Assembly: GCA_003538135.1 (NCBI GenBank)
Contig: DPOR01000005.1
Coordinates: 111,470-175,469 of the forward strand
Length of the DNA stretch: 64,000 nucleotides
Direction of reading: 5' to 3'
DNA from: Oscillospiraceae bacterium
Lineage (GTDB): Bacteria; Bacillota; Clostridia; Oscillospirales; Acutalibacteraceae
Part shown: piece by piece, positions 1-64,000 of the stretch
How the letters are laid out: every line of letters starts with the position of its first letter
Numbering within the stretch: position 1 is the stretch's first letter
Translations under genes and position numbers: made by a program
The notes under the pieces: model-generated
Told to the model about the DNA's origin: nothing
Database searches by the model: none
The model's input: only the letters and a program-made list of their open reading frames with translations

Positions 1-558
1 GCCGCAGCGCGGGCAGTAGGGCACTATCTTGAAGCCCTTATAGAGCAGGCCCTTGTCCCAAATCTGCTTGAGTGCCCACCACTCGGACTCGATAAAGGTG
101 TTGTCATAGGTGACGTAGGGGTGCTTCATATCGGCCCAGAAGCCGACCTTGCCGGAGAAATCCTCCCACATACCCTTGTATTTCCATACGCTCTCCTTGC
201 ACTTCTTGATAAAGGGCTCGAGACCGTATTCCTCTATCCCCTGCTTGCCCTCGATGCCGAGCAGCTTCTCGACCTCTATCTCAACGGGCAGACCGTGGGT
301 ATCCCAGCCGGCCTTTCGGGGCACCATATAGCCCTTCATGGTCTTGTAGCGCGGGATCATATCCTTTATAACTCTCGTCAGCACATGGCCGATATGCGGC
401 TTGCCGTTTGCCGTCGGCGGGCCGTCATAGAAAGTGAAAGTCTCCGCATTTTTGCGCGAGTCGATGCTCTTCTCGAAGATGTGGTTCTCGTTCCAGAAAT
501 CGAGCACCTTTTTCTCGCGGTTGACGAACTCGAAATTCGTCGATACCTTGTCGTACAT
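1..558 (-). CDS. ileS: Isoleucyl-tRNA synthetase, N-terminal part (gene continues past window start)
   Basis: Reverse-strand translation from the ATG at 558 gives [11 protein letters not shown]...[20 protein letters not shown] (class I HIGH motif)...WDTHGLPVE, typical IleRS. Not in the ORF track because it runs off the window edge. Confidence 0.85.
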
Positions 559-905
559 AACAGCTATCCATCCTTTCAGGGAATCGCGGACGGAAACAAA
601 AAAGGCCTCTGCCCATAACAGGACAAAGACCCGGCTTTGCAACCACCCACTACATTCAATTAAATGCCGCCCGGTAACGGTGGGACGCGCCGTCGGAATC
701 TACTCGGCTTTCGCCTTTCGTCCCGCTGCTCGGGAGTGATGTTCGCTCCTGCGCCGAGTACCGACTTTCCACTGCCGCCGGCTCACTTTGTCTCTTTGCG
801 CAAGGCTACTGTCTCCGTCATAGCCTTTCAGATATGCTCATTTAGTGTTGCACCCGACAGGTACAACATTAAGGTGATTATAATACTTTTGGATTTATTC
901 GTCAA
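559..905 (-). promoter_or_regulatory. T-box leader (Ile specifier AUC) with sigma-A promoter and intrinsic terminator, upstream of ileS
   Basis: Reverse strand: TTGACG-17-TATAAT promoter (about 877-905). Stem I carries an AGAGA motif. Specifier-loop-like GAACAUCAC has codon AUC (Ile) followed by a purine (about 738-740). T-box-like GUGGGUGGUUG (about 641-652). An 11-bp terminator hairpin plus U6 (about 596-631) lies just 5' of the ileS ATG. Confidence 0.7.
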
Positions 906-925
906 TAGGTTTGAGCCGACTATTT

Positions 926-1096
926 TCAGTCGGTATCGGTATTCATGATCAACTCATAAGCCCTCATGCATTCGTCGGCGGTCAATCCCGTCTCGTTCTG
1001 CATAAACGCCACGGCCTCCTCCGATTTCTCGAATTTCTCCAAAACATCCTTTGCCTCGGAAAATCTTTTTACCGCTTTTTCGAATTCATTACCCAT
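926..1096 (-). CDS. Small hypothetical protein (56 aa), last gene of the HydS-like operon
   Basis: ORF-track ORF trimmed to the internal ATG at 1096, which has a GAGGAGAAAAGTT RBS. Begins MGNEFEKAVKRFSE... No recognisable family. Confidence 0.45.
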   Translation of the reverse strand: MGNEFEKAVKRFSEAKDVLEKFEKSEEAVAFMQNETGLTADECMRAYELIMNTDTD

Positions 1097-1145
1097 AACT
1101 TTTCTCCTCTCAAGGTGCCGCACCGACGGGTGAAGCAGGTTTAGT

Positions 1146-1478
1146 TTATATAAGCCCCGACAGGCTGACTGCTGTTTCATAGGCGTTCTTCGCGGTCTGA
1201 TATACCGCAACGCCGTTTTGCTCTGCGCGGATACGCGCGTCCTCATCGAGGGGCGCGGACTCCGTTAAAATAATGCAGGCTATGTCCGCGAGCGCCGCCA
1301 CGCCTATGGCGTTGACATTGCCCATGACGGTCATCCACGCGTCCCCCGCCGTTGCGCGGGACATGACCCAGCTCAAAAGGTCGCCGCAGTAGCCGCCAGT
1401 GACCTCGCGCGAAAGCGATTCCTCGCTCTCGCACAGAGCTTTAAGCTCAAGCCTTTCTTTTATATCCCCTACGGTCAC
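1146..1478 (-). CDS. DRTGG domain protein
   Basis: ORF-track protein contains TGGYCGDLLSWVMSRA...AIGVAALADIACIILTE. GTG start with a strong AAAGGAGGAG RBS. Overlaps the stop of the upstream gene. Confidence 0.7.
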   Translation of the reverse strand: MTVGDIKERLELKALCESEESLSREVTGGYCGDLLSWVMSRATAGDAWMTVMGNVNAIGVAALADIACIILTESAPLDEDARIRAEQNGVAVYQTAKNAYETAVSLSGLI

Positions 1479-2785
1479 TTCGTCTCCTCCTTTTTGCCCG
1501 TGCTCCTGAACGGCGCGGGAATATACTCCTGCATATCCGTGCCCGCGAGCTCGTCGCGCATGGCGAAAACGCAGTCGTGGAGCGTCGCGCTGCCCCTGAC
1601 TATATCCTCGGCAAGGGCGCGGCAGGTGGGCGCGCCGCAGGTGCCGCAGTCAAGTCCCGGCAGGCGTGCTATTATTTCGGTCATCTTCGACATCATCGCC
1701 ATGGCGTCGGAGACGTTGTCTGCGAGCTTCAGCACGGACGAGCCCTCGAGCGGACACTGCCACTCCATGCTGTCGGGCACGTCGCCGTCCTCCAGATGAT
1801 TCGCCGCAACGGGCAGATATCTTCTGAGCTGCTGGATGCGCGCCTTTGCGACATACGGATTTTCCGCAGTCAGCGAGCCGCCGACGCAGCCGCCCGAGCA
1901 GGCGTTCAGTTCGACGAAATCGAGCCTGTCAAGCTTTTCGTCCTCTATCTCCTCAAGCACTTTTATGACATTCTCTATGCCGTCCGCGGCCAGATATTTG
2001 TCCTTGAGCAGAGCGGCAGATTCGCCGCCGCTCGACGCCCAGCTGACTCCCATGAGCCCCGACTCGCAGGCGTCCTCCGGCGCTCCGAGGTGGTTCATCT
2101 GCTTTAAAAGCACAGGGTATATATCTTTCATCGCTATCGCCGCGTCAACGTTTGACTCCGGCAGGCAGATTGGCTGCTTGACGGCGGTTATCTTCGCGGG
2201 GCAGGGCGTGATAAAAAATATGCCTATCTCCGAAGAATCGAGTCCCGTCTTGGCCTGCGCCTCTTTGTGCGCTATCATGGCGGCGGTCTCCATGGGAGAG
2301 TTGAGCGGCAGAACGTGGGGAATAAGATTCGGGAAGCAGACCCTTATCAGCCGGCACACGGCGGGGCACGCCGAGGATATGACGGGCTTGGGGATATCGT
2401 GCTCCGCGATATATTTTCGCGTAGCGTCGCTTATCAGTTCGGCGCCCCTTGCCACCTCGAAAACCTCATCGAAGCCGAGCCTTTTCAGAGCCGTTATGAC
2501 ATAGCCGATATCGTCAAGGTGGTTAAACTGCCCGTAGAGCGAGGGCGCGGGCAGAGCTACTCTGTATTTGAACTCGATTATTCTGTTCATCGAGTCGCGG
2601 TGCGAATATTTTGCATGGTGCGGGCAGACGCGGATGCACTCGCCGCAGTCGATGCAGCGTTCGGAGATAATATGCGCCTTGCCGTTTCGCACGCGGATAG
2701 CCTGCGTGGGACATCGCTTTATGCAGTTGGTGCAGCCCATGCACTTCTCCTCGTCGAGCCGCACCGAATGGAAATACGTGTTCAT
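1475..2785 (-). CDS. [FeFe]-hydrogenase-family protein, HydS-like putative sensory type (2x[4Fe-4S] ferredoxin N-term, H-cluster domain, C-terminal Cys4 domain)
   Basis: N-term CMGCTNCIKRCP...CIDCGECIRVCP. H-cluster motifs L1 SSACPAV (the proton-relay Cys of the TSCCP motif is replaced by Ala), L2 TPCPAK, L3 ELNACSGGCVGG. C-terminal DCGTCGAPTCRAL. Start set at MNTYF (2785) with a GGGAGGG RBS. Confidence 0.85.
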   Translation of the reverse strand: MNTYFHSVRLDEEKCMGCTNCIKRCPTQAIRVRNGKAHIISERCIDCGECIRVCPHHAKYSHRDSMNRIIEFKYRVALPAPSLYGQFNHLDDIGYVITALKRLGFDEVFEVARGAELISDATRKYIAEHDIPKPVISSACPAVCRLIRVCFPNLIPHVLPLNSPMETAAMIAHKEAQAKTGLDSSEIGIFFITPCPAKITAVKQPICLPESNVDAAIAMKDIYPVLLKQMNHLGAPEDACESGLMGVSWASSGGESAALLKDKYLAADGIENVIKVLEEIEDEKLDRLDFVELNACSGGCVGGSLTAENPYVAKARIQQLRRYLPVAANHLEDGDVPDSMEWQCPLEGSSVLKLADNVSDAMAMMSKMTEIIARLPGLDCGTCGAPTCRALAEDIVRGSATLHDCVFAMRDELAGTDMQEYIPAPFRSTGKKEETK

Positions 2786-2838
2786 ATGGAAAACCCTCCC
2801 GGCGCCCGCGGACACGGGCGCTCAGTCAGCAATCGTTA

Positions 2839-3264
2839 TTATATACTGTTATACACTTTGAGCCTGATAGTCGTTCCGACATCCTTTTCCGTCTCTATGT
2901 TCATCTCATCGGTATACTTCTTTATATTGGGCAAACCCATGCCCGCTCCGAAGCCGAGGGCGCGCACCTTATCGGGCGCGGTCGAATAGCCCTCCTGCAT
3001 GGCGAGCTCGACATTCTCTATGCCGGGGCCGTGGTCGGTGAGCACCATGGAAATGCACTCGGGCGATATCTCGACGTCTATCTCGCCGCCGCCCGCATGA
3101 ATGACCATATTTATCTCGCCCTCATACATGGCTATCGAGACGTTTCTTATCACGTTGGCGTCGAAGCCGAGCCCCTTGAGCACGCGCTTGGTCTCGCCGG
3201 ACGCCTCGCCCGCGCGGGTAAAATCCTCTCCGTCAACGTCAAAGTGGAGCTTCATATTATCCAT
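2839..3264 (-). CDS. HATPase_c serine-protein kinase, anti-sigma-factor (RsbW/SpoIIAB)-like
   Basis: 141 aa; ...HAGGGEIDVEI...DHGPGIENVELAMQEGYST...GFGAGMGLPNI, a GHKL ATPase fold of the partner-switching kinase type. Confidence 0.75.
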   Translation of the reverse strand: MDNMKLHFDVDGEDFTRAGEASGETKRVLKGLGFDANVIRNVSIAMYEGEINMVIHAGGGEIDVEISPECISMVLTDHGPGIENVELAMQEGYSTAPDKVRALGFGAGMGLPNIKKYTDEMNIETEKDVGTTIRLKVYNSI

Positions 3265-3613
3265 TTGCCGCCCGTCCTCCTCTCAGCCCTGCCTGATAGA
3301 GCTTTCCGCAGGAGGTAAACATTTCGAGCTCGGTTTTGAGCACGACTATATCAAGCTCACGTGCAAGGTCGAGTATCGCGTCACCCGGCACCTTGCCGCG
3401 CACGAACACTATGACCTTCATATCCATCATTTCGGCGGTACGCACGACCTGAGGATTGACAAGCCCCGTGAGCAAAACAGCCTGCTCCTTGACAAACGCG
3501 AGCACGTCGCTCATCATGTCGCTTCCGCAGGCGGTATGCACCTCTCTGTCCAGATGATCGCCGCCGCAAAGCAGTTCGGCCGAAAGAATTTCTTTAAGCT
3601 GTAAAACAGTCAT
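3257..3613 (-). CDS. DRTGG domain protein (first gene of operon)
   Basis: Trimmed to MTVLQLKEIL at 3613 (AGAGGGTGGAG RBS). Contains GDHLDREVHTACGSDMMSDVLAF...VLLTGLVNPQVVRTAEMMD. Confidence 0.7.
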   Translation of the reverse strand: MTVLQLKEILSAELLCGGDHLDREVHTACGSDMMSDVLAFVKEQAVLLTGLVNPQVVRTAEMMDMKVIVFVRGKVPGDAILDLARELDIVVLKTELEMFTSCGKLYQAGLRGGRAANG

Positions 3614-3674
3614 TATACTCCACCCTCTTAGCAAAGTTCTCAACTTTTTCGGAGTTTTCCTCCGACTTATGTTG

Positions 3675-3703
3675 ATTATAACATGACAGTGCGGTCTTTT
3701 CAA
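3675..3703 (-). promoter_or_regulatory. Sigma-A promoter of the DRTGG-kinase-HydS-like operon
   Basis: Reverse strand TTGAAA-17-TGtTATAAT (extended -10) about 60 nt upstream of the 3613 start. Confidence 0.5.
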
Positions 3704-3744
3704 CCTCGGGGAAATAAAAACGGGCGGTATTTATCCCGCTGATC

Positions 3745-3866
3745 CCTTCGCAATCTGCTTGCAGGGTCGAGCTTTGCTCGCCTGCTGTAGTTGCTTCATA
3801 AACCGCGGGCGGATAATATCCGCCCCTACACGGTTGCGATATACGCAAGCTGCTGTAATTTTGCGG
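3745..3866 (+). repeat. Intergenic repeat module A, copy 1 (122 bp)
   Basis: About 95% identical to 4215-4336 (offset 470 bp). Contains the hairpin GGCGGATaatATCCGCC and the string cccctacacggtt. Confidence 0.85.
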
Positions 3867-3877
3867 CTATTCACTCT

Positions 3878-3912
3878 GCAGGGTGCGGCGACTCGACGCA
3901 CCGCTGCCGCCG
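3878..3912 (+). repeat. Palindromic unit B (GGGTGCGGCGACTCGACGCACCGC type)
   Basis: Hairpin GGTGCG-gcgactcga-CGCACC followed by tgccgcc. Same unit at 4071-4106, and in inverse orientation at 62613-62660 and 61958-61990. Confidence 0.8.
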
Positions 3913-3967
3913 TCAAAAGCCCAAGTACAGACAATGAAGCCGGGATTTGCGGGAGATAAGCAATTAC

Positions 3968-4023
3968 GGCTCCCCTGCAGGGGAGCTGGCTCGGCGAAGC
4001 CGAGACTGAGGGGTTATTGCACG
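3968..4023 (+). repeat. Repeat module C (double hairpin GGCTCCCCTGCAGGGGAGC / CTCGGCgaaGCCGAG)
   Basis: Near-identical inverted copy at 61830-61884. Confidence 0.8.
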
Positions 4024-4070
4024 GATTCGCCCGATTTTTTCACGGCTGTTTAATTCTTCAATGTCCTTTT

Positions 4071-4106
4071 GTAGGGTGCGGCGACTCAACGCACCGCTGC
4101 CGCCGC
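4071..4106 (+). repeat. Palindromic unit B
   Basis: cttttgtagggtgcggcgactcaacgcaccgctgccgccgcagg; reverse complement nearly identical to 62613-62660. Confidence 0.8.
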
Positions 4107-4188
4107 AGGCGGCACAGAGGGCAAGCCGCAAGCAGAAAGCGTATTGCACAACGCGGATGAATAAATAGATTTTCGGTGACGCTAATGC

Positions 4189-4220
4189 GTCAAAGGGTCG
4201 TCGAGTCGCCGACCCCTACG
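4189..4220 (-). repeat. Palindromic unit B, variant (GGGTCGGCGACTCGACGACCC)
   Basis: caaagggtcgtcgagtcgccgacccctac; same variant at 54585-54617 and 62511-62546. Confidence 0.75.
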
Positions 4221-4336
4221 CAAGCTGCTTGCAGGGTCGAGCTTTGCTCGCCTGCTGTAGTTGCTTCATAAACCGCTGGCGGATGATATCCGCCCCTACA
4301 CGGTTGTGATATACGCAAGCTGCCGTAATTTTGCGG
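4215..4336 (+). repeat. Intergenic repeat module A, copy 2
   Basis: Direct repeat of 3745-3866. Confidence 0.85.
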
Positions 4337-4350
4337 ACGAACAAATTTTG

Positions 4351-4395
4351 CCCCTACGGTGTACCGCTTGCAATTGCGCCGCAACTCCCGATTTA
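4351..4395 (+). repeat. Repeat module D (cccctacggtgtaccgcttgcaattgcgccgcaactcccgattta)
   Basis: Related copies at 55134-55178, and fragments at 36583-36604 (inverted) and 36675-36706. Confidence 0.6.
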
Positions 4396-4481
4396 TCAAT
4401 CTCTTTAATCATCTCATAAAGCTTCAGCGCATACAGCAAAAATCGCCGGGAAATATTCCCCGGCGATCGAATCGACTGAAA

Positions 4482-5192
4482 TCATTGCCAATTGAAAACT
4501 ACTGTATATCCGTTTATGGCTTCTCCGAAGAGAGCTTTCAGTGTTTCTTCTGCGCTCTTTTGAGCGGTCTCAATTATTCCTTTTTCCTTGGCATCGTTTA
4601 TCAACTTTTTCTCAAGCTCGGATTGGGCGGCAGTGAAGTCGCCTATTGTGAGCTGATTAAAAATGTTTTTGGTCTGCTTGGCATCCTTTATTGATGACGG
4701 GTCGATATAGACATTTGTTATGCTTATCTTTATGTTGTCTATAGTTATGACATTGGTCTTCGAATTGACATTGATATTTGCGTCTGCAAGGTTCTCTATT
4801 CCGGCCTCAACATATCCCGTAAAAGTAAACGACATGGACTTGCCGTTCATTTTCAGCTTTTCGGAAAGCTTGTTGGCATACATTTTTCCGGAATCATATG
4901 TTGCAACCTGCTTATAGATACCTGTGTTCAGCTTCGCCTGCTCTTTCAGCGTCTCTTCGAGGATTTTCGTTGTAGATGCGGAGTAGGAATTCGGGAACAG
5001 CTTGAACATTATGTCATCCCAGTGCCGTCCGCAGACTACGCCCGCTCCGAGACCTATCGCAAGAGTCAGGATAACCGCAACAATAATCTGGAAAACCTGC
5101 TTTGCGCCCTTCTTCTTGATGCCCTTGAGCTCGCCCTGAATGTTGTCGAGTGCTGCCATCAGTTCCTGATTTTCTGTTCTTTCTTCAACCAT
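4482..5192 (-). CDS. DUF4230-like membrane-anchored protein
   Basis: Trimmed to MVEERTENQ (AGAGGAATCGTT RBS). N-terminal TM helix; ...GYVEAGIENL...ITIDNIKISITNVYIDP pattern. The gene is noticeably AT-richer than its surroundings. Confidence 0.55.
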   Translation of the reverse strand: MVEERTENQELMAALDNIQGELKGIKKKGAKQVFQIIVAVILTLAIGLGAGVVCGRHWDDIMFKLFPNSYSASTTKILEETLKEQAKLNTGIYKQVATYDSGKMYANKLSEKLKMNGKSMSFTFTGYVEAGIENLADANINVNSKTNVITIDNIKISITNVYIDPSSIKDAKQTKNIFNQLTIGDFTAAQSELEKKLINDAKEKGIIETAQKSAEETLKALFGEAINGYTVVFNWQ

Positions 5193-5231
5193 AACGATTC
5201 CTCTTTCACAAGATATTTCTGTATCGCGCAT

Positions 5232-5263
5232 TTTGATTATATCAAATCAAAATCATATAATCA
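5232..5263 (-). promoter_or_regulatory. Sigma-A promoter embedded in a 10-bp-arm perfect inverted repeat (putative operator)
   Basis: TTGATTATAT-12nt-ATATAATCAA. Read on the minus strand it gives TTGATT-17-TATAAT about 40 nt upstream of the 5192 start. Confidence 0.5.
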
Positions 5264-5322
5264 ACACATATTGACAAAATGCGCGCGTCTGTCCGTTTTA
5301 TCAGACAGACGCGGCTCCGCTT

Positions 5323-6147
5323 TTAGTCTCTCAGTTCTGTTAAATTCGCTACGATCTCTGCCTCAAGCTTCTTTTGCTGGCTTGCAGTTAAACGATCCGA
5401 GGTTCTTACCAAAACAGTTCCGACTACCCGATGCGAACCGGAGGCCAGACGCGAGCCGTCAAACTGAGCCAGATATTCGCATCTTTTTTCTGCATCTTCC
5501 CTGGTAACATATACTTCTATCGAACCCCCGCCGTCGGTTCCGTTATCAATAATCGTACCGTCAAGCCATCCTCTGTCTTCTGCTTTGATCTGACTTGACG
5601 CAAAATAGACTGTTGATGTATATCCGCCCGGCTTGTTCAGGTTGCCGTTGGGGTCATTATCCTCAGTTACACCCGCATATCCGGTTATAGTATCAATGTC
5701 CCTGATTCTTTCAATAATAAATGCCTCCGACGGATTTGTAAGTTGTTTCATTATCCTGATGCTGTTTTCAAGATTTGTCTTTGCCGTGGCCAGCATTTCT
5801 TTTGTTTCAACATAGCTGATTTTCTTCAGCTTTTCATTTACAAGCTCATTGATTTCTTTCGCATTGCCTCTTTTTTTGGGTATTTCAACAATCGCCGCCC
5901 TTGAGTCGGCAACTGCGGTTTCAAGAGTTGTTACCGTTGTTTTATCATACGGCTCCTCATGTGAATCAATGAGTTTCTGACTTTCTGCTATCACCTTTTC
6001 GAGGTCGTCGCGTTCCGCATTTATCCTTGTGCATTCCCTATCATAGTTCGCAACCGCCTGCTTGCGTTCTTCACTGCAGCCCGAAAGCAGAAGCACGACA
6101 GACAATATAATCGCTATCACAGATACAAAGCGTAAACTTCTTTTCAT
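5323..6147 (-). CDS. Lipoprotein, function unknown (coiled-coil N-term, Gly/Thr-rich C-terminal domain)
   Basis: MKRSLRFVSVIAIILSVVLLLSGC lipobox. Downstream hairpin plus T-tract terminator at about 5270-5320. Confidence 0.6.
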   Translation of the reverse strand: MKRSLRFVSVIAIILSVVLLLSGCSEERKQAVANYDRECTRINAERDDLEKVIAESQKLIDSHEEPYDKTTVTTLETAVADSRAAIVEIPKKRGNAKEINELVNEKLKKISYVETKEMLATAKTNLENSIRIMKQLTNPSEAFIIERIRDIDTITGYAGVTEDNDPNGNLNKPGGYTSTVYFASSQIKAEDRGWLDGTIIDNGTDGGGSIEVYVTREDAEKRCEYLAQFDGSRLASGSHRVVGTVLVRTSDRLTASQQKKLEAEIVANLTELRD

Positions 6148-6161
6148 GTTTATACATCCTT

Positions 6162-6446
6162 TCATTTTTTACCGTCATTGACGATTTTTCTGACCCATTT
6201 TTCGCTGTAGCCGTATTTTGTGGCGAGCTGCTTTATGTTGCTTCCGTCATACTCGGCCGCAATACGGCTTGATATGAATTCGTTCGAAAAAAAGTTTACC
6301 GGAAAATTGATCTGCTGGCCGCGGAATTCGGAATGCAGAGTCACGGCGGCTTCGATGCCGAGAAGATCGGAAATTTCGCTGTACACACCGTTCAGGTATT
6401 CACTTTTGATATCCTTTGAATCCATATCGGTAAAGACCTCTTTCAT
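6162..6446 (-). CDS. Mor-family-like small HTH regulator
   Basis: 94 aa; C-terminal ...IKQLATKYGYSEKWVRKIVND HTH resembling the Mor/C transcription-activator family. AGAAAGGAG RBS. Confidence 0.5.
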   Translation of the reverse strand: MKEVFTDMDSKDIKSEYLNGVYSEISDLLGIEAAVTLHSEFRGQQINFPVNFFSNEFISSRIAAEYDGSNIKQLATKYGYSEKWVRKIVNDGKK

Positions 6447-6645
6447 TTTTGCTCCTTTCTATTATGACTTGTCCAAACGGACTTTCATAGAGCGGCAGTT
6501 CCCGCGAACTGTTCATCGGAACAATTCAACGGGAACTTCTTTCGCTCTCATAACAGAAAATGTTTTTTTCGCGAGGTTACGATATGAGTCATGTTTATTG
6601 ATTTTTAAGATTAATCAAATTCCGCAGATGTTTTGTACAAAATAA

Positions 6646-6672
6646 AAAAGCAGCCCCGCTTTTGCGGGACTG
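6646..6672. terminator. Hairpin terminator (bidirectional-looking)
   Basis: aaaaaaGCAGCCCCGCttttGCGGGaCTGCc, downstream of the minus-strand gene ending at 6693. Confidence 0.5.
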
Positions 6673-6692
6673 CCGAACGCCGAATGTCGGAC

Positions 6693-7406
6693 TTATTTCT
6701 TTGCTTTTGCGGCTTTCTTGGCTTTTCGCTCTTCCTTGCTGTCGAGCCAGCCGAACTTGTACATTGCAAACGCGCCGAGGAGCGATGCTATAATGGTGAC
6801 GAAGATAAGCGTTCCGACGCCCATGGTCGAGGCGAAGATGAGGGTTATGACGCCGACCATTATCGGGAATATCGAAATTCTCCAGTGCTTTGCGAAGTAG
6901 GTGGCGGCGAGCGCACCGAAGAGCGCGGGCAGCACCTGCTTGAAGGCGGGGGCGATGTTGGGGTTAGTCGTCAGCATCGGGAGCACCGGACGGAAGGCGA
7001 GCACGCCGACTGCGAGGATTATAGTAGTCGTGATAGCCGAGGACGCTATGGCGATAGTCGAAATGACCTCGCCCTCCTCGGAGTTTGCGCGCACGCCCGC
7101 GTTCTCCATAGCGTTGAGTCCGCAGGGCAGCTTGAGGTTTGTTATGTTGCCGGTGACGAAGCTCAAATATGTTCCGCCCGCGCCGAGCATGGGCGCGTAG
7201 GTGATCACCTCGGCTATGCCGGAGAGCCAGTATACCGGGATAACGACCTTCATTGCGTTGAAGAGATTCGAAGCCTCGGGCCACGCGTTGTAGTGTGCGC
7301 TTATCGCTATCGGCACAAACATGAGGGCGGCAATCGCGGTTATCGAAGAAATTCTGCCCCAGACATGAACTTTTTCGCTGTAGGGCTTTGCGTTCTTTTT
7401 ACTCAT
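6693..7406 (-). CDS. Polytopic membrane protein (paired with 7424-8218), family not recognised
   Basis: Trimmed to MSKKNAK (GGAGGG RBS). Multiple hydrophobic helices. Lys-rich C terminus. Confidence 0.6.
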   Translation of the reverse strand: MSKKNAKPYSEKVHVWGRISSITAIAALMFVPIAISAHYNAWPEASNLFNAMKVVIPVYWLSGIAEVITYAPMLGAGGTYLSFVTGNITNLKLPCGLNAMENAGVRANSEEGEVISTIAIASSAITTTIILAVGVLAFRPVLPMLTTNPNIAPAFKQVLPALFGALAATYFAKHWRISIFPIMVGVITLIFASTMGVGTLIFVTIIASLLGAFAMYKFGWLDSKEERKAKKAAKAKK

Positions 7407-7423
7407 TTGCGTTTCCCTCCTTA

Positions 7424-8218
7424 TCAGCCTCTCCACTCAAGATAAGCAAGTCCCTCGGGGCAGACCTTTGCTATGACAATAGCAATGCCCATCGCGGCGA
7501 ACATACTTATCGGAAGAGCGAAGGTTTCGAGCCACTTTATCTTGAATTTTCTGCAAAGGAAAGTGAGCAGGGTCATGAAAATCATCGACGCGGCGAGCAC
7601 GCACACGGACATAAAGCCCGCGCCGTCGCCGAACTCGTGGCCGTAGAGCGGATTGTTGCCCGCCTTGCCCGCACCCGCAATGGAGCGCGCTACGAACGCG
7701 GCGATAATGCCGATGAACGCGGCGGCGGAAAGAGTGTCGGCAAGCTTCGAGTTCTTGTCGGCGACCTTGCCCATGGTCTTCTGCACCTTCTTCATAACGA
7801 AGATGATGAGAATGAGCGGCAGGATGCAGCCGATAGTCATGACAAAGGCTATCGTCGCAAAAATCTTGGGGTCGGTGACGGGGCTCGAAAGAGTCAGACC
7901 GAAGGTATCGAGCGCTGCCTCCGCGGCGACGCTCTCATAGGCGAGGTTGCCTATGACCGAGAGCCTTATCCACGGCAGGACTATGCCTAAGGAGTTTGCG
8001 AGCACGATGACAGTAGCGAGAATAGAGATGGCGGGAGCGATGGTAAACACCGCGCTCGACATGACCGTATTCTTCAGCTTTTCCGTTGATATTCCGAGTT
8101 TTTTGCCTTGTTTCCATGCCTTGATAAGGAAGAACAGCGACTGCGCTATGACAAAGACGACGATGAAAAGACCGATTCCTATCATAAAGCCGTTTTCCTT
8201 GAAGTTTTCAGGGACCAC
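7424..8218 (-). CDS. Polytopic membrane protein (paired with 6693-7406), family not recognised
   Basis: GTG start with a GGAGG RBS. 264 aa, 6 or more TM helices. Overlaps the downstream gene by 13 nt. Confidence 0.6.
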   Translation of the reverse strand: MVPENFKENGFMIGIGLFIVVFVIAQSLFFLIKAWKQGKKLGISTEKLKNTVMSSAVFTIAPAISILATVIVLANSLGIVLPWIRLSVIGNLAYESVAAEAALDTFGLTLSSPVTDPKIFATIAFVMTIGCILPLILIIFVMKKVQKTMGKVADKNSKLADTLSAAAFIGIIAAFVARSIAGAGKAGNNPLYGHEFGDGAGFMSVCVLAASMIFMTLLTFLCRKFKIKWLETFALPISMFAAMGIAIVIAKVCPEGLAYLEWRG

Positions 8219-8432
8219 AAAAACACCTCCTATAAGTTTTCAGCGTATTAACTCACTAAGAATGATATCATATCGGAACGCTGTTCGTCAAGAAAAGACC
8301 GCATATATTGCAAAAATTTATGCAAAACAGCCATTAGGCGCAAAAATCACTGTCCGATAAATTACCTTTATCTTGTCTCCGCGCCGTGTTATTATATGTA
8401 TGTAAAACAGTCGGACCGTCTCGGGAGGTGTT

Positions 8433-9629
8433 TTGATGAAGTACAAAAAGGACGACGGCAAAAAAGATAATTGGCTCGATGATATTCTTTGGGGTGTCCC
8501 GTTAGGAGACAGCTTTGCCATAAATCTTAAAAGCGGCGAGGTTATTCCGCGCTATCGCATAGGCGACGGGTTCATTCCGGGCGAGAACGGCGACGATGAT
8601 TGGGAGAAGGACGAATTTGCCTTTAACGCCGATGATGATTGGGATAAGGAGGATTGGGAAAAAGACGAATTTGCCTTTGATGACGACGATGATGACGATG
8701 ATGAATACGAATTCGAGCTGTCGTTTGATTTCGGAATCCGCGACGCGTCCGAGTTCAGCCGCCGCGACGCGGACACGACAGAGGAGCAGTATTACGACCC
8801 CGACCGCCGGGTCTACTGCGTGGGCAGGGCGATACGCGACAATTTCAAGGAGATAGCCGACAGCTTTTCCGTAGAGGAGATGTTCTCGCTCGTCCAATGC
8901 ATAAACATCATCTTTTCGAGCAACCAAAAGCTCGCTGTCGACGCGGTGGCGTGGGCTGTTGAAAATTTTCCGAAGTCGCTCGAGGGCGCGACCTGCGAGG
9001 GCTATCGCTGCGGTCTGCCCACCGATCAGTTTTTGTCCGCCTTTACCTATACCGAGCACGGCGAGGACCGCAGCTTCGTCTACGACTATTTGGAGACTCA
9101 CCCGGAGTTTACAAAAGCGGTATTAAACCGTCAGCCGTTTTCGCTTCCGGGCTGGCCGACAAGGAACTATCTGCCGTATCTCGCCGAAAAAGGCGATGTC
9201 GAAAAATTCATCGAGGTATATAAGCTGCATATTGAAAACCCCCGTCTCGACCCCGTGGAATGCAGCAAGTTCAAGCTTATCGACGACCTTATTTTCCGCA
9301 TGAAAGACTGCTGCGACCACATCGACCACAGGATATATTCTTTCCTCAGGTCGGAGACGGAGTCCATGCCTGAGAAGCTCAAGGCGGACTATCTGCTCGG
9401 GCAGTTCGACTATGAGCGCTGCGGCAAGCCGCTGTTTGACAAGCCGCCCGGGCCCGGCAAGGAGAGCGTTTTCGCCCAAATAGAGCAGGCGCGAAGGCGC
9501 ATAAAGGAAATCGAAGAAGAGAGAAGCGGACTTTACCTCCGGATAAACGAGCTGGAAGAGGAGCGCGACCGCCAAGAGGAGCTGCTGAAAGAAATCGAGC
9601 GGCAGTATGCCGGCGAAGACGACATATGA
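8433..9629 (+). CDS. Hypothetical protein with acidic repeats (DDDWEKDEFAF x2, poly-Asp) and C-terminal coiled coil
   Basis: 398 aa; GGGAGGTG RBS. Internal repeat DDWEKDEFAFNADDDWDKEDWEKDEFAFDDDDDDDDE. C-terminal EIEEERSGLYLRINELEEERDRQEELLKEIE. No recognisable family. Confidence 0.6.
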   Translation: MMKYKKDDGKKDNWLDDILWGVPLGDSFAINLKSGEVIPRYRIGDGFIPGENGDDDWEKDEFAFNADDDWDKEDWEKDEFAFDDDDDDDDEYEFELSFDFGIRDASEFSRRDADTTEEQYYDPDRRVYCVGRAIRDNFKEIADSFSVEEMFSLVQCINIIFSSNQKLAVDAVAWAVENFPKSLEGATCEGYRCGLPTDQFLSAFTYTEHGEDRSFVYDYLETHPEFTKAVLNRQPFSLPGWPTRNYLPYLAEKGDVEKFIEVYKLHIENPRLDPVECSKFKLIDDLIFRMKDCCDHIDHRIYSFLRSETESMPEKLKADYLLGQFDYERCGKPLFDKPPGPGKESVFAQIEQARRRIKEIEEERSGLYLRINELEEERDRQEELLKEIERQYAGEDDI

Positions 9630-9636
9630 AATTTGA

Positions 9637-9668
9637 CCCCGCACCGAGATCTACAGGTGCGGGGTCGA
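9637..9668 (+). terminator. Intrinsic terminator (weak U-tract)
   Basis: GACCCCGCACC-gagatctaca-GGTGCGGGGTC. Confidence 0.45.
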
Positions 9669-9804
9669 GTTATATTGTAAATAAAAAATGTCGTAAACAG
9701 TCGATTCCGGTCTCTCTCATTTTGCTTAACTTTTCATTTATCCGCATAATCTCCCTCAAGCGGCAAACAATAGACTTACACAGAAAAGCAAGGGAGTTAA
9801 TATA

Positions 9805-10344
9805 ATGAAAGCAACAGGCATAGTCAGACGAATCGACGACCTCGGCAGGGTCGTTATCCCAAAGGAGATCCGCCGCACGATGCGTATCCGCGAGGGTGAC
9901 CCGCTCGAAATATACACGGATGCGGACGGCGAGGTTATTTTTAAAAAGTATTCGCAGGTGGGCGAGCTGTCGTCTTTAACGGCGCAGTATGCCGAGGTTT
10001 TGCATAAGAGCACGGGGCTGCCCGTGGTGATAACCGACCGCGACAGGGTCATCTCCTGCGCGGGAGTGCCGAAAAAGGAGACAGTCGAGCGCAGGATAAC
10101 GCAGGCGCTCGAAAACGTTATGGAGAGCCGCACCCCGTTTATTTTCGCGCGGGACGGCGAACCCTTTCGCCCGATAGAGGGCGTCGAGCGCGACGCGGCG
10201 GCGGCGTTTCCGATAATCGGCGCGGGAGATGTGTCGGGCGCGGTGGTTCTGCTCGCCGCGGACGGCGCAACGGTGCCGTCGCAGACGGAGATAAAGCTCG
10301 TTCAGGTCGCCGCATCGTTTCTCGGCAAGCAGATGGAGGAATAG
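9805..10344 (+). CDS. spoVT: Stage V sporulation protein T (AbrB-type N-domain plus GAF)
   Basis: MKATGIVRRIDDLGRVVIPKEIRRTMRIREGDPLEIY (SpoVT/AbrB swapped-hairpin domain); 179 aa, matching SpoVT length and domain order. Confidence 0.85.
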   Translation: MKATGIVRRIDDLGRVVIPKEIRRTMRIREGDPLEIYTDADGEVIFKKYSQVGELSSLTAQYAEVLHKSTGLPVVITDRDRVISCAGVPKKETVERRITQALENVMESRTPFIFARDGEPFRPIEGVERDAAAAFPIIGAGDVSGAVVLLAADGATVPSQTEIKLVQVAASFLGKQMEE

Positions 10345-10395
10345 CCTTTTTCCCTTGACAAATGCCGCCCCGCGCTATAAAATAATCGCATATCC

Positions 10396-10583
10396 GAATG
10401 ACGGGTTTGGGAGAGAGCCGGTTTTCCGGCCACCGAAGGGGCGAAACTCTCAGGTAAAAGAACCGAGCCGGGACGGAGCTCTGGAAAGGCATTTGCACCG
10501 ACGAAGCAATCCGCGAAGCGGAGAATCTTTCAGGTAAAAAGACAGAGTACACCATTGTTTCTTATGGTGTACTCTTTTTTGTT
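10396..10583 (+). promoter_or_regulatory. Tandem glycine riboswitch (two aptamers) with terminator expression platform
   Basis: Aptamer 1: GGGAGAG...CACCGAAGGGGCGAA...CUCAGGUAAAAGAAC. Aptamer 2: CUCUGGAAAG...CACCGACGAAGCAAU...CUUUCAGGUAAAAAGACAG. Then hairpin AGAGTACACC-N12-GGTGTACTCT plus T6. Confidence 0.85.
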
Positions 10584-10595
10584 TCGGAGGGGTCT

Positions 10596-11279
10596 ATGGA
10601 TATTCTTATTTTCGTTTTCGAAATCATCGGCACCGTCGCATTCTCCGTCTCGGGCGCTATGACGGGGCTGAAAAAGAACATGGATATTTTCGGCGTTATG
10701 ATACTGGGCGTCATAACGGCCATCGGCGGCGGGGTCATACGCGACCTCGTCCTCGGCATAACGCCGCCCGGCACCTTCGGCAGACCCGTCTACGCGATAG
10801 TCGCAACGGTCACCGCGATAATAACATTTCTGCCCGCCGTGCACCGCCTTATCACGAGAAATCAGCATATCCGCGACTTCGTTCTGCTCGTTCTCGACTC
10901 GTTGGGGCTCGGCGTGTTTACGGTAGTCGGCATACAGACAGCCTACAGAGCCTCGAGCGAAAACAGCATCTTTCTTATATTATTTGTCGGAGTCATAACC
11001 GGTGTCGGCGGCGGAGTCCTGCGCGATGTGCTCGCGGGGGAGAAGCCGTACATATTCGTAAGGCATGTCTATGCCTGCGCCTCTATCGCCGGCGCCGTCG
11101 CCTGCATTATAATCTGGCGCTTCAACAGCACCGCCGCGGTTATTTCGGGCGCCGCGATAATATTTGTCATCCGTATGCTCGCCGCCCATTTCAGATGGAG
11201 TCTGCCAAAGGCGAACGGTCTCGCCCCGTCGGACGAAAAAGAGGCGGCCGAAAACGACGAGAACACGCAGGAAGTATAA
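10596..11279 (+). CDS. UPF0126/Gly_transporter family membrane protein (YicG/TRIC-like, two GGGxxRD repeats)
   Basis: Two-fold repeat with GGGVIRD and GGGVLRD. 227 aa. Located immediately downstream of the glycine riboswitch, as is typical for this family. Confidence 0.8.
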   Translation: MDILIFVFEIIGTVAFSVSGAMTGLKKNMDIFGVMILGVITAIGGGVIRDLVLGITPPGTFGRPVYAIVATVTAIITFLPAVHRLITRNQHIRDFVLLVLDSLGLGVFTVVGIQTAYRASSENSIFLILFVGVITGVGGGVLRDVLAGEKPYIFVRHVYACASIAGAVACIIIWRFNSTAAVISGAAIIFVIRMLAAHFRWSLPKANGLAPSDEKEAAENDENTQEV

Positions 11280-11288
11280 CCCGATTTT

Positions 11289-11498
11289 TTAAATCGGCAT
11301 GGGATCGTTTGAAAGCAGTATGACAATTATAACGGCTATTGCAAATGCCGCTATGCCGATAATAACGGCTGCTTTTTTGCCGAGCTTTTTCTTTGCAGCC
11401 CTGCATATCAGCGCGGCAAGCGCCACGGCGACGGCAGCCGCCGCAAGGGCAATTCCCAACGATTTCCACAGCCACGAAAGCTCGTAAATCTTATTCAT
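11289..11498 (-). CDS. Small hydrophobic protein (69 aa), putative
   Basis: Two predicted TM helices; AAAGGA RBS. Sits directly downstream of the flavodoxin gene. Confidence 0.35.
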   Translation of the reverse strand: MNKIYELSWLWKSLGIALAAAAVAVALAALICRAAKKKLGKKAAVIIGIAAFAIAVIIVILLSNDPMPI

Positions 11499-11525
11499 AG
11501 AGTCGTCCTTTCTGCTTTTAAAGCG

Positions 11526-12023
11526 TCATTTTAAAACCGTTTTCTTCAGTCTTTCCAGATCCTCTGCATCGGGATGCGACAGGGCGCGGTCAAAATTTTC
11601 GATAAGCATATCGAGGTTCGCCGGGGGATTCGGCTGAGCCTTCATGCTCATATATCGCTCTCTCACCGCCTGCGGCATCTTTCCCTGGCACATAAACTCT
11701 CCCGCAACGGTGTTGCTCCCGTCAAGGGCGCTCTCTGCGTTGGCGAGTATTTTTTTGAAATAGTCCTCGCTGCCGCCGAAGCCCGCCGTCCCGAAGAGGA
11801 AAACCTTTTTGTTTTTAAGCCTTTGCAAAAACTCGAGCGCGGTTTTATCCGCGTTTCCCCTGTCCGTCCAAAATCCGACATAGAGCATTTCGGATTCGGG
11901 CACCTCCGGGGTTATCTCGCCGAAATAATCGCGGTTTTCTTTCGGCAGCGCCTCGTCTATTGCATCGGCAAGAAGCTTGGTGTTGCCCGTTGAGCTGCTG
12001 AACACAACAGAATAGCGTTCCAT
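11526..12023 (-). CDS. Flavodoxin-like protein
   Basis: MERYSVVFSSSTGNTK... (flavodoxin FMN-binding T/S-x-T-G-x-T loop); 165 aa. Confidence 0.8.
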   Translation of the reverse strand: MERYSVVFSSSTGNTKLLADAIDEALPKENRDYFGEITPEVPESEMLYVGFWTDRGNADKTALEFLQRLKNKKVFLFGTAGFGGSEDYFKKILANAESALDGSNTVAGEFMCQGKMPQAVRERYMSMKAQPNPPANLDMLIENFDRALSHPDAEDLERLKKTVLK

Positions 12024-12218
12024 GCTGTCGCTCCTTTGTTTGTATATTTTACGCTTCGCTCCCGCACCGACGTGCGGGAGTATTTTTTAAGATATCATAT
12101 ATAAGCTTCCCCGTCTCGTCTATAACATCCTCCGCCCGGGGAAAAACTCCGGTCGCGTTTATATAGCCGTGACCCATGCCGTTACAGACGACAAAATTTG
12201 CCTTCTGTTCCGGACGTG

Positions 12219-13550
12219 TTACGCTTTTGCCGCAAAGGCACAGGTAAAAATACCGCCGCTCTGCTTTGCGGCCACGTGCCCGCCGTACTTTTCGGCGGTC
12301 TCCTCGAGAATCTTCAGCCCGTAGCCGTGCTCGCCTGTGCGCTTCTTTTTCTTCTCCTCATAATCGGGAGCGACTGCGTTTTCGCTGCTTATATAGAGCA
12401 TTCCGTCGTTTTCGTCGACAAAGCTCTTTATCTTTATATATCTGTTGTCCTCGAGCGCCTCCGCCGCGTTTATCGCGTTGTCAAAAATATTGACATACGC
12501 CTTGCAAACGTCGACCTCCTCCATGCCCACGGATTTCGGCACATCGAGATTAAAGTCGTATGCAATGCCGTTTTCGCGGCACTCCTTGGCCTTGTTCGAG
12601 GCTATGGCATTGACGAGCGTGTTGGGGCAGAACTTCTCTATTTTTATATCCTCGACCTGAGTTTTGAGCTGGTCGAGCATTCGCTCCGCCGATTCGCGGT
12701 CAACCTCGGTTCCGCTGTGTACGACCTCATACGCCGTCTCGATTATGTTGGCGAGGTCATGGCGTATTTTTCGCACCTCGCCGCTGCTGTTTTCGAGGTT
12801 TCTGTAATATTCGAGATTGAGAGCGTTCTGGTAGTCCTTTATTCTCAGCTCCTCGCGCAGCTTCTCGTTCTGCGCCGAGCGCGACATGATATAGAACAAA
12901 ACGGCGTCTGAGATTATGCAGAGCACCGCCGCGATGCAGAGCATTATCATCGGCGCGCGGGTCGGGTCCTCAAGAAACGGCAGGCCGGTGTTCTTGTTCC
13001 TGAACCAGCCGTAGTAAGAAATTATCATCATCGCCGCCGCCATAACTATGACCTGGCTCAGAGGGAAGAAGATAAACGTCGCCATCTGCCCGCTTGGCAG
13101 GAGCATATTTTTTTGCCGCTTCATTCTCATATAGGTAAAGCCGGCAAAAAGCAGTATCAAAAGCACGGTATTGGGCAGAGAGACAAGATATGTCATAATG
13201 TCGTCATAGGGGTTCAGTCCGCAGGCGATACCGCCGCTGACGAGAAGCGCCGACACGAGATATGTAAACGACATAAGCACCACGGAAACAAAAAGCCTCG
13301 TTCTGAGCTTATCCTTGAAATAGACCACAGCCGAGAAAAAATAATATGCAAACGCCGGTATTTTAAAAAATACCGACGGCACATCATAAAAATATCGCTG
13401 GGAGAGCGCTATTGCGGCAAAGGGAATGAGTGTCAGAAAAAACACCGCATAGCGATTAAAGCGCGGCGTGAGGTTCATGCAGAGGAACAGCACCACGAGC
13501 GCTATCGAGAAAAAGTTAAAAACATACCAAAAGACATCAAAAAAGGTCAT
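12219..13550 (-). CDS. Sensor histidine kinase, polytopic AgrC/LytS-like (GHKL ATPase), partner of the LytTR regulator
   Basis: About 6 N-terminal TM helices; HDLANII phospho-acceptor region; C-terminal ...TGEHGYGLKILEETAEKYGG ATP lid. Start overlaps the stop of the response regulator (ATGA). Confidence 0.8.
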   Translation of the reverse strand: MTFFDVFWYVFNFFSIALVVLFLCMNLTPRFNRYAVFFLTLIPFAAIALSQRYFYDVPSVFFKIPAFAYYFFSAVVYFKDKLRTRLFVSVVLMSFTYLVSALLVSGGIACGLNPYDDIMTYLVSLPNTVLLILLFAGFTYMRMKRQKNMLLPSGQMATFIFFPLSQVIVMAAAMMIISYYGWFRNKNTGLPFLEDPTRAPMIMLCIAAVLCIISDAVLFYIMSRSAQNEKLREELRIKDYQNALNLEYYRNLENSSGEVRKIRHDLANIIETAYEVVHSGTEVDRESAERMLDQLKTQVEDIKIEKFCPNTLVNAIASNKAKECRENGIAYDFNLDVPKSVGMEEVDVCKAYVNIFDNAINAAEALEDNRYIKIKSFVDENDGMLYISSENAVAPDYEEKKKKRTGEHGYGLKILEETAEKYGGHVAAKQSGGIFTCAFAAKA

Positions 13551-14263
13551 TTTACCGAAGCTCCCTTGAAAAGCACATACTTGTCCGCCGACTCGGTTTT
13601 CTTCGAGCGGCTTATCGGAACGGTTTCTCCGTTCATCAAGACAAAATAAGTCGCCGTATATTTGGCAATATATCTTAAATTCACAAGATAGCTCTTATGG
13701 CAGCGGACAAAATTCGATTTAAGCTGCTCTTCCGCATCGTCCAGCTTGCCGTAGGTTGTGATCTTGTCCCCGTCCACCATATGTATCTCAACGGAATTCC
13801 GCTCGCTCGAGACGTAAAGTATTCTGTCGCTGTCTACTTTACCGGACACGCCGTGGCGGGAATATTCCAAATATTTTTTATTCGATTTGCGGCCGCCGCT
13901 GCGCTCGCGCTCGATATATCCGAGCAGAAGCGTCGGGTCTACGGGCTTATAGATATAGCCGCAGTCGTCGACCTTGACAAACGCCTTGGAGACGAGATCC
14001 TGATTTCCCGAGACAAACACTATTTTGATTCCCGGGCATGCCGCGCCTATGAAGCCGGCGATATCCACGCCGCTCTCGTCCTTGACGGCGATATCGACAA
14101 AGGCGAGGTCAAAGCTTTTGTCGGAGTTCTCCTGCGCAAGCCTTTCGGACAGCTCGGCGGAGCTGTGTACGCCGACAAGCTCTATATCCGGATATGCGCC
14201 TTCGATTATTTCCGATAGCTGTCTGACCATTGAGGGCTCATCGTCGCATATGAGAATACGCAT
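13547..14263 (-). CDS. LytTR-family response regulator
   Basis: Trimmed to MRILICDDEP (receiver domain, DD...D...K). C-terminal LytTR DNA-binding domain (FVRCHKSYLVNLRYI). Confidence 0.85.
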   Translation of the reverse strand: MRILICDDEPSMVRQLSEIIEGAYPDIELVGVHSSAELSERLAQENSDKSFDLAFVDIAVKDESGVDIAGFIGAACPGIKIVFVSGNQDLVSKAFVKVDDCGYIYKPVDPTLLLGYIERERSGGRKSNKKYLEYSRHGVSGKVDSDRILYVSSERNSVEIHMVDGDKITTYGKLDDAEEQLKSNFVRCHKSYLVNLRYIAKYTATYFVLMNGETVPISRSKKTESADKYVLFKGASVK

Positions 14264-14422
14264 AAAAAGTCCTGCCTTTCTTTGAGACTTAATCTTAATC
14301 AGATATATCTCAGTATACCTAAAATACGGACTTTTTGCAAGAAAAAAACCGCAAAATAAAAAATCACGTTCTGCTCTTTTCAAAGAGAAATAATTGTTGT
14401 ATAATTTTGATATATAAGAGTA

Positions 14423-16201
14423 TTGATGAGGGGTGTTCGTTTGTCCGGGGAGTATTCCAGCCGCAACCGCAGGATGCTCAAAAAGCTCCTGCCCTACTAT
14501 AAAAAATATTCGGGGCTCTTTGCCCTTGATATGTTCTGCTCCGCGCTGACTACCGTATGCGAGATAGCTCTCCCGCTGATAGTTCGGCAGATAACCGACC
14601 GCGCGGCGCACGACATTCACGACCTGACGGCGGAGCTGATTATAAAAATCGTCGGCTTCTATATCCTGCTGCGCATTATCGACACCGCCGCCAACTACTA
14701 TACGGCGTCGGGCGGGCATATCATGGGCGCAAGGATAGAGACGGATATGCGAAACGACCTGTTCTCGCATCTTCAGGATATGTCCTACTCTTTCTACGAC
14801 GACACGAAGATAGGCCAACTCATGTCGCGCATAACAAACGACCTGTTTGATATCACGGAGCTCTCTCACCACGGCCCCGAGAATGTGCTGATGACCGTGA
14901 TAAAGATAATCGCGGGCTTCATTATGTTCGCGTCGATGAACATATGGCTTGCGGTCATAGTCTTTTCGCTCTTGCCGCTTATGATGCTCCTGACCTCGCG
15001 CAGCCGCCGCAAGATGCGCGCCGCGTTCAAGCAGCAGAGGCGCGAGATAGGCGAGATAAACGCGCGCACCGAGGATTCTCTGCTCGGCATAAGAGTTGTC
15101 AAGAGCTTTGCAAACGAGGATATCGAGCGCGAAAAATTCAACGAGGGCTCGCGCCGCTTCTTCAAGTCCAAGCAGAACGGCTACAGATACATGGCGATCT
15201 TTCATTGCACCGTCCGGCTCTGCGACGGGCTTATGTATATAGCGATAGTCGGCATAGGCGCGGCGTTCATGATGAAGGGCAAGACTACCGTAGGCGACTT
15301 CTCGGCGAGCCTGCTCATGGTCAGCACCCTGCTCTCGGCGATACGCACGATAGTCGAGTTCAGCGAGCAGTTTAACCGCGGCATGACCGGCATAGAGCGC
15401 TTCACCGAGATAATGGACGAGGTCAGCGACATAAAGGACAGCCCCGACGCAAAGCCCATAGAGAACGTCAGGGGCGATATAGAATTCAGGAACGTCACAT
15501 TTTCATATAAGGGCACGGATAAGAAAATCCTCTCCGACTTCTCCCTGCACATAGCTCCTGGCGAGAATGTCGCTCTGGTAGGGCCCTCCGGCGGCGGCAA
15601 AACTACGCTGTGCAATCTTATCCCCCGCTTCTACGATGTGGATTCGGGCTGCATCTTGCTCGACGGCACGGATATCCGCGACATAACCCTCGCTTCCCTG
15701 CGCTCGAATATAGGCACGGTTCAGCAGGATGTCTATATGTTCTCCGGCACGGTCAGGGAAAATATAGCCTACGGCTGCCCGGGAGCCGAAAACGAAGATA
15801 TCACGGCGGCGGCCATGAGAGCCGGAGCGCATGAGTTTATAGAGGAGCTGCCCGAGGGGTACGACACCTATGTCGGCGAGCGCGGAGTCAAGCTCTCCGG
15901 CGGTCAGAAGCAGCGCATTTCGATAGCGCGCCTGTTTTTGAAGAACCCGCCGATAGTCATTCTCGACGAGGCGACGAGCGCGCTCGACAACGAGAGCGAG
16001 CGCCTTGTTCAGCAGTCGCTCGAAGCGCTCGCAAAGGGGCGCACGGTCATAACCATAGCACATCGTCTGACTACCATAAGAAACGCCTCGGAGATAGTCG
16101 TGCTCACGGAGGACGGCATAGCCGAGCAGGGCAGCCACCGCGAGCTTATGGCAAAAGGCGGCGTATACAGCGAGCTCTACAGCATGTATTCAATCGACTG
16201 A
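14423..16201 (+). CDS. ABC transporter, fused permease/ATPase exporter (MsbA/type-I exporter-like)
   Basis: 6-TM domain plus NBD with Walker A GPSGGGKTT, signature LSGGQKQR and Walker B ILDEATSALD. An alternative start at M18 (14474) is possible. Confidence 0.85.
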   Translation: MMRGVRLSGEYSSRNRRMLKKLLPYYKKYSGLFALDMFCSALTTVCEIALPLIVRQITDRAAHDIHDLTAELIIKIVGFYILLRIIDTAANYYTASGGHIMGARIETDMRNDLFSHLQDMSYSFYDDTKIGQLMSRITNDLFDITELSHHGPENVLMTVIKIIAGFIMFASMNIWLAVIVFSLLPLMMLLTSRSRRKMRAAFKQQRREIGEINARTEDSLLGIRVVKSFANEDIEREKFNEGSRRFFKSKQNGYRYMAIFHCTVRLCDGLMYIAIVGIGAAFMMKGKTTVGDFSASLLMVSTLLSAIRTIVEFSEQFNRGMTGIERFTEIMDEVSDIKDSPDAKPIENVRGDIEFRNVTFSYKGTDKKILSDFSLHIAPGENVALVGPSGGGKTTLCNLIPRFYDVDSGCILLDGTDIRDITLASLRSNIGTVQQDVYMFSGTVRENIAYGCPGAENEDITAAAMRAGAHEFIEELPEGYDTYVGERGVKLSGGQKQRISIARLFLKNPPIVILDEATSALDNESERLVQQSLEALAKGRTVITIAHRLTTIRNASEIVVLTEDGIAEQGSHRELMAKGGVYSELYSMYSID

Positions 16202-16225
16202 TTTTTCCGAAAGGACTGATATAAA

Positions 16226-16648
16226 ATGCTTAAAAATATTTCACCCGTTATCTCCCCCGAACTTCTCAAGATACTCATGGAGATGGGTCACGGCGACGAG
16301 ATAGTTATCGGCGACGGCAACTTCCCGGCGGCGAGCATGGCTCAGCGCCTTGTCCGTCTCGACGGCCACGGAGTGCCCGAGGTGCTCGACGCGGTTCTCA
16401 GGCTCATGCCGCTCGACACCTATGTTGACGCACCCGTTGCGCTCATGGACAACAACGGCGACGGCGACCGCCCGGCTATTTGGGAAAAGTACGAGGAAAC
16501 AGTCAAATCAAACGAGGGCGAGAAAAATATCGAGCTTATGGAGCGCTTCGCCTTCTACGACAGAGCGAAAAAGGCCTACGCCGTCATAGCGACGGGCGAG
16601 ACCGCGATATACGCAAATATCATACTGAAAAAGGGCGTTGTGAAATAA
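16226..16648 (+). CDS. fucU: L-fucose mutarotase (RbsD/FucU family)
   Basis: MLKNISPVISPELLKILMEMGHGDEIVIGDGNFPA...; 140 aa; adjacent to fucI. Confidence 0.8.
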   Translation: MLKNISPVISPELLKILMEMGHGDEIVIGDGNFPAASMAQRLVRLDGHGVPEVLDAVLRLMPLDTYVDAPVALMDNNGDGDRPAIWEKYEETVKSNEGEKNIELMERFAFYDRAKKAYAVIATGETAIYANIILKKGVVK

Positions 16649-16666
16649 GACGGAGGAAAATCAAAA

Positions 16667-18133
16667 ATGGCAAAGAGAGTTTTGGCGTTCGACTTCGGCG
16701 CGTCGAGCGGGCGCGCGATAATCGGACATTTTGACGGGGAGAACATCCGCCTTGAGGAGGTTCACCGCTTCTCGAACGACCCCGTGAGCGTGAACGGCAC
16801 GCTCTACTGGGATGTTCTGCGCCTGTTCTTCGAGATAAAGCAGGGGCTGACAAAGGCGAAGCTCGCCGGCGGCTTCGACAGCATAGGCATAGACACCTGG
16901 GGCGTTGACTTCGGGCTTTTGGATGAGTTCGGCTGCCTGCTCGAAAATCCCGTGCATTACCGCGACGCGCGAACGAAGGGCATGATAGACGAGGTTTTCA
17001 AGACCGTTCCCCGCGAGGAACTCTATTCCCGCACGGGCATTCAGTTCATGGAGCTCAACACACTCTTCCAGCTCTGCTCGCTCAAAAAATACCGTCCGCA
17101 CATTCTCGCCAGGGCGGATAAGCTGCTGTTTATGCCCGACCTTTTCGCCTATATGCTCACGGGCAAAAAGCAGACCGAATATTCCATTGCCACGACCTCG
17201 CAGATGGTCGATATAAAGACAAAAGATTGGGCTTACGATATTCTTGACCGCCTCGGCATACCCACGGGAATACTCACGCCCATTGTTCCGACGGGCACGG
17301 AAAACGGCGTGCTGAGCAAGGAGATCTGTGACGAACTGGGACTCGACCCCGTGAAGGTCGTCAGCGTCTGCGGACACGACACGCAGTCGGCGATAACCGC
17401 CGTTCCGTCGGAGCTTGACAGCTTCGCGTTTTTGAGCAGCGGCACTTGGTCGCTCTTCGGCACGGAGATACCCGCTCCCATAGTAAACGAGACCTCTCTC
17501 TCGATAAACATCACCAATGAGGGCGGCTACGGCGGCATGACCGGGCTGCTCAAGAATATAATCGGTCTCTGGCTCATTCAGGAGAGCCGCAGGCAGTGGA
17601 AGCGCGAGGGCGAGGAATACAGCTACGCCGATCTCGAGCGCATGGCGCTCTCGGCGGAGCCGTTCAAGTGCTTTATCGACCCCGACTCCCCCGAGTTCAC
17701 GCCGCCCGGAGATATACCCGGCCGCGTGCGCGAATTCTGCCGCAGAACGGGTCAGTATGTCCCGCAGACGGTGGGCGAGGTCATGCGCTGCATCTACGAG
17801 AGCCTTGCGATGAAATACCGCAGCACGTTCTCGATGATAAAAGAATGCACCGGCAGAGACTACAAGGACATCCACGTTATCGGCGGCGGCACGAAGGACA
17901 CCCTGCTCTGCCAAATGACCGCAAACGCCTGCGATGTCCCCGTTAAGGCGGGACCGATAGAGGCTACGGTGCTCGGAAATATCGCCGTTCAACTCCTGAG
18001 CTCGGGCGACATTCCGGATATCAAAAAGGCTCGCGAGATAATCTCGCGCAGCGAGGCATTACGCGAATATGCTCCGTGCGACGCCGACGAGTGGGCGCGC
18101 GCATACGGGAGCTTTTTGAAAATAGCAAATTAA
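16667..18133 (+). CDS. FGGY-family sugar kinase, rhamnulokinase-like (probable L-fuculokinase/rhamnulokinase)
   Basis: Strong similarity to RhaB-type kinases ([62 protein letters not shown]). Confidence 0.8.
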
Positions 18134-18150
18134 CCGAAAGGATGATAAGA

Positions 18151-19959
18151 ATGGCAAAAGCAAAGCTCGGAATCAGACCCATCATTGACGGCCGCTGGGG
18201 CGGAGTCAGAGAGAGTCTCGAGGAAAAGACGATGAGCATGGCGCTCGCCGCCAAAAAGCTCATCGAGGAAAACGTGTTCAACTCGGACGGCACTCCTTTT
18301 GAGTGCATCATCTCGCCCTGCACGATAGGAGGAGCCGCGGAGGCCGCGAAGTGCGCCGACTTCTTCTCGACTCAGAACGTCTGCGCCACGCTCTCCGTCA
18401 CACCCTGCTGGTGCTACGGCAGCGAGACTATGGACCTCGATCCCCTGACAGTCAAGGCAGTCTGGGGCTTCAACGGCACCGAGCGCCCCGGCGCGGTCTA
18501 TCTCGCGGCGGTTCTGGCGGCTCACGCGCAGAGAGGTCTGCCCGCGTTCTCCATCTACGGCAAGGATGTTCAGGATGTCACCGACAACTCCATCCCCGAC
18601 GACGTCGCGGAGAAGATACTCCGTTTCGCACGCTGCGCCGCGGCTGTCGGTCAGCTCAGAGGCAAGTCCTATGTCGGCATAGGCGCCGTCGCAATGGGCA
18701 TTGCAGGCTCATACTGCGACGCCGATTTCTGGCAGGAGTATCTCGGCATACGCGCCGAGTGGGTCGACATGGTTGAAGTCACCCGCCGCGTCGAGCTGGG
18801 AATCTACGACCACGAGGAGTACGAGCGCGCTCTCAAGTGGGTAAAAGAGAACTGCCCCGAGGGCTTAGACAAGAACCCCGAAAATATCAGACACACCCCC
18901 GAGCAGAAGGAGAAGGAGTGGGAGTTCGTCGTCAAGATGACCCTCATCTGCCGCGACATCATGCTCGGCAACGATAAGCTCAACTCCGTCCGCCCCGTAG
19001 GCGCGGAGGCGGAGCACTCCGGCCCGAAGGACGGCTGGCACGAGGAGGCTCTCGGCCGCAACGCCATACTCGGCGGCTTCCAGGGTCAGCGCCAGTGGAC
19101 GGACTTCATGCCCAACGGCGACTTCACCGAGGCTATTCTCAACACTACCTTTGACTGGAACGGCAAGAAAGAGCCGCTCACCTTCGCCACCGAGAACGAC
19201 GGCCTCAACGGTCTGTCCATGCTCCTCGGAAAGCTCGTCACCGGCAGAGCGAGCCTGTTCGCCGACGTGCGCACATATTGGAGCCCCGACGCGGTTGAAA
19301 GAGTCTGCGGTATGCGCCCCGAGGGCGTTGCCAAGGACGGCTTCATCCATCTCATCAACTCCGGCGCCGCCGCGCTCGACGCCACGGGCGTCTGCAAGGA
19401 CAAGGACGGCAATGCCGTCATGAAGGAGTGGTGGAACGTCACCGACGAGGACATCAGCGCTATGCTCAAGGCTACCGACTGGTGCCCCGCAGACCTCGGA
19501 TATTTCAGAGGCGGCGGATACTCCTCGCACTTCAAGACTCAGGCCGTCATGCCCATGACGATGATAAGAGTCAACATCATCAAGGGTCTCGGCCCGGTGC
19601 TTCAGATAGCCGAGGGCTACACCGCCACCCTGCCCGACGAGATACACAACAAGCTCGACAAGCGCACCGACCCGACCTGGCCGACCACCTGGTTTGCTCC
19701 GAGACTCACCGGCAAGGGCGCGTTCAGGGATGTCTACTCCGTCATGGCAAACTGGGGCGCGAACCACGGCGCCATCAGCTACGGCCACATCGGCAAGGAT
19801 CTTATCACGTTGGCGAGTATGCTCAGAATCCCCGTTGCGATGCACAACGTCGCCGACGAGGACATCTACCGCCCGCACGCCTGGTCCGCATTCGGCACGA
19901 AGGATCTCGAGAGCGCGGACTACAGAGCCTGCGCCGCCTACGGCCCGCTGTATAAGTAA
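18151..19959 (+). CDS. fucI: L-fucose isomerase
   Basis: Near-colinear match to E. coli FucI ([68 protein letters not shown]). Start at MAKAK with an AAAGGA RBS. Confidence 0.9.
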
Positions 19960-19974
19960 GATGAAAATAAAAAG

Positions 19975-20005
19975 TTCCGTCCGGGAGACCGGGCGGAATT
20001 TTTTG
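19975..20005 (+). terminator. Intrinsic terminator after fucI
   Basis: TCCGTCCGGgagaCCGGGCGGA plus ATTTTTTGTG. Confidence 0.7.
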
Positions 20006-20040
20006 TGTTATCCTTAAAAACCGTGTCAAGGCCTTGCGTG

Positions 20041-20126
20041 CTCAGGGTTCGAATCCCTTGAAAATAAAAAGAACGGAAGCAACACCTGCAGTATCGCTTC
20101 CGTTCTTGGCGCGCTGCAAGGGATAC
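20041..20126. repeat. Tandem repeat copy 1 (T-arm-like hairpin, terminator hairpin, 18-nt tRNA-Arg 3'-end fragment)
   Basis: ctcagggttcgaatcccttgaaaataaaaagaacggaagcaacacctgcagtatcgcttccgttcttggcgcgctgcaaggga is about 95% identical to 20236-20325 (period 195 bp). Confidence 0.8.
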
Positions 20127-20235
20127 AGTCGGCTGCGCCGCCTTGCGTGCTCGGCGACCGCTGCTGCGCAGCAGTACCCGCCTCACACTTCGCGGCTAAA
20201 AACAGTCCGCCGGACTGTTTTCTCAACGCCGCTCA

Positions 20236-20325
20236 CCCTCTCAGGGTTCGAATCCCTTGAAAATAAAAAAAGAACGGAAGCAACACCTGCGGTATTGCTT
20301 CCGTTCTTGGCGCGCTGCAAGGGAT
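20236..20325. repeat. Tandem repeat copy 2 (includes the genuine tRNA-Arg 3' end and its terminator)
   Basis: See copy 1. On the minus strand, GAACGGAAGC-N15-GCTTCCGTTC plus T7ATTTT forms the terminator (about 20253-20300) immediately 3' of tRNA-Arg. Confidence 0.8.
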
Positions 20326-20384
20326 TCGAACCCCTGACCTTTTGGTTCGTAGCCAAACACTCTATCCAACTGAGCTAGCAGCGC
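20308..20384 (-). tRNA. tRNA-Arg (anticodon ACG), CCA encoded
   Basis: GCGCTGCTAGCTCAGTTGGATAGAGTGTTTGGCTACGAACCAAAAGGTCAGGGGTTCGAATCCCTTGCAGCGCGCCA has cloverleaf-compatible arms and anticodon loop CUACGAA. Confidence 0.9.
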
Positions 20385-20638
20385 ATCTGATTGCCATAGT
20401 ATATTAGCACAACGCGGCGCAAAAATCAACCGTTATTTTAAAAAATTTTTATTTTTCTCTTTCGTCGGCCGTCTCCCGCGCGGGACAAAAAATTGCGCCC
20501 GTTTTCCGCCTCTGTTTTTTGAATTTTTTTTAGCTATTACATTGTAATCGCTAAATTTTTGCTATATAATTAAGTGGATAGACAGATTGGGGCTTTGTTT
20601 GCATTTGTTTGCAAAAGCCGCGAAGGGAGATTATTATA

Positions 20639-22240
20639 ATGCGAGACAGAACATACGTTTTATCATACGACATAGGCACAACGGGCGTCAAAACCTGCCT
20701 TTTCGAGGTCGAGGACGAGATTACTCTGGTAGCCGCGGAGATGGAGGGCTATTCCCTGACCGTCTATCCGGACGGAGGCGCGGAGCAGGATCCCGATGAG
20801 TGGTGGAGCGCGATGTGCAACACCACAAAGAGGCTCATGAACTCAACGAGCGTCAGCACCTCGGAGATAGCCGGCATTTCCTTCTGCTCCCAGATGCAGG
20901 GGCTTGTGCTCGTCGACAAAGACGGCGTTCCCGTCCGCATGGCGATGAGCTACATGGATCAGCGCGCCAAAAAGCAGATAAAGGAGCTCATGGCCTACGG
21001 TCCGCAGATAGCGGGCGCCAATATTCCCAAGCTGCTCAAATCTCTTCAGATAACCGGCGCGGTGTCCGCGAGCGTCAAGGACCCCGTCTACAAATATAAA
21101 TGGGTCGAGGAGAACGAGCCCGAGAACTTCGCCCGTACCTATAAGTGGCTCGACGTCAAGGAATACGTCATTTGCCGCATGACCGGCAAGTTTATCATGA
21201 CCCGCGACTCGGCCTTCGGCACTCTGCTCTACGATGTCCGCAAGGGCAGAGAGGGCTGGAGCTCCGAGATGCTCAAGATGTTCAACGTCAAGCCCGAGCA
21301 CATGGCTGACATAATCGACTCCACCGCCCTCGTCGGCGGACTGACCGAAAGAGCGGCGGGCGAGCTCGGACTTTGCGAGGGCACTCCCGTATTCGGCGGC
21401 GGCGGCGACGCCTCTCTCATAGGCGTAGGCGCGGGCGCGGTCGGCCTGGGCGACACGCATATATATTGCGGCACCTCCGGCTGGGTCAACACAGTCGTTG
21501 ACAAGAACATCGTCGACACAAACGCCATGATAGCCGCCATAGTCGGCGCGCAGAACGGCAGACTCAACTACTTCGCCGAGCTCGAGACTGCGGGCAAATG
21601 CCTCGAGTGGGTCAAGGATCACCTCGTGCTCGACGAAATTGACATCTTCCTGGAAAAGACCGACGTCGCCTCCTCGAAGGAGTCCATATACACGAGCCTC
21701 TACGACTATATGTCCCATGTCATAAACAAAATCCCCGCAGGCAGCGGCGGAGTTATCTTCACCCCGTGGCTGCACGGCAACCGCTGTCCGTTCGAGGACC
21801 CGAACGCGCGCGGAATGTTCTTCAATATCAGCCTCGAGACAAGCAAGACTGAGCTTCTCCGCTCCGTTGTCGAGGGCACCTGTATGCACCTGCGCTGGTT
21901 CCTCGAGACTCAGGACAAGAAGGTAAAGACCTCCGACACCATCCGCTTTGTCGGCGGCGGCGCTCTCTCGGACGTCACCAGCCAGATTCTCGCGGACTGC
22001 ACGGGCAGAACGATAGAGGTCGTGGCGAGCCCGCAGAACGTCGGCTCGGTCGGCGCGGCGGTCATCTCCGCGGTGGGTCTCGGCAGAATAGGCAGCATAG
22101 AGGAAGCAAAGAAGCTCATTCCCGCGAAGAAAACCTTTATCCCGAACCCCGCCAACAAGCCCGCATACGACAAGAACTTTGCCGTCTTTAAGAACCTCTA
22201 CAAGAACAACAAGGATAATTTTGCGGCGCTCAACGGCTGA
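20639..22240 (+). CDS. FGGY-family carbohydrate kinase (xylulo/ribulokinase-like)
   Basis: Trimmed to MRDRTYVLSYDIGTTGVKT (GAAGGGAG RBS). FGGY N- and C-domains (GGGALSDV...). Upstream TTGTAA-17-TATAAT promoter with an extended TG. Confidence 0.8.
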   Translation: MRDRTYVLSYDIGTTGVKTCLFEVEDEITLVAAEMEGYSLTVYPDGGAEQDPDEWWSAMCNTTKRLMNSTSVSTSEIAGISFCSQMQGLVLVDKDGVPVRMAMSYMDQRAKKQIKELMAYGPQIAGANIPKLLKSLQITGAVSASVKDPVYKYKWVEENEPENFARTYKWLDVKEYVICRMTGKFIMTRDSAFGTLLYDVRKGREGWSSEMLKMFNVKPEHMADIIDSTALVGGLTERAAGELGLCEGTPVFGGGGDASLIGVGAGAVGLGDTHIYCGTSGWVNTVVDKNIVDTNAMIAAIVGAQNGRLNYFAELETAGKCLEWVKDHLVLDEIDIFLEKTDVASSKESIYTSLYDYMSHVINKIPAGSGGVIFTPWLHGNRCPFEDPNARGMFFNISLETSKTELLRSVVEGTCMHLRWFLETQDKKVKTSDTIRFVGGGALSDVTSQILADCTGRTIEVVASPQNVGSVGAAVISAVGLGRIGSIEEAKKLIPAKKTFIPNPANKPAYDKNFAVFKNLYKNNKDNFAALNG

Positions 22241-22373
22241 CGGACGGTTCAACCCGACTTTTTGTGTCAATCATATCTTTCGATTCCGCTCTTGAAAAAG
22301 TGCAGCACCCTGTGTTATACTGAAATGTGTGTAACGATTCCGGTCGACTGAGACGAAAGGAAGGTCTTAAAAA

Positions 22374-23042
22374 ATGAAGAAAATTATCACGGCTCTGCTT
22401 ATCTGTATGCTCGCGGCAGTCTGCCTCTTCACCGGCTGCTCGAAGGCCAAGGGACTCAAGGTAAAAGACAGCAGCGGAAACGACCGCGTGCTCGTGACCG
22501 ACGAAAACGGCGGCCCCATTTATGACGAAGCGGGCAACATAGTCATAGTCGAAACCGACGAAAAGGGCAATGCGAAGAAGGACGAAAAGGGCGAACAGGT
22601 CACAAACGCCGTCTCGCTCAAGAACCTTCTCGTTTCGGGCGACAAGGCCTATTGCAAATATTTTACTTTCACAAAACCCTCCGGCTACGAGATGACGGTT
22701 GTCGGCTCTTCGATAACCCTCGTAAAAGGCAAAGAGACTATTGATATAATCTACGACACGGAAAAGAGCGTCGATGACAAGCTCTCCGACATCAGCGATG
22801 TCATAATCGCTCTCAAGGAGCAGGGCTTCAATCCCGAGGTCAAGGATGAGGTCAAGACTCTCTGCGGCCAGGAAGCAAAAGTTACCGAGATAAAGATTTC
22901 CGGAAACGGCAACGAGGCGTTTATCGCCTCCGCCGTCTTTGAGAGAAACGGCGTAACTTACGCCTGCACCTACAAAACCTCCAAGGTCGGTGCAAGCACC
23001 GGAGAGTTTGAATCAATTGTCAACTCTATTTCGTTTAGATAA
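22374..23042 (+). CDS. Lipoprotein, function unknown
   Basis: MKKIITALLICMLAAVCLFTGC lipobox. Upstream TTGAAA-17-TGtTATACT promoter (about 22292-22322). Confidence 0.65.
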   Translation: MKKIITALLICMLAAVCLFTGCSKAKGLKVKDSSGNDRVLVTDENGGPIYDEAGNIVIVETDEKGNAKKDEKGEQVTNAVSLKNLLVSGDKAYCKYFTFTKPSGYEMTVVGSSITLVKGKETIDIIYDTEKSVDDKLSDISDVIIALKEQGFNPEVKDEVKTLCGQEAKVTEIKISGNGNEAFIASAVFERNGVTYACTYKTSKVGASTGEFESIVNSISFR

Positions 23043-23084
23043 AGGCAATAATTAAAGTATTCTGACTGTTGAAAGGAGAACAGT

Positions 23085-24077
23085 ATGTTATTTTCACTTG
23101 ATATCGGTATCGATTTGGGTACCGCCAACACTCTTGTTTTCGTAAAGGGCAAGGGCATCGTCATCAGAGAGCCCTCCGTTGTTGCGGTCGACCAGAAGTA
23201 CAACCCGCCCAGAGTTGTCGCCGTAGGCACGGAGGCTAAAGAGATGATCGGCAGAACTCCCGGCTCCATAACCGCAGTCCGTCCCCTCAAGGACGGCGTT
23301 ATCGCCGACTTCGACATCACGGCGGATATGCTCAAGGCTTTCATAAAGAAGGTCGCAAAAAACGCTCCGCTTGCAAAGGTCCGCGTTATGATCTGCATCC
23401 CCTCGGGCGTTACGGGCGTTGAGAGAAACGCCGTCAACGACGCTGCGAGAAGCGCGGGCGCGAAATATGTCAGCCTCATAGAGGAGCCCATGGCGGCGGC
23501 CATCGGCGCGGGTCTCCCCGTCTCCGAGCCCACCGGAAGCATGGTCGTCGATATCGGCGGCGGCACGAGCGAGGTTGCCGTTATCTCCCTGGGCGACGTC
23601 GTTACCTCGAACTCCGCAAGAGTCGCGGGCGATAACTTCGATGAGTCCATAATCAGCTATATCAAGAAAAAATATAACCTGCTTATCGGCGAGAGAACCG
23701 CCGAGGATATCAAGATAAAAATCGGCTCCGCCTATCCCTATGAGGGCGAGGGCGCGATGAACATCAAGGGCCGCAACCTCATGGACGGCCTGCCGAAGAA
23801 TATCGAGATTTCCGCGGAGGAGATAAGAGAGGCTCTCTCCGACTCCGTCAATCAGATTCTCGACGTCATCAAGGCAACCCTTGAAAAGACTCCCCCCGAG
23901 CTCGCCGCCGATATTATCGACCACGGCATCATGCTCACCGGCGGCGGCGCTCTGCTCAGAGGGCTTGACAAGCTCATCGCCGCCGAGACCCGCATCCCTG
24001 TGCTTGTCGCGGAGAGCCCGCTCGACTGCGTTGTTGACGGAACAGGCATCTGCCTTGAGCATCCGCTCAATAAATAA
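23085..24077 (+). CDS. mreB: Rod shape-determining protein MreB
   Basis: [29 protein letters not shown]..., an actin-like ATPase, 330 aa. Confidence 0.9.
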
Positions 24078-24285
24078 AAGCCTTTCGCGGGTCGCTCTGC
24101 TCTCCGCAGACGGCCCGCGTTCTCGCAGGCTTACAAAAACTATGTGGCGCAGCGTTTTTCTGCTTTTCTGCATATTTTTTGCAAGTCCGCGGGATTTTTT
24201 GCGTTGTACAGAGGTGCTTTTATGCCGCGTTTAAACGCAAAAATCAATATCCCCCACCCTTCTTCCATGCAAAGGAGAGACGAAA

Positions 24286-25137
24286 TTGAAGTTTTATAAA
24301 TCAAAAGCATTTAAAATATTCGTCGGCGTGCTCGTCGTGCTGATAATCGGAGTTATAGCGGCCGCCGCCATGCATTCGGGCTCCTCGCCCGCCAACTCCG
24401 TGATAAGCACGGTGTTTTCCCCGCTCCAGCGCGCGTCCTCATATCTCGCAGAGAAGTTTTCCGCGTTTTCGATTAACTTCAAGTCCTCCGCCACGCTCTC
24501 AAAGCAGGTTGATGAGCTCAACAAAGAGATAGAGGATCTGCAGAGCCGGCTTGTCGACTACGAGCAGCTCAAGAGCCAGAATGCGCTCTACAAGGAGTTC
24601 CTTGAGCTCAAGGAGGAGCACAAGGACTACAAGTTCTGCGAGGCGGCGGTAATCGGCAGAGACTCGGCAAACCCGCTCTCCGCCTTTGTGCTAAACCGCG
24701 GCAGCACCGACGGCATCGAGGTAAACGACCCCGTTATCTACGGCAAGTATTTAGTCGGCGTAGTTACCTCCGTGACGCTCACGCAGTGCACGATAAAGAC
24801 TATACTCAACCCCGAAGTCAACCCCAGCGCGTATGAGATACGCACGCGCGACCTCGGCTTCGTCACAACGACGGCGAGCTACGCCGCGGACGGGCTGTGC
24901 ACCATGCCGGGACTCTCAAGCTCAACGGCAGTCTCCCCCGGCGGAATCGTCTGCACCTCGGGCGTCGGCGGAATCTATCCGCGCGACCTCATTATAGGCA
25001 CGGTGACAAAGGTCGAGGACTCCGGGACGGACATCTCCGCAACCGCGGTGATAAAGCCCGGCGCGGACATAGCCTCGATAACCGACGTCTTTATAATAAC
25101 CGAGTTCGAGGGTCAGGGGTCGAGCGTCACAAAGTAA
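24286..25137 (+). CDS. mreC: Rod shape-determining protein MreC
   Basis: TTG start with an AAAGGAGAG RBS. N-terminal TM, coiled coil, C-terminal beta domains (VIYGKYLVGVVTSV...). Confidence 0.8.
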   Translation: MKFYKSKAFKIFVGVLVVLIIGVIAAAAMHSGSSPANSVISTVFSPLQRASSYLAEKFSAFSINFKSSATLSKQVDELNKEIEDLQSRLVDYEQLKSQNALYKEFLELKEEHKDYKFCEAAVIGRDSANPLSAFVLNRGSTDGIEVNDPVIYGKYLVGVVTSVTLTQCTIKTILNPEVNPSAYEIRTRDLGFVTTTASYAADGLCTMPGLSSSTAVSPGGIVCTSGVGGIYPRDLIIGTVTKVEDSGTDISATAVIKPGADIASITDVFIITEFEGQGSSVTK

Positions 25138-25162
25138 GAAATCTACCGAAAGGGACTTGTCT

Positions 25163-25687
25163 ATGGGTCTCACAGCCGAAAAGAAAAGACTTATAATCCG
25201 ACGCGTGATATTCGCTCTTCTGCTTATCATCTGCGCCGTTATCCAGAACACCCCGAGACTTCTGCCCGAGCCGTTCGGCGCGCGTCAGCTCGGAGTGACG
25301 GTCATGGTCGTCTGCATAGCAATGTTCGAGCGCGAAACCGCGGGAATGCTCCTCGGTCTGCTCGCGGGCATCGTGCTCGATGTAACGGGCGGCACTCAGG
25401 GCATAAACGCCATTTTGCTGACCGCGTTCGGCCTTGCGTGCGGAATGCTCGTCAACAACATGATAAGAAATAATGTAGTCACCGCGCTGATTTTTTCCGC
25501 GTCGGCGCTGCTTATTCATACGTTCGTCTATTGGATAGTGTTCGTCGCCGCGGCGGGTGTCTCCGGCGGCAGACTTCTGCTCACCTTCTGCCTGCCGAGC
25601 GTGCTCTATTCGGTAATTTTTACGCCTCTTTGGTTCCTGATAATAAGAGGCATAAGCAGAGCTCTTCCGAGCGAAGTCAGAAGATAA
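25163..25687 (+). CDS. mreD: Rod shape-determining protein MreD
   Basis: Small polytopic membrane protein immediately after mreC. ATG at 25163 (AAAGGGA RBS). Confidence 0.75.
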   Translation: MGLTAEKKRLIIRRVIFALLLIICAVIQNTPRLLPEPFGARQLGVTVMVVCIAMFERETAGMLLGLLAGIVLDVTGGTQGINAILLTAFGLACGMLVNNMIRNNVVTALIFSASALLIHTFVYWIVFVAAAGVSGGRLLLTFCLPSVLYSVIFTPLWFLIIRGISRALPSEVRR

Positions 25688-25705
25688 GAGAAAGGAGGGA
25701 GCCCT

Positions 25706-27769
25706 TTGGATTCGAAAAAGCTTGCGATAAGGCGCATTATACTGCCCTGCATACTGCTCGCATTCATACTTGTTTTTGTCGGCGTGCTCGTCAAGGTTCA
25801 GCTTATAGACGGAGAGGAATACGCGAGCGCCGTCAACACCGCAAAGCAGTCTACCGTCAAAATTCACGCGGCACGCGGCGAGATAGTTGACCGCAACGGC
25901 AAGCCCATAGTCGAGAACCGCCAGGGCTACTCCATAGTTTTCAACTATTCGTATTTCCCGTCCAAGAAAGAAAACAGCGAGAGAAACTCGATAATAATAT
26001 CATTGATCAGGCTCTTCGAGGCAAACGACGCCGAGTGGGACAACAGCCTGCCTATAGTCATCGACTCGTCGGGCGGGCTCGTCTATAAGACTGACAGCGA
26101 AAAGGAAATCGAGGTTATGAAGGGCAAGGACTATCTTAACCTCAACTCCTACGCCACGGCGCAAAACTGCTACGACGCCATGGTCGAGATGTTTGAAATC
26201 GACCCGGGCTACTCCCTCAAGGACGGGCTTAAAATCGCGGCGGTGCGCTATCAGATGCTCTTAAACGGCTTCGGAGCCAGCAACGCCTACACCTTCGCGC
26301 AGGATGTCAGCGACGTGCTCGTTGCCAAGGTCAAGGAGAACAGCGCGACCTTTAAGGGCGTTGACGTGGAGGTAGTTCCCTACAGAAGAATAGTCGACGG
26401 CACTCTCGCCGCCCACATAATCGGCACGGTGGGCAAGATAAACGCCGAGGAATACGCCGAGCTCAAGGACAAGGGCTACGGCATGAACGACACGCTCGGA
26501 AAGAGCGGAATAGAATACGCCATGGAGGAGTATCTGCGCGGCACGGACGGCGAAAAGGTCGTCACCGTAGACCCGGACGGCAACGTCTCCGAGACGGTTA
26601 CGAAAGAGCCCGTTCAGGGCGCGACGGTCGTGCTCACCATTGACGCCGATATGCAGAAATTGGCGCAGGACACCTTTGCGAAATGGACGGAAAACTACGC
26701 AAAATCCTCAAAGAATAAATACGGCGTTCCCGCAGCTGGTGCGCTCGTTGTCAACGACCCGAACACGGGCGAAATACTGACCATGCTCAGCTATCCGACC
26801 TACGACCTCAACACCTACAGCGAAAAATATTCGGAGCTCAGCAAGGACAGCCGCACGCCGCTTTGGAACAGGGCACTGCGCAGCACCTACGCCATAGGCT
26901 CGACCTCGAAGCCCTCCGTCGCAATAGCGGCAATAGAAGAAGGGCTGACAAGCCGAGACAGAGTCATCCGCTGCACAAGGGAGTTCAAATACCTCGACCA
27001 CACCTTCTACTGCAACATCAACCACCGCGACAGAAACCTGACTCTTCGAACCGCGCTTCAGGATTCATGCAACATATATTTCTACACCTGCGGCGAGGAG
27101 CTCGGAATAAGCAGGCTCAACGAATACCGCTCCATGCTCGGGCTCGGAGTGAAAACGGGCATAGAGCTCACCGAGGCCGAGGGCATAGAGGACAGCCCCG
27201 AATACCGCGAAAGCATAGGTCAGACCTGGCTGCCCGGCTACCTCATACTCTCGTCCATAGGCGAAGGCGGTACGCGCTTTACACCCATACAGCTCGCAAA
27301 CTACACCGCCACGATAGCAAACGGCGGCACGAGATACGAGCAGCACATAATAAAATCGATAAAGAGCGCCGACTACTCCAAGACGCTCGTTGAAAAGACT
27401 CCCAAGGTCGCGCTCGAAACGGGCATATCCAAATATGCCATCGACTGCGTCACCGAGGGCATGGAGTACGTTGTCAACAACAACCGTATTATACAGTCGG
27501 CTCTCAAGGGGCTCGACGTTCAGACTGCCGCAAAGACAGGTACCTCCGAAGAAAACAGGAAGATAAACGGCGTCAGCCAGGTTATCAACAACGGTCTTTA
27601 TATCACCTTTGCGCCGAGCAAAAACGCCGAGATATCCATAGCGTTCATCTGCGAGGGCGTCTACGGCTCGTCCTCATTGGCGCAGATAGCAAAGCCGATA
27701 TACGACTACTACTTCAACAGCTCGCAGACGGCCGCCGCGCCGCAGGGTGAGAATACGCTTCTGGGGTGA
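25706..27769 (+). CDS. mrdA: Penicillin-binding protein 2 / peptidoglycan D,D-transpeptidase (elongasome)
   Basis: TTG start with a GGAGGGAG RBS. Transpeptidase motifs STSKP, SCN... and KTGTSE. 687 aa. Confidence 0.85.
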   Translation: MDSKKLAIRRIILPCILLAFILVFVGVLVKVQLIDGEEYASAVNTAKQSTVKIHAARGEIVDRNGKPIVENRQGYSIVFNYSYFPSKKENSERNSIIISLIRLFEANDAEWDNSLPIVIDSSGGLVYKTDSEKEIEVMKGKDYLNLNSYATAQNCYDAMVEMFEIDPGYSLKDGLKIAAVRYQMLLNGFGASNAYTFAQDVSDVLVAKVKENSATFKGVDVEVVPYRRIVDGTLAAHIIGTVGKINAEEYAELKDKGYGMNDTLGKSGIEYAMEEYLRGTDGEKVVTVDPDGNVSETVTKEPVQGATVVLTIDADMQKLAQDTFAKWTENYAKSSKNKYGVPAAGALVVNDPNTGEILTMLSYPTYDLNTYSEKYSELSKDSRTPLWNRALRSTYAIGSTSKPSVAIAAIEEGLTSRDRVIRCTREFKYLDHTFYCNINHRDRNLTLRTALQDSCNIYFYTCGEELGISRLNEYRSMLGLGVKTGIELTEAEGIEDSPEYRESIGQTWLPGYLILSSIGEGGTRFTPIQLANYTATIANGGTRYEQHIIKSIKSADYSKTLVEKTPKVALETGISKYAIDCVTEGMEYVVNNNRIIQSALKGLDVQTAAKTGTSEENRKINGVSQVINNGLYITFAPSKNAEISIAFICEGVYGSSSLAQIAKPIYDYYFNSSQTAAAPQGENTLLG

Positions 27770-27773
27770 TTAT

Positions 27774-28496
27774 ATGGCTGAGAAAATAGTTATCGCCTCC
27801 GGCAAGGGCGGCGTCGGCAAATCGTCGCTGACCGCAGGACTTGCGCGCGCGCTGAGCAATTCCGGCAAGCGGGTGCTCATGCTCGACATGGACATAGGGC
27901 TGCGCAGCCTCGACCTCATCTTCGGCACTCAAAAGGAGCTTCTCTTTGACTGGGGAAATGTACTCGACGGCGGCTGCGAGCCGAATCAGGCGGCTATCGC
28001 CGCGGGCGGGCCGATGCTGATGACTGCGCCCATGCATATGTCCGACTCCTTCACCGCCGAGAGCATAAAGGAGCTTGCGGACAGGCTCTCAAAAGATTAC
28101 GACTATATATTTTTCGACGCTCCGGCAGGGCTCTCCGACGGGTTCGAGCTCGCCTGCGCCGCCTCCGACAGGGGCATTGTTGTCTCCACCGCCGATGCGG
28201 TATGCGTCAGAAGCGTCAATATAACCGCGGGCGCCATGCGCTCCCTCGGTCTTGAGGACATAAGACTCGTTATCAACCGCTTCGACGAAAAGGCGGTCTG
28301 CAAAAAGAAGCTTTTAAACATCGACGACGTTATTGACGCTGTATGCGTTCAGCTCATCGGCATAGTTCCCGAGGACGCGGCGGTGTCGCACTGCGCGGTG
28401 CGCGGCGAACCGCTCCCGGCATCGAGCGCGGCGGCAAAGGCGTTTTCGCGCATAGCAAAGAGAATCGACGGCGGCGTTTCGCCGCTGCTGGGGTGA
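27774..28496 (+). CDS. minD: MinD/ParA-family septum-site-determining ATPase (MinD-like)
   Basis: MAEKIVIASGKGGVGKSS (deviant Walker A). No minC or minE neighbour in the window. Confidence 0.7.
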   Translation: MAEKIVIASGKGGVGKSSLTAGLARALSNSGKRVLMLDMDIGLRSLDLIFGTQKELLFDWGNVLDGGCEPNQAAIAAGGPMLMTAPMHMSDSFTAESIKELADRLSKDYDYIFFDAPAGLSDGFELACAASDRGIVVSTADAVCVRSVNITAGAMRSLGLEDIRLVINRFDEKAVCKKKLLNIDDVIDAVCVQLIGIVPEDAAVSHCAVRGEPLPASSAAAKAFSRIAKRIDGGVSPLLG

Positions 28497-28582
28497 AATA
28501 TAACCTATATCCCCGCGGCAGCCGCGACATTGCAAATTACCGCCCATCGTTTTCAGGGTGCTTATGATATCCGCTTGCGGTT

Positions 28583-28652
28583 TTTGCAGTAACTTGCGGC
28601 TATTCATTTTGTAGGGGGCGGCGACTCGACACATCAACGGCGGCAATGCCGC
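28583..28652 (+). repeat. Palindromic unit B with conserved 5' flank (aacttgcggctattcattttgtagggggcggcgactcgac...)
   Basis: Shares ttgcggctattca...gtaggg.gcggcgactcgac with 3850-3912. Confidence 0.75.
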
Positions 28653-28713
28653 AACATCCACCCTCCGTCTCACTGCCTGCCGCATATAAATCAACTCTTT
28701 CAGGAGAAACGCC

Positions 28714-29400
28714 ATGAAAAAACCGCGTTCCAAGAAAAAAACAATAATTTCCGTCCTCTGCGTGCTGCTTGCGCTCGCCGTATTGACCCCGTGCGCGATA
28801 AACGCCGCCGTGATGATAAGCGCGAGCAAGTATATCATCAGCGCGGACGAGGCGGCCGGGCGCGAGACGGACTGCGTATTGGTGCTCGGCGCAAGGGTAA
28901 ACTCCAACGGCACCCTGAGCCATATGCTCGAGGACAGAATGAGCACGGGCGTTGACCTGTATCAAGCCGGCGCGGGCAAAAAGATACTCGCCAGCGGCGA
29001 CCACGGCAGGGACTCCTACGACGAGGTCAACCATATGAAGCAGTACGCCGTCGGCAGGGGCGTTGACCCCGACGATGTGTTTCTCGACCATGCGGGCTTC
29101 TCGACCTATGAGTCGATGTACCGCGCCCGCGCCGTGTTCGAGGTCAAGAGCACGATAGTCGTCACTCAGAAATACCACCTCTACCGCGCGGTCTACAATG
29201 CGCGCCGCCTGGGTATCGACGCCTACGGCGTTGCGGCGGACAAGCGCGTCTACGGCAAGCCCGTATATAATTTTGTGCGCGAGAGCCTCGCCCGGTGCAA
29301 GGACTTCTTTATGTGCATTTTCAAGCCCGAGCCGACTTATCTCGGCGAGGTTATCCCGATAAGCGGCAGCGCGTCGCTCTCGGACGACACCGAATACTGA
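28714..29400 (+). CDS. sanA: SanA/YdcF (DUF218) family protein
   Basis: N-terminal TM; DCVLVLGARVNSNGTLSHML...ILASGDHG..., typical of DUF218. Confidence 0.75.
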   Translation: MKKPRSKKKTIISVLCVLLALAVLTPCAINAAVMISASKYIISADEAAGRETDCVLVLGARVNSNGTLSHMLEDRMSTGVDLYQAGAGKKILASGDHGRDSYDEVNHMKQYAVGRGVDPDDVFLDHAGFSTYESMYRARAVFEVKSTIVVTQKYHLYRAVYNARRLGIDAYGVAADKRVYGKPVYNFVRESLARCKDFFMCIFKPEPTYLGEVIPISGSASLSDDTEY

Positions 29401-29421
29401 CAGTTTCAAGGAGAAAGATAT

Positions 29422-30012
29422 ATGCGACTTGGCATTTTTGGCGGCACCTTCAATCCGCCGCACATGGGGCACATAAGGCTTGTTACCGCTATCGCGGACA
29501 AGCTGCAGCTCGACCATGTTCTCATTATTCCGGCGTCGGTTCCGCCGCACAAGCACGTCTTGAACCTTGCTCGCAGCAGGGACAGATTCGAGATGTGCCG
29601 CCTGAGCTTTGAGGGCGACCGTCGGTTTTCGGTCTCCGATACGGAGCTGCTCCGCGTGGGTAAGAGCTACACCTATGACACCCTCTGCGAGATAAAAAAG
29701 AAATATCCCGACGCAGAGCTGTTTTTGATAGTCGGTTCTGATATGCTCGCCACCTTTGACGAGTGGTACCGCTATCACGACATACTCATGATGTGCACCC
29801 TCTGCGCCGCCTCGCGCAAGCCGGGCTTCGTGCCCGAGCTCGAGGGCAAGTTCACGCCGGAGGAGATAGAAAAGATAAAATTCATCGAGATACCCGTTTT
29901 CGAGGTCAGCTCGACGCTTATCCGCCGCAGGCTCTCCGAGCGCGAGAGCACTCAGGGGCTTATATCCGACAAGGTGCGCGACTATATAGAACAAAAGGGG
30001 CTTTACACTTGA
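29422..30012 (+). CDS. nadD: Nicotinate-nucleotide adenylyltransferase
   Basis: MRLGIFGGTFNPPHMGHIRL (HxGH nucleotidyltransferase motif). Confidence 0.9.
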   Translation: MRLGIFGGTFNPPHMGHIRLVTAIADKLQLDHVLIIPASVPPHKHVLNLARSRDRFEMCRLSFEGDRRFSVSDTELLRVGKSYTYDTLCEIKKKYPDAELFLIVGSDMLATFDEWYRYHDILMMCTLCAASRKPGFVPELEGKFTPEEIEKIKFIEIPVFEVSSTLIRRRLSERESTQGLISDKVRDYIEQKGLYT

Positions 30013-30596
30013 ACGTACCCGAGAAATACAGAGAATATGACGAGCTTTTGAAATCCAAGCTCGACGAATACAGATACATTCACTCGCTCGGCGTTGCAAA
30101 GAGCGCAAGACACTTAGCCGAGCTCTACGGCTCCGACCCCGAAAAGGCCTATTTTGCGGGGCTTATGCACGACGTTATGAAGAACGCCGCGCCCGAGGAG
30201 CAGTTGCAAATGATAAAAAAAGCTGATATAATATTATCTTCATCCGAGCGCCTGAACCGCAAGCTCTGGCACGCGATTGCCGGGGCGGCTTTTTTGAAGC
30301 TGGAGCTTCATATCACCGACCCCGATATAATCGGCGCGGTGCGCTGGCACACGACGGGCAAGGCGGGCATGACGAAGCTCGAAAAGATAGTCTATCTCGC
30401 GGATTTCATAAGCGCGGACAGAAAATATCCCGATGTTGATAAGGTGCGCGAGCTCGCAGAGCACTCTTTGGAGGGCGCGATGCTCTACACCCAGAGATAC
30501 TGCATATCAAAGCTCCTCGCCGACGGAATGATAATCGACCCGTCGAGCGTGGACTGCTACAATGAACTTATAACCGAGAGGAGTTCAGAAGAATGA
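30009..30596 (+). CDS. yqeK: HD-domain bis(5'-nucleosyl)-tetraphosphatase YqeK
   Basis: TTG start overlapping the nadD stop (cTTGAa). HSLGVAKSARHLA...GLMHDVMK HD motif. The nadD-yqeK-rsfS order is conserved in Firmicutes. Confidence 0.75.
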   Translation: MNVPEKYREYDELLKSKLDEYRYIHSLGVAKSARHLAELYGSDPEKAYFAGLMHDVMKNAAPEEQLQMIKKADIILSSSERLNRKLWHAIAGAAFLKLELHITDPDIIGAVRWHTTGKAGMTKLEKIVYLADFISADRKYPDVDKVRELAEHSLEGAMLYTQRYCISKLLADGMIIDPSSVDCYNELITERSSEE

Positions 30597-30946
30597 CCCC
30601 GAAAGAGCTGACAAACGAAACAGTAAAAATACTCGACAAGAAAAAGGCAATCGATATCACGGCGATAAAGACCGACGAGCTGACGATAGTCTCCGACTAC
30701 TTCGTTATTGCGACCGGTACCTCTAACACCCACGTCAAGAGCCTCGCCGACGACCTCGAATACGAGATGGGCAAGTTCGGCGTTGCGCCCGAGCACATAG
30801 AGGGACGCGCGACGGGCTGGATTCTGCTCGACTTCGGCAGCGTACTCGTCCACATATTCCAAAAAGAACAGCGCGAATACTACAACCTCGAGCGTCTTTG
30901 GAACGACGCGCAGCGGCTTGACATAAGCGATCTGCTGACCGACTGA
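30593..30946 (+). CDS. rsfS: Ribosomal silencing factor RsfS (Iojap)
   Basis: 117 aa; DITAIKTDELTIVSDYFVIATGTSNTHVKSLAD. Confidence 0.85.
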   Translation: MTPKELTNETVKILDKKKAIDITAIKTDELTIVSDYFVIATGTSNTHVKSLADDLEYEMGKFGVAPEHIEGRATGWILLDFGSVLVHIFQKEQREYYNLERLWNDAQRLDISDLLTD

Positions 30947-30977
30947 GAGAGAACATCCGAAAGGAATGACATAAATT

Positions 30978-33389
30978 ATGGCAAACTACGATTTTAAATC
31001 CATTGAAAAGAAGTGGCAGGACCGCTGGGAAAAAGAGGGCACGTTTAAAGCTGTAGACGACTTCTCTCTGCCCAAGTTCTACGGACTCATAGAGTTCCCC
31101 TATCCGAGCGGCGCAGGTATGCACGTCGGCCACATCAAGGCATATTCCGGCATGGAGGTCATCTGCCGCAAGCGCAGGATGCAGGGCTACAACGTCCTGT
31201 TCCCGATAGGCTTCGACGCCTTCGGTCTGCCCGCCGAGAACTATGCGATAAAGACCGGCACTCATCCCCGCATTGTCACCGACCGCAATATCCATAACTT
31301 CACCGGTCAGCTAAAGCGAGTCGGCTTCGCGTTCGATTGGAGCCGCGTTGTCGATACGACCGATACCGACTACTATAAGTGGACTCAGTGGATCTTCCTC
31401 AAGATGTTCGAGCACGGACTCGTTTTCCGCGACAAGGCGTTCGTCAACTACTGCCCGAGCTGCAAATGCGTGCTCTCCAACGAGGACTCGCAGGGCGGCA
31501 AGTGCGATATCTGCCACAGCGACGTTGTTCAAAAGTCAAAGGACGTCTGGTTTTTGCGCATAACCGAATACGCCGACAAGCTCCTCGACGGGCTCAAGCA
31601 CGTCGATTTCCCCGCCAATATCAAGGCTCAGCAGGAGAATTGGATAGGCCGCTCGACCGGCGCGTTCGTCAACTTCACCCTCTCGGGAACTGATGAGACC
31701 ATGCGCATATACACCACCCGCCCCGACACCCTTTTCGGAGTCACCTTTATGGTCATGGCTCCCGAGCATCCGCTCATCGATAAATATTCCGAGCGCATCT
31801 CGAATATGGATGAGGTCGAAAAATACCGCACCGAATGCGGTAAAAAGACCGAGTTCGAGCGCACTCAGCTCGTCAAGGACAAGACAGGCGTCAAGCTCGA
31901 CGGTCTCACCGCGATTAACCCCGTCAACGGCAAGGAGATCCCGATTTTCATCTCCGACTATGTCATGATGGGCTACGGCACGGGCGCTATTATGGCGGTT
32001 CCCGCCCACGATCAGCGCGACTGGGATTTTGCAAAGACCTTCGGCATAGACATCGTTCAGGTCATCAAGGGCGGCGACATTGAAAAAGAGGCCTATGCCG
32101 GCGACGGCGAGATGATAAACTCCGATTTCCTCAACGGAACGGACAACAAAAAGGAATCCATAGAGAAGATGCTTGTGTTCCTCAAGGAGCGCGGCATAGG
32201 CGAAAAGGGCGTTCAGTATAAGATGAAGGACTGGGCGTTCAACCGTCAGCGCTATTGGGGCGAGCCGATTCCGATTATCCACTGCCCGAACTGCGGCATG
32301 GTAGCAGTGCCCGAAAACGAGCTTCCGCTCAAGCTCCCCGAGGTCGAGAACTTCGAGCCCGGCGAGGGCGGCGAGAGCCCGCTTGCAAAGATAGATTCCT
32401 TTGTCAACTGCACCTGCCCGAAGTGCGGCGCACCCGCCAAGCGCGAGACGGACACCATGCCCCAGTGGGCAGGCTCGTCATGGTACTTCCTGCGCTACAT
32501 CGACCCGCACAACGACAAGTGCTTCGCCGACAAGGATAAGCTCAAATATTGGCTTCCCGTCGACTGGTACAACGGCGGCATGGAGCACGTCACGCGCCAC
32601 CTCATCTATTCGCGCTTCTGGCACCGCTTCCTCTATGATATCGGCGAGGTTCCCGTTCCGGAGCCGTATGCAAAGCGCTCGGGATTAGGACTCGTGCTCG
32701 GCGCGGACGGCGTGAAGATGTCGAAGTCGCGCGGCAACGTCGTCGACCCCGACGATGTTATCAAGAAATACGGCGCGGACACCCTGCGCACATATATAAT
32801 GTTCATGAGCGACTACTCGGCCTCCGCCCCGTGGAAAGAGAGCGGCGTCAAGGGCTGCAAGCGCTTCCTCGAGAGAGTCGCGTCACTCGCGGATATCGCA
32901 AGCGGCAGCGGCACGACCGGGAAGCTCGAGTCGATAATGAACAAGACGGTCAAAAAAGTCTCGCAGGATATCGAGGATATGAAGTTCAACACCGCTATCG
33001 CAGCGATGATGACCTGCCTCAACGAGATAAACGAGGTCGGCTCGCTGACTAAAGACGAGCTGTCCGTATTCCTCCGCCTGCTCTGCCCGTTTGCCCCGCA
33101 CCTGTGCGAGGAGATGTGGGAGCAGCTCGGCGGCGAGGGACTTTGCTCAACGGCGCAGTGGCCCGACTATGACGAGAGCAAGTGCGTTGACGACGAGATA
33201 GAGATAGCCGTTCAGGTAAACGGCAGAGTCCGCGACCGATTCACCGTCCCCGCCGATATAGACGCCGCGGGCGCAATAGCCGGAGCGAAAGCGCTCGACA
33301 AGGTGAAGGAATTCACCGACGGCATGGTGTTCGTCAAGGAGCTGTATGTTCCCGGCAAGCTCGTCAACCTCGTTGTTAAGCCGCAGTAA
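30978..33389 (+). CDS. leuS: Leucyl-tRNA synthetase
   Basis: 803 aa; [16 protein letters not shown] (HIGH), KMSKS present (VKMSKSRGN). Confidence 0.95.
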
Positions 33390-33421
33390 AATAATCAAAA
33401 AATAAAAAATCCTCCAAGCGG

Positions 33422-33450
33422 TTGACAATAAAATTCACCTGTTGTATAAT
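33422..33450 (+). promoter_or_regulatory. Strong sigma-A promoter (TTGACA-17-TATAAT) for rpsU
   Basis: Perfect consensus hexamers with a 17-nt spacer, about 55 nt upstream of rpsU. Confidence 0.7.
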
Positions 33451-33507
33451 TAAGAGCAAGCTTATGCTTATTAGCCCTTGCAATTGCAGCGGAGGGAGGG
33501 AATATTA

Positions 33508-33684
33508 ATGAGTCAGGTCAAAGTTAAAGAGAACGAATCTCTCGAGAGCGCACTCAAGCGTTTCAAGAGACAGACTTCCAGAGACGGAGTTATCCAGGAG
33601 GTCCGCAAGAGAGAGCACTATGAGAAGCCTTCGGTCAAGAGAAAGAAGAAGTCTGAGGCAGCTCGCAAACGCAAGTACAAATAA
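33508..33684 (+). CDS. rpsU: 30S ribosomal protein S21
   Basis: [42 protein letters not shown]...; GGAGGGAGGG RBS. Confidence 0.9.
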
Positions 33685-33771
33685 GTACCTGCACTGTACA
33701 ATTGTACATTTAAAGGCGGTGGGAATGGTTTCTCGCCGCTTTTTTCGGAGTTTTTAAAGGAGGAATAAGTC

Positions 33772-34842
33772 ATGATTTTCGAAAAGTTTCTTTCGCTTTT
33801 GCCGCCCGAGCTCGACGGTGCGCTGGTAATGTCCGAGGAGAACAGACGTTATTTCACCTCATTCCCGTCATCGGACGGCGCACTGCTCATTTCGAGAAAC
33901 GGCACTGTGTTTCTCACCGACTCGCGCTATGTCGAGGCGGCACAGAAGAAGATAACCGTCTGCCCGGTGAGACTCTCAAAGAACTTGAGCACCGAGCTGC
34001 CGCAGCTTATGAGCGAATTTAAAATAAATAACCTCGCCGTTGAGACGACAAGGCTCACCGTCGCTCAGTTCGAGGATTTCACAAAGTGGATGCCCGACAC
34101 CGGAATCTGCACCGAGAACTACGCCGACCGCGCAATAGACGCTTTGAGAATGGTCAAGTCCGATGAGGAAGTGGCCCTCGTCTGCGAGGCTCAGGCGATA
34201 GCCGAGCGCGCCTTTGACCACATTCTCGGCTTCATAAAGCCCGGCGTGACAGAGCGCGATATTCAGCTTGAGCTCGACTACTATATGCTCAGAAACGGCG
34301 CAGAGGCTCTCTCGTTCGAGACGATAGCCGTCAGCGGAGTCAACTCCTCCATGCCGCACGGCGTGCCCTCGGACAAGAAAGTCGAAAGCGGCGAGTTCAT
34401 TACCATGGACTACGGCGCGGTCGTCGGCGGCTACCACAGCGACATGACGAGAACCGTCGCCGTCGGCTCTGTGAGCGCGGAGCAGAAAAAGATTTACAAC
34501 ACCGTGCTCGAGGCGCAGCTCGCCTCTATGGAGAAGATGGCGCCCGGAGTTTCCTGCTTCGACGCAGACAAGGCGGCGCGTGACGTCATAACCGAGGCGG
34601 GCTACGGCGAATTCTTCGGCCACGGCACGGGTCACGGCGTAGGCGTGGAGATTCACGAGCAGCCGCGCGTCTCGCCCCACGCGAAGAAGGACGAGCTTCT
34701 CGCCCCCGGACATCTTGTCACCGCAGAGCCCGGCATCTACCTGCCCGGCCTCTTCGGAGTCAGGATAGAGGATATGGTGCTCATCACCGAGACGGGCAGC
34801 CGCGGACTCACCCACTCGCCCAAGGAGCTTATCATACTTTAA
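33772..34842 (+). CDS. M24-family Xaa-Pro aminopeptidase
   Basis: 356 aa; creatinase-like N-domain plus pita-bread catalytic domain (HGTGHGVGVEIHE, metal ligands D/D/H/E/E). Confidence 0.85.
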   Translation: MIFEKFLSLLPPELDGALVMSEENRRYFTSFPSSDGALLISRNGTVFLTDSRYVEAAQKKITVCPVRLSKNLSTELPQLMSEFKINNLAVETTRLTVAQFEDFTKWMPDTGICTENYADRAIDALRMVKSDEEVALVCEAQAIAERAFDHILGFIKPGVTERDIQLELDYYMLRNGAEALSFETIAVSGVNSSMPHGVPSDKKVESGEFITMDYGAVVGGYHSDMTRTVAVGSVSAEQKKIYNTVLEAQLASMEKMAPGVSCFDADKAARDVITEAGYGEFFGHGTGHGVGVEIHEQPRVSPHAKKDELLAPGHLVTAEPGIYLPGLFGVRIEDMVLITETGSRGLTHSPKELIIL

Positions 34843-34966
34843 AAATTTGCCCCGTATGTACCTTGCATACGGGGATTTTTTTGCTCAAAATTTTTGCGTG
34901 CATTCTTTATATTTTTTGTTGACCTTTTATATTTCTTTTGCTAAACTTGTGATAGGAGGGATACAT

Positions 34967-36475
34967 ATGGAAAAACTGCGAAAAACCCTATATGACGTTC
35001 TTATATTCATCGTCTCGCTCTGTATCACGGGGTCTATCTCCGTCTCAAACGTAAAAACCAAGGACACGAGCCACATCAATCTAACCGTTGACGAGACCGC
35101 CCGGCAGCAGGAGATTCTGGGCTGGGGCACCGCCGGAGCCTGGTGGCCGCAGGTCGCGGGCGCGAGTGATAACGCCGAGGAAATTGCCAAGCTGCTCTTC
35201 AGCAAGGATGGTCTCGGGCTCAATATTTACCGCTTCAACGTCGGCTCCGGTTCAAAGCAGAATCCCAATTCGCGCCTTGACCCCGACTCTTGGAAGAGCA
35301 CCGTGAGCTTCCTTGTCTATAACGAAAAGACGGGCAAGTATGAGTACGACTGGTCGCAGGACGCCGCATCGATGAAAATGCTCGACCTCGCCATGAGCTA
35401 CGGCTGCGTGGATTCCGTCGTCCTCTTCTCGAACTCCCCCCACTTTTCAATGACAATCACCGGTCAGGCGAGCGGCGGCTTCAAAAAGCATCAGAACAAC
35501 TTAAAGCCCGAATGCTATCAGGAATATGTCGATTATTTCCTTGACATAACCGAGCACTTTATCGAGCTCGGCTATCCTATCAAGTATATCAGCCCCGTCA
35601 ATGAGCCGCAGGTGTCCTGGGGCGGCGACGACGTCTATCAGGAGGGCTGCCACTATGATACCGAGGAGCTTTTCAAGCTCTACCGATTGTTTGCAAAATC
35701 CATAAAAGCGCGCGGACTCAACGTCAAGATGTCAATATGCGAGGTTTCAAAAATAACCAGCAAGACATTCGATTATCTCACTTATATCTATAATGATCCG
35801 GAGCTGCGCGAGGTTCTCGGCACCTATGCTTATCACGCCTATTGGTCAGATTACAATTATTATCTCAAGACTCTTTGGGGCAATTCCGCAAAAAAGCATC
35901 CCGGAATTATCTACGATATGTCCGAATGGTGCGAGCTGCCGACGAGGTTTAAAAATCAGGATATCAGAAACGCCCTGCGAATGGGTCAGGTCATAGCGAT
36001 GGATATGACCCTGTCTCATCCCTCCATGTGGTCATCATGGGTAGCCGTCAGCGAGGGCGACGATTACGGCGACGGACTGATAATCGCAAACCACGATTGC
36101 AGCGAGTTTCGTCTTGCCAGACGCTATTATGCGACGGCTCACTTCTCGAAGTTCGTTCCCGTCGGCAGTCATCTTATCTCCTGCACGAAGGATGTCAATG
36201 ACCGCTACGGAACAAGAAAAAAGAAAAAACTCGAATGCTTTTTCGCTTTCCGCTCGAACATCGCCGCATACCTCACTCCGGAGGGAAAAGTGGTCGTCGT
36301 AATAGTCAATAACGACAAGGAGCGCACCATAACCTTCAACGGCATCGACGGCAGAGACTCTCTCAAGCTCTATACAACAGACAGCAAGCGAAGTCTGGAG
36401 CTCACCTATGACGGAGACTACCGGCAGACAGTGACCGTCCCCGCCTACAGCATCACCACGGCAATATTCGAATAA
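34967..36475 (+). CDS. Secreted glycoside hydrolase, GH30-like (tentative family)
   Basis: Trimmed to MEKLRK (GGAGGGA RBS). Signal/TM segment. (beta/alpha)8-like core plus C-terminal beta-sandwich pattern. Family assignment is tentative. Confidence 0.55.
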   Translation: MEKLRKTLYDVLIFIVSLCITGSISVSNVKTKDTSHINLTVDETARQQEILGWGTAGAWWPQVAGASDNAEEIAKLLFSKDGLGLNIYRFNVGSGSKQNPNSRLDPDSWKSTVSFLVYNEKTGKYEYDWSQDAASMKMLDLAMSYGCVDSVVLFSNSPHFSMTITGQASGGFKKHQNNLKPECYQEYVDYFLDITEHFIELGYPIKYISPVNEPQVSWGGDDVYQEGCHYDTEELFKLYRLFAKSIKARGLNVKMSICEVSKITSKTFDYLTYIYNDPELREVLGTYAYHAYWSDYNYYLKTLWGNSAKKHPGIIYDMSEWCELPTRFKNQDIRNALRMGQVIAMDMTLSHPSMWSSWVAVSEGDDYGDGLIIANHDCSEFRLARRYYATAHFSKFVPVGSHLISCTKDVNDRYGTRKKKKLECFFAFRSNIAAYLTPEGKVVVVIVNNDKERTITFNGIDGRDSLKLYTTDSKRSLELTYDGDYRQTVTVPAYSITTAIFE

Positions 36476-36509
36476 CCGCGCACTCCGCAAAAGTGTTTAC
36501 AAAACGGCA

Positions 36510-36559
36510 AATCCTGCCCGAGGGATTCCTTGGGTAGGATTTTTTGTGTATACGGCGCG
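36510..36559 (+). terminator. Terminator-containing repeat module E (hairpin + T6 + gtgtatacggc)
   Basis: AATCCTGCCCgagggattccttGGGTAGGATTTTTT; near-identical module at 54464-54513. Confidence 0.7.
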
Positions 36560-36582
36560 AAAAACGGGAATTGCGGGGGAGT

Positions 36583-36706
36583 TATAAGCGGTACACCGTA
36601 GGGGTGAACTTCGTTTGCCCGCAGAAACCACAGCGGCTAATCCGTGCAACACCCCCTCTGCCTCGCCTCCCCCATAATTGCAGCTGCGTCGCAACTCCCG
36701 CTTTAA
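36583..36706. repeat. Fragments of repeat module D
   Basis: tataagcggtacaccgtagggg (reverse complement of the module D 5' part) and taattgcagctgcgtcgcaactcccgcttta. Confidence 0.5.
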
Positions 36707-36774
36707 CACCGTCTTTACCGCCCTATATCCCGCCGCTCCGAATGCTGCTCTCCCGTTCATCCCTCCAAACAAAA

Positions 36775-36815
36775 AAGGCCTCCGTATGCTGTCACACGGA
36801 GGCTTCGTTTTCTGT
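36775..36815. terminator. Bidirectional hairpin terminator
   Basis: aaaaaaGGCCTCCGTatgctgtcacACGGAGGCttcgttttctg; serves the convergent minus-strand HAD gene. Confidence 0.6.
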
Positions 36816-36821
36816 TCTGTT

Positions 36822-37391
36822 TTACTTTACCTGCTTTATCTTGTTTCCGGAGACGAGGAATGCGTGCTCGGAAATCTCCATCATCGGGGTGTCGTTGACG
36901 GAATCGGTATAGAAATTGTCGATTGTCGTGTCGGGATACATCTCCTTGAAGCGGTCAACCTTTTTCGCGCGGAAGCAGAGGTCGACTATGTGCGCGTTGC
37001 CGTCGGTGCGCGAGCAGATGTAGTTCTTGATGTTGAGTCTGTGCATGACCTCGTCGAGCAGCATCTCGGGGCTCGCGGAGATTATCACGTCATCATCCTG
37101 CCTCTGGCGGAAATAGAAGGGCTTTATCTTGTGGATATTCGTATCCCAGAACTCGGTCACGAGCGCATCGAAATCCTCTATGCCCTTGTAGTACTCGGTG
37201 ACGACATCGGAATACTGCTCAAGCGCTTCCTCGGCGTTTATCGTGCCCTTTGTGTATTTGTAGAGTCCGCTGAAAACGTCGGGAATGTACTTGACGAGCG
37301 AGGGGTCTTTCTTGAAAAGAAAGACAAACAGGTCAAAAAAGCTTTCGCCGTCGTAGATCGTGTTGTCAAAATCGTAAACATTCATTTTCAT
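36822..37391 (-). CDS. HAD-superfamily (subfamily IB-like) phosphatase
   Basis: MKMNVYDFDNTIYDG (DxDxT motif I). Upstream TTTACA-17-TATTAT promoter (about 37441-37470, reverse strand). Confidence 0.7.
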   Translation of the reverse strand: MKMNVYDFDNTIYDGESFFDLFVFLFKKDPSLVKYIPDVFSGLYKYTKGTINAEEALEQYSDVVTEYYKGIEDFDALVTEFWDTNIHKIKPFYFRQRQDDDVIISASPEMLLDEVMHRLNIKNYICSRTDGNAHIVDLCFRAKKVDRFKEMYPDTTIDNFYTDSVNDTPMMEISEHAFLVSGNKIKQVK

Positions 37392-37558
37392 TTTCTCCTT
37401 GTTCGGGAAGTTCTGCACACATCCCAAAGTTATTTTCTCCTCTAAATAATACCATATTTTTAACTGTTTGTAAAGACGCCCTGTGCGATTGACTAAACGG
37501 GATTTAATTGGTATAATGATATGAGGTATGTACGAAAATAAGAAAGGACTGAAAAACG

Positions 37559-38221
37559 ATGATGAAAATAGCTCCTTCAATGCTCGCAGGCGACTTCTCC
37601 CGCATGGGCGAACAGGCCGCAATGATAGAAAAAGCAGGCGCCGATTGGCTTCATTTAGACGTTATGGACGGGCATTTCGTGCCCAATATAACCTTCGGCG
37701 CGCCGATTATAAAAAGCATACGCGACAAGAGCTCTCTTGTCTTTGACGTTCACCTGATGATAAGCGACCCGCTCAAATATGTTCCCGACTTTGTAAAGGC
37801 GGGCGCGGACGTTATCACGTTCCATATTGAGTCGGATTCCCCTGTCGACGAGACTGTTGACCTCATCCGCTCGTCGGGCTGCAAGGCGGCTCTCTCCGTC
37901 AAGCCCGGCACTCCCGTCGAGAGCGTTTTCCCCTATCTCGACAAGCTCGACATGGTACTCATTATGACCGTTGAGCCCGGCTTCGGCGGTCAGAAGTTCA
38001 TGGCGGATATGATGCCCAAGATAACCGCCCTGCGCGAGGAGTGCGAAAGGCGTTCGCTCGATATTGAGATTCAGGTCGACGGCGGCATATCCGCAAAGAC
38101 CATTGAGGAGCCCGCGCGCCGCGGTGCCACTGTCTTTGTCGCGGGAAGCGCCGTGTTCGGAGCGGACGACCCCGCTCAGGCGATAGCTCAGATGAAATCC
38201 ATTGCCGCAGGCTGCAAATAA
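37559..38221 (+). CDS. rpe: Ribulose-phosphate 3-epimerase
   Basis: IAPSMLAGDFSRMGEQ...HLDVMDGHFVPNITFG...VDGGI. Confidence 0.9.
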   Translation: MMKIAPSMLAGDFSRMGEQAAMIEKAGADWLHLDVMDGHFVPNITFGAPIIKSIRDKSSLVFDVHLMISDPLKYVPDFVKAGADVITFHIESDSPVDETVDLIRSSGCKAALSVKPGTPVESVFPYLDKLDMVLIMTVEPGFGGQKFMADMMPKITALREECERRSLDIEIQVDGGISAKTIEEPARRGATVFVAGSAVFGADDPAQAIAQMKSIAAGCK

Positions 38222-38776
38222 TCAGCCGCCGAAAAGCCTTTTCAACGCATCTCTCTCCGATATGCACCTCCAGTGCTCGCGGGTATGCGATGCCGAGAAG
38301 GGCGAGTCTATCGGCGTGCCGAACTCGCTTAATATGTGCTCGGGCGCGTCGGTCGGGCTTTCGCCCATAAGCAGGCGGTATCTGCCCTCCGACTCGTAGA
38401 GCCCGCCGCTTTCGCAGCGTCCGCCGAGCGCGTGCGCCGCGTCCATGACGGCGTCGAGCGAACAAAACTCGTATACGGCGGTATTTTCCCCCTTCTTTAT
38501 CGACGGGGTGCGGACCGCACGCGAGCCGTCGGCGCAGAGGGTGAACTTCAAAATGCACCCGCCCCTGCCTGCAGGTACGGCCTCGATTATCATCCGCCCG
38601 CTCGGGTCGATGTCGCGTTTTAATTCGTGACCCGCTCGGTCGAGCAGGGTCCAGACCACGCGGCGCGTCTCGATATTCGAGTAGTCCATCTGCTCGTATG
38701 TAATGTTGAGCGCGTCCATGTCGCGCGCCGAGAGCTCGATGGTTATCCTGTTTTCCGCCGGCGCAAGTATCTTCAA
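38222..38776 (-). CDS. mecA: Adaptor protein MecA-like
   Basis: MKILAPAENRITIELSARDMDALNITYEQMDY... N-domain and C-terminal ...YEFCSLDAVMDAAHAL...GGLYESEGRYRLLM...EHILSEFG resemble MecA. Confidence 0.6.
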   Translation of the reverse strand: MKILAPAENRITIELSARDMDALNITYEQMDYSNIETRRVVWTLLDRAGHELKRDIDPSGRMIIEAVPAGRGGCILKFTLCADGSRAVRTPSIKKGENTAVYEFCSLDAVMDAAHALGGRCESGGLYESEGRYRLLMGESPTDAPEHILSEFGTPIDSPFSASHTREHWRCISERDALKRLFGG

Positions 38777-38894
38777 GCGCTTCCCCTCCTTATAAATCAG
38801 AAAGTCTCTGCCTTATATAATATTACGCGCCCCCTCGGCGTGCAATGCAAAATTTTTGCCAGCTGAAAAAAAGGCAAAAAGAAAGGTTGATTTT

Positions 38895-39902
38895 ATGGCA
38901 AAATTCAAACGCATAAAAACGCCTAAAAGTCCCTACATGAGCTATCTGCTCATGCTCGCCGCTCCCGCGATAGTCGCCTGGTATTACTACGGCGCGTTCG
39001 CGTTCAGGGCGATACTTACGGGAGTAGTCAGCGCGGCAGCCGTTGAGGCCGTCGCTCTGCTGATAATGAAAAGGAATCTGAGTCTCCTGTCCGATATGCA
39101 CGCGGTGTTTACGGGACTTGCCGTAGCCATGCTCCTGCCCGCCACGGCTCCCGTCTGGCTGATAGCCTCGGGCGCCGTCTTTGCCGTTCTCGTTGCAAAG
39201 ATACCGTTCGGCACCGCGCATAAGGCTCCGTTCGTGCCTGCCGCGGCGGGAATTGCGTTTTTGACGGTCTGCTTCCCGGACGAGGTTTTCAAATATCCCG
39301 CCATTGACTCCGCGTCGTTCGACGTCTTTGAGGCGGGCTCCTCCCTCGCCGCTCAGCTGAGCGCGGGCGGAATACAGCACGTAAACTCAGTCGGCATAAT
39401 GTCGATAATCTCCGGCAACGTAGCAGGCGCTCTGGGCACCTGCTGTTCCGTAGCGCTGCTCGGCTCCTGCGCCCTGCTCGCCGTCGGAAAACCCAAGAGG
39501 CTCATAAACGTCCTCGGCTTTCTCACCGTGTGCTCCCTGCTTGCGGTAATTTTCCCGCGCGGCTCGTTTTCAAGACCGGTGTCCCTGCTCACGGAGCTCT
39601 GCGCCGGCAGCCTGCTCTTCTCCTGCATTTTCTTCGTCACCGACCCCGGCACAAGCCCGAAGCCCCCGCTGACAAGATTTATCTACGGCGCGTTCGCCGG
39701 ACTTATATGCATGATCCTGCGTTACTTCGGCACGTTTGAGGACGGCACCTGCTTCGGCATACTGCTCACAAACGCCTTTTGGCCGCTGGTCGAAAGCGCG
39801 CTGAGAAAGATAGGCTACAACAGGCTCATTGAAAAATCCATGAAAAAAAGCGCGGAAAAGAAAAAGCGGAAAGCAGCGTTAAAGGGAGGTGAGCCGGCAT
39901 GA
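38895..39902 (+). CDS. RnfD/NqrB-family polytopic membrane protein, divergent (FMN-attachment Thr motif not conserved)
   Basis: Trimmed to MAKFKRIKTP (GAAAGG RBS). RnfD-like helix pattern. At the position of the SGAT flavinylation motif it reads EAGSSLAA. Confidence 0.7.
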   Translation: MAKFKRIKTPKSPYMSYLLMLAAPAIVAWYYYGAFAFRAILTGVVSAAAVEAVALLIMKRNLSLLSDMHAVFTGLAVAMLLPATAPVWLIASGAVFAVLVAKIPFGTAHKAPFVPAAAGIAFLTVCFPDEVFKYPAIDSASFDVFEAGSSLAAQLSAGGIQHVNSVGIMSIISGNVAGALGTCCSVALLGSCALLAVGKPKRLINVLGFLTVCSLLAVIFPRGSFSRPVSLLTELCAGSLLFSCIFFVTDPGTSPKPPLTRFIYGAFAGLICMILRYFGTFEDGTCFGILLTNAFWPLVESALRKIGYNRLIEKSMKKSAEKKKRKAALKGGEPA

Positions 39903-40879
39903 AGTCAGGCAAAAAGTATTCATTCTCCGACGCGCTGTTCAGCAGCACGCTCATTCATAACCCCGTGCTCATTCAGGCTGCGGGCCTCTGCGCGATAGTC
40001 GCGGTCGCAACGACCCTCAAGACGGCCGTTTTGCTCGCGGCGGCGTTCTTCCCCGTGCTTATAATCACGCAGTTTTTCGCCTGTTTGGCTCTCAAGCGCG
40101 TGCCGAGATGGATAAGAGTTGCGATATATCTGCTCCTCGGCACGGCAATAATCTCCGGTATAATCTACGCCATTGATATCTTTGTGCCGGAAATCCGACT
40201 GGGCGCGGGAATATATCTCGCCCTGACGGCGGCGAACTCGATAATCGCACTGCACTGCGAGAAGCTCGCGGTCAAGACCGACCTGCGCCACGCATTTTTT
40301 GACTCCGTGGCAACCGCGCTCGGCTATGCGGCGGTCATTATTCCCGTCGGCGCTCTGCGCGAGATAATAGGCTCGTCCACAATATGGGGCGTAAACATCA
40401 GAATCCCCGTTATATATCCGGCGGTGCTCATGCCGTTCGGCGGATTTATATTTATCGCATTCTTCGCCGCCGCGCTCAAGGCGCTGATAAACAAGCGCTT
40501 CCCAGAGCAGTCGGCAGAGACCGAGATGAAGATAAAGAAAACCTCGGTTATAGTCAGCAAGAAGAATCTTCCCGAAAATGCGGCTCCCGCCAAGGCGGAG
40601 GAGACTCCCGACGCAGAGGAGAGCGTTGAAAGCGAAGAAAGAACCGAGCCCGAGGAGACGGCAGAGACCGTCGAGGTTATTGAAACCGTTGAGGTCACGG
40701 AGGAAGAACCGGATGACCTGTCCCACTTCGAGCCGCTCGACGGCGACAACAGCTTTGATTTGGCGGATATCTTTGCCGACGACGAAAACGACGGCAAGGA
40801 CTACGGCTCGGCGTTCAACCGCCTCTTTGACGAGGCAGAAGATTTTAACTCCGACGAAAAGAAGGAGGGAGACAAATGA
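39899..40879 (+). CDS. RnfE/NqrD-family membrane protein with ~130-aa acidic C-terminal extension
   Basis: NPVLIQAAGLCAIVAV (LGLCP-like). The second conserved motif TNCIILG reads AANSIIAL (Cys to Ser). Tail EETPDAEESVESEERTEPEETAETVEV...DDENDGKDY. Confidence 0.75.
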   Translation: MKSGKKYSFSDALFSSTLIHNPVLIQAAGLCAIVAVATTLKTAVLLAAAFFPVLIITQFFACLALKRVPRWIRVAIYLLLGTAIISGIIYAIDIFVPEIRLGAGIYLALTAANSIIALHCEKLAVKTDLRHAFFDSVATALGYAAVIIPVGALREIIGSSTIWGVNIRIPVIYPAVLMPFGGFIFIAFFAAALKALINKRFPEQSAETEMKIKKTSVIVSKKNLPENAAPAKAEETPDAEESVESEERTEPEETAETVEVIETVEVTEEEPDDLSHFEPLDGDNSFDLADIFADDENDGKDYGSAFNRLFDEAEDFNSDEKKEGDK

Positions 40880-41475
40880 ACATGACCTGGTTTTTTGATC
40901 TGCTCTCCACCGCGCTCTACACCGTGTTCATTCAGAACCTCGTCTTTAACGGCGGCTATGCGGCGAGCGAGGCGCTCATGCTCGCAAAGAAGCCGCGCAG
41001 GCTCTGGATGTTCTCGGCGATGATAGCATTCTTCTCGACCGTTACGGCTCTCGCCTGCCGCGCACTCGAGCTTGTCCCGCAGCACGCCAATCTGCCTGCG
41101 GCTCTGCATTTTGCGATGTACAGCGCCGTGCTAATAGTTGTGTTCCTGATAACGGGTCTTATTCTCAAGCTCGCCCTCGGCGCTACCGAGAAGTTCCTCG
41201 GCACGCTCGGCATGGCGGCGCTCAACACCCTTGTGCTCGCAACGCCCCTGCTCAACCGCAGCGCGGCCTACACCGTTCCCGAGAGCATCGGCTCCGGCAT
41301 AGGCGCGGGTCTTGCGTTCATCCTTGCGGCAACGCTCATATGCAAGGGACTTCACATAATCTCGCAGAATCAGGATATTCCCAAGGCCTTCCGCGGCACC
41401 CCGGCGGCGTTTATCTATGTCGCCCTGCTCTCGCTCGCGTTCTCCGGCTTCTCGGGAAGCTCCCTGTTCTCATAA
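40876..41475 (+). CDS. RnfA/NqrE-family membrane protein, both conserved Cys absent
   Basis: C-terminal IPKAFRGTPAAFIYVALLSLAFSGFSG matches the RnfA [27 protein letters not shown]. The LGLCP and TNCAVLG Cys positions read NGGYAAS and ALNTLVLA. Confidence 0.75.
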   Translation: MNMTWFFDLLSTALYTVFIQNLVFNGGYAASEALMLAKKPRRLWMFSAMIAFFSTVTALACRALELVPQHANLPAALHFAMYSAVLIVVFLITGLILKLALGATEKFLGTLGMAALNTLVLATPLLNRSAAYTVPESIGSGIGAGLAFILAATLICKGLHIISQNQDIPKAFRGTPAAFIYVALLSLAFSGFSGSSLFS

Positions 41476-41535
41476 ATAAATTTTACGCCGCAGGCGGTCT
41501 GTCATACCGGCACGCGGCGCAAAGGATGATGAAAA

Positions 41536-42648
41536 ATGGCAAAGCGCAGCAAATATGATAAGTATTTTTCACCCGGCACTCACAGGAGCATAACCGAATT
41601 CAGCAAGAATGCTGCCGGCGGCTCGAAGCGCCGCAAAAGCTACTCCGAGCGCAGGCGCAACAGAACAGTGGGCATAGTCCTCGCGTGTATTTTAGGCGCG
41701 GCTGCTGTATTCACTGCGGCATTTTTTGTCACCGACACGCTCCTGGGCATCTCCGACTCCGAGGTTAAAACCACCGTCGCCCCCGGCAAGAGTGATAAGG
41801 GCAACAAGGGCGGCTCAAACGACACCACCGCGCCCGCCGCAAACCCGCAGAGCTCCGGCGAGCTGAAGGCTCGCGTCGGCAATGTCTCCCTGCTCGCGGG
41901 CGGAAGCGGACTCGACAGCTATATAGCCTCTCTCAAAAGCGCAGGTCAAAATGCCGTTGTTATAGACTTCAAGGACGCGTCCGGCTACCTCTCTTATCCC
42001 TCGTCGATAGCGGCGGTCAAGGACAAGACCCCCTCGTCAAAGGCTCAGGCCAATGCCGCTCAGAGCATAAAGAAGCTTCAGCAGTCCGGCATAAAGGTCG
42101 TTGCGCGAATATACTGCTTCAAGGATTCGCAGATGCCGCGCGTTGACCGAACCACGGCCGTTCACTACAACAAGACACAGACTATCTGGCTCGACAATGA
42201 GGCGTCCAAGGGCGGCAAGCCGTGGCTCAATCCCTATTCCGAGGCGGCTCGTAATTATCTTCTCGAAGTCGTAAAGGAAGTGAAGAACCTGGGCGTCGAC
42301 GTGATATTGCTCGACGGCGTGCAGTTCCCCGACCTCAACTCAAAAATAGCGACGTTTGACGGCGAGGGCTCGGTATCGAGAAACGCCGTGCTCATAAACT
42401 TCGTCAACTCCTGCGTCTCCGCGTGCTCGGGCACGCCCGTTATCTGCGCGATGAAGGGCGAGGCTGCGGCAGGCGGCAGCAGCGAGATATATAACGGCTC
42501 TCTCTGGAGCGCGAACGCCTACGCCTTTGCGGTAGACCTCAGCTCCCTCAAGGCGGACTTTAAACGCAGCTTCCCCGCCTCAAAGAAAGTAATCGAAATC
42601 AAAGCCTCGGCCTCAAATGCCGACAGCACATATATTTTAACAAAGTAA
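41536..42648 (+). CDS. Membrane-anchored DUF4015-type putative glycoside-hydrolase-like TIM-barrel protein
   Basis: N-terminal TM; AVVIDFKDASGYLSYPS, VVARIYCFKDSQMPR, PWLNPYSEAARNYLLEVVKEVKNLGVDVILLDGVQFPD match the DUF4015/GHL pattern. Confidence 0.6.
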   Translation: MAKRSKYDKYFSPGTHRSITEFSKNAAGGSKRRKSYSERRRNRTVGIVLACILGAAAVFTAAFFVTDTLLGISDSEVKTTVAPGKSDKGNKGGSNDTTAPAANPQSSGELKARVGNVSLLAGGSGLDSYIASLKSAGQNAVVIDFKDASGYLSYPSSIAAVKDKTPSSKAQANAAQSIKKLQQSGIKVVARIYCFKDSQMPRVDRTTAVHYNKTQTIWLDNEASKGGKPWLNPYSEAARNYLLEVVKEVKNLGVDVILLDGVQFPDLNSKIATFDGEGSVSRNAVLINFVNSCVSACSGTPVICAMKGEAAAGGSSEIYNGSLWSANAYAFAVDLSSLKADFKRSFPASKKVIEIKASASNADSTYILTK

Positions 42649-42664
42649 ACAAAGGCCGATAAAA

Positions 42665-44521
42665 ATGCATTTTATTCCCTACAATTCAAGAAAAAAATAT
42701 CACCTCTCGCCCGGCGCGGCAGTGCGCTCGGGTGAGAAAATGACCTTCAGAATAGTCCTGCCCCGCTCGGAGCAGTGCAGCGCGGTTCGCCTTGTGCTTG
42801 AGCCGGACTGCGGCGGCAGAGAGGATATCTCTTTCTCCTGGGAGAGAATGCAGGGCGAGGACGAGGAATGGTGGCGGCTCGAGACCGCCGCGCCCGAAAA
42901 AGAGGGCCTTGTCCGATACCATTTTGAATATGACACTCCGTGGGGTGAGAGGGAGATATCTCTTGAAAGCGGCGGCATCGCCGTAATGGGCGAGGGCGAG
43001 CGCTGGCGGCTGACGGTTTGCGGCGAAAACAGCGACACTCCCCTGTGGCTGCGCGGCGGAGTTATGTATCAGATTTTCCCGGACAGATTCCGTCGCTCCG
43101 GCAAAACTCCCCTTCCCAAGGACAAGCCCGCGGCAGTCTACCACTCCGAGTGGGGCGAGGAGCCCGACTGGGAGCCCGACTCCGACGGCATGATAGACAA
43201 ATACGACTTTTTCGGCGGCGACCTCAGAGGCATAGAGGAAAAGCTCGACTATCTCGAGAGTCTCGGCGTCACCTGCATATATTTGAACCCGATATTCTCC
43301 GCCCGCTCGAACCACCGCTACGACACGGGCGACTACATGAAAATCGACCCGATGCTCGGCACGGAAAAGGATTTCAGAAGTCTTTGCAGAGCGGCCGCTA
43401 AGCGCGGAATAAAAATTTTGCTCGACGGCGTGTTCAGTCACACCGGCGCAGACAGCAAATATTTTGACAAATTTTCAACTTACGGCGGCAAGGGCGCATA
43501 TTGCGACAAAAATTCGCCCTACCGTTCGTGGTATAATTTTCGAAGCTGGCCGGACGATTACGCCTGCTGGTGGGGCGTTGACATTCTGCCGGAGCTCAAC
43601 GAGACCGATCCCGGCGTGTTGGATTTCCTGACAGGCAGACACGGCGTTGCGCGGCATTGGCTCCGCCTCGGCGCATCTGGCTGGCGGCTCGACGTCGCAG
43701 ACGAGCTGCCCGACGAATTTCTCGACCGCTTCCACGACGCAGTCAGAAAAGAGAAAAAAGACGCGTTCATCTACGGCGAGGTCTGGGAGGACGCGACCGA
43801 TAAGATAAGCTACGGCCACCGCCGCAGATACCTTGAGGGCGGCGAGCTGGACAGCGTGATGAACTACCCGTTTGCAAACGCTGTTATAGACTTCGTGCGC
43901 ACGGCGAATGCCGAAAATCTGCGCGAATGCGTGGAGAATATAGTCGAGCACTATCCCCGCGCTTCGCTCGACACGCTGATGAACCATATCGGCACTCACG
44001 ACACCGTGCGCGCCCTGACCCGACTCGGACGAGGAGATGTCCCCCGCCCCGAAAACGGGCGCGACAGGGGCATTATGACCGACGAGCAATATAAAAAGGG
44101 AGTTGAGCTTTTGATGCTCGCCTCCGTTTTGCAGTTCACCCTCCCCGGCGTTCCCTGCGTCTATTACGGCGACGAGGCGGGACTCTCGGGCGGCGAGGAT
44201 CCGTTCAACCGCGCCTGCTTCCCGTGGGGGCATGAGAACAAAGAGCTGCTCGAGCACTATAAAACGCTCGGCAGGATAAGAAAGCTCTGCCCCGCGTTTG
44301 TCGACGGCGAGTTCAACTGCATATCGGCGGTTCTCGGCTGCATCGCCTACGAGCGTATCTCGGACACGGGCTGCGCGCTGATAATCGCAAACGCAAACGA
44401 CCGCGATATAGAATACCGCGTCCCCGAGTGCTGGCGAAACGCGCCCGCTCTTTTCGGCAAGGCGGCATACGGGCGCTCCGTCTCGGTAGGCGCACATTCG
44501 GCAGTAATTTTGCATAGATAA
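42665..44521 (+). CDS. GH13 alpha-glucosidase family enzyme, neopullulanase/cyclomaltodextrinase-like
   Basis: N-terminal CBM34-like domain; YQIFPDRF; GIKILLDGVFSHTG; GWRLDVADE; EVWE; NHIGTHDT (GH13 regions I-IV). Confidence 0.85.
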   Translation: MHFIPYNSRKKYHLSPGAAVRSGEKMTFRIVLPRSEQCSAVRLVLEPDCGGREDISFSWERMQGEDEEWWRLETAAPEKEGLVRYHFEYDTPWGEREISLESGGIAVMGEGERWRLTVCGENSDTPLWLRGGVMYQIFPDRFRRSGKTPLPKDKPAAVYHSEWGEEPDWEPDSDGMIDKYDFFGGDLRGIEEKLDYLESLGVTCIYLNPIFSARSNHRYDTGDYMKIDPMLGTEKDFRSLCRAAAKRGIKILLDGVFSHTGADSKYFDKFSTYGGKGAYCDKNSPYRSWYNFRSWPDDYACWWGVDILPELNETDPGVLDFLTGRHGVARHWLRLGASGWRLDVADELPDEFLDRFHDAVRKEKKDAFIYGEVWEDATDKISYGHRRRYLEGGELDSVMNYPFANAVIDFVRTANAENLRECVENIVEHYPRASLDTLMNHIGTHDTVRALTRLGRGDVPRPENGRDRGIMTDEQYKKGVELLMLASVLQFTLPGVPCVYYGDEAGLSGGEDPFNRACFPWGHENKELLEHYKTLGRIRKLCPAFVDGEFNCISAVLGCIAYERISDTGCALIIANANDRDIEYRVPECWRNAPALFGKAAYGRSVSVGAHSAVILHR

Positions 44522-44542
44522 CACAAAGACCGAGGTGATCGA

Positions 44543-45430
44543 ATGTCAAAGAAAAAGGGAATGAGATTTCGCACGACGCAGGAGAAAAAGACGAGGCAGT
44601 TTCGCCTCTTTTTCCTGGGCTTTATCGCCTTCCTGCTCGTTTTCGCGCTTATCTCCGTAGCCTATATGTTTAAATCGCATCATCTCTCGATAAAGGACCT
44701 TCTGCCCGAAAAGACGAGCGACTCGACCGACGAAAGCACGGATGAGGCTCTTGTGCCCTTAGACGGCAGCGCGACCTTCATGCTCGCGTGCGTCTCGGAC
44801 GACGGGGACGACTTGTACTTAGTCGCCGCGGTGAACGCGGAGTTAAGCTCCGGCGAGGTGCGCGTATGCGCCTTTGATCCGAACACCCGGGTTGACGTCT
44901 CCGGAAATAAGAATTCCCTCAAGGGGCACTATTCGGAGGGCGGCACAAAGGCACTCAAAAGCGCGGTAGACGCGCTGTGCGGCTTCACCGCAGAGCGGTA
45001 TGCCGTCTCGACCGCGAGCCAATTCAAAAATGCCGTAAACGTGCTTGACGGCGCGCAGATAACCGTGCCCGAGCGCGTGAGCTACAAGACAAAGGAGCTC
45101 TCTCTTTCGCTCATGCCCGGCAATCAGACAATAAAGGGCGAGACGCTGCTGAAATATTTCCGCTATTTCCTGACCCCGTCGGGCGGCGGAGCCATAAAGC
45201 AGAGTGAGCTGCTCTGCGTGATGTTTTCGCAGTATATCAACAAGACCTATCTCGCCTCCGGGCGCAACTACTTCTCGCAGATAGTGAATTCTTTGGACAC
45301 CGACATATCCATCGTCGATTTCTCGCGCTGCGAAAGCACGCTCTCGGCTATGGCGGCGAGAGATATAGATTATTCCGCCGTGTCATCTGTTGACGAGCTG
45401 AATGCCGCTCCCGACAGGCGCGGAAAATAA
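44543..45430 (+). CDS. LytR-CpsA-Psr (LCP) family protein
   Basis: N-terminal TM; TFMLACVSDDGDD..YLVAAVN...VRVCAFDPNTRVDV resembles the LCP core. Confidence 0.55.
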   Translation: MSKKKGMRFRTTQEKKTRQFRLFFLGFIAFLLVFALISVAYMFKSHHLSIKDLLPEKTSDSTDESTDEALVPLDGSATFMLACVSDDGDDLYLVAAVNAELSSGEVRVCAFDPNTRVDVSGNKNSLKGHYSEGGTKALKSAVDALCGFTAERYAVSTASQFKNAVNVLDGAQITVPERVSYKTKELSLSLMPGNQTIKGETLLKYFRYFLTPSGGGAIKQSELLCVMFSQYINKTYLASGRNYFSQIVNSLDTDISIVDFSRCESTLSAMAARDIDYSAVSSVDELNAAPDRRGK

Positions 45431-45463
45431 ACCGTTCGGACTTAAAACAAGGGGGTAGGCAAA

Positions 45464-46591
45464 TTGACAAAAAAGCTTCTGCGACTTGCGTCGCTTTTGC
45501 TCGCGCTTATACTTATCTTCTCAGGCTGTTCGCTGCTTGAAGAAGAAGATACCGTTCCCCCGTCCGAAGAATCGGCCGCCTTCGGCAGCTTCAAGCACTA
45601 CTTCGCAAAGCTAAACGAGGACGAGAAGCGCGCCTACAATGCCGTTTTGCGCGACATTGAATCGTTCCCCGAGGAGATTGAAATACCCGAGCTTGATAAC
45701 GGCGAGCTTGAAAACGTCTGGCTCGCCCTGATGTACGACAATCCGGAGCTGATGATGCTCGGGCGCGAGTGCGTGCTCGTCGCAAGAGGGCGAAAGTACT
45801 TCTTCAGCTGCGAATATTCCATGACGAAAGAGGAATATGAGCAGAAAAAGGCCGAGCTTAAATTGAAGGCAGATGAGCTCGGAGCTAAAATAGAAAAAGA
45901 GACTTCTGATTTTGACAAGGAGCTGCTTATCCACGACGCAATAATCGACTCGTGCAGCTACGCGGACTCCGGTCAGCTCATAGCGAGCTCCGCCTACGGC
46001 GTGCTCGTCGAGGGCTCTGCCTCATGCGAAGGCTACGCAAAGGCCGCAAAGCTCCTGCTCGACAGAGCCGGGATAGATAACTACGTCATAACCGGCACCG
46101 CAACGCGCGACGACGGCGAGAGCGAGGGTCATATGTGGAACGTCGTCTTTCTCGACGGTCAGCCCTATAACTTAGACCTCACCTGGGATGACCCTATAGG
46201 CGAGGGCGCGGAGCAGAACAAGCGCTATGCCTATTTCAACATCACCGACGAAGAGCTTCTGAAAACTCACACGTTTTTTGACGAGGCTCCCTGCTGCACG
46301 GCAACGGACTTCAACTATTTTATAAAGCTCGGCAGACAGTTTGACAGCTACAACGCGGAGACGAAATCCGCGCTCTCGAAGCTGTTCGGGGGGCTCAAAT
46401 CAGGCGGCAAGCTCGATATCAGGTTCTCGTCGGATAAGGCTTACAGAGCCGCCCTCAACGGGCTGATAAAGAAAGAGGAAATCTACCGAATTCTGAGCGT
46501 CGCCGACGCGGGCAGGCGCGGCTTTTCAACGACGCAGATAAACTATATCACCGACGACACCCACCGTGTCATCGAATTTATTCTCGTATAA
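45464..46591 (+). CDS. Transglutaminase-like superfamily lipoprotein
   Basis: [11 protein letters not shown] lipobox. Catalytic-triad-like [15 protein letters not shown]...GHMWNVV...DLTWDD. Confidence 0.65.
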
Positions 46592-46604
46592 CCGGGGTGA
46601 AACA

Positions 46605-47162
46605 ATGGACAAAAAGAGAATCGAGGCGGCTGTGCGCGAGATACTTGCGGCGGTCGGCGAGGACCCGGACAGGGAGGGTCTTGTCGAGACACCCGAGCGC
46701 GTCGCCCGAATGTACGAAGAGATTTTCTCGGGGCTTGAGGACGACCCCAAGCGCCACGTCAAGCTCTTCAACGAGGAAAAAAACGAGGAACTGGTCATTG
46801 TGCGCGACATACCGATGTATTCCATGTGCGAGCACCATCTTCTGCCGTTTATCGGCAGGGCGCATATTGCATATATCCCGCGCGACGGAAGAGTCATAGG
46901 GCTCTCGAAGCTCTCGAGAGTCGTTGACAGCTTTGCTCGCCGTCCCCAGCTTCAGGAGCGGCTGACCTCGCAGATAGCGGACTTTCTCGATGAACAGCTC
47001 GACCCGCTCGGCGTGGCCGTCGTTATCGAGGCAGAGCACCTGTGCATGACGATGCGCGGGGCGCGTGCTTCGGGGGCGCAGACGAGAACCTCCGCCCTGC
47101 GCGGCACAATGCGCTCGGACGCACGGGCGCGCGCCGAGGCAATATCACTTCTCACAAAATAA
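46605..47162 (+). CDS. folE: GTP cyclohydrolase I
   Basis: Trimmed to [14 protein letters not shown]. ...MCEHHLLPF...GLSKLSR... FolE signature. Confidence 0.9.
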
Positions 47163-47171
47163 GGCGATACC

Positions 47172-48008
47172 ATGGAAAATTTTATTTTTGATACCTCATC
47201 CCACACGCTTGTGTGCGGAATACTCAACATAACCCCCGACTCCTTTTCGGACGGCGGCAAATGGGACGAGCCGCAGAAGGCTCTTGAACACGCGCTCGAG
47301 ATGCAGTCGCTCGGCGCCGATATTATAGACGTCGGCGCGCAGTCGACCCGCCCCGGCTCGACAAGGCTCTCCGTCGAGGAGGAGAACGCAAGGCTCATTC
47401 CGGTGCTCGACCTTTTAAAGGGCAAAATAACCGTCCCGATAAGCGTCGACACCTTCTATCCCGAGTGCGCGCGCACGGCGCTCACGCACGGGGCTAAAAT
47501 AATCAACGACGTCAGCGGCGAGGCGAGCGACGAAATGGCAAGGGTCGTCGGCGAATACCGTGCGGGCTGGATAATAATGCACAACCCCGCAGGTGCGGAT
47601 GCCGTACCCGTCTACGAAGGCGGCGTCTCCGGCGATGTGCTCGACTTTTTTATAAAAGCCGCAAAGACCGCACGGGCGCACGGGATTCCCGCGGGCAGCC
47701 TCTGCTTTGACCCGGGCATCGGCTTTGCAAAGAGCTATGAGGACAATCTGCGCCTGATAAGGGATATCGGCAAGCTGAAGCTCAACGGCAGCGCGCTTAT
47801 GTCCGCAGCGTCGAGAAAGCGCGTTATAGGCACGGCCTCCGGCGAGACGGATGCCTCAAGACGCGACCCCGGCACGGTGGCACTGCACACGGCGAGCATA
47901 TTAAACGGCGCAGATATTATCCGCGCCCACGACGTGTTCTCTGCCGTCCAGTCGGCGCGTGTCGCGGACGCCTTAAAAAAGATATGCGGGGAGGAGAACG
48001 GTGGATAA
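47172..48008 (+). CDS. folP: Dihydropteroate synthase
   Basis: CGILNITPDSFSDGG...DIIDVGAQSTRPG... Confidence 0.9.
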   Translation: MENFIFDTSSHTLVCGILNITPDSFSDGGKWDEPQKALEHALEMQSLGADIIDVGAQSTRPGSTRLSVEEENARLIPVLDLLKGKITVPISVDTFYPECARTALTHGAKIINDVSGEASDEMARVVGEYRAGWIIMHNPAGADAVPVYEGGVSGDVLDFFIKAAKTARAHGIPAGSLCFDPGIGFAKSYEDNLRLIRDIGKLKLNGSALMSAASRKRVIGTASGETDASRRDPGTVALHTASILNGADIIRAHDVFSAVQSARVADALKKICGEENGG

Positions 48009-48363
48009 GATAATTATAGATTCGCTGCGCATCTTCGCGTATCACGGAGTAAATCCCGAGGAGCAGGAGGACGGGCAGTTCTTCATTCTCGACATCGAGG
48101 CGGATATGCCTCTTTCAAAGGCCGGAGAGAGCGACGATATAGACGACACCGTCAGCTACGCGCAGATGATAAAATGCGCGCGCAGGGTGTTCACCGCACA
48201 GAAAGACAGGCTCATTGAGCGTGCGGCGCGGCGGGTTGCCGACGCACTGCTCGAGGAATTTCCGCCCCTTTCGGGCGTAAGAGTGACCTGCAAAAAGCCG
48301 GATGCGCCGATGAAGGCGGATTTCGCATTTGCCGCGGTCAGCATTTACAGGGAAAGACAGTAA
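48001..48363 (+). CDS. folB: Dihydroneopterin aldolase
   Basis: MDKIIIDSLRIFAYHGVNPEEQEDGQFF; 120 aa. Confidence 0.85.
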   Translation: MDKIIIDSLRIFAYHGVNPEEQEDGQFFILDIEADMPLSKAGESDDIDDTVSYAQMIKCARRVFTAQKDRLIERAARRVADALLEEFPPLSGVRVTCKKPDAPMKADFAFAAVSIYRERQ

Positions 48364-48412
48364 AAAAATATAGAACGGGCAAGATTTATCAATCGAAAGG
48401 ACTTGTTATTTT

Positions 48413-48919
48413 ATGGCAAACTGTATGCAGGCAGTTATAGGTATCGGTTCAAACATGGGGGACAGATTGAAGAACATAAACGGCGCCGTGCGCTCTCTGT
48501 CCCGCCTTCCAAAGACAAAAATAACGGCGTGCTCCCACGTCTACGAAACAAAGCCCATGGGCTACGAGGATCAGTCGATGTTTTATAACGCCGCGGTAAC
48601 TGTGGAGACGGAGCTCTCCGCGCAGATGCTGCTCGGCGCGTGCCTCGGCATCGAGGGCGCTTACGGGCGCATAAGGACGATAAAGGACGGGCCGCGCGTG
48701 CTCGACCTCGATCTGCTGCTCTATGAGGGCATGAAGAGCGAGAGCTTTCTGCTCACCCTGCCGCATCCGAGAATATTCGAGCGCGCTTTCGTGATGGTTC
48801 CGCTGCTCGACCTGTTCCCGTCCGGCAGAGCTCCCGGACTCTTCTTCCTGCCCGCTCTTCACGAGACAGGCTCGGACGGCGTTGAAAAAATAAACGAAGA
48901 GATAACTCTTCCCGAATAA
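48413..48919 (+). CDS. folK: 2-amino-4-hydroxy-6-hydroxymethyldihydropteridine pyrophosphokinase
   Basis: AVIGIGSNMGDR...PRVLDLDLLLY...LPHPRIFERAFV. Confidence 0.85.
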   Translation: MANCMQAVIGIGSNMGDRLKNINGAVRSLSRLPKTKITACSHVYETKPMGYEDQSMFYNAAVTVETELSAQMLLGACLGIEGAYGRIRTIKDGPRVLDLDLLLYEGMKSESFLLTLPHPRIFERAFVMVPLLDLFPSGRAPGLFFLPALHETGSDGVEKINEEITLPE

Positions 48920-48935
48920 AGAACGAGGTGTACAA

Positions 48936-50339
48936 ATGAAATACGACGTAGTTATCATCGGCGCGGGCCCTGCCGGAATATTCACGGCTATCGAGCTTAT
49001 CCGCAAGGGCGCGAACAAGAAAATAATGATGGTCGAAAAGGGTCAGCCGATCGAAAAGCGCCGCTGCCCCAAATCGAAAACAAACAAGTGCGTCAACTGC
49101 AAGCCCTATTGTCATATCACCACGGGCTTCTCCGGCGCGGGCGCGTTCTCGGACGGCAAGCTGTCGCTGAGCCCCGAGGTCGGCGGTCAGCTCCCTGAGC
49201 TCATAGGCTATGAGACCGCTCAGGAGACAATAGAATATGCCGACAGCATCTACCTCGAGTTCGGTGCGGACACCCATGTTGAGGGCGTCGGCCGCGAGGA
49301 GGAGGTCAAGGAGATAAGAAAGCGCGCCATAAAAGCGGGTCTTCGCCTTGTCGACTGCCCGATACGCCATCTCGGCACGGAGAAGGCGCAGGATATCTAC
49401 TACGCCATCGAGCAGTATCTCATAGAAAACGGCGTCGATATGCTCTTCGGCTACGAGTGCGACAATATAATCCTCGACGGCGACCGCTGCAAGGGCGTCT
49501 ATGTCCGCAAGGGCGAGGAGAACATAGAGATATTCGCGGAGCACACCGTAATAGCGACAGGGCGCCGCGGCGCGGACTGGCTCGAAAAGCTCTGCGCTCA
49601 GCATGATATCTCCCATCAGCCCGGCACAGTCGATATCGGCGTGCGCGTCGAGATAAGAAACGAGATCATGGAGAAGGTCAACGACGTTCTCTACGAGTCG
49701 AAGCTCATCGGCTATCCCAAGCCGTTCAAGAACAAGGTTCGCACGTTCTGCCAGAATCCCGGCGGCTTCGTCAGCCAGGAGAACTACGACAACGACCTCG
49801 CCGTCGTCAACGGACACTCCTACAAGGAGCTCAAGAGCAACAACACGAACCTCGCCATACTCTGCTCCCACAATTTCAATCAGCCGTTCAATCAGCCCAT
49901 TGAATACGCGCAGAAGGTCGGCGAGCTGACAAATATGCTCGGCGCGGGACACATTCTCGTCCAGCGCTACGGCGATATCCTCGACGGCAAGCGCACATGG
50001 CAGAAGGAGCTCGACCGCTCGAACGTCAGACCGACGCTCCCCGATGCCGTCGCGGGCGACATAACCGCCGCCATGCCCTACCGCGCCATGCTCAACATAA
50101 TCAACTTCATCCAGGCCGTGGACTACGTCGTGCCCGGCTTCGCCGCCGAGGAGACGCTGCTCTACTCCCCCGAGCTCAAGTTCTACTCCAACCGCATCAA
50201 GATGGACGAAAACTTCGACACGAACGTCAAGGGACTCCACTGCCTCGGCGATTCGAGCGGCTGGACAAGAGGTCTTATGATGGCCTCCGTCATGGGCGTG
50301 CTCATGGGCAGAAGCATAGCGGACAGATACAAAAAGTAA
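48936..50339 (+). CDS. FAD-dependent protein (COG2509-type NAD(FAD)-utilising dehydrogenase)
   Basis: MKYDVVIIGAGPAGIF (Rossmann GxGxxG); 467 aa. Downstream terminator ACCCCCGGAGA-N9-TCTCCGGGGGT (about 50362-50392). Confidence 0.7.
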   Translation: MKYDVVIIGAGPAGIFTAIELIRKGANKKIMMVEKGQPIEKRRCPKSKTNKCVNCKPYCHITTGFSGAGAFSDGKLSLSPEVGGQLPELIGYETAQETIEYADSIYLEFGADTHVEGVGREEEVKEIRKRAIKAGLRLVDCPIRHLGTEKAQDIYYAIEQYLIENGVDMLFGYECDNIILDGDRCKGVYVRKGEENIEIFAEHTVIATGRRGADWLEKLCAQHDISHQPGTVDIGVRVEIRNEIMEKVNDVLYESKLIGYPKPFKNKVRTFCQNPGGFVSQENYDNDLAVVNGHSYKELKSNNTNLAILCSHNFNQPFNQPIEYAQKVGELTNMLGAGHILVQRYGDILDGKRTWQKELDRSNVRPTLPDAVAGDITAAMPYRAMLNIINFIQAVDYVVPGFAAEETLLYSPELKFYSNRIKMDENFDTNVKGLHCLGDSSGWTRGLMMASVMGVLMGRSIADRYKK

Positions 50340-50508
50340 AGCATATTCATATAAAAAATTACCCCCGGAGATTTTTTCAAGTCTCCGGGGGTTAATTATA
50401 AAAAGCGAAGAGAAAAAACGATTTCTGCCGCTCACGGCAAAGCTGTTTCTTTCGCCCGCATAAAAAACCGCATTGAAAAAGGCACTTGCAACCGCAAGTG
50501 CCTTTTTC

Positions 50509-50593
50509 TGGTGGAAGAGGGTGGATTCGAACCACCGAAGTCGACGACAACAGATTTACAGTCTGCCCCCTTTGGCCACTCGGGAACTCTTCC
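50509..50593 (-). tRNA. tRNA-Tyr (GTA), long variable arm, CCA encoded
   Basis: GGAAGAGTTCCCGAGTGGCCAAAGGGGGCAGACTGTAAATCTGTTGTCGTCGACTTCGGTGGTTCGAATCCACCCTCTTCCACCA. Confidence 0.9.
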
Positions 50594-50622
50594 GTATTCA
50601 CTTCGTTGAGATTGGAAAAAAC

Positions 50623-50698
50623 TGGAGCTGGTGGACGGATTCGAACCCCCGACCTGCTGATTACAAATCAGCTGCTCTACCAGCTGAGCTACACCAGC
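50623..50698 (-). tRNA. tRNA-Thr (TGT), CCA encoded
   Basis: GCTGGTGTAGCTCAGCTGGTAGAGCAGCTGATTTGTAATCAGCAGGTCGGGGGTTCGAATCCGTCCACCAGCTCCA. Confidence 0.9.
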
Positions 50699-50707
50699 GT
50701 CTCAACG

Positions 50708-50738
50708 CTCGACTAATATATCACAAATCGGGCGTTGA
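50708..50738 (-). promoter_or_regulatory. Sigma-A promoter for the tRNA-Thr/tRNA-Tyr operon
   Basis: Reverse strand TTGACT-17-TATATT ending about 8 nt before the tRNA-Thr 5' end. The operon ends at the bidirectional terminator at about 50471-50507. Confidence 0.55.
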
Positions 50739-50774
50739 GTCAAGAGTAAAATCAAAAAAAGTCAAAAAAGTCTG

Positions 50775-51467
50775 TTAATTTCCGCTTCTGAGCAACTCCG
50801 TTAGAACCGCAGCCGAATTCTTTGCGGCAAGGGCGATAAAATTTGAATAATCCATGAAAGATGAGCCGTCCGCCGCATCGGATATGGCGCGGATAACGCA
50901 GAACGGGACTTTGTTCACATAGCAAACCTGACCTATCGCCGCGCCCTCCATTTCGCAGGCTAAGGCGCCGAAGGTCTCCGAAATATATTTCTTCTTCTCT
51001 GCGCTGTTTACAAAGCAGTCGCCCGAGGCAATTTTGCCCTTGACGCATCTGATGCCGCCGACACCCTCGGCTGCGGTGCAGATTTTATCGGCAAGCTCGC
51101 CGTCGGCGGGGATATCGACTATATTTATGCCCGATATCATGCCCACAGGGTCGCCGAGCGGACTCGTGTCCATGTCGTGCTCAACGACATAATCGCTGAC
51201 TACTATATCGCCTATATTGAGGCTCGTGCTCAGGCTTCCGGCGACGCCTGTGTTTATTATCCTGTCGGGAGAATAGAGCAAGATCATAGTCTGAGCGCAC
51301 ATCGCCGCGAACACCTTGCCTATTCCGCAAACAGCGGTAACTACCTCGCGCCCGCAGAGCGTGCCGCTCGTGAACTCGATGCCGCTGACTGTCCTTGTCT
51401 GCCTGTTCTCCATCTGCGCGTTGAGCGCCTCTATCTCGATTTTCATCGCTCCGATTATTCCGGTCAT
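50775..51467 (-). CDS. mtnN: 5'-methylthioadenosine/S-adenosylhomocysteine nucleosidase
   Basis: Trimmed to MTGIIGAMKIEIEAL (AAAGGAGA RBS). PNP/UDP-phosphorylase fold; ...CEMEGAAIGQV. Confidence 0.85.
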   Translation of the reverse strand: MTGIIGAMKIEIEALNAQMENRQTRTVSGIEFTSGTLCGREVVTAVCGIGKVFAAMCAQTMILLYSPDRIINTGVAGSLSTSLNIGDIVVSDYVVEHDMDTSPLGDPVGMISGINIVDIPADGELADKICTAAEGVGGIRCVKGKIASGDCFVNSAEKKKYISETFGALACEMEGAAIGQVCYVNKVPFCVIRAISDAADGSSFMDYSNFIALAAKNSAAVLTELLRSGN

Positions 51468-51480
51468 GGCTGTCTCCTTT

Positions 51481-51936
51481 TTACTCCGTGGGATATTTGA
51501 AATCCTGCTCGCGGCTCTCGAGCTCTTTGAGATAACGTGCCGCCTCTTTGTGCGCCGCCTCGATGCTGAGCTCCTTATAGTTGCCGCACTCCTTGCGCGA
51601 TGCACCGAACATCTCCGGTGCGTCAATAGTCTTTCTCAGCGCCTCTTTGACTTTTTCGAGCGCGCGCTCATGGTTCTGCGTGCGCATGAGCAGATAAAAT
51701 CCCGTGCGGCAGCCCATGGGGCCGAAGTATATGACATCTTCCGCCGCGTCCGAATTGCGCAGGAACGTTGCGAGCATATGCTCCATAGAATGCATGGTGA
51801 CATTGTCCATATAGTCGCCGCAGTTCGGCTTGCGGGTGCGAAGATCGTATGTCGTTATGTCGCCGTCGATACGCGAGACGTACATCCCCGGAACTATATA
51901 GTCGTGGTCGACGGAAAAGCTGGTTATTCGCTGCAT
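51481..51936 (-). CDS. luxS: S-ribosylhomocysteine lyase
   Basis: HSMEHMLATF (HxxEH metal motif); 151 aa. Upstream TTGAAT-17-TGgTATAAT promoter (about 51969-51997). Confidence 0.9.
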   Translation of the reverse strand: MQRITSFSVDHDYIVPGMYVSRIDGDITTYDLRTRKPNCGDYMDNVTMHSMEHMLATFLRNSDAAEDVIYFGPMGCRTGFYLLMRTQNHERALEKVKEALRKTIDAPEMFGASRKECGNYKELSIEAAHKEAARYLKELESREQDFKYPTE

Positions 51937-52295
51937 AAAAAAGGGCCTCCTTTTCTCAGGCAGATGAAATTATACCACACGTTGCCCGTATATTCAATGT
52001 ATATAATCGCCCGGAGCGGTAAAAATAAGTCTAAAGTAGGGCTTTAAACGGGAATCTTCTTTTTTGAGGACATCGCGGCCGGGCTTATCGCAAAAAGACT
52101 CGAAATTTTTACCAAACGATATTTTTCTGTTGACTCTTGACGCACATTCGTGTAGAATGATGGAGCAGTATATTTTACACAGATTTTACAATAGAACTCT
52201 GAAAAGAGTTGTTTATTTCCGCGAAAGCTTGAGAAGCTCCGCCCTGCCCTTTTCCCGGGGCAAAAAAGGAGCGGCTTTCCCTGTTCGGGTGAACC

Positions 52296-53126
52296 ATGAA
52301 AAGAAACGATAAAATAACAGTTATAACCTGCGCGGCGGCATTCGCTCTGAATGTCGCTCTGTTTTCCGTTAAGCTCTATGTCGGTCTGAGCGCAAACAGC
52401 ATCAGCATATATTCGGACGCCGTGAACAATATGTTCGACAGCCTGTCGGGACTCGCGGCGTTTATTTGCTTTGCCGCCCTGCTGAGCTCGACGAGCGAGG
52501 CTGCGCGCGCGATAATCAAAAAGTCCGAGCAGTTTTTCTCGTTCGTGATGTCGGTGATAATACTTCTTACCGGCCTTTATTTCGCATATAATTCGCTCGA
52601 GAGACTGTTCTATCCCACACCTATATCATATCTCACGCACTATCTCGTGCTGCTGATGATAACAGTCGCAGTGAAGCTCATTATGTTCTTCGCCTACCGC
52701 GGCGTTTACCGCGTCACGGGCTCGCCGATAATAAAAGTCATGGCGGCGGACAGCCTACTCGACTGCTTCATTACCCTCGCCACCGTAATGAGCCTCACCG
52801 TGTCGCAGTATGCCGAGTTCGCTATAGACGCGGTGTTCGGCATAGTTATAAGCATAGCGCTCATTATCTCCGCGCTGAAGCTCGCCAAGAAGTCCGGCGC
52901 CGTCATGCTCGACTTTGTCGGGAGCGAAAAGCGCGAGGAAACAGAGGAAATATTTTCGTCGCTCGGCGTTGAGGTCGAATATATCACCTACCGCCGCACG
53001 GGGACGGAGACCGAGGCATTTGTAAAGCCCGTATTCCCCGAAAACTCGGACGAGGACAAAATAACGCAAACGCTCGTCACTGCCTGCAAAGAAAAAGGCG
53101 TGACCCTGCACATATTAAAGATCTGA
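52296..53126 (+). CDS. Cation-diffusion-facilitator-like membrane protein (metal-ligand His not conserved)
   Basis: 6 TM plus C-terminal cytoplasmic domain. CDF TM2/TM5 motifs read SDAVNNMFD and ADSLLDCF (no His). Confidence 0.6.
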   Translation: MKRNDKITVITCAAAFALNVALFSVKLYVGLSANSISIYSDAVNNMFDSLSGLAAFICFAALLSSTSEAARAIIKKSEQFFSFVMSVIILLTGLYFAYNSLERLFYPTPISYLTHYLVLLMITVAVKLIMFFAYRGVYRVTGSPIIKVMAADSLLDCFITLATVMSLTVSQYAEFAIDAVFGIVISIALIISALKLAKKSGAVMLDFVGSEKREETEEIFSSLGVEVEYITYRRTGTETEAFVKPVFPENSDEDKITQTLVTACKEKGVTLHILKI

Positions 53127-53148
53127 GGAGTCATGAAAGGAGAAAAAA

Positions 53149-54429
53149 ATGAAAGAAAAGAAGCAAAAAGACCCCGGGAAGAAAAAAACAGCCCGCATCG
53201 TCGTAGGCTCGATATTCGGCGTTTTCGCGCTGTTCGTGCTGACCGTCGTTATGATAACGGTTATCGGCAACAAGGCGCTTATCAAGCGCGCAAAGAGCTA
53301 TGACCCCGCGGTAATCGAGAATCAGCTCGTGCCCGAAAAGGACGAAAACGGCTACTGGACCTTCACCACCGACAGAGACCTCAAGGTCATGCAGCTGACC
53401 GACATACATATCGGCGGCGGCTGGCTCTCTCTCAAGCAGGACTCGCAGGCGCTCAACGCGGTAGCCACGATGATCCAGGCGGAGAAGCCCGACCTCGTAG
53501 TTGTTACGGGCGACATGGCGTTCCCTGTTTTCTTCAAGGCAGGCACATTCAATAATCTCTTGTCCGCCAAGGAGTTCGCCGCGCTCATGGAGAGACTCGG
53601 CGTATATTGGACGGTCGCCTTCGGCAACCACGATTCCGAGATCTACAGCTACTACTCCCGCGAGAAGGTCGCAGACTTCTACGGCAGCCCGGAATTCAAA
53701 TACTGCCTGTTCCAAAAGGGACCCGACGACGTTGACGGCTACGGCAACCAGATAATAAACGTCAAGAACTCCAAGGGACTGCTCACTCAGTCGATTTACA
53801 TATTCGACAGCCACTCCTACACCGACGGCGACTACTTCGGAATAATGTGGAAGTACGACAACATCCACGACAATCAGATAGAGTGGTACAGAGACAACGT
53901 AAATCTTATGAACAAGCAGAACAACGCGCGTCTCAAGGAGCTGGGTATGCCCGAGGATTCGGATGTCAAGTCCATAGCCTTCCTCCACATTCCGCTCCCG
54001 GAGCTGCGCACCGCGTGGTACGAATACATGGCTAACGGCTTTAAGGATACCGAGGATGTCAAGTATGTCTACGGCAAGGCCGGTGAGGGCAAGAAGATAA
54101 TCTACTGCGGTCAGCGCCAGGACAATCTGTTCAAGACCATGCAGGAGCTCGGCTCGACAAAGGGCATCTTCTACGGACACGACCATGACAACAACTTCTC
54201 CATTTACTACAAGGGCATTCGAATGACCTACAGCTACAGCGTCGACTACCTCGCCTACTCGGGAATCAACAAGCGCGGCTCACAGCGCGGCTGCACGATA
54301 ATAACCCTTTCCCCCGACGGCACCTTCGACTGCAAGGCCGAGAACTACTATCAGGATAAGTATCAGAGTCAGTTCGGAAAAGAAGAGGTCACCATGCAGG
54401 AGGTCACCGAGGCTTCGACCCACCTTTAA
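53149..54429 (+). CDS. Membrane-anchored metallophosphoesterase (calcineurin-like)
   Basis: N-terminal TM; GDMAF, GNHD, GHDHDN metallophosphatase motifs. Confidence 0.8.
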   Translation: MKEKKQKDPGKKKTARIVVGSIFGVFALFVLTVVMITVIGNKALIKRAKSYDPAVIENQLVPEKDENGYWTFTTDRDLKVMQLTDIHIGGGWLSLKQDSQALNAVATMIQAEKPDLVVVTGDMAFPVFFKAGTFNNLLSAKEFAALMERLGVYWTVAFGNHDSEIYSYYSREKVADFYGSPEFKYCLFQKGPDDVDGYGNQIINVKNSKGLLTQSIYIFDSHSYTDGDYFGIMWKYDNIHDNQIEWYRDNVNLMNKQNNARLKELGMPEDSDVKSIAFLHIPLPELRTAWYEYMANGFKDTEDVKYVYGKAGEGKKIIYCGQRQDNLFKTMQELGSTKGIFYGHDHDNNFSIYYKGIRMTYSYSVDYLAYSGINKRGSQRGCTIITLSPDGTFDCKAENYYQDKYQSQFGKEEVTMQEVTEASTHL

Positions 54430-54463
54430 TATACCGCCCGCAGGCCTATAAGCATAAAAAAGC

Positions 54464-54513
54464 AATCCTACCCGAGGAACATCCCTTGGGTAGGATTTTT
54501 GTGTATACGGCAC
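54464..54513 (+). terminator. Terminator-containing repeat module E, second copy
   Basis: AATCCTACCCgaggaacatcccttGGGTAGGATTTTTgtgtatacggc. Confidence 0.7.
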
Positions 54514-54584
54514 GGCGAAGCGGAGATTTAGGGTTGTTGTCCGGGGTTGCCGATTTTTCCTTGTTTTTTTATTTTTAGATGTCC

Positions 54585-54993
54585 TTTTGTAGGGGTCGGC
54601 GACTCGACGACCCTTTGACGCGCCAGCGGCACGATGTTAGACTATAAAATTTTTACCCTCTGCCTTCGCTACCTACCTTAACTAAATATTTTATCTCTTA
54701 CAGCGTTTCGGCATTTTCTTTTTATTTGAAAAAGAAAACGCCTGCAAAAGAAAAGCAAACTCAGGGCTTCGCCCCGAGACCCCGCGAACGCCGCGCCGCA
54801 GTACATAGGTTTCTCTTCTCAGTAGGCAGCTCGGCACATTCGCCCGCAAACGCGCTGGAGCTTGAACGAGTGCGGGCTCGTGCGGCTTGCGTTGCAAGCC
54901 GTCCCCTCGCGTCCTCAGTTAGCTTGTTCCACTGCGACGCGGCTATTGGTGGCTTGTTCCTCATAATTTATCAAGTCGCTTGCTTTACCTTTT
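54585..54993 (+). repeat. Large inverted repeat, copy 1 (unit B variant plus ~370-bp GC-rich body)
   Basis: Aligns base-for-base (with a ~140-bp indel) to the reverse complement of 62026-62546: ttttgtaggggtcggcgactcgacgaccctttg...cggcacgatgtta...ctcagggcttcgccccgagaccccgcgaacgccgcgccgcagtacata...tttatcaagtcgcttgctttacctttt. Confidence 0.85.
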
Positions 54994-55133
54994 GCGAATC
55001 TCCTCATTAGTATTTTTCGTGTTCTACGGATTTAGAATAGCCGTAAATACCGCATAAACCGCAAGCGGATGATATTTCCCCTACACGGTTAAATATACAT
55101 CAGCCTCTGTATTTTCTGTAGCCGAACAAAGTT

Positions 55134-55178
55134 CACCCTGCGGTATACCTCTTGCAGCTGCGCTGTATCTTCCGATTT
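55134..55178 (+). repeat. Repeat module D-like copy
   Basis: caccctgcggtatacctcttgcagctgcgctgtatcttccgattt vs cccctacggtgtaccgcttgcaattgcgccgcaactcccgattt. Confidence 0.5.
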
Positions 55179-55202
55179 GTCCCCCTCTTTCCCGCACCGC
55201 AC

Positions 55203-55242
55203 ATAAAAATCCTGCCCGACAACGCCGCGGACAGGATTCTGT
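55203..55242 (-). terminator. Intrinsic terminator of the 2-hydroxyacid dehydrogenase gene
   Basis: Reverse strand ATCCTGTCCGCGGCGTTGTCGGGCAGGAT plus TTTTTATGTG. Confidence 0.6.
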
Positions 55243-55271
55243 TCTTCCGAAACCACGGGGCGTGTTCTCTT

Positions 55272-56213
55272 TCAGTAGCCTCGGACGAAATCTATTTCAT
55301 TGATTATCTCCTCGCCCGAGATGTAGCGGCGCAGGTTTTCGAGACAGATGTCCCATATCTTTCTCTCGGTCGCCGGGTCGTGACCGAAGCCGCGCCCTGA
55401 TATGTGCGGCGTTATCAGCACATTCGGCATACTCCACAGCGGGGAATCCGCCGCGAGCGGCTCTTTTTCGAGCACGTCCAATACCGCGCCCGCTATCCGC
55501 CTCTCCTCAAGTGCACGCGTGAGCGCGGGAGTGTCGATGAGGCTTCCTCTGCCGACGTTTATAAGCAGCGCGTCACTTTTCATCAGGGCGAATTTTTTGC
55601 CGTCCAAAATATGTCCCGTCTCTTTAGTGTTCGGCAGGCAGCCTATTATCAAATCCGCTTGCGGCAGCAGGCTGTCGAGGTTCGAGAGGGTGTGTATCTC
55701 TTCAAAATATTGCGCGGGAGCGCCCGTTCTGCGAACGCCGATATTTTTTGTCCCGAACGCGGATAAGCGCTTTGCGACGTTCGAGCCTATGTCGCCCGTG
55801 CCGAGAATGAGCGCAGTCTTGCCCTCGAGAGTGCGCTCCGCTCCCGCATCGCGCCAGAGCGCCGAGCGCTGATTTTCGATATATTCGGGAAACCGCCTGT
55901 ACAGGCAAAGCACAGCGCCGACAACATATTCGGAAATGACTCCGCCGAACGCACCGGACGCAGTCGCGAGCCTTATCCCCTGCGGAAAAGCGCCGTCGCA
56001 GGTGTATATATCCGCGCCCGCCCAGGTCATCTGAATAAATTTCAGGCTTTTCGCCTGTCGTATTTTTTCCGTGCGCGGCTCGCCTATAACCGCTTCGGCG
56101 TCGCCTATATCGCTTTTTCTGTCTCCAAAAGAAAATACGCAGCTGTTTTCAAACTCCCTTAGCCGCCGTTTAACTTCGTCGCTGCACGGTGCGGTTATCA
56201 GAACCTCTGTCAT
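55272..56213 (-). CDS. D-isomer-specific 2-hydroxyacid dehydrogenase family protein
   Basis: NAD-binding GTGDIGSNVAKRL; catalytic region ...ITPHISG... Confidence 0.8.
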   Translation of the reverse strand: MTEVLITAPCSDEVKRRLREFENSCVFSFGDRKSDIGDAEAVIGEPRTEKIRQAKSLKFIQMTWAGADIYTCDGAFPQGIRLATASGAFGGVISEYVVGAVLCLYRRFPEYIENQRSALWRDAGAERTLEGKTALILGTGDIGSNVAKRLSAFGTKNIGVRRTGAPAQYFEEIHTLSNLDSLLPQADLIIGCLPNTKETGHILDGKKFALMKSDALLINVGRGSLIDTPALTRALEERRIAGAVLDVLEKEPLAADSPLWSMPNVLITPHISGRGFGHDPATERKIWDICLENLRRYISGEEIINEIDFVRGY

Positions 56214-56282
56214 GCGATCACCTCATTGAATTTTATGCATGCCGATAAAATTTATCCCCCCGCGGTGCGGAGGGATTTTTTA

Positions 56283-57152
56283 TCAGTCGCCCAGGCTCTT
56301 GAGCGCGTCTGCCAGGCGGGACAGATCCTCTTTGTCGAAGAAATCTATCTCGAGCACTCCGCTCTCCTTGCCGGGCTTCGTGCCGACCTTGACCTTTCTT
56401 CCGAGGAAGTCGGTCAGGGCGAGTTCTACTTCATCGTAGTAGCTCGCACGGCGGGTGGCGGGCTTCTCCGCCTTGGGCTCTTTATTTCTTTTTTTGACTA
56501 ATTTTTCAACATCGCGGACGGTCAGTCCCTTTTCGATGACTATATCCGCCGTCTCGATTATGTCCTGCTCATCCCTGAAGCCGAGCAGGGCGCGGGCGTG
56601 ACCGGGCGAGAGCTTGCCGTCCGAGACGAGCGCAATGACGCTGTCCGGAAGCTTTAACAGTCTCAGCGCGTTCGCTATCGCGGGGCGGGACTTGCCTACG
56701 CGCTCCGCCGCCTCATCCTGAGTTAAGGAGAGCGTGTCCATGAGCGCTTTTATGCCCTGCGCCTCTTCAATCGCGTTGAGGTCCTCGCGCTGGAGATTTT
56801 CAATCAGGGCGAGAGCCATAGCCTCGTCGTCGCTGAGCTCTTTTATAACGACGGGAACCTCCGTCAGCCCCGCCATGCGCGAGGCGCGCCAGCGGCGTTC
56901 GCCGGCGACGAGCTGATAGCTGCCGTCGGGCATCGGGCGCACAAGAAGCGGCTGAATGACTCCGTGCTTCGCTATGCTGTCCGCAAGCTCGGCGAGCGCA
57001 TCCTCGTCGAAAACTTTTCTCGGCTGGTCGCGGTTGGGCTCGATGTCCATAGTCTTGAGCTTGACCGCTCCGGTCGAAGATATCTCTTCAATTGAGTTGT
57101 CGGCAAACAGGGCGTCAAGCCCGCGGCCGAGTCCGCCTTTTTTTGCTGCCAT
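56283..57152 (-). CDS. spo0J: Chromosome partitioning protein ParB/Spo0J
   Basis: GLGRGLDALF...IQPLLVRP...GERRWRAS (ParB box); HTH; trimmed to MAAKKGG. Confidence 0.9.
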   Translation of the reverse strand: MAAKKGGLGRGLDALFADNSIEEISSTGAVKLKTMDIEPNRDQPRKVFDEDALAELADSIAKHGVIQPLLVRPMPDGSYQLVAGERRWRASRMAGLTEVPVVIKELSDDEAMALALIENLQREDLNAIEEAQGIKALMDTLSLTQDEAAERVGKSRPAIANALRLLKLPDSVIALVSDGKLSPGHARALLGFRDEQDIIETADIVIEKGLTVRDVEKLVKKRNKEPKAEKPATRRASYYDEVELALTDFLGRKVKVGTKPGKESGVLEIDFFDKEDLSRLADALKSLGD

Positions 57153-57171
57153 TTGTGTCCTCCCCTTTCGC

Positions 57172-57948
57172 TCAGTCAGCATTCTTTCCGTTGAGTCTCA
57201 GGAACTCGTCGGCAAAGTCGTTATATGCGCTCGTGCCCTTGGAGCTCCTGTCATAGTACATTATCGGCTGCCCGAAGCTCGGCGCCTCTGAGAGTCTGAC
57301 GTTTCTCGGAATGACAGAGGAATAGACCTTCTTGGGGAAGAAGCGCTTGACCTCGTCCACGACCTGCTGAGTGAGATTGAGTCTGCCGTCGTACATCGTG
57401 AGCAGAACGCCCTCTATCTCTATCATCGGGTTATATAATCTCTTTACCTGCCTGACTGTCGACATAAGCTGTGACAGACCCTCGAGCGCGTAGTATTCAC
57501 ACTGGATAGGCACCATGACAGTGTCCGACGCGCACAGGGCATTGAGGGTAATAAGTCCGAGCGAGGGCGGGCAGTCGAAGAATATAAAGTCGAAATCCGC
57601 CTTAACGGGAGCTATTGCCGTTTTGAGTCTGCTCTCGCGGCGATCCATGTCAACGAGCTCAAGCTCCGCGCCGGCGAGCGCCATGTTTGACGGCAGCACC
57701 CAGACGTTATCGTATTCGCTCTCTATGATAACATCTTTGGCAGGGACGGAGTTTATCATCACATCGTAAGCCGACTGATCGAGAGCGCGCTTGTTTATGC
57801 CCAGTCCGCTTGTCGCGTTGCCCTGCGGGTCAATGTCCGCAAGGAGAACCTTATACCCTTTGTCGCCGACGGCAGCCGCGAGGTTGACCGCCGAGGTCGT
57901 CTTGCCGACGCCGCCCTTCTGATTGACTATTGCAATAACCTTTCCCAA
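57172..57948 (-). CDS. soj: Chromosome partitioning ATPase ParA/Soj
   Basis: TTG start (GGAG RBS) giving (M)GKVIAIVNQKGGVGKTTSAVNLAAA. The long ORF-track N-extension is rejected because it runs through the parS site. Confidence 0.85.
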   Translation of the reverse strand: MGKVIAIVNQKGGVGKTTSAVNLAAAVGDKGYKVLLADIDPQGNATSGLGINKRALDQSAYDVMINSVPAKDVIIESEYDNVWVLPSNMALAGAELELVDMDRRESRLKTAIAPVKADFDFIFFDCPPSLGLITLNALCASDTVMVPIQCEYYALEGLSQLMSTVRQVKRLYNPMIEIEGVLLTMYDGRLNLTQQVVDEVKRFFPKKVYSSVIPRNVRLSEAPSFGQPIMYYDRSSKGTSAYNDFADEFLRLNGKNAD

Positions 57949-58039
57949 AACGAAGACTCCTTTGCCTTTTTCGGCCAAAAATACTGCAAAAATTATACCA
58001 CAACGCCCCGAAAAGGTCAATCGGAATATTGTACAGCGA

Positions 58040-58055
58040 TGTTTCACGTGAAACA
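58040..58055. promoter_or_regulatory. parS centromere-like site (TGTTTCACGTGAAACA)
   Basis: Perfect 16-bp palindrome matching the Firmicute parS consensus tGTTNCACGTGAAACa, between noc and soj. Confidence 0.8.
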
Positions 58056-58159
58056 TTGAAACAGCAAAGCGGCAGGTTTTATATAAAAACCTGCCGCCCT
58101 GCCGTGATGTGGGGTGTGAAAGAGAAAGATATGGTAATGGGAGATTGTCTGTTTTATGC

Positions 58160-58969
58160 TCAGCCCGCGCTTTGGCAGGCAAATTCCTTGGGGATTCGCA
58201 CCGTGAACTCTATGCTGTCCTGCGTCTCCGTGCGCAGAGCCTCGGCCTTTATCCCCGCCTCGCGCATGGTGTCCACCGCATGGTTTATTGTATTGACGAA
58301 GATGCGTACATCTTTAAAAAGCTTTATAACCCGCGGCTTCTGCGCGGTCTCGTCCTCCAGAATCGCGTTGACGAGCCTCTCGGTCTGCGCGACGTTGAGA
58401 GATCGCTTTATCACCGTGTCTGCGGCGGCGTGCAGCTTGTCCTCATTTTCGATTCTCAGCAGGGCTCGGGCGTGGCGTTCCGTCAGCTCGGCCGCGATTA
58501 TCTTCTCGCGCACCTCCTCCGGCAGGCGCAGAAGGCGCAGCTTGTTTGACACGGTGGACGGAGCTTTTCCGAGCTTCTCGGATATCTGCGCCCTGTCGAG
58601 CCCGAATTTTTCGCCGAGTGACTCAATGGCAAGCGCCTCCTCGAAGAAGTTCAGATCGCGCCGCTGCAAATTCTCTATCACCGAGTAGACGGCCGCCTGT
58701 GCCGAGTCCGCATTGATAACAATGCACGGCACGCGGTCAAAGCCCGATTCCGCGGCGGCTCGGAGTCTCCGCTCCCCCGCTATCAGCTCATAGCTGCCGT
58801 CCGCGTCCTGTGCGCGCACGGAGAGCGGCTGCAAAATCCCGTTGCGGCGTATGCTCTCGCCGAGAGACGCGAGCTCGGCGGAGTCGAAGTGTTTTCGCGG
58901 CTGATTCGGATTTGTTTTTATTCTGTCTACGGGTATCAGCAGAACCGCTCCGGCTTTTTTAACGTCCAT
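58160..58969 (-). CDS. noc: ParB-like nucleoid occlusion protein
   Basis: Trimmed to MDVKKAGAV. ParB N-domain (GERRLRAA) and HTH. Position between rsmG and soj is canonical for noc. Confidence 0.75.
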   Translation of the reverse strand: MDVKKAGAVLLIPVDRIKTNPNQPRKHFDSAELASLGESIRRNGILQPLSVRAQDADGSYELIAGERRLRAAAESGFDRVPCIVINADSAQAAVYSVIENLQRRDLNFFEEALAIESLGEKFGLDRAQISEKLGKAPSTVSNKLRLLRLPEEVREKIIAAELTERHARALLRIENEDKLHAAADTVIKRSLNVAQTERLVNAILEDETAQKPRVIKLFKDVRIFVNTINHAVDTMREAGIKAEALRTETQDSIEFTVRIPKEFACQSAG

Positions 58970-59094
58970 GGCACTTGTCCTTTCCGAGAATAGAAGAACC
59001 GCCGTTCCTCTGTGATAAAAGCATATCACCGGGAATGGCGGTTGTCCACTGTTTTCGGTCGGGCAAAAACGAGCCGTTCGGAAGCGTTTCTTCT

Positions 59095-59805
59095 TTATAT
59101 GAGCGGCTTTTTTGAAATCTGTGCCGAAGGGCGCGGATATTTTGTCGCAGTATGCGATATCTTTTTTACGTTTATCAGAACTCTCTCTCCGCCGTCGGGC
59201 AGGATAAAAGACTCTGTCTTTTCTGTCTCGCCGCCGAGCACGGCAATTGCTTTTTCGGCGCAGCCGAGCTCCTCGCTGCCCTTTGCGCCCTTCATCGCGC
59301 AGAATGTTCCGCCGACCTTCACGAACGGCAGGCAGTATTCGCACAGCACGTTCATCGCCGCGACCGCGCGCGAGACCGCAAAATCGAAGCTCTCGCGCAG
59401 CTCGCCCCGACCCGCCTCCTCGGCGCGCGCATGGACTACATTGGCGGAAAGTCCGAGCTCTTCAACGCTCTGCGAGACGAACGCGAGCTTTTTGCCGGTC
59501 GAGTCGAGCATGGTGAGCTCTATCTCGGGACGGGCTATCAGCAGCGGAATTCCCGGAAAGCCGCCGCCCGTGCCAACGTCTATGACCCTGTCCCCCGCGT
59601 TGAGCTCGATCATGCGAAGCGCAGTGAGGCTGTCCGCAAAGTGCTTTACGGCTATCCCCTCGGGGTCGGTTATGGCGGTGAGATTGAGCACCTTGTTTTT
59701 TTCGACGAGCAGCGACGCAAAAAGCTCGAATCTTTCGAGCGCCTGCGCGTCTAAGTCAACGCCGATATCGGCGCAGATATTTTTAAGCCTGTCCTTATTT
59801 ATCAT
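59095..59805 (-). CDS. rsmG: 16S rRNA (guanine527-N7)-methyltransferase RsmG (GidB)
   Basis: VIDVGTGGGFPGIPLLI SAM motif; 236 aa. Confidence 0.9.
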   Translation of the reverse strand: MINKDRLKNICADIGVDLDAQALERFELFASLLVEKNKVLNLTAITDPEGIAVKHFADSLTALRMIELNAGDRVIDVGTGGGFPGIPLLIARPEIELTMLDSTGKKLAFVSQSVEELGLSANVVHARAEEAGRGELRESFDFAVSRAVAAMNVLCEYCLPFVKVGGTFCAMKGAKGSEELGCAEKAIAVLGGETEKTESFILPDGGERVLINVKKISHTATKYPRPSAQISKKPLI

Positions 59806-61675
59806 GTTTTCTGTTCTCCCTCTCCAGATGAATCAGCAGCACCGAAATGTCCGCAGGGCTGACTCCCGATATTCTCGACGCCTGGCCGACGTTCTCGGGG
59901 CGTATCTTTGAGAGCTTCTCGACTGCCTCAAGTCTCAGCCCGCCGAGCGCGGCATAGTCTATATCCCGCGGGATTTTTTTGACCTCCAAACGGCGCATCT
60001 CGTCAACCTGCGCCTGCTGGCGCTTTATGTAGCCCTCATATTTGATATCTATTTCAACCTGCTCGAACACCTCTTTGGGATAATTCGGGCGTGTCGGGTC
60101 AAACGGTGCGAGCAGCTTATAGTCGGCCTGCGGACGGCGCAGCAGCTCCGAGAGCCTTATTCCGCCGTCTATGGGCGATGTTTCACGTGAAACAAGCAGG
60201 TCGTTTAATTCCTTGCAGGCGTGGATAGTCGTGCTTTCCGCGCGGCGCTTCTCCTCGTCTATGAGCTCAAGCTTGCGGCAAAACGCATCGTAGCGCTCCT
60301 GCGAGATAAGTCCCAACTTGTAGCCCGTGGGAGTTAAGCGGCGGTCTGCGTTGTCCTGGCGGAGCAAAAGTCTGTATTCCGAGCGCGAGGTCATCATTCT
60401 GTACGGGTCGGAGCAGCCCTTTGTGACGAGGTCGTCTATGAGCGTTCCGATATACGATCCGGCGCGGTCGAGCTCGAGCGCGGGCTTGCCCTGAACTTTA
60501 AGCGCCGCGTTGATTCCCGCAACAAGACCCTGCGCGGCGGCCTCCTCATAGCCGCTGGAGCCGTTGAACTGACCCGCGCCGAAGAGCCCGTCGAAGTCGA
60601 TGAACTCAAGGCTGCGTTTGAGCGCAAGCGGGTCTATGCAGTCATACTCTATCGCATAGGCGGTGCGCATGACTTCGCAGTGCTCGAGTCCGGGAATCGT
60701 ATGCAGGAACTTCAGCTGCACATCCTCGGGCAGTGAGGACGAAAGTCCCTGAAGATACATCTCCAGAGTCTCTGCGCCGCAGGGCTCTATGAATATCTGA
60801 TGCCGCTCCTTCTCTGAAAAGCGGACTATTTTATCCTCTATGCTCGGGCAGTAGCGCGGCCCTACTCCGTCTATCTTGCCCGAAAAAAGCGGCGAGCGGT
60901 GGAGATTCGAGAGAATGACTTTCTTAGTCTCCTCCCCCGTATAAGTCACATAGCACTCGCTCTTGTTCTTCACCTCGTACTTGCCCGTGAACGAGAACGG
61001 CACTATATCCTCATCGCCGAACTGCGGCTCGAGCTTTTCGGTGTCAACGCTTCTGCGGTTGACTCGCGCGGGCGTGCCCGTCTTAAAGCGGCGCAGCGGG
61101 AGTCCGAGAGCCTTGAGCGATTTCGAAAGCTCCGTTGCCGGGAACATCCCGTCCGGACCGCTCTCATATGAGACGTCGCCGATATAGACTCTGCCGCCGA
61201 GGAATGTGCCCGTTGCGAGCACCACACACTTCGCGCGGTAGACGGCCTCGAGTCTGGTGGTAAGCACCCACTCGCCGGAGTCATAATAAATATCGACTAT
61301 TTCAGCCTGTCTGAGCGTCAGATTCTCCTGCTCCTCAAGCGTTCTTTTCATATATGCGCTGTATGCGCGTCTGTCAATCTGCGCGCGCGGGCTGTGAACC
61401 GCGGGGCCTTTGCCGAGATTGAGCATACGCATTTGAAGCGTATTCGCGTCTGCCGCAAGACCCATCTCGCCGCCGAGCGCGTCTATCTCGCGCACGAGGT
61501 GTCCTTTTGAAGTTCCGCCTATCGACGGGTTGCACGGCATATTGCCGACCCAATCGAGGTTGACGGTAAACACCTCCGTCCTGCAGCCGAGACGCGCCGA
61601 AGCAAGCCCCGCCTCGATTCCCGCGTGACCCGCGCCTATGACGGCAACATCTATTCTACCCGCATCGTATTTCAT
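59795..61675 (-). CDS. mnmG: tRNA uridine 5-carboxymethylaminomethyl modification enzyme MnmG (GidA)
   Basis: Trimmed to MKYDAGRIDVAVIGAGHAGIEA (FAD GxGxxG); 626 aa. Contains an internal parS copy at 60179-60194. Confidence 0.9.
   Translation of the reverse strand: MKYDAGRIDVAVIGAGHAGIEAGLASARLGCRTEVFTVNLDWVGNMPCNPSIGGTSKGHLVREIDALGGEMGLAADANTLQMRMLNLGKGPAVHSPRAQIDRRAYSAYMKRTLEEQENLTLRQAEIVDIYYDSGEWVLTTRLEAVYRAKCVVLATGTFLGGRVYIGDVSYESGPDGMFPATELSKSLKALGLPLRRFKTGTPARVNRRSVDTEKLEPQFGDEDIVPFSFTGKYEVKNKSECYVTYTGEETKKVILSNLHRSPLFSGKIDGVGPRYCPSIEDKIVRFSEKERHQIFIEPCGAETLEMYLQGLSSSLPEDVQLKFLHTIPGLEHCEVMRTAYAIEYDCIDPLALKRSLEFIDFDGLFGAGQFNGSSGYEEAAAQGLVAGINAALKVQGKPALELDRAGSYIGTLIDDLVTKGCSDPYRMMTSRSEYRLLLRQDNADRRLTPTGYKLGLISQERYDAFCRKLELIDEEKRRAESTTIHACKELNDLLVSRETSPIDGGIRLSELLRRPQADYKLLAPFDPTRPNYPKEVFEQVEIDIKYEGYIKRQQAQVDEMRRLEVKKIPRDIDYAALGGLRLEAVEKLSKIRPENVGQASRISGVSPADISVLLIHLERENRKHDK
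60179..60194. promoter_or_regulatory. parS site inside mnmG coding sequence
   Basis: TGTTTCACGTGAAACA; an identical perfect palindrome lies at 58040-58055. Confidence 0.75.
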
Positions 61676-61829
61676 TCGGTCAGTACCTCTATTCTCAACA
61701 GTATATCGCGCCGAACGCAAAGAGCGCGGCGCGGAAAATTTATAATCAGTCGGTGTCGTTGCGACGAGCAGACGCACCCTACAAAGGGACTTTGAAAAAT
61801 TAAACGGTCGGAGCAAAGCGGGCAACTGC

Positions 61830-61884
61830 GTGCAATAACCCCTCAGTCTCGGCTTCGCCGAGTCGGCTCCCCTGCAGGGGAGCC
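61830..61884 (-). repeat. Repeat module C, inverted copy
   Basis: Reverse complement of 3968-4023. Confidence 0.8.
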
Positions 61885-61957
61885 GACGAAACTTTTCTTT
61901 GTAATATCAAAAACCGCTTTCAAAGTTGGTCGAAATAAACATCCTGTGCCGCTATCG

Positions 61958-61990
61958 CGTCAGCGGTGCGTCGAGTCGCCGCACCCTACG
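61958..61990 (-). repeat. Palindromic unit B
   Basis: gcggtgcgtcgagtcgccgcaccctac. Confidence 0.75.
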
Positions 61991-62025
61991 GTCTGTGTTT
62001 AACATTGTAAATCATGCAAGCTCCA

Positions 62026-62546
62026 AAAAGGTAAAGCAAGCGACTTGATAAAAACCGATGAGCAAGTTTCCAATAGCCGTGCCGCAGTGTAACAGGCTAT
62101 CTGAGAACGCGGGCAACGTCGCCGAAGCGCCGCCGGTGGCGGATAAAGCGAGGCGATGTTGGCGAAAAACAAGGAGCATAGCGCCCGCTCCAAGGGCGAT
62201 AGGCGACTATGTTTTGAGAGGGCTGAACGGCTTGCGCAGCAAGCCGCACGAGCCCGCACTCGTCCAAGCTCCAGCGCGTTTGCGGGCGAATGTGCCGAGC
62301 TACCTACTGAGTAGCACAAGCTATGTACTGCGGCGCGGCGTTCGCGGGGTCTCGGGGCGAAGCCCTGAGTTTGCTTTTCTTTTGCAGGCGTTTTCTTTTT
62401 CAAATAAAAAGAAAATGCCGAAACGCTGTAGAAGATAAAATATTTAGCTAAGGTAGGTAGCGAAGGTGGTGGGTAAAAAATTTATAGTATAACATCGTGC
62501 CGCTGTCACAGCAAAGGGTCGTCGAGTCGCCGACCCCTACAAAGTC
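62026..62546 (-). repeat. Large inverted repeat, copy 2 (includes ~140-bp insertion relative to copy 1)
   Basis: Reverse complement aligns with 54585-54993. Ends with unit B variant caaagggtcgtcgagtcgccgacccctacaaa. Confidence 0.85.
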
Positions 62547-62612
62547 ACTGAAAATCTATTTATTACCGCCCGTGTCTTGTAATACACTCTCTGCTTGAGG
62601 TTTGACCTCTGT

Positions 62613-62660
62613 GCCGCCTGCGGCGGCAGCGGTGCGTCGAGTCGCCGCACCCTACAAAAA
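62613..62660 (-). repeat. Palindromic unit B
   Basis: cctgcggcggcagcggtgcgtcgagtcgccgcaccctacaaaaag, the reverse complement of 4063-4110. Confidence 0.8.
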
Positions 62661-62699
62661 GCCCGTTTATTTTACACAACTCGCAACACCTGTCGCAAA

Positions 62700-64000
62700 T
62701 CACTTTCCGACGCAGAACTGCGAAAACACTTCGCTGACTACCGCCTCGCTTGCGCGTTCGCCGGTCAGCTCGAGCAGGGCGTCAACGGCGCAGTCGGCGC
62801 AAACGTTGACCGCGTCGAGCGTGACTCCGTTTTCGAGCGCCGAGAGCGCGTCCTTTATGCTGTCTAAGGCGCGGACGCAGCAGCTTCGCTGGCGTTCGCT
62901 CGTCAGCGCGGCGGCAGAGGGATCGAAGTCCGAAGTGCCGAGCAGGTCGGACAGCGCCTTTTCAAGCTCGCCGCCGCCCTCCGCCGTCTTTGCGGAAATT
63001 TCGACATAGGCGCCGAAGCGGTTCTTTATATATTCAGTGTCGCAGACAAAGCCGAGGTCGCTCTTGTTGACGACCGCGAGACTGCGCCTGCCGGAGCAGA
63101 AATCCACTATCTCCCTGTCCTCGTCGGTGAGCTCCTGTGCGCCGTCAAAGACGGCAATGACCAGCTCGGCGCGGGAGAGACGCTTTTTCGCAAGCTCAAC
63201 GCCGATGCTCTCGACCTCGTTGTCCGTGTCGCGTATTCCGGCGGTGTCCGCAAGGCGCAGCAGATTCTCGCCGACCCTGACGGTCTGCTCCACCACGTCG
63301 CGCGTCGTGCCGGGAACGTCGGTAACTATCGACCGCTCGCAGCCGCTCAGGAGGTTCATAAGCGTGGATTTTCCGACATTCGGTCTGCCGACTATAACCG
63401 TATCCACGCCCTGCGTTATCGCCCTTCCGTTTTCAAAACCGCGTATGAGCGCTTCAAGCTCAAGCTTTGCCGATGTAAATGTTTTTTCGAGCTCGTCCGC
63501 TGAGAGCTCTTCTATATCCTCGTCGGGATAATCGACCCACGCGCTCAAATGGGCGCAGACGTTTATAATGCTGTGGGCAACCTCTTCTATTTTTCCGCTG
63601 AGTCTGCCCTCGAGGGTATTGAACGCCGCGCTCGCCGCCTGTTCGCCCTGCGCGGAGATGAGCGACATGACGCTCTCCGCCTTGGCAAGGTCTATGCGGC
63701 CGTTTAAAAATGCGCGTTTCGTGAACTCGCCGGGTCCCGCGGGCTGAGCGCCCGCACCGAGCACCGCACGCAGAACGCGGCGGACTATATACACTCCGCC
63801 GTGGCACGACAGCTCGACCGTATCCTCGCCCGTGTAGCTTTTGGGTGCGCGAAAAACCAAGGCTATCGCCTCGTCTATCGGCTTTCCGTCAAGGTTTACC
63901 GTGCCGAAGTGCGCGGTATATCCTGCCGCCTCGCTCAGCGGCTTTCCGGAAACCGCCGAAAAGACCTTATCCGCAACGGCTATTGCGTCGCCGCCCGAAA
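62700..64000 (-). CDS. mnmE: tRNA modification GTPase MnmE (TrmE), C-terminal ~430 aa; N-terminus beyond window
   Basis: G-domain GRPNVGKSTL, DTAGIR; C-terminal ...VFSQFCVGK (MnmE C-terminal CxGK motif). Confidence 0.9.
   Translation of the reverse strand, partial: SGGDAIAVADKVFSAVSGKPLSEAAGYTAHFGTVNLDGKPIDEAIALVFRAPKSYTGEDTVELSCHGGVYIVRRVLRAVLGAGAQPAGPGEFTKRAFLNGRIDLAKAESVMSLISAQGEQAASAAFNTLEGRLSGKIEEVAHSIINVCAHLSAWVDYPDEDIEELSADELEKTFTSAKLELEALIRGFENGRAITQGVDTVIVGRPNVGKSTLMNLLSGCERSIVTDVPGTTRDVVEQTVRVGENLLRLADTAGIRDTDNEVESIGVELAKKRLSRAELVIAVFDGAQELTDEDREIVDFCSGRRSLAVVNKSDLGFVCDTEYIKNRFGAYVEISAKTAEGGGELEKALSDLLGTSDFDPSAAALTSERQRSCCVRALDSIKDALSALENGVTLDAVNVCADCAVDALLELTGERASEAVVSEVFSQFCVGK

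Follow-up and report, generated by a model that had tools for sequence, protein, structure and literature searches.

Inverted repeat arms around the par/gid genes of an Oscillospiraceae genome belong to a dispersed, REP-associated family of structured non-coding DNA

Two copies of one repeat, in opposite orientation, bracket the par/gid segment of the window, by which we mean the whole 64-kb stretch of DNA that was analysed. Copy 1 (54586-54993, plus strand, 408 nt) and copy 2 (62026-62543, minus strand, 518 nt) are mutual reverse complements, and the repeat search of the window returned them as an inverted arm pair of 317 nt with 93% identity (54586-54902/62227-62543) and a second pair of 86 nt with 83% identity (54908-54993/62026-62111). 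In the pairwise alignment, both copies open with TTTGTAGGGGTCGGCGACTCGACGACCCTTTG and close with TTTATCAAGTCGCTTGCTTTACCTTTT. Every gene between the arms is on the minus strand; the products are a 2-hydroxyacid dehydrogenase, ParB, ParA, a Noc-like second ParB, RsmG/GidB, and MnmG/GidA; MnmE, also on the minus strand, is encoded just beyond arm 2. A previous sequence-only reading had described the arms as reverse-complement copies, which the repeat search and the pairwise alignment confirmed, and it was correct about where the repeat ends, which genes are bracketed, and the convergent junction of genes at copy 1. It had also stated that mnmE and mnmG are split by ~1 kb at copy 2, in agreement with the gap of ~1.0 kb measured in the window. 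The extra block that it had noticed in copy 2 is present, but its size is ~115 nt (62112-62226) rather than the ~140 nt claimed, and the hairpin CGGCTTGCgttGCAAGCCG to which it had drawn attention is real, being stem P4 of the body (54882-54902). The coordinates of the features are collected in Table 1.

Table 1. Positions of the repeat copies, their structural parts, and the REP units in the window
Feature	Position	Strand	Description
REP doublet, REPIN-like (REP+, spacer, REP-)	4067..4220	.	Relatives L072, L167, L168, and L212 have a full or partial body here
REP-like unit alone	28581..28635	+	Strains 98-99% identical have REP + body here, in either orientation
REP fused to copy 1	54586..54632	+	TTT-GTAG-GG, GTCG/CGAC stem, conserved loop GCGACTCGA, tail to GCGGCAC
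Body of copy 1 (short form)	54633..54993	+	Profile match; conservation across 95 copies; "forward" is the window plus strand
Hairpin A	54710..54742	-	GGCGTTTTCTTTTT-CAAAT-AAAAAGAAAATGCC; 68/68 sequences identical at nearly every pair
Hairpin B	54745..54778	-	CTCGGGGC-GAA-GCCCTGAG, then TTTGCTTTTCTTTT; terminator-like; hairpin and spacer invariant in 68/68
Multi-stem domain	54790..54943	.	P1 54790-54802/54931-54943; P3 54842-54848/54871-54877; P4 54882-54902
Degenerate REP ahead of mnmG	61757..61785	-	Repeat search
REP beyond the 36-nt tail of copy 2	61946..61989	-	Repeat search
Copy 2 (long form)	62026..62543	-	Repeat search, alignment, and profile; forward is the window minus strand
Nested insertion in copy 2, 111-115 nt	62112..62226	-	Directly 3' of P4; own terminator-like hairpin 62191-62173, minus strand
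Hairpin B of copy 2	62351-62369	T-run on +	Counterpart in copy 2
Hairpin A of copy 2	62387-62419	.	Counterpart in copy 2
REP of copy 2	62497-62543	-	Start unit of copy 2
REP upstream of copy 2, directly past the mnmE stop	62612..62659	-	Repeat search

A family profile was built from 68 members and searched against the whole window. It matched copy 1 (E = 9e-119) and copy 2 (E = 8e-98 plus 1e-15), and no third place in the 64 kb was found. The family has seven copies in two GTDB genomes (Oscillospiraceae) and, among the matches listed, more than 120 metagenome loci on human-gut contigs, with at least 95 distinct full copies; its sources are metagenome contigs and fragmented MAGs, and copy 2 is 100% identical to one of these loci, L227, from the same strain. 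Two size classes, of about 411 nt and 521-534 nt, were distinguished among 95 copies, 15 of which are of the long class, and decayed, truncated, and internally deleted copies are present as well. Neither 72,556 plasmids nor 50,697 phage records gave a blastn match to the element. A protein-coding body was considered and rejected: its ORFs span 62-117 aa, and the frame of the longest ones shifts between P3 variants with a 2-nt difference. Because the frame is not kept between these variants, the body is non-coding. The genes flanking the copies are arranged (+,-) in 24 cases, (+,+) in 24, (-,-) in 23, and divergently in nine; since all four gene-orientation contexts are occupied, the element is not the leader or riboswitch of one fixed gene. 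An orthologous copy in a related species is 97% identical, compared with 86-87% for its flanks. Copies 1 and 2 are members of a dispersed non-coding repeat family, with a body of ~360 nt, in a human-gut Oscillospiraceae lineage.

The palindromic start unit described in the sequence-only reading was recovered as a member of a separate short repeat, REP, which has nine copies in the window against 0.00 expected, all of them intergenic. The REP stem covaries between copies (GTCG/CGAC versus TGCG/CGCA), and the REP hairpin of copy 1, folded as DNA, reaches -13.6 kcal/mol (z = -3.45). The GTAGGG head is common to at least three REP stem families, and the 1.14 Mb of related loci contain 87 REP1-type and 32 REP2-type heads. 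Within the window, an array of REPs extends over 61757-62659, and copy 2 is flanked by co-oriented REPs, because a further minus-strand REP follows its 36-nt tail. In most cases the left end of the body adjoins the tail of a GTAG-headed REP in the same orientation, within REP mosaics reminiscent of E. coli BIMEs; a co-oriented GTAGGG REP was present in the left flanks of 38/58 distinct sites (66%), and no site had one in the opposite orientation only. The start unit has the features by which GTAG-REPs and REPINs are recognized: it is a short, GC-rich, extragenic, multicopy palindrome with a GTAG end, and it occurs in inverted doublets and arrays. A search of the 1.14 Mb of related sequence for ORFs of 110-330 aa that contain an HUH motif and lie between REP heads found none, and Pfam returned no transposase domain in the neighbours of REP clusters, including the 4-kb cluster.

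The conservation profile of 95 copies showed a sharp border of the body on one side only, the right, at 54993. The body contains an invariant core of ~80 nt, consisting of hairpin A, a spacer, hairpin B, and ACCCC. At the sole non-Watson-Crick position of hairpin A, the plus strand has A.C and the minus strand G.U or G.T, and in hairpin B of copy 1 an A.C on the plus strand likewise becomes G.U on the minus strand; the T-run adjoins hairpin B solely on the strand with the G.U pairing. The terminator scan matched copy 1 on the minus strand at 54778-54760. Hairpin B comprises eight pairs, six being GC, and a loop of 3; its tail TTTGCTTTTC is on the minus strand in copy 1 and the plus strand in copy 2. 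Together with its T-run, it has the sequence features of a Rho-independent terminator (predicted), and on these features it would probably act as a terminator in vivo. In one variant copy (L230), another GC hairpin takes the place of hairpin B and the T-run is kept.

In the multi-stem domain, 93.6% of the alignment cells were paired, compared with 37-51% in slid controls, and two-sided changes in the stems were counted in 72 cells versus 16.4 in shuffles, a value that was reached in 0/500 shuffles. P3 and P4 covary by compensatory changes, and one P3 pair occurs as CG, GC, AU, and UA. An Rfam scan of the whole window at the gathering threshold had no hit on either copy. At permissive E-values, the two copies and eight related loci gave only chance matches of microRNA models to hairpin A, the best of which scored 22-24 bits against cut-offs of 55-106. 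The non-coding RNA identity that the sequence-only reading had entertained therefore keeps part of its footing: the body is structured and P3 and P4 covary, which leaves room for a function as RNA or as single strand, but the body belongs to no Rfam family. A forward -10 box at the left border was present in 45/57 copies and in 38/57 of a composition-preserving shuffle, no enrichment worth counting; one sigma-70-like site lies in the REP tail of copy 1. A reverse-strand promoter at the right end was considered and rejected, as it is not conserved between subtypes. The body has no terminal inverted repeats (TIRs), its two ends being without inverted similarity. A sister element in Ca. Onthomonas has ~45-nt TIRs and the hairpin module at both ends.

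The nested insertion of copy 2 had 20 matches at 97-100% identity, always beside P4; those on one side of P4 are oriented opposite to those on the other. Copies vary among strains 97-99% identical to the window in presence or absence, in orientation, and in nested insertions. In these strains, the mnmE-mnmG gap ranges from 590 to 1025 nt and the gap at site C from 555 to 953 nt, and the orientation of the copy flips at sites A, B, and C and at the 28.6 kb site. At the site of copy 1, L229 and L232 keep the REP and have no body, and site C is occupied, depending on the strain, by REP(+)-spacer-REP(-), as in L229 and L232, by REP(+)+body(+), or by body(-)+REP(-). In the window, neither the 28.6 kb nor the 4.1 kb site has a body. 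When the filled and empty states of the 28.6 kb site were compared, the extra segment was edged on both sides by TTCATT(TT)GTAGGGG, the head of two REPs; these edges could be equally compatible with homologous recombination. No clear target duplication was seen at the filled and empty sites compared.

The sequence-only reading had proposed that the arm pair inverted, or switches, the 7-kb par/gid segment through homologous recombination, which would explain the odd gene orientation leftward of it. In length, arms of 317 nt with 93% identity suffice for RecA-dependent recombination, and in two short metagenome contigs (L212 and L158) a family copy other than these arms connects different flanks, L212 being the product expected from an exchange of the 4.1 kb copy with an inverted copy at site C. 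These joined flanks could be due to recombination at other copy pairs or be assembly chimeras. However, gene order and orientation across both arms are identical in six long conspecific contigs (defined by an identical RsmG and 97-99.9% DNA identity to the window) and in one related species (about 87%); every spanning contig, including L015, L140, L146, and the mnmE-mnmG loci of related species, keeps them, and no recombinant (inverted) junction was found in any spanning contig, conspecific or related-species. Across arm 2, mnmE on the outside and mnmG on the inside are co-oriented, and the par/gid segment is therefore in its usual order. No invertase gene was found in the window. The plus-strand block (20.6-50.3 kb), which the inversion was also meant to explain, ends not at the arms but at tRNA genes 4 kb from arm 1, and it is collinear in relatives at its left border and at its right. 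Both the synteny comparison and the GC-skew analysis that had been suggested were performed: relatives share gene order and orientation, which together with the many copies of the element largely removes the basis of the idea, and the skew is negative throughout the window, without a sign change at either arm. Given the collinear relatives, the co-oriented mnmE and mnmG, and the constant skew, an inversion of the par/gid segment between copies 1 and 2 is unsupported, and we regard it as highly improbable. The sequence-only reading had further assumed an origin beyond 64 kb, but in conspecifics the 5.7 kb past mnmE carry Fur, ZnuA, and ABC-transporter genes, not jag-yidC-rnpA-dnaA. Two exact parS-like sites lie inside the par/gid segment and fit a broadly origin-proximal region. 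The inverse orientation of the two copies around the par/gid cluster is incidental, and the arm pair beside these genes is no evidence for an origin-proximal inversion.

We give an even chance to the reading in which the family is selfish, REP-associated repeat DNA, mobile or recombining, with polar transcription signals. The element would spread into intergenic REP clusters and recombine within them, and its uniformity would come from spread of a conserved master sequence, from gene conversion, or from both. Folding on one strand would be required of the ~80-nt core and the covarying stems; in copy 1 this is the minus strand of the window, in copy 2 its plus strand. Each landing would bring in a one-directional Rho-independent terminator. 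An HUH/Y1 enzyme that recognises REPs, either RAYT or IS200-like, may move the element in trans, with single-stranded DNA as the mobile form. Neither the surroundings of the copies nor the rest of the 1.14 Mb of related sequence yielded a transposase, RAYT, or relaxase. The main rival to this selfish-repeat reading is a family of multicopy structured sRNA genes to which the REPs are mere neighbours, an explanation that we consider unlikely but that carries appreciable weight. Its transcript, of about 230-250 nt, would be made on the strand on which hairpins A and B pair perfectly, and would run from near the sharp right border via the P1-P4 domain to the hairpin B terminator. Such an RNA would agree with the covarying stems, with the G.U versus A.C asymmetry and the canonical terminator on one strand, with an orientation independent of the neighbouring genes, and with a reverse-strand segment that folds with z = -2.35. 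The element is also better conserved between species than its coding flanks (97% versus 87%), and the 97% identity of the orthologs resembles the outcome of purifying selection across the entire element, which would be more in keeping with an RNA of use to the host than with junk DNA. However, no conserved promoter lies upstream on that strand, where the right end is subtype-specific and has no consistent -35/-10, and conservation extends ~95 nt past the terminator. The 115-nt insertion falls within the domain in 15/95 copies, and in one orientation it puts a terminator in the middle of the putative RNA; truncation and deletion are frequent among the copies, strains 97-99% identical to the window differ by gains, losses, and flips of copies, and no Rfam family matches.

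An oriT-like identity of the invariant core is improbable in our judgement. The core would then be a hairpin plus nick region for a relaxase or other HUH nuclease, and the dispersed copies would be orphan transfer or nicking sites from a mobilisable element. What recommends it is the recurrence of the exact 22-mer made up of hairpin B and ACC (up to 27 nt) at about 85 proteobacterial and acidobacterial loci. There it forms the final conserved block on the upstream side of ~100-aa ORFs that match the Pfam NikA-like mobilisation protein (E = 1e-13 to 1e-22) and, at one locus, of a relaxase-like ORF. Long hairpin, spacer, hairpin B, and ACCC(C) follow one another in this order both in the family and at these loci, and the invariant spacer past hairpin B exceeds what the U-tract of a terminator needs. 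GCGAAGC is an extra-stable DNA mini-hairpin, which also counts toward an oriT-like site. Against this, 110-nt profiles upstream of the 22-mer (Acidobacteria and Burkholderiales) miss the window element, their best hits lying elsewhere at E = 0.4-1; no mobilisation gene is beside any Firmicute copy, the element is unmatched in the 72,556 plasmids, one plasmid match of the 22-mer has no mobilisation gene nearby, and the proteobacterial site is itself assigned as an oriT from its position only. A wider homology to the NikA-proximal region was rejected, as profiles excluding the 22-mer fail. The Rfam scan of the NikA-proximal loci was empty, the 22-mer had a single match in viral contigs, of the proteobacterial type, and a search of literature full text for the hairpin sequence found no paper. 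It is quite unlikely, too, that the core is a relaxase-type HUH nick or recognition site related to the nikA-upstream site, such that the element is mobile as ssDNA by means of a conjugation-type nuclease or that resident ICEs mobilise chromosomal segments from many points.

Dispersed intergenic repeats shape bacterial genomes by breaking assemblies, seeding rearrangements, and inserting terminators or promoters between genes. For Proteobacteria, GTAG-type REPs and mosaics of them are well documented. In this gut Oscillospiraceae lineage, several GTAG-headed REP families have a companion that is structured, highly conserved, and unusually long. Should this element owe its movement to a REP-recognising enzyme, it would exemplify cargo carried in nature by a REP/RAYT system; if it is an RNA, it would be an unclassified multicopy structured RNA of an abundant human-gut bacterial group. 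Correia elements of Neisseria, the BOX and RUP elements of pneumococci, and the ERIC elements of enterobacteria are MITE-type intergenic repeats that may supply terminators or promoters. Like them, the present family is non-coding, at most a few hundred nucleotides long, intergenic, modular, strain-variable, and foldable; unlike them, its body has neither TIRs nor a clear target duplication and shows an invariant double-hairpin core and a one-sided sharp border. The non-autonomous derivatives of IS200/IS605 (PATEs, moved as single strands by Y1 HUH transposases) are similar in their hairpin-bearing left end, their lack of TIRs and of a clear target duplication, and their strand-specific hairpins. 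Copy 2 and others lie between two co-oriented hairpin units that resemble LE and RE, and the nested 115-nt insertion targets one hairpin side strand-specifically. In contrast to these derivatives, the body has no recognisable right-end hairpin or fixed target tetranucleotide, has no associated TnpA, TnpB, or IscB, and leaves the Rfam HEARO/omega-RNA models unmatched. With the oriT upstream of nikA-like/MOBP relaxase operons, the family shares 22-27 nt of identity at hairpin B + ACCC(C) and the same hairpin order, but it differs in the absence of adjoining mobilisation genes, in having no significant similarity beyond the hairpin, and in its many chromosomal copies.

The GTAG tagging of REPs and their link to RAYTs have been described (PMC3733652), and that paper records GTAG repeats from Proteobacteria, Cyanobacteria, Chloroflexi, and PVC phyla; Firmicutes are nowhere mentioned in it. 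Unlike in REP/RAYT systems, a RAYT gene was not found here in the 1.14 Mb of related sequence, and unlike in REP/BIME, where the linker motifs measure tens of nucleotides, a conserved structured body of ~360 nt sits on the REP tail. The units themselves resemble the REPs, BIMEs, and REPINs of E. coli, Pseudomonas, and Stenotrophomonas, being extragenic, GC-rich, imperfect palindromes with a 5' GTAG that occur singly, as inverted doublets, and in mosaics.

A repeat search of the window and a pairwise alignment agree that the two arms bracketing the par/gid cluster, copy 1 (54586-54993, plus strand) and copy 2 (62026-62543, minus strand), are real reverse-complement copies, as the sequence-only reading had claimed. 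They match in two stretches, with a common start (TTTGTAGGGGTCGGCGACTCGACGACCCTTTG) and a common end (TTTATCAAGTCGCTTGCTTTACCTTTT), and copy 2 is longer by a single block. Pfam searches confirmed that the genes between the arms, encoding 2-hydroxyacid dehydrogenase, ParB, ParA, a second ParB, GidB/RsmG, and GidA/MnmG, are all on the minus strand, as had also been stated. MnmE, on the same strand, lies just outside arm 2, and a plus-strand metallophosphoesterase gene terminates ahead of arm 1. Within the cluster, an exact direct repeat (GCGATGTTTCACGTGAAACA) including a parS-type palindrome (TGTTTCACGTGAAACA) provides two candidate ParB-binding sites. The window also holds a tandem glycine riboswitch.

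Features of the window and of the repeat element
Feature	Position or size	Strand	Remarks
Arm pair, first stretch	54586-54902 / 62227-62543		317 nt, 93% complementary
Arm pair, second stretch	54908-54993 / 62026-62111		86 nt, 83%
Extra block of copy 2	62112-62226		~115 nt
Hairpin A	54710-54742		part of invariant block
Spacer between hairpins A and B	17 nt		part of invariant block
Hairpin B	54760-54778		part of invariant block
ACCCC			part of invariant block
REP inverted doublet (example)	4067-4220
Direct repeat around the 4-kb REP cluster	3737-3866 / 4207-4336		130 nt, 94%
Other intergenic repeat module	55040-55100
Other intergenic repeat module	28553-28580
Direct repeat with parS-type palindrome	58036-58055 / 60175-60194		20 nt, exact
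Direct repeat at tRNA-Arg	20061-20124 / 20262-20325		64 nt, 94%; 201 nt apart
tRNA-Arg	20308-20384	minus
Tandem glycine riboswitch	10398-10547	plus	two aptamers, 56.9 and 41.4 bits

Each arm opens with a distinct short repeat of 47 nt (the REP unit), separate from a second, longer repeat of ~360 nt (the body). In the REP unit, GTAG-GG is combined with a 4-bp variable stem, the loop GCGACTCGA, and a tail terminated by GCGGCAC; the stem variants, GTCG/CGAC or TGCG/CGCA, represent a compensatory swap. Nine copies occur in the window (0.00 expected), also as inverted doublets, and in related sequence the GTAGGG head is common to at least three stem families. The architecture is that of GTAG-tagged REPs (PMC3733652). 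A co-oriented GTAGGG REP was present at 38 of 58 distinct left flanks of the body, and an REP in the opposite orientation only at none. Also observed were a further, third type of hairpin headed by GTAGGG (GTAGGGGCGGATATCATCCGCCC, along with degenerate forms) and a direct repeat around the 4-kb REP cluster; the intergenic regions of the window are mosaics of several repeat families.

The inverted arms are members of a dispersed family, not a private pair. Searching with an exact 22-mer recovered complete body copies from two genomes in GTDB, "bacterium H07622-L1_cleanbin_000020" and a MAG of Oscillospiraceae. A 30-mer search found at least 120 human-gut metagenome loci, from which at least 95 distinct full copies were obtained, falling into a shorter (~411 nt) and a longer (521-534 nt) size class. 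Truncated copies and copies with internal deletions were found as well. Within the window, a 68-member profile matched copies 1 and 2 only; the element had no match in Rfam, plasmids, or phages. Neighboring genes occurred in every orientation, the divergent context being the rarest.

Conservation across copies sets in near 54660 and stops sharply at 54993. A block of ~80 nt, from GCGTTTC to GAGACCCC and comprising hairpins A and B, showed little or no variation in any copy or species. Each of these hairpins has one position that differs between the strands: read on copy 1, it is A.C in plus orientation but G.U (or G.T) in minus, and only in the minus reading does a T-run follow hairpin B. A terminator scan called hairpin B in the matching sense of both copies, minus for copy 1 and plus for copy 2, and the core folded better on the T-run strand (-19.8 versus -16.7 kcal/mol). 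The strand on which the core is predicted to function is thus opposite to the GTAG strand of the REP.

A multi-stem domain (stems P1, P3, and P4) follows the core on its right. Covariation was tested on a hand-supplied structure made up of these three stems and the two core hairpins, A and B. Paired cells reached 93.6%, compared with 37-51% when partners were slid, and both-side changes numbered 72 cells versus 16.4 in shuffles (0/500), counts that inflate independence because the sequences are kin. P3 showed four Watson-Crick types at one pair, P4 alternated between GGCTTGC/GCAAGCC and GGCGTAC/GTACGCC, and support for P1 was mainly conservation. The shuffling of stem variants across copies suggests recombination between copies. 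No conserved ORF was found in the element. Its open frames, which shift register between P3 variants that differ by 2 nt, arise as by-products of a GC-rich composition.

The extra block of copy 2 has kin of 111-115 nt (97-100% identical, 20 matches; also at L148, L160, L212, L214, L228, and L230). This insertion always lies directly 3' of P4 on its forward-reading strand and so occurs on both sides of P4 in opposite orientations. Its ends are short inverted sequences (AAC..GTCGCC / GGCGAC..GTT) and it contains a hairpin resembling a terminator; the impression is of a very small mobile insertion that targets hairpins and has nested within the larger repeat. The copy at the mnmE-mnmG site has further variants, at L228:7460-7650 and L230:7317-8140. 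In one variant a 187-nt insertion interrupts hairpin B; another carries a different GC hairpin (ACAGGGGGGAACCCCCTGT) in its place, with the T-run retained and a compensated stem instead of P4.

Many contigs encode an RsmG identical to that of the window. Of these, six long contigs (97-99.9% identical) span 20 kb around the locus, L227 being practically the same strain, and all share the order and orientation Fur, ZnuA, ABC genes, mnmE, mnmG, rsmG, parB, parA, parB, and 2-hydroxyacid dehydrogenase, followed by the convergent metallophosphoesterase. Collinearity extended to L015, a related species whose flanks are 86-87% identical. The intergenic regions with the element varied highly among strains, the mnmE-mnmG gap ranging over 590-1025 nt and that at site C, the site of copy 1, over 555-953 nt. 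Site C carries REP(+) and body(+) in the window, body(-) and REP(-) in one strain, and REP(+)-spacer-REP(-) lacking the body in two. The mnmE-mnmG site occurs in short, long, and doubly inserted forms, in opposite orientation in one strain, and a third copy just past the right end of the window is flipped in one strain. At 28.6 kb the window has the REP only and strains 98-99% identical have REP plus body in either orientation; relatives carry the body at the 4.1 kb REP doublet.

The sequence-only reading had also proposed that the arms may have mediated an inversion. For this pair an inversion is unsupported: the canonical mnmE-mnmG co-orientation is intact across arm 2, every spanning assembly is collinear, and GC skew is negative throughout both arms. 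The plus-strand gene block taken as its possible trace is bounded by tRNA genes at 20.3 and 50.5 kb, and relatives are collinear across its borders. The monotonic skew and the two parS-like sites would fit an origin lying at some point to the right, not demonstrably just beyond 64 kb. At the left border of this 30-kb block, a direct repeat duplicating a hairpin and the tRNA-Arg 3' end looks like an integration or excision scar. Separately, a 4.9-kb contig (L212) joins window 1254-4117, the element, and the reverse complement of 54524-52978, the expected product of exchange between a copy at 4.1 kb and an inverted site C copy (as in L230). This equals a ~50-kb inversion between copies at 4.1 and 54.5 kb and hints that family copies can recombine. 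L158 shows a similar flank mismatch across a family copy. Both joins may reflect real recombination or may be assembly chimeras, since a 0.5-kb repeat sits mid-contig in each of these short metagenome assemblies.

Taken together, its structural, population, and context properties indicate that the element is most likely repeat DNA of a selfish, REP-associated kind and not a regulator specific to one gene. The REP-body unit would spread into resident REP clusters, the orientation flips at fixed sites would be explained if it can attach to one or the other arm of a REP doublet, and the hairpins would be retained because folding on one strand is required. A mobilizing enzyme is inferred by analogy to REP/RAYT and IS200/IS605 systems; none was found among 1.14 Mb of related sequence. 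Since the junctions of filled and empty sites lie within REP heads, homologous recombination accounts for them equally well. Every copy also delivers a predicted one-way intrinsic terminator, and the main rival is a multicopy sRNA with its 3' end at hairpin B. The L015 copy (L015:2000-2369 versus window 54586-54955) is 97% identical despite flanking genes at 86-87%, which favors an sRNA. The excess may stem from selection, from a recent replacement, or from renewed insertion at the same REP. However, no conserved promoter was found, the conserved sequence continues past the terminator, and insertions within the multi-stem domain are tolerated.

Hairpin B also occurs beyond Firmicutes. Its 22-mer (CTCAGGGCTTCGCCCCGAGACC) was found at ~85 loci in Proteobacteria and Acidobacteria, with identity up to 27 bases, and is exact in several otherwise diverged groups (Acidobacteria, Beta-, Gamma-, and Alphaproteobacteria; among L001-L104, e.g., L001, L004, L013, L028, and L092). 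There it forms the final conserved block ahead of a variable stretch, usually followed by an ORF of ~100 aa matching a Pfam NikA-like mobilization protein (E = 1e-13 to 1e-22) and at one locus by a relaxase-like ORF. By position, this region, covered by no Rfam family, is a probable oriT-type region, and it has the window element's arrangement: a long hairpin, a spacer, hairpin B, then ACCC(C). Nevertheless, profiles of the 110 nt upstream of the 22-mer did not detect the window element and no mobilization genes flank the Firmicute copies, so an oriT-like role for the window core is unlikely. A TIR-bounded repeat of 560-700 nt in Ca. Onthomonas and a Clostridia MAG (L039, L048, L066, L070, L083, L085, L086, L105, and L106) has the same layout, with TIRs of ~45 nt (…GTCAGTGCGGTGGCCTGCC), a hairpin-spacer-GC hairpin module facing outward at both ends, and an optional internal duplication of ~130 nt. 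It is a different repeat, sharing only hairpin B in sequence with the window element. The window element belongs to a class that is uncharacterized but conceptually familiar: a mosaic like those of REP/BIME, plus a long structured companion repeat.
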